A stretch of 13,624 bases of DNA from a virus (taxonomy: Duplodnaviria > Heunggongvirae > Uroviricota > Caudoviricetes): IMG/VR virus record IMGVR_UViG_3300038409_000042; one strand, written 5' to 3'. Positions within the stretch are counted from its first letter, which is position 1. Each line of letters opens with the position of its first letter. Below are positions 1 through 13,624 of this stretch, in pieces. The notes under the pieces are model-generated. The model did not search any database, had not been told where the DNA came from, and saw nothing but the letters and a program-made list of their open reading frames with translations. The position numbers were made by a program, and so were the translations under genes.

Positions 1-3000
1 TTCTGGCGTGAGAACAGCTTTAGCAACTTCCTCAACGGTAGGCTCTTCGGCCTTTTCTCTGTATCCAGTTACAGCTTGAAGTCTTGCCTCAGTATCGTCT
101 TCTGATTCTGGGACAAGTTTTTTCGAATCCGCTATATCTTCTATCTCTTTAAGGAGAGCTTGCGCTTCGGAATCTTCTGGAAATCTAGGAAGCCATTTTC
201 GAGCATCCCTAAGAGCCCTTGCGTAAATCTCGTCTTGATCAAAGCTGTCTTCCTTTTTTGTCTTTGCCAATTTAAGAGATTGACGTACTAGGTTTTTGGC
301 TTTTTCTGCCTTATCGACTTCAGTTACTTTTTTTTTACCTGCCATATCACGAAGAGCGGCTATGGCTTCTTTCTTCGAAGAATAGGCTGTCCCGGTAACG
401 GCCTCTGCGACTTGTCTTACAAACGGAGACGGATCATTAACCAGCTCCCTGACTTCTCCAAGGAACTCTACCTCATCACCGATAAGGCTCTTCAGCCTCT
501 CGACTGTAGCAGTGACATCATCTGTTGGCGGTGCAGTTACAGTATCTGACGCAGCTTCTTCCTGCTTTGTCTCATCCACTCTTCCAGCATAATCGGACTT
601 AATTCTCTCTATGCCATTCTTCTTTGTGGCTGGTCTTCCAAGGTTCATCATAGAGTTGAGAGTGATGATCTGTTCCTTGGTCAGCTTTCCAAGGTTTTTA
701 TCAACCCAATTGTTAAATTCCTCAACGCTCGGATTTGTTTTAATGAATTCTTTGACCGCCTTTCGGATTCCGACTGGACCTTCATCAGATATAGGAGTTT
801 CCTTTTTTTCTACGGTAGGTTCTGGAGCCGTTATACCTCTGAAGGATTCGAACAGTTCCCTTACCTGACCAAGCCCTTTATTTCGTTCAGCAAACTGTCT
901 AACAAACGCACTAGGAAAGACGGACTCTGGTATATTAAATCTGGTCGGATCAAGAGAATCTTTGAATGTCCTAATCAAATCCTTTATGCCAATTCCTAAG
1001 GTTTTGGCATGCCCTCGCATATCCTCAACTATTTTTAGCGCTTGCTCGGCAGAGGCTTCAGCCTTTTGGGCCTCTTGCTCAGACGGTCTAGGTTTAGCTT
1101 CGTAGTCGAAAACTTCCTCTAGTTTTTTTCTTTTTTCCTGTCTTTCTTCTTCATGTATCCTGGAACTGATCGCATAAGCTTCTTCCATAGGAACAAGCTC
1201 AAAATTGCCAGGAAGTACCCGTGCCATCCCCAATTTGCCAAGCGCTTCTACCTTCTTCAAATATTCTTGAGGCGTTTCAGGTTGAAGATTTTTCCCCATT
1301 AAGTTGCCCTTGTGAGCAAAGGCATATGCTTGATCTAAATCATGGATTCCTTCGCCAAGGGCATGGGCTTGTGAATCATAGAAGTCTTTGTCTGGATCGG
1401 GACTGTAATAGCCATTGGGTCCACCCTCAGTATTGAAGGCAGACTTAACCTCATTCCAGACTTCCAGAAGGTTCTCAGGAACTTGAACCCTTACGCGCTC
1501 TTCTCTACCTCTTCGGCTCGGTCGGGCCATTGCTTTTGATTGACGGAGTGTTCGCACAGGCGCTGGAGCTTCCGCTTCTGGCTCTGGAGTCGGCGCAGCG
1601 CCCTCAGGATATTTTTCTCTGATAGCTGCAAGTGCCGTATCCTTACGTTGTCGCGCAGCCTTAGAAGCTCCAACAAGTCGTGCTGCGATCTTCGTAACCG
1701 GGGCAGGGGCATCTTCTAGTTCCTTGTATCCTTCTGTACGCGTTTCGGTATTTTCAATTTTCGCAAGTATTTTTGCTGCGGTTTCACCGTGTTGAGTACG
1801 GGCTTCCTCACGTTTGGCTTGAACCTGTCTTTGTTCTTCACTGACCTCTCCCCTCCGTCGTTTCTCGGCGGCTTCTTCCCTCTTGATATCTGCCGCTCGT
1901 TCGGTTTCCAATCCAAGATAAGTTTCGTAGAGACCGCCAAGAAGCTGTTCTCTATTAAGAATATTTAAGTTTTCTGAAACCTCATCTCTAATAGCTTCTT
2001 GTCTTTCTTCGCTTACTCCTTCCGGGTATTGAATACTATCGAGAATCGCTTCCTTAAGTTCATCGTCGCTGGCATCCTGCCATTCCCTCAAGAAGTCTTC
2101 TTCGCTGACCGCAGTGACTTCCTCTGCCGCGACTTCACGATCTTCAATCTCTCTGGCTTCGCGTTCTGGTCCGCGAATATCCTCAGGCGCAATCTCTCCT
2201 GGTTTTGTCGGTTGGAGATTCTTAGCTGCCCGAATGATATCGTTGATCGATGCTCTTGCCCCCAGGATAGGTCTGTCCCTGGTCTTTTGGCCGTAGAGAT
2301 TAACAAGCTGCCTAATTTTATTAGCAGCTGGAGTTGTATCCTTTTTGTAATAACGTTCAAGCTCAGCTTCTTGAACAAGACCCGCGATCTGATTGAGAAT
2401 GTTCTGATATTCTTGCGGAATCGGCTCGGCTTTGACGGGTTCAATCTTACGTCCAGTTAATTGCTGAGCTGTGCGAGGCGGGACAAATGTGGGCTCGGGT
2501 TTACCGGCCTCGACTTCCTCAGCCGTTTTTCGGCCCGGCCGTCGCTTTATATCTATGAGTTCATTATAACTTCTACGTAATGGATCAGTCGTGGGGATTG
2601 CGTCTCTGAGCCGTTTCAGAGTATCCAGGTCCGTTCGCGACGCGAGTTCTACATATTCCTCATCTGAAGCGTCTCTAGAATGAAGATCAGAAATCTCTTG
2701 ACTAAGCTCTTGATCGGTCGGACCTTCCTTTTCCTTTACTGGAGGTTCTTCTGGTTCTGGCGCAGCTTCGGCCGTATCACTAACAGGTTCCGCTTCCTCC
2801 TCTACAGGCTGCTCGGCCGCCTCTGATTCTTCTACTTCCGTTGCGTAACGGACATAGGCTCCGGCCAAAGCAAAAGCTGCTTCTGGATCATTATATGATT
2901 GCGCTTCATTAATTATTTCTTCTGCGATATTACTTAGACCGTTTTCTTCAAGGATCGAAGATAGTGCAATTACGTTCTGTGGAAGCGAGCTGCTTCTAAC

Positions 3001-4503
3001 CATCTGAACGGCAGATTGAATATCGCTTATTTGCTTTTTTGTTAATTCTACTGGATTTTCTTCGAAGTAACCCTCATACACTGAAGGGGTTAACTTAAAC
3101 TCTTCCTCGCCATCCTCAAGCTCATCATCAATATCTTCTTGAGTCGCCGGCTCTTCATCATCTCTAAGTGTGCCTAGTCTATTCTCAGCATAGGCATTTC
3201 GTATTTGTTCGTCTGTATATCCATCTCTTTGCAGTCCTTCAGCAACGTCATTAATGTCCTGCGGCTGCTCAGCCTCCCCCGTTTCTTTCTCGATCGGCTC
3301 CGGCTGTATCTGTGTTGGCTGTTGAATGGACGGCGGCGCTCCAGGAGCGGGCGTCGGTTCCGCAATAGCCCCGGTAGGCGAGATAATGGTTTGTCCAGAC
3401 TCATCATATAACTGTTCTTCTCTTCTCCTTAACTTTTCAATATTTTCTGCAAGTTGCTGTTCTTCTTGTTGTGGTTGTGTAAGACTTTCAATACCACCAA
3501 ATCCAGCGCCACCTAACGTTCCTGCCGCAGCGCCCATAATGGCTGCCTCTGGTACGCCAGCTAACAATTGTTGTTCTGGATTAATTTGCGCTTGGGTAAT
3601 ATTTTGAGTAAGTTGTTCAACAACAGACTGAGGCAACTCTTCTACAATGCCCTCTTGTAGCCCTCTCTTGACAATGTTTCTAAATAGACCCTTAGCGGCT
3701 GTGCCGGCTGCCCCAGGGAGGCCAAGAGAACCGATAAGACCAACTATTGCGCCAGAACCGCCTGCCATTTGAGGGGCTAATCTCTGTGATACTAATTTTA
3801 TAGCCGCAGCATAATCACCATTTGTTTCGGCAAGAGCCTGATTTCCTAAAGGAGAGTTTATAAATTCTTCTTGATTCTCTATTGCGTAGTTGGAGATTGC
3901 ATCTTCTATAGAACTTAATGTTTGAGCGCCTGAAATAAGACCCTCTAATCCTCCAGCCACTCCGGCAGACCTAGCTACCATGGCCGGACCCATTGTAGCG
4001 GCAACGGCTGGAGCGGATTCTGCTAATGTTCCAACTACAGTTTGAGGAGTGACGCCCGTCAGTTCAATAGGGCCTAGTTGAGTCCTCATTCTTTGCTGAG
4101 CCATATATTCAGGGCTCAGCGTCTCAAGTTCTTCTTCTGCTACTTGTCTTCCGTATTCTCTAGCGCCTCTACCAAAGCCTCTAATTGCCTCTGTGAGAGG
4201 AGATTTTAGAGACGGCAATGGCAGATCAACGCCAGCTGTAACGGCTCTCCACGGCCTTTCCGAGAAGCCTGCTACCAGCTCAGCGAGACCGCCGCCAGTT
4301 TCAGGAACAAGCCTTTTAGCGCCAGCGGCAAGAAGATCAGCAATATCTTCTCCAGAAGGAGCTAGTCCAAATGGAGTTATTGCTGGAGTTCCTACATTTA
4401 TATCTTCACCCTGTTGGCGGCGAACTTCTTGAGCAGCAACTTCTACAGGAGTGTCATCTTCAAATTCGTATTCTTTTCCTTGGCGACGAATAATATAGGT
4501 CAC
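1..4503 (-). CDS. Giant internal virion/ejection protein, more than 1501 aa, C-terminus beyond the window edge (absent from the ORF track)
   Basis: My manual translation from GTG at 4503-4501 is stop-free to base 1: MTYIIRRQGKEYEFEDDTPVEVAQEVRRQQG...EEPTVEEVAKAVLTPE. An in-frame TAG at 4518-4516 bounds the start. It lies 18 nt after the stop of the 451-aa gene. It has a Gly/Ala hydrophobic region (aa ~50-341) followed by Glu/Pro-rich linkers and helical islands. Confidence 0.9.
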   Translation of the reverse strand, partial: MTYIIRRQGKEYEFEDDTPVEVAAQEVRRQQGEDINVGTPAITPFGLAPSGEDIADLLAAGAKRLVPETGGGLAELVAGFSERPWRAVTAGVDLPLPSLKSPLTEAIRGFGRGAREYGRQVAEEELETLSPEYMAQQRMRTQLGPIELTGVTPQTVVGTLAESAPAVAATMGPAMVARSAGVAGGLEGLISGAQTLSSIEDAISNYAIENQEEFINSPLGNQALAETNGDYAAAIKLVSQRLAPQMAGGSGAIVGLIGSLGLPGAAGTAAKGLFRNIVKRGLQEGIVEELPQSVVEQLTQNITQAQINPEQQLLAGVPEAAIMGAAAGTLGGAGFGGIESLTQPQQEEQQLAENIEKLRRREEQLYDESGQTIISPTGAIAEPTPAPGAPPSIQQPTQIQPEPIEKETGEAEQPQDINDVAEGLQRDGYTDEQIRNAYAENRLGTLRDDEEPATQEDIDDELEDGEEEFKLTPSVYEGYFEENPVELTKKQISDIQSAVQMVRSSSLPQNVIALSSILEENGLSNIAEEIINEAQSYNDPEAAFALAGAYVRYATEVEESEAAEQPVEEEAEPVSDTAEAAPEPEEPPVKEKEGPTDQELSQEISDLHSRDASDEEYVELASRTDLDTLKRLRDAIPTTDPLRRSYNELIDIKRRPGRKTAEEVEAGKPEPTFVPPRTAQQLTGRKIEPVKAEPIPQEYQNILNQIAGLVQEAELERYYKKDTTPAANKIRQLVNLYGQKTRDRPILGARASINDIIRAAKNLQPTKPGEIAPEDIRGPEREAREIEDREVAAEEVTAVSEEDFLREWQDASDDELKEAILDSIQYPEGVSEERQEAIRDEVSENLNILNREQLLGGLYETYLGLETERAADIKREEAAEKRRRGEVSEEQRQVQAKREEARTQHGETAAKILAKIENTETRTEGYKELEDAPAPVTKIAARLVGASKAARQRKDTALAAIREKYPEGAAPTPEPEAEAPAPVRTLRQSKAMARPSRRGREERVRVQVPENLLEVWNEVKSAFNTEGGPNGYYSPDPDKDFYDSQAHALGEGIHDLDQAYAFAHKGNLMGKNLQPETPQEYLKKVEALGKLGMARVLPGNFELVPMEEAYAISSRIHEEERQEKRKKLEEVFDYEAKPRPSEQEAQKAEASAEQALKIVEDMRGHAKTLGIGIKDLIRTFKDSLDPTRFNIPESVFPSAFVRQFAERNKGLGQVRELFESFRGITAPEPTVEKKETPISDEGPVGIRKAVKEFIKTNPSVEEFNNWVDKNLGKLTKEQIITLNSMMNLGRPATKKNGIERIKSDYAGRVDETKQEEAASDTVTAPPTDDVTATVERLKSLIGDEVEFLGEVRELVNDPSPFVRQVAEAVTGTAYSSKKEAIAALRDMAGKKKVTEVDKAEKAKNLVRQSLKLAKTKKEDSFDQDEIYARALRDARKWLPRFPEDSEAQALLKEIEDIADSKKLVPESEDDTEARLQAVTGYREKAEEPTVEEVAKAVLTPE

Positions 4504-4521
4504 GGTTTCTCTATACTACTC

Positions 4522-5877
4522 TTAATCTATTTCGTAAACCCGTCTACCATCTTTTGGAGCTGCCGGACGTATTCTAGGATTATTCGTAGGAATATTGTAT
4601 ATATCACCTTGAAATCCATTTGTACTCATAGGAGTTGTTGTGGCTCTAGGTGCTGTTCCTGTACGTCTAGGAGAAGGCTCTATAACATCCCTGCCAGGAA
4701 TAGTTGGAATTCCAAATGATGGATATGGAGAAACTTCGCCAGTCTCTGGATCAACCCTAACAGATTCTTCAGGTTGCTCTTGTTGTGGAATATTAATGCC
4801 AAGCGGATTAATTTTTGCCACAGCATCTCTTGCATTCTGCGCTTGTTCGTTCCAGTATCTTGCTTCTTCAACCATTCTTTCTCCGGCCTCTCTTTTTGTT
4901 TCATCTTCACTGTCAAGTAACTGAGTTCCTTGAGCATATAGTTGAGTAGCCATTGTAGCGGCTTGAGTCATCATGGTTCTGACAAGATCATATTCCTGTG
5001 CTCTAAGAGTAGCGCCAGCTTGAATACGAGCAACAGATATTTGATTTTGTCTATTAAGATCGGAATTTCTAAGATCAACAGAGGTTTTTATCATGTTCTG
5101 AGCCCTGTTAGCACCGACTTCAAACATGCGTCCGCCAAGACCGGCTATGCCTTGTTGACGTTGAGATTCCGCTTGGCCCAATGTCAGAGCATTTCTCAGT
5201 CCTCTCTCCTCTTCTCCCGATCTCCTCTGCCGCATTCCCCTGTAAGATTCTAATGCGGCAGGCCCCGCTCCGGCAAGGTTCGTTAGAAAGTTCGGAGATT
5301 TTCCGCCGGCTATCCCAGACCCAATAGAGAGAAGTAATTCTGTAATGTCCTGTTGCCTTCGTCTCGGCTCTTGGGCTTCATAGTTAGCAATACGCTCCCT
5401 AATAGGCCCCATTACATCTGGTAAAAATTGCCCAGCTTGCGATATCATGTCAGCCATGCTAGGTTCCGGGAATGCCGCAGCGCCCTGACGAACCATATCT
5501 AAATAATCGTTTAGGCCGCCATCTGCCATTCGTATTGTGCCGCCCTTTTTCATTGGTACGGGGGCCTGTGGCTGCATTGGGGACGGTTGTGTGGCTGGCC
5601 CTTGCCCTGCTGGCATGGGTTGTGGGGCTTGTTGTGGTCCTGCTGTTGGTGGCATTAGACTTTGAAGTCCGCGACCGATCACGCGATCGGCAATAGTCTC
5701 TTGAGGATTAGCCTGCATCGCCATCATACGTTGCTTATCCTCATTTCTTCGTGAAATTTCTCCAAGGGCTATGATATTATCTGGAGCATTTCCGCTCTGA
5801 GATATTTCAATAAGTTCAGGAAGCTCTCTTCCCTTCATACTCTCTTGTTTTTCGATTAAATTCATCGAAGCCGCCAT
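4522..5877 (-). CDS. Putative DNA ejection/internal virion protein (second ejection-gene position), 451 aa
   Basis: ORF is coupled by TAATG to the upstream gene. It has an N-terminal helical block (LGEISRRNEDKQRMM), a Pro/Gln linker, the tandem motif MKKGG-TIR-MADGG, amphipathic Gly-rich helices (LLLSIGSGIAGG; FLTNLAGAG) and Gln/Arg-rich coiled-coil segments. It lies just before the giant ORF. Confidence 0.7.
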   Translation of the reverse strand: MAASMNLIEKQESMKGRELPELIEISQSGNAPDNIIALGEISRRNEDKQRMMAMQANPQETIADRVIGRGLQSLMPPTAGPQQAPQPMPAGQGPATQPSPMQPQAPVPMKKGGTIRMADGGLNDYLDMVRQGAAAFPEPSMADMISQAGQFLPDVMGPIRERIANYEAQEPRRRQQDITELLLSIGSGIAGGKSPNFLTNLAGAGPAALESYRGMRQRRSGEEERGLRNALTLGQAESQRQQGIAGLGGRMFEVGANRAQNMIKTSVDLRNSDLNRQNQISVARIQAGATLRAQEYDLVRTMMTQAATMATQLYAQGTQLLDSEDETKREAGERMVEEARYWNEQAQNARDAVAKINPLGINIPQQEQPEESVRVDPETGEVSPYPSFGIPTIPGRDVIEPSPRRTGTAPRATTTPMSTNGFQGDIYNIPTNNPRIRPAAPKDGRRVYEID

Positions 5878-6998
5878 TATCCGCCTCCGCCGCCTTGTCC
5901 TAGAGCCTGAGAAAGGGCATATGCATTAAGTCCAAGGCCCAACATTTGAGAATATGGATTAACATTTTCGTAAGTAGAAACATTTGCATTAGCATTGACA
6001 GGAACGCCCCTTAAGATTGAACTGAGAAAATTAAGGTTTTGTCTGTCAAAATCTCTTTGATTTATAAAATCCTCATAGGAAAGATCAAGAGATGCTTGTT
6101 CTCTTTGTTGTTGCTGAAGGCCAGTTTGGCGCATAGCATCAAGAATATCGAGATTTCCAGCTAGACCTTGCTGATTTACATCAGACAAGAGGCCGCCCAA
6201 GCCTCCAAGTGTTTGGGCTCTTGTTTCTGCCAGTTGCGCAGCTCTTTGCCGCGCTTCTTCATTCATACCAAAAGCTTGAAGCTCCTGTCCAAGAAGGCCG
6301 CGACGGCTGACATCGGCTAACTCTTGACCCCTAAGACCCTGTTCAATATTAAATTGCTCAGCGCCCATCCTAGCGGCGCGATCTCTCTCGAATTGTTGTT
6401 GGGCATTTTCAAAAGCACTTTGCAGGCCGGTTCTATAAATATCTCCAGTTTGCTGGAGGTATCCCCTTTCAGCAATACCTTCTGAAACTCCGTGCCGTCC
6501 GCCTCCAAAGCCACCGGCCCTAGCCGCCGCTCCTTGTCTAGCAACGTTTTGCTCTGCAAAATCCCTTGCTAATCTATCCCTCTGAGCATCAAGAACTTGA
6601 GAGATATATGGAGACATATATTGTTCCGATACTCCGGAATCAATAAACATCTGCGGAGTAACGGTACCAACATTAAATTCCGAAGGAGTGAAGTCGCCTT
6701 GAAACTGCCCCGCTTGATATGGACTAGCTTGCAGAAGTTCTTGACTTCCCTGTCCAATAAGTCCCTGAGCCTGCTCTTGGCCCGGTTGATAGAGACCGCT
6801 AAGGCCCCTAGCCATACCGAATGAAGTTTCTTGGTCAGGATTAAATCCAGCAATCCTAGGTCCTGGATAAAGGGCGTAAGGTTCATTAGACACGCCCTCT
6901 GCTCTTGCCATAAGGCGCTCAAAGTACGGACGCGCATACTCAGGTAAGTTAGTCTGCGTTATACTTTGCTGTGAAGGACCGCTGTCTTTTCCGCCCAT
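5877..6998 (-). CDS. Putative DNA ejection/pilot protein (first ejection-gene position, P22 gp7/T7 gp14-like slot), 373 aa
   Basis: Gln/Gly/Ala-rich, beginning MGGKDSG. It carries motifs I recognise from podophage ejection proteins (LPEYARPY; YMSPYISQVLD; AARAGGFGGGRHGV; DFDRQNLNFLSSILRG) and a hydrophobic C-terminal helix (MLGLGLNAYALSQALG). It directly follows the GNAT-like gene. Confidence 0.72.
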   Translation of the reverse strand: MGGKDSGPSQQSITQTNLPEYARPYFERLMARAEGVSNEPYALYPGPRIAGFNPDQETSFGMARGLSGLYQPGQEQAQGLIGQGSQELLQASPYQAGQFQGDFTPSEFNVGTVTPQMFIDSGVSEQYMSPYISQVLDAQRDRLARDFAEQNVARQGAAARAGGFGGGRHGVSEGIAERGYLQQTGDIYRTGLQSAFENAQQQFERDRAARMGAEQFNIEQGLRGQELADVSRRGLLGQELQAFGMNEEARQRAAQLAETRAQTLGGLGGLLSDVNQQGLAGNLDILDAMRQTGLQQQQREQASLDLSYEDFINQRDFDRQNLNFLSSILRGVPVNANANVSTYENVNPYSQMLGLGLNAYALSQALGQGGGGG

Positions 6999-7003
6999 TT
7001 AAT

Positions 7004-7411
7004 CTAATATTCTTTCTCCATAAACACCGCAGTCGGAGTCATGTCTGGAAACATCTTAACCCATCCTGCCCTTCCTAACCATTCCTGTCCGGCGCAATTT
7101 TCCCCTTTACCAATCTTTTCTACGAGAGAATACATATTATCCTTCCAATCCTTTAGATCATTGCCGGCAAGAGATATGATTCTTAACATTGTTTTTCTAG
7201 GATATGGTATGATTGAGAACGTTAGACATCCATGTATTTCACCATCATCATCAAATGCTATGAGAAGATTCTGTTCTCCATCAATACATTTATCGATGAT
7301 ATCATTTGCTGTGTATCTTCCTAATGTATATCTTTCTAACGTTCTTAAATGTTCAACACAAACTTCTCTAATCTTTTCTATATGCTCTCTAGGCACCATT
7401 GAAACGTGCAT
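7004..7411 (-). CDS. GNAT/acetyltransferase-fold-like virion-associated protein (T7 gp13-like position), 135 aa
   Basis: The alternating beta/alpha pattern (NLLIAFDDDGEIHGCLTFSIIPYPRKTMLRIISLAG ... WLGRAGWVKMF) fits a GNAT-like fold. It sits between nozzle and ejection genes and is TAATG-coupled at 7411. Catalytic activity is not shown. Confidence 0.6.
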   Translation of the reverse strand: MHVSMVPREHIEKIREVCVEHLRTLERYTLGRYTANDIIDKCIDGEQNLLIAFDDDGEIHGCLTFSIIPYPRKTMLRIISLAGNDLKDWKDNMYSLVEKIGKGENCAGQEWLGRAGWVKMFPDMTPTAVFMEKEY

Positions 7412-8238
7412 TACTTTCTCCTTCGGATTAGCTCTTCCCTAATCCTGTCCATTCCTTCCGTTCCTATAGCATCAACAGCCTTCTTTGGCATCACATATTC
7501 TCCTGGCTGTAATAGGAATGGAACTTGTTCTCCCTTTCTATTCACTGAAAAGGCTTTTACCGTATCTCCATATCCTCTACCAGGGCCATAAACTGTACCG
7601 CCCATCATTTCATCGGATGTTCCTGAGGGAACAACCGGCATGGTTGATAATCCTTCTTCACGAGTTGGGAAGAAGCTGAATTCTCCTTCTTGTTCGGAGC
7701 CAGAGACACCGTAATTTTGATAATTGCTAGTGGGCATATTAAGTGCTGAATAGCTAGAACGCGGTCCAGCCTCGTCGAATTGTTCGGGATACTTGCTCGG
7801 ATCATATGTTTCTCCTGGGAGTCCTGAAGAGTCTCCTAACCCACCTAGGCCACTAACTAACATAGCTGTAACCATTGGATTATCTTTCATCCAACTCATA
7901 ATGCCACTTAGGCCGCCACCTGTTCCGCTTGCGGCACCTTGACCTAAGGCGCTTGCTAAGTTTTCCTTAGCCACTGCCTGAGCTAACTGATCTGCACCCG
8001 TGGCGGCGCTACCGAGAACAGCCGCTTCTCCCGCACCCTTTGCCGCTTCGCCAGCGCCGCCGAACATTCCTCCCCCCAATCCGCCCGTAAGGCCGCCAAT
8101 TGCACCGGACAGTAGAGCGGCTTCAGGATCATCTGGATTCATAATGAGAGACCCAATGCCAGAGCCAAGCGCCCCAGCCAGCCACGGAGACAGTCCAAGT
8201 GCTGAGCCTAAAAACGGAAGAATGAGCGGAAGAACCAT
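7411..8238 (-). CDS. Gly-rich putative internal virion protein with N-terminal hydrophobic helices and a C-terminal tape-measure-like GG..GPG..GEYV domain, 275 aa
   Basis: The N-terminus has glycine-zipper hydrophobic segments (LILPFLGSALGLSPWLAGALGSGIGSLI; LLSGAIGGLTGGLGGG). The C-terminus reads MMGGTVYGPGRGYGDT...LQPGEYVMPKKAVDAIGTEGMDRIR. Confidence 0.65.
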   Translation of the reverse strand: MVLPLILPFLGSALGLSPWLAGALGSGIGSLIMNPDDPEAALLSGAIGGLTGGLGGGMFGGAGEAAKGAGEAAVLGSAATGADQLAQAVAKENLASALGQGAASGTGGGLSGIMSWMKDNPMVTAMLVSGLGGLGDSSGLPGETYDPSKYPEQFDEAGPRSSYSALNMPTSNYQNYGVSGSEQEGEFSFFPTREEGLSTMPVVPSGTSDEMMGGTVYGPGRGYGDTVKAFSVNRKGEQVPFLLQPGEYVMPKKAVDAIGTEGMDRIREELIRRRK

Positions 8239-8240
8239 TA

Positions 8241-8435
8241 TTATCCAGGCAATATCTTAAATAGAAATGATACTACAGCAGCTGATATTGTAGCAATAAT
8301 GAACGCAACTATTCCTAGTTTTCCTCGCAACTCAGCATTTGCAAGTTCTAAAGTTCTTAATCTGTCTTCCCTATTTTCAAGTTTTTCTATACGACGCTCT
8401 AAAGCCTCTATTTTAGTAGCAAGAATCTCAACCAT
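8241..8435 (-). CDS. Small coiled-coil protein with a C-terminal transmembrane helix (XhlA/holin-like architecture), 64 aa
   Basis: A heptad pattern (IEALERRIEKLENREDRLRTLELANAEL) is followed by the hydrophobic LGIVAFIIATISAAVVSFLF. TAATG-coupled at 8435. Confidence 0.6.
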   Translation of the reverse strand: MVEILATKIEALERRIEKLENREDRLRTLELANAELRGKLGIVAFIIATISAAVVSFLFKILPG

Positions 8436-8668
8436 TAGACCACCTTTACTGTTCCGGCGTCATTCCAGAATTCTCCCGTAGCCAAGCCTGCGGATGACGT
8501 GGGAAGTTGTGTTGCATTAATTGTAGTTGCTTCAACTCGACCTCTTGATTTCTGAGACAACAGATTTTGCTCAAGCACCTTATTCAATGCTCTAAGATAG
8601 GATTGAAGATCGTGGTCCAAGTTTCTCGGGGGATCGGGTAGACGGATAGTTCTTGCTGTGTTGGTCAT
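8435..8668 (-). CDS. Small tail-associated protein downstream of the nozzle (needle/plug position), 77 aa
   Basis: LPDPP followed by a helix (DLQSYLRALNKVLEQ), and a C-terminal LPTSSAGLATGEFWNDAGTVKVV motif typical of phage virion proteins. TAATG-coupled on both sides. Confidence 0.55.
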   Translation of the reverse strand: MTNTARTIRLPDPPRNLDHDLQSYLRALNKVLEQNLLSQKSRGRVEATTINATQLPTSSAGLATGEFWNDAGTVKVV

Positions 8669-10548
8669 TATGAACTCTTTCTTCCATCGAGCCTAACTTC
8701 AAATCTGTTAATTCCCATTCTCCAATCCACTCCTACGGCACTTGAGCCAACTCTAAACGATAATGCACGGCCACGTAATCTAACACTTAGCTTCTTGGTG
8801 AACTGATCAACAGTACCTGTCTTAGACACGGAAGAAGTTGAATCAGTAACCAACGTGGCTCCAGGGTATTCCTTCTCCTTGAAGGTGTAGGTGACGCTAG
8901 GGGTAATAGCTGTTGAATCTCTAAAGGTTATGTCTGGGATACATCTGTTACAGAACATGAAACGATCTCCCTTGCCCATGTCTTCTCCGCCGCTCAGCTC
9001 AATAGGGGCGCTCTCAATGAAGGCATTGATCGCTGTGACAGGGTTTGTAGACCCATCATCAAGTCCGAACTCATGATCGTAGATGAAGCCGTCTGTTGAC
9101 GCTCCTGTCGGGAAGGCGTTTAGACCGATATCAAGCCAAGCTGATCTCTGGATAACGGTTCCAGTGACAAAGGTTCCTTCAAGAACGTTATATATGACAT
9201 ACCGATTGTTCTCATTGGAATCGGCCGTTGGGTAGAAGAAAACGATCTCATTGAAGAGCTGAATAGACCCGGCGCATATTTTGAATATCTGCTCTCTATT
9301 CATATCTCGAAAGACAAGGTCTCGAATGGGGCACGGTATGACGCTTGTCCGACCGTCATACATGAAGAAATTGTTACGACCCATCCAATAGGTTACGCCA
9401 TTGAGGGCGCATCTAGCCTTAGGCCCAACGATGTCCACATTTGGATCGACCATATCGACTTGGTAAATGTCAGAGCCGCCCACAAACATGAACGACCAAA
9501 GTGATGTATCTGTCCAGACCAAGATTTCCTTTGTCGTCTTAAGGCCAGTAATAATCGTCGAACCAGAGGATAACCGAATGAAGCCAGACCCATTCGTAGG
9601 AGCAGGAGTCCAGTCAAGGTAATCCTCATAATCCGACCATCTAACCAGAAGAGGATCAAGAATAGCTGAACCAATAGGATTCACTCCTAAGGCAAAGACA
9701 ATCCTCTCATTAGGGGATGTTAATATCTCAAGAGCTACGTCTGGAGTATCAGAGGCCCCTCCCTGAGTTCCGATCTCAACAGCCCGACCATAAGGAGTCG
9801 TGCCGCCATCAAAATGATAGATGGCTCCGTTCCTGGGGTTTATTAGAAGGTCTTCGCCCCAATTATCCTGAGACCAAAGCCGAAGCTGGAGACCAACGCC
9901 GCCTGTATCGGCCGCGCTCCCCCACGTACCTCTGCCCCATGTGCCAGCGCCCCAACCAACGCCGATAACAAAATCGGCCAGACCCACGTTTATCTGGTAA
10001 GCGGCCACAACAGCCGCGCCGCCACCGGCGCTTGAGGCATTGGCAGTACCGCCAGTATCAACAGTATAATTATTAGCGTCTACAATCGTGAGGATTTGGA
10101 ATTCTTGGTTGAGCTGACCGGTCGTGAGGCCATTGAAGGCCGTAGCGCCTGAAATGGTGACGAAATCATCTTGGATAGCTCCGTGCCCCGTATCGGTTAT
10201 TGTTACAATGCCGCTTCCATTTACGGTTGTTATAGGATTGTTAGCTAGCGGGCTTGTTGTTTTCCTTATAGGCGTAATGTCGGTAAGGTCGCCGCCATCC
10301 TCTACGTAGAACTTTAAGTGCGTACCTATGCCAGTGAGTTTAGCGCCAGCTAAATTTACCCATGAGTGGAGACTACGACATATGCCAAGAAATGCCTCAA
10401 GAGTCGCCTTCTGCCAGCCTCCAATTTTTTCTACGAAGCCTGACTTAAAGCGAACTCCATCACTGTCGTACCAAGAACCATTGGAAGCATATGCAGTTAA
10501 ATCTCTTACTATTCCAGGACTTGGATTAACCTCAATCAAACGTCCCAT
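8668..10548 (-). CDS. Tail nozzle / DNA-stabilisation protein (P22 gp10/T7 gp12 functional class) with an inserted beta-rich domain, 626 aa
   Basis: Trp/Gly-rich beta-propeller-like repeats (WYDSDGVRF..G.VEKIGGW; LWSQDNWGEDL; LVRWSDYED..DWTP; LVWTD.SLW; YWMGRNNFFMYDG; RSAWLD). The C-terminus ends in a beta-sandwich-like segment (RLRGRALSFRV...WRMG..RFEVRLDG). It lies directly upstream of the ejection genes. Confidence 0.75.
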   Translation of the reverse strand: MGRLIEVNPSPGIVRDLTAYASNGSWYDSDGVRFKSGFVEKIGGWQKATLEAFLGICRSLHSWVNLAGAKLTGIGTHLKFYVEDGGDLTDITPIRKTTSPLANNPITTVNGSGIVTITDTGHGAIQDDFVTISGATAFNGLTTGQLNQEFQILTIVDANNYTVDTGGTANASSAGGGAAVVAAYQINVGLADFVIGVGWGAGTWGRGTWGSAADTGGVGLQLRLWSQDNWGEDLLINPRNGAIYHFDGGTTPYGRAVEIGTQGGASDTPDVALEILTSPNERIVFALGVNPIGSAILDPLLVRWSDYEDYLDWTPAPTNGSGFIRLSSGSTIITGLKTTKEILVWTDTSLWSFMFVGGSDIYQVDMVDPNVDIVGPKARCALNGVTYWMGRNNFFMYDGRTSVIPCPIRDLVFRDMNREQIFKICAGSIQLFNEIVFFYPTADSNENNRYVIYNVLEGTFVTGTVIQRSAWLDIGLNAFPTGASTDGFIYDHEFGLDDGSTNPVTAINAFIESAPIELSGGEDMGKGDRFMFCNRCIPDITFRDSTAITPSVTYTFKEKEYPGATLVTDSTSSVSKTGTVDQFTKKLSVRLRGRALSFRVGSSAVGVDWRMGINRFEVRLDGRKSS

Positions 10549-10891
10549 CGTCTCGTGCTTGCATCTCCGCGAAATCCATTTTCAATAACTCTAACATACC
10601 GATTGCTCCCGGAATATCCTTAAAGATACCAGGGCCGGCAATCATTGTTTCTGCCTTAATGTCTGGATTAGTGGAGAACATCACGATCAATACGCCGTCT
10701 ATTTCTTTTGCCTCTGTTTTTAATTTAATAGTGTCGGCAGCTTCTATAAAGGCAGCATTCATCTCCGCCTCGAAAGCGTCTGTCTTTTCGGACTTCTCAG
10801 CTTCCTTCTTATAGGTCTTCTCACCAAAGAGACTGACTACCTTTCCGTCTGGTTCATCGTCTCTATTATCGCTTCCCGTGTCCTCAGCCAT
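10532..10891 (-). CDS. Hypothetical acidic protein, 119 aa
   Basis: A clear SD-like GAGGAAG precedes the ATG. The protein has an acidic N-terminus with GKVVSLF, then a helix and a beta-hairpin. It overlaps the o-spanin by 55 nt and the nozzle gene by 17 nt. No family recognised. Confidence 0.75.
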   Translation of the reverse strand: MAEDTGSDNRDDEPDGKVVSLFGEKTYKKEAEKSEKTDAFEAEMNAAFIEAADTIKLKTEAKEIDGVLIVMFSTNPDIKAETMIAGPGIFKDIPGAIGMLELLKMDFAEMQARDDGTFD

Positions 10892-11121
10892 GACTTCACT
10901 TCCTCTAACTTAGCGGCGCAATCATCGCCGCGATGCTTCAACCGAAGCAACAATTCTGCTATCTGATTGTCCGTTAATTGATCGCCGCGCTGTCCAGGTA
11001 TTGGGACCTGAACCTCACAGTTTAGTAATCTATCAGGGACTTGTAGGTTCGGCTTCGTCGCGCATGAGATCAACAGCAGCGCGAACAGAAGGGCCGCAGC
11101 CCTGTGTTGTCGGTTGAGCAT
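10837..11121 (-). CDS. o-spanin (Rz1-like outer-membrane lipoprotein), 94 aa
   Basis: Start is re-assigned to the ATG at 11121, giving the signal peptide MLNRQHRAAALLFALLLIS-C with lipobox LLISC. It has a Pro-rich linker, two further Cys (LLNCE, GDDCAAK) and a C-terminal amphipathic helix. It overlaps the 3' end of the i-spanin by 89 nt in another frame. Confidence 0.82.
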   Translation of the reverse strand: MLNRQHRAAALLFALLLISCATKPNLQVPDRLLNCEVQVPIPGQRGDQLTDNQIAELLLRLKHRGDDCAAKLEEVKSWLRTREAIIETMNQTER

Positions 11122-11377
11122 TAACAATCTGTATCTCTTTAACAAGGGTATGCCTTCTCGTAAGGGTTCCCTCAATGGAATTCCTAATCTCCTCTAGGCT
11201 AGAAGAGACCGTCTGCTCTCTGAATGCAGCCCGATCAGCCCTGTTTTTCTCTTCTCGAACTTGTTGCTTAAGTTCGATAATGTCGGCAGAACTATCACCC
11301 AATTTCCAGCCTATAAACCCTGTGGATATGGCAAGAATTCCTGCGGCAATCCATCCGAAGTTATTCAGAATTCCCAT
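11033..11377 (-). CDS. i-spanin (Rz-like inner-membrane protein), 114 aa
   Basis: A single N-terminal TM helix (FGWIAAGILAISTGFIGW) is followed by a periplasmic coiled coil (IIELKQQVREEKNRADRAAFREQ) and a Cys near the C-terminus (QGCGPS). An overlapping lipoprotein gene follows. Confidence 0.82.
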   Translation of the reverse strand: MGILNNFGWIAAGILAISTGFIGWKLGDSSADIIELKQQVREEKNRADRAAFREQTVSSSLEEIRNSIEGTLTRRHTLVKEIQIVNAQPTTQGCGPSVRAAVDLMRDEAEPTSP

Positions 11378-11546
11378 CTTTAACCTTCTGTTCCTCTTCT
11401 TTTTCTTTATTGATTCTTTCTAGTTCAGATGCGAATGAAGTCTGTAAATGATTAACTATCTGAAAAACTTCTTTATATGGCTCTTTGGCTAGAGAATCTA
11501 AAATCTTCTGAAGATGAGGAAATGTAAACTTAATGTTGTATTCCAT
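11361..11546 (-). CDS. Small helical phage protein of unknown function, 61 aa
   Basis: The pattern LQKILDSLAKEPYKEVFQIVNHLQ resembles a small helical-hairpin family common in phage tail modules. Overlaps the i-spanin start by 17 nt. Confidence 0.7.
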   Translation of the reverse strand: MEYNIKFTFPHLQKILDSLAKEPYKEVFQIVNHLQTSFASELERINKEKEEEQKVKDGNSE

Positions 11547-11552
11547 GTTATC

Positions 11553-11582
11553 AGTATCGGAACCTTTCTGCTCCTATGTCAA
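11553..11582 (-). promoter_or_regulatory. Candidate sigma70-type promoter, TTGACA-N18-GATACT, positioned for a leaderless transcript starting at the ATG at 11546
   Basis: A perfect TTGACA lies at 11582-11577 and GATACT (4/6 to TATAAT, keeping the conserved A and final T) at 11558-11553, followed by exactly 6 nt (GATAAC) and then the ATG. It sits in the longest intergenic gap of the window (44 nt). There is no well-spaced SD before the ATG. Confidence 0.5.
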
Positions 11583-11590
11583 TGCCATTA

Positions 11591-11998
11591 CTAGGATGAG
11601 TGCAGAACCTGCAATGTAACGCTACTACTTGCCAGTACAACGCTATCTGATGCGCGCCTTATTTCTAAAGTTCCACTCGCAGATTCGGTCCCATTATTGG
11701 CTGTTTCTAACCACTGTCTTTCAATGGCTAAAGATAGCCACGTGTCGACCGTGCCAAAATCGAAGGCACCGGACGTGACCGTCATGCGTACTTCGTAGTC
11801 TCCGGGAGACACGGCTGGCGTAAGCCAGTCAGGAACAGAAGAGCCAGTGACCAGCACGTCTCCATCAGTTTGTAGCGTGATTGACGCCGTTGCTGGATTT
11901 CCTGGCGGCTGATCATCTATACCGGAAATTGACGCCGGCAGCTGCACTGTCGCAAGTATGCCGGCAAGTTGCATATTTGCGACCATCGGTAAGGGCAT
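11591..11998 (-). CDS. Tail fibre-associated protein (possible tip/adhesin subunit or chaperone), 135 aa
   Basis: TAATG-coupled to the fibre gene. Beta-rich (DYEVRMTVTSG; WLSLAIERQW; GTLEIRRASDSVVLASSSVTLQV) with a short hydrophobic N-terminal peptide. Confidence 0.55.
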   Translation of the reverse strand: MPLPMVANMQLAGILATVQLPASISGIDDQPPGNPATASITLQTDGDVLVTGSSVPDWLTPAVSPGDYEVRMTVTSGAFDFGTVDTWLSLAIERQWLETANNGTESASGTLEIRRASDSVVLASSSVTLQVLHSS

Positions 11999-13398
11999 TA
12001 GGCCAAGCCTTTTACTAATGTTGCCTCAATAAACGTAGATGATCGCACCTTGTAATGAAGAGCATCTACCGCATTTGCAGTTGTCGTTAATGTCGGATCG
12101 GTACCGCCAGTAAACTTATAATTCGTGCCGTAGGCAAGCGTTCGCGAGCCTGTCGCATCTTGAATGATATAGATTGTTCCGGTCTGCCCGTTCTTCGTAT
12201 TTGTTGGATTATCAAGCGTTCTGTTCCCAGCAAGCGTTACGGTAAAATTGTATCCACTGTTCATGTCGACGGCTATGTTTACGCCATCAGTCAATGTCAC
12301 ATAATCAGCACTTGACCACAGATCATCAATGACAATGGCCTTGTCCGCTGTATTATTGCGAATCTCAGCCGCTGTTGCTATTGCGGTTCCGCTTAATGTC
12401 CCGTTGAGAACTGGACTTGTTAGAACTGGACTTGTTAACGTTTTATTCGTCAGCGTAAGCGTATTAGATTCTGTTGCGATCTCAACGCCCTCAATGGATG
12501 CGCGACCAGCGGCAATACGGGCAAATGTAGTGTCTGAAGCGTTGCCTAATTCAAAAGTACTTAATGCTGTCAGAACACCATCAAAAGTCGCGCCAAAGTC
12601 CCAATCAAACAGGCCGGCGCTAGTTATTCTTCCGCGAACCGTTCCAGTCGCTGTATTGACTGCTCCAGCTGTATAAAATTCTATCGCAGTGGCTGCGTCA
12701 TCCGCGCCTCCGCCGCCAATCCTTAAGGTATTGGCCGCGGCTTCTGCTAATCCCGTCAGATAGGTCCATGCACCATTAGCATTGGACCGTTGTTGTCCAG
12801 TAAGTCTCCCATTCTTGTCGGTCGCATCCGTAACGCTATCCGTAAGAATTAGCTGACCGCCAGTTGCTGTAGCATGGATTGTCTGAGGCCCGGTCCAAAT
12901 ATTGGAAGTTCCTAATCTTGGAACATCAGCATCTGCTAAGAGCAGAAGAGCATCAGCACTAATAGCCGTTCCGCCGATCGATATCCCAGAAGGAAGATCG
13001 GTGAACATATCAACAACATTTGTCCCATCAGCATAAACTAATCTTTTCTTACCGTTTCCAACGGTGATACCTGTTCCAGCTGATGTCTTAATTACTATAG
13101 ATTGACCGCCTGTCGTGTTATTAAATACTACATAAGGCTTTTCAATAGTTGGACAAATAACATTACGAGTAGCAGTAAGTGCTCCGGTAAGATGGAGAAT
13201 AAAGTTTCTAGCTTCGTCGGCGGAAGCATCGAGAGCTGTGAGTGTATAGTCAGTGTCTGGAAGAGCTACACTTACGACGCCAGCAATAGCATCTTCAAGA
13301 AGCTCAAGATTAGTATTAGTCTTCGTTCCCCAGGTTCCAGAATTCTCGCCTGTGGCCTGTATTTCGAGTCTTAATTCACTGCTATATGTGCTTGGCAT
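11998..13398 (-). CDS. Tail fibre / tail appendage protein, 466 aa
   Basis: The N-terminus MPSTYSSELRLEIQATGENSGTWGTKTNTNL is a recurrent phage virion-attachment module. The body is Thr/Gly/Ala-rich with fibre motifs (ELGNASDTT, TLTNKTLTSP, ATAAEI). The C-terminal beta domain reads VTLTDGVNIAVD...FTVTLAGNRTLDNPTN...GQTGTIYIIQDATGSRTLAY. Confidence 0.78.
   Translation of the reverse strand: MPSTYSSELRLEIQATGENSGTWGTKTNTNLELLEDAIAGVVSVALPDTDYTLTALDASADEARNFILHLTGALTATRNVICPTIEKPYVVFNNTTGGQSIVIKTSAGTGITVGNGKKRLVYADGTNVVDMFTDLPSGISIGGTAISADALLLLADADVPRLGTSNIWTGPQTIHATATGGQLILTDSVTDATDKNGRLTGQQRSNANGAWTYLTGLAEAAANTLRIGGGGADDAATAIEFYTAGAVNTATGTVRGRITSAGLFDWDFGATFDGVLTALSTFELGNASDTTFARIAAGRASIEGVEIATESNTLTLTNKTLTSPVLTSPVLNGTLSGTAIATAAEIRNNTADKAIVIDDLWSSADYVTLTDGVNIAVDMNSGYNFTVTLAGNRTLDNPTNTKNGQTGTIYIIQDATGSRTLAYGTNYKFTGGTDPTLTTTANAVDALHYKVRSSTFIEATLVKGLA
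12407..12436. repeat. Perfect 15-bp tandem duplication (agaactggacttgtt x2) encoding LTSPV-LTSPV in the fibre
   Basis: Read directly from the sequence at 12407-12421 and 12422-12436. Confidence 0.9.
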
Positions 13399-13624
13399 CT
13401 AACCTACAATTTCTGTCCATATGTTAGATGAAGAATCATTAACTGGGAACCAAACAGACATATTAATGGGAATAGTACCCCATACATTGGAGCTTGAATC
13501 ATCAACAGGAACCCATTGGCCGTGAATGATGACTTGCTGTGTAAAGAATGTTTGATCATTCTGAAAGAATGGAGCGCTTATTGTTCTCTCTATAGTTGGA
13601 TTAAAGAATGCCTGATCATTAATG
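13399..13624 (-). CDS. C-terminal 74 aa of a repeat-containing virion protein (5' part outside the window)
   Basis: Open frame INDQAFFNPTIERTISAPFFQNDQTFFTQQVIIHGQWVPVDDSSSNVWGTIPINMSVWFPVNDSSSNIWTEIVG ending in a TAG that directly abuts the fibre ATG (TAGATG). Confidence 0.8.
   Translation of the reverse strand, partial: INDQAFFNPTIERTISAPFFQNDQTFFTQQVIIHGQWVPVDDSSSNVWGTIPINMSVWFPVNDSSSNIWTEIVG

Follow-up and report, generated by a model that had tools for sequence, protein, structure and literature searches.

The stretch of DNA analysed here, referred to as the window (13,624 nucleotides; G000:C1:10892-24515 in a 47.9-kb phage contig), contains a very long minus-strand reading frame that runs off its edge, and this raises the question of what kind of protein begins there and what its successive parts may do. 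A sequence-only reading had proposed a giant ejected protein of the polyvalent type, in which a membrane/channel module at the N-terminus is followed by a cargo train, mostly of domains that could not be assigned.

The open frame is part of one gene for a 3655-aa protein

The claim of a stop-free frame was borne out, since re-translation of this part of the window gave 1501 aa with zero stops. The peptides quoted earlier were all found in the translation, namely GLQEGIVEELPQSVVEQLTQNI...GAAAGTLGG at aa 281-332 and five Pro/Glu linkers. When the frame was followed on the contig past the window edge it reached its stop, which gives a full gene of 3655 aa (contig 4427..15394, minus strand); the part in the window is the N-terminal 41% of the protein. 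As a 1501-codon open frame is impossible by chance, and as giants of similar length have both protein ends in common with the 3655-aa giant, we conclude that the frame belongs to a single gene and did not arise as a fusion artefact. Two observations favour the GTG start: relatives align from residue 3-4, and AlphaFold2 gives a confident prediction for aa 1-34. The Gly/Ala-rich composition ascribed to the N-terminus was also recovered, Gly+Ala amounting to 23-27% in aa 1-400 compared to 10-18% in most later bins. The features of the window are listed in Table 1.

Table 1. Features of the giant protein gene and of its neighbours, in window coordinates
Feature	Position	Strand	Description
Giant gene, first 1501 codons	1..4503	minus	GTG start, 3' end open, stop-free translation
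Giant, aa 1-34	4402..4503	minus	Conserved beta-hairpin and helix at the extreme N-terminus; AlphaFold2 pLDDT 80-89
Giant, aa 35-111	4171..4401	minus	Gly-rich, low-confidence prediction, pLDDT 35-53
N-module, aa 112-342	3478..4170	minus	Conserved Gly/Ala-rich helical bundle; putative inner-membrane or ejectosome docking
Signature motif, aa 284-336	3496..3654	minus	EGxxEExPQSxxEQxxQN...GVPEAAxxGAxxGxxxGxxxG
Pro-rich linker, aa 376-401	3301..3378	minus	Directly after the N-module
Helical region, aa 402-1501	1..3300	minus	Acidic, all-helical, about nine islands between Pro/Glu linkers
451-aa cysteine-free protein	4522..5877	minus	Directly upstream of the giant; ejection-protein candidate judging solely from position and cysteine pattern
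373-aa cysteine-free protein	5877..6998	minus	phrog_4287 'DNA ejection protein', E 2e-18

The giant gene closes a podovirus-type module and its product lacks cysteine

The genes of the cluster follow the order TerL, portal, major head protein, tail fibre, a 626-aa virion protein and then the ejection genes, with the 373-aa 'DNA ejection protein', the 451-aa protein and the giant, as the last large gene, at the module end. This cluster is a podovirus-type structural/ejection module, and from TerL onwards the giant gene is placed among virion genes, as are those of polyvalent proteins. A phrog_4287-type gene accompanies the N-module gene in loci L019, L045, L042, L073 and L014. The neighbour genes showed no sequence similarity to N4 gp51-53, and no homology was detected between them and the virion proteins of Bcep22 and SopranoGao.

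Not one of the 3655 residues of the giant is a cysteine, and the 451-, 373- and 275-aa neighbours likewise have none. At the cysteine content of the rest of the proteome (0.78%), 28 would be expected in the giant (P(0) = 4.5e-13); its relatives contain 31 cysteines in 114,115 residues. Suppression of cysteine has been published as the hallmark of the ejection operon in Schitoviridae (PMC11445570), and the pattern of the N4 gp50 type is found here in the giant and in the 451-aa and 373-aa proteins.

Residues ~400-1500 look like a fast-evolving helical string

The beads-on-a-string shape proposed for this region is real as far as the helical islands and the Pro/Glu linkers are concerned (the strongest Pro-rich linkers lie at aa 376-401, 577-595, 665-680 and 964-984), but the beads were not shown to be effectors. 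For aa ~400-1500 there was no Pfam, PHROG, PDB or ESM Atlas relative, and the Pfam domains SAP, HeH and Rho-N gave no match. HMMER in 1.84 billion representatives returned no relative for aa 460-1200, tblastn of the string against 119 related loci found no match, and self-BLAST for internal repeats reached E 0.011 at best. The AlphaFold2 model of aa 401-1501 is all-helical and free of beta structure, its mean pLDDT being 52, and Foldseek gave no fold match for it. Identity of the string to the five closest giants is 6-20%, with gaps of up to 72%. The cargo train that had been placed here is not sustained by these results, and aa ~400-1500 looks like a fast-evolving string without an assignable fold.

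An alternative is that the region does carry a succession of distinct effector domains, destined for the host and too novel to be recognised, and the about nine islands split by linkers would suit such a train; moreover, polyvalent proteins can hold up to 15 domains and include 40 LPD families without assigned function (PMC5512222). We consider this unlikely, given the empty HMMER, tblastn, Pfam and Atlas searches and the low-confidence model devoid of beta structure, and given that true effector domains in this class are widely shared, whereas the string is barely alike even among the closest giants.

Recognisable domains lie beyond the window and probably place the giant among polyvalent proteins

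Any recognisable enzymes had been expected past the window edge, and it is there, at aa ~1760-2340, that LPD23, two conserved HExxH motifs and a weak GNAT-like stretch are located. LPD23 (aa 1969-2024) scores 60.3 bits in Pfam against a cut-off of 27 (E 1.5e-16). The first of the two zincin-type HExxH motifs is invariant in relatives, with H1829, E1830, H1833 and E1845 retained in all six closest giants, and no Pfam metallopeptidase family matched in the giant; the GNAT signal, at 15.6 bits, is below its cut-off of 20.7. Enzyme assignments other than that of LPD23 are weak, and we treat them as putative. For the C-module, the profile of the closest relatives matches the PLxRFG domain of SopranoGao (100%, E 8e-52), the giant's own sequence has no NCBIfam match and no literal PLxRFG motif, and no match to Bcep22 gp75 was found. 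Judged by profile comparison, the C-terminal ~1,000 aa are probably a divergent PLxRFG ('tail-700', NF032893) domain.

The proposal of a polyvalent ejected-type giant is upheld by LPD23 above cut-off, by the domain repertoire of relatives and by the last position in a podovirus-type ejection cluster. Twelve other N-module giants carry LPD23/37/38/39/1, ART-PolyVal, InPase, SLT, VanY and Hydrolase_2, as well as methylases, SNF2/ResIII and PBECR1. With the polyvalent proteins of Iyer et al. 2017 (PMC5512222) the giant shares LPD23, HExxH-type motifs, the virion-gene context and the domain mix of relatives, although one signature domain alone passes the curated cut-off in the giant itself.

Closest among known members are Bcep22 gp75, JC1 gp69 and Klebsiella phage SopranoGao gp06, and further genes of this kind are found in Sinorhizobium PBC5, Agrobacterium Atu_ph08, Pseudoalteromonas Y7 and Microcystis Mwe-JY07. 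Giants of this type, found in Bcep22-like (Lessievirus) and Lastavirus podophages, are labelled 'DarB-like antirestriction' or 'PLxRFG'. JC1 gp69, whose closest match by annotation is Bcep22 gp75, was identified when virions purified on CsCl were analysed by mass spectrometry (PMC9144972). The N-module is common to Bcep22 gp75 (141 bits) and SopranoGao gp06 (169 bits); as in the giant, both proteins lack cysteine and have a Pro-rich bin near the same position (aa 600-800) after the N-module. In the Bcep22-like and Lastavirus phages, too, no large gene of the structural module comes after that of the giant, which is preceded by genes for virion proteins devoid of cysteine. Methylase, helicase and lysozyme domains are absent from the protein studied here, unlike the Bcep22 and SopranoGao giants, and its middle 1100 aa are unique. 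Apart from the N4 link (described below), it is a typical representative of its class.

The same comparisons bear on the idea that the giant is a purely structural component of the ejectosome or internal core, like T7 gp16, in which HExxH, LPD23 and GNAT are inactive relics. Among the closest giants compared, conservation is highest at the two ends and not in the enzyme-like middle, and the sub-threshold GNAT and the missing Pfam peptidase match point the same way. However, the invariant HExxH residues, the score of LPD23, well over its cut-off, and the many intact enzyme domains that relatives have at the same position make this explanation improbable.

The family shares a conserved N-terminal module

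Taken from sequence comparisons, the N-module is a conserved and still unnamed module. AlphaFold2 predicts aa 180-370 with pLDDT 80-97, and the signature motif has E284, E289, N301 and G324 as invariant residues and includes a glycine zipper (G324-x3-G328-x3-G332). HMMER in the 1.84 billion representatives produced 54 matches, all within aa 1-466 of the giant, and most of the N-module matches sit at the N-terminal end of proteins of 2000-4575 aa. With a hand-made degenerate DNA pattern, at least 119 IMG/VR contigs proved to carry the motif, which lies at ORF residue ~260-300. In tblastn against GenBank phages the 1501 aa gave no match at 1e-5, and cultured-phage relatives surfaced only when the 200-aa core of the module was searched at a relaxed E. 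A word-based search of aa 1-1500 against 5.8 billion proteins returned only the query itself, low-complexity words having probably swamped it. PDB sequence searches with both halves and with the family profile gave no match, and fold searches of the N-module model gave helical matches at noise level only.

The module also bears on another explanation, that of a DarB-like antirestriction enzyme protecting incoming DNA by methylase and helicase activity. The giant matches phrog_10089 'DarB-like antirestriction' (E 4.6e-11, aa 161-656), a label that relatives in cultured phages also bear, but this match spans the N-module and no catalytic domain. Moreover, there is no methylase or helicase Pfam or NCBIfam match in the giant, whereas SopranoGao gp06 and other relatives have them, and we regard such an activity as very unlikely. 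Identity with phage P1 DarB was rejected, its N6-adenine methylase and SF2 helicase domains being absent in Pfam and NCBIfam searches.

The N-module is linked at profile level to the N4 virion RNA polymerase

An N-module HMM built solely from proteins without RNA polymerase hits N4 gp50 at aa 271-441 with 49-55 bits (maximum of 7.8 in 2000 shuffles) and also matches three other Schitoviridae vRNAPs. The module aligns with aa 181-446 of the N4 vRNAP NTD, and hhalign of the two gave 96.6% at E 6e-10, with eight control region pairs negative; direct phmmer against N4 gave E 0.2, so the N4 link holds at profile level only. The N4 vRNAP NTD binds lipid, inserts into nanodiscs and has been linked to injection (PMC13434306), and the proposed membrane/injection role of the giant's N-terminus is plausible by profile homology to a part of it. 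The best 19-residue Kyte-Doolittle mean in the N-module is 1.5, with no segment at classical transmembrane hydrophobicity. A docking role of the module is uncertain, because in DEV it was the C-terminal region, and not the N-terminus, that bound the tunnel protein (PMC11445570).

Like N4 gp50, the giant is a cysteine-free protein of ~3500 aa encoded by the last gene of a late operon after smaller ejection proteins, and the N4 vRNAP has also been described as beads-on-a-string (PMC13434306, PMC13492108, PMC11445570). Unlike gp50, it has no RNA polymerase core (for a central T7-like core, vRNAP Pfam families, Pol HMM, hhalign and PDB profile search were all negative) and showed no recognisable homology to the N4 CTD, for which the best hhalign result was 6% at E 0.006 across 85 collinear columns. 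Nor are the other structural proteins related to those of N4, and the phage is not N4-like. That the giant is a divergent N4-type virion RNA polymerase is hardly credible, despite the NTD homology, the similar size and gene position and BFVD fold matches that include proteins named 'RNA polymerase' or 'VRNAP', since none of the four Pfam vRNAP families matched (N4 gp50 scores E 1e-22 to 1e-97), the Schitoviridae Pol and CTD HMMs were negative as was hhalign, and a PDB search with the family profile turned up no N4 structure.

When Iyer et al. 2017 searched with the N-terminal region of N4, they reported vRNAP relatives and nothing else (PMC5512222), whereas here this region ties N4 to polymerase-free giants; this link is the modest new point of our analysis. 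We lean towards regarding the N-module as a common delivery/anchoring domain of some Schitoviridae vRNAPs and of a large polymerase-free polyvalent family. The N4 polymerase and the giants would then be cargo-swapped versions of one ejection-protein chassis, with the hypervariable string as a translocation-competent spacer and not cargo. The polymerase-free family considered here comprises giants of the Bcep22, Lastavirus and PBC5 types, and among uncultured phages it extends to at least 119 contigs.

Proposed course of ejection

With a probability of roughly 75%, we read the giant as the last and largest ejection protein of this phage, composed of an N-module anchor and a helical string. Gene structure, module homologies, cysteine suppression and gene context stand as results, and from the data above we infer its packaging, ejection, order of exit and membrane anchoring as follows. 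The giant would be made late, packed into the capsid in few copies and expelled at infection via the short tail, after two smaller cysteine-free proteins; these, of 373 and 451 aa, probably form an envelope-spanning conduit. The N-module, with its Gly/Ala-rich helices and a glycine zipper flanking the invariant acidic/polar helix, may anchor the giant at the inner membrane or at the ejectosome, a role already proposed for the part of the N4 vRNAP NTD that is homologous to it. Small helical units on Pro/Glu linkers would pass the ~35 Å channel unit by unit, and the lack of cysteine would avoid disulfide trapping in the periplasm. The string (aa ~400-1500) presumably evolves too fast for conserved enzymes, so that possible host-acting parts would be the two HExxH motifs, LPD23 and the GNAT-like stretch, and the C-terminal PLxRFG-type domain may have a part in packaging or docking.

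One shared piece is often the reason why giant virion proteins encoded at the ends of podophage structural modules are called 'DarB-like', 'RNA polymerase' or 'DNA methylase'. Here, the shared piece is the N-terminal module, which is a warning against function labels inherited through it. The EGxxEExPQSxxEQxxQN motif with its glycine zipper offers N4 and DEV ejectosome work a conserved, mutable motif, one that bears on how megadalton proteins thread through such a narrow channel.

The giant gene closes a podovirus-type structural module

The window (bases 10892-24515 of a 47,883-base IMG/VR phage record) opens with a minus-strand frame that is part of a real gene: in the ORF listing it is a single frame of 1501 codons with a GTG start, open at the window edge, and its translation contains all the peptides quoted in the sequence-only reading. 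That reading proposed extending the contig leftwards to find the stop codon; here, the stop was reached, giving a protein of 3655 aa and a gene 2.4 times longer than the part first visible. Gly and Ala make up 23-27% of the first 400 residues and less thereafter. Between the window and the stored phage record (G000) there are six single-base differences within the first 5.1 kb (window 128, 393, 856, 1484, 2314 and 3262), of which none creates a stop; four amino-acid differences are visible in the translations.

Along the minus strand, the large terminase is followed by a 977-aa portal, the major head protein, virion and tail proteins, the tail fibre, spanin genes, a 626-aa virion protein, 275-aa and 135-aa proteins, a 373-aa protein (phrog_4287, "DNA ejection protein"), a 451-aa protein and the giant. 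Among the scanned proteins, none was recognised as a tail tube, sheath or tape measure; we therefore take the structural module to be of the podovirus type, and the giant is the last of its large genes. The spanin signals, between the tail-fibre and 626-aa protein genes within this module, occupy an unusual site for lysis genes.

Features of the giant protein and of neighbouring or related loci
Feature	Position	Observation
Visible part of giant gene	window 1..4503 (-)	first 1501 aa
Complete giant gene	contig 4427..15394	3655 aa
Hairpin and helix	aa 1-34	small, conserved
phrog_10089 match	aa 161-656	"DarB-like antirestriction" (PHROGs)
Helical bundle	aa 180-370	pLDDT 80-97
Pro-rich linkers, clearest	aa 376-401, 577-595, 665-680, 964-984	
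Acidic region	aa 401-600	strongly acidic
Helical islands	aa ~600-650, 800-870, 890-940, 1400-1460	pLDDT 65-81
HExxH motifs	aa 1829; aa 2131	
LPD23	aa 1969-2024	Pfam, E 1.5e-16
GNAT	aa 2254-2340	Pfam, sub-threshold
C-module, best-conserved part	aa ~2560-3600	outside window
Hydrophobic helix	aa 3326-3344; contig L002 5362-5418	Kyte-Doolittle mean 1.95
135-aa gene	window 7004-7411 (-)	4 Cys
275-aa gene	window 7411-8238 (-)	cysteine-free
Rz-like spanin, Rz1-like LysC signals	window 10837-11175 (-)	
SopranoGao locus (L130)	12840-25949	
Bcep22 locus (L131)	11951-25759	

A conserved N-terminal module is shared by giant phage proteins

When aa 1-1200 were compared exhaustively by HMMER with 1.84 billion representative proteins, 54 matches emerged, all of them within aa 1-466 and mostly to the N-termini of 2000-4575-aa proteins. 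In the alignment, this module (N-module, aa ~112-342) has the signature EGxxEExPQSxxEQxxQN...GVPEAAxxGAxxGxxxGxxxG, four invariant residues (E284, E289, N301 and G324) and a glycine zipper (G324/G328/G332). This signature coincides exactly with the stretch quoted by the sequence-only reading from what it took to be a membrane or channel module. By a degenerate DNA pattern, the motif is carried by at least 119 IMG/VR contigs, in most of them at about ORF residue 260-300, with complete ORFs of up to 3760 aa. AlphaFold2 with the alignment predicted a confident helical bundle here, as well as a terminal hairpin and helix (see table). A fold search with the N-module model gave no solved structure above noise; in BFVD, the top matches were the opening segments of other phage giants, together with several entries labelled vRNAP, an Atlas search returned unnamed viral clusters only, and no Pfam family covers the module. 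The definition of this widely distributed N-module is a new contribution of our analysis.

In tblastn, the module core matched the giant genes of Agrobacterium phage Atu_ph08, Microcystis phage Mwe-JY07, Sinorhizobium phage PBC5, Pseudoalteromonas phage Y7 and Klebsiella phage SopranoGao, annotated as "DarB-like antirestriction", "PLxRFG protein", "Snf2 helicase" or "DNA methylase". Such labels differ by phage, and 'RNA polymerase' is found in BFVD; in the PHROG match to the giant itself, the label comes from the shared N-module and has no catalytic domain behind it. Against the module HMM, SopranoGao gp06 (4369 aa) scores 169 bits and Bcep22 gp75 (4602 aa) 141 bits. Both are, like the giant, last in their structural modules, and in both phages, as in this one, cysteine-free virion proteins alternate with a cysteine-bearing small (here putative) acyltransferase, although the neighbour genes have no detectable sequence similarity to those of this phage. 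The 135-aa gene, flanked by cysteine-free genes, matches Bcep22 gp69 and SopranoGao gp10 in position (acyl-CoA N-acyltransferases, 4 Cys each); the sequence evidence for such a function amounts to one very weak PHROG match to an acetyltransferase (E 0.25). By PHROG comparison, the 275-aa protein weakly resembles an internal virion protein that has an endolysin domain (E 0.0012) and, through aa 212-267, tape-measure C-termini (E 0.003).

The N-module is related at profile level to part of the N-terminal domain of N4 vRNAP

The N-module HMM, built solely from proteins without the Schitoviridae polymerase or CTD, matched coliphage N4 gp50 at aa 271-441 with 49 bits; the segment cut out and scored by itself gave 55 bits, and none of 2000 shuffles of it exceeded 7.8 bits. 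It also matched the vRNAPs of Salmonella phage SP154, Stenotrophomonas phage Pokken and Ruegeria phage V12; those of JSF3 and PASB7 gave no match. In profile-profile comparison, giant aa 112-342 aligned with N4 aa 181-446 (96.6%, E 6e-10, 225 columns), while the remaining eight combinations of N, middle and C regions were all negative. [quoted passage not shown] This link is new here: we found no earlier description in the accessible literature, and searches with the N4 N-terminal region by Iyer et al. 2017 recovered only vRNAP relatives (PMC5512222). The N4 NTD, not resolved by cryo-EM, has membrane-spanning helices predicted at aa 224-278, inserts into nanodiscs and is proposed to tether the last-ejected protein to the inner membrane (PMC13434306; PMC13492108).

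The middle region is a string without recognisable cargo

The exhaustive scan gave no relative for aa 460-1200, tblastn no match to the middle (aa ~400-1500) among the at least 119 related loci, Pfam and PDB sequence searches nothing, and Atlas no usable match. Identity to the five closest giants is 6-20% in the middle (gaps up to 72%), whereas the N-module and the C-module keep 30-36% and 25-39%, respectively. Single-sequence AlphaFold2 predicted 41 helices and no strands (mean pLDDT 52), with better-scoring islands (see table) between disordered linkers; no significant internal repeats were found. The sequence-only reading had pictured beads on a string, a cargo train of mostly unassigned domains, and for this stretch, the larger part of what it described, that interpretation is at its weakest: the shape holds, in helical islands and disordered linkers, but no relatives, no fold match and no other sign of effector domains were found for the beads. 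We read the middle as a fast-evolving, translocation-competent string, paralleled by N4 vRNAP, which has been described as beads on a string and whose N-terminal region is largely helical with low-complexity linkers (PMC13434306, PMC5512222).

Enzyme-like signals and the C-module lie beyond the window

As had been guessed from the sequence, the recognisable enzyme-like signals (LPD23, GNAT and HExxH) are all beyond the window edge; the HExxH at aa 1829, together with E1845, is invariant in the six closest giants. A profile of the closest relatives matched the C-terminal NF032893 "PLxRFG, tail-700" domain of SopranoGao gp06 (hhalign 100%, E 8e-52), with C-module/PLxRFG HMM scores of 102 and 128 bits for this comparison; the giant's own sequence has no NCBIfam match and lacks the literal PLxRFG motif. 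We identify the C-module, through its relatives' profile, as a probable divergent PLxRFG domain. Against the N4 CTD, the C-region gave a weak collinear hhalign match (6%, E 0.006), which does not establish homology. Inside this collinear match lies the giant's only strongly hydrophobic, transmembrane-like helix, in the conserved C-module rather than at the N-terminus.

Cysteine is suppressed across the family

The giant has no Cys in 3655 residues, and the 451-, 373- and 275-aa proteins upstream are also cysteine-free. At the 0.78% of the remaining proteome, 28 would be expected in the giant (P(0) 4.5e-13). The 54 relatives together hold 31 Cys in 114,115 residues, and there are none in Bcep22 gp75, SopranoGao gp06 or the six vRNAPs examined. 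In the Schitoviridae, cysteine suppression marks the ejection operon and has been ascribed to the transit of the proteins across the periplasm (PMC11445570). Among the indirect evidence for ejection of the giant and its 451- and 373-aa neighbours, the missing cysteine is the strongest. The family-wide absence of cysteine is a new observation.

The giant belongs to a known class of virion-borne proteins

Virion proteomics of related phages, the check proposed by the sequence-only reading, is available for JC1: gp69, by its authors most similar to Bcep22 gp75, was detected by mass spectrometry in CsCl-purified virions (PMC9144972). The domain repertoire typical of polyvalent proteins is present in twelve other giants with the N-module; in this giant, neither the DarB enzymes nor an RNA polymerase was found. 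It belongs to the known class of virion-borne polyvalent, or "DarB-like", podophage proteins, and would be packaged, ejected and anchored at a membrane. To this class, our analysis adds a negative result for the cargo train, a defined N-module with its distribution, the link to the N4 NTD, the absence of cysteine and a probable PLxRFG C-module.
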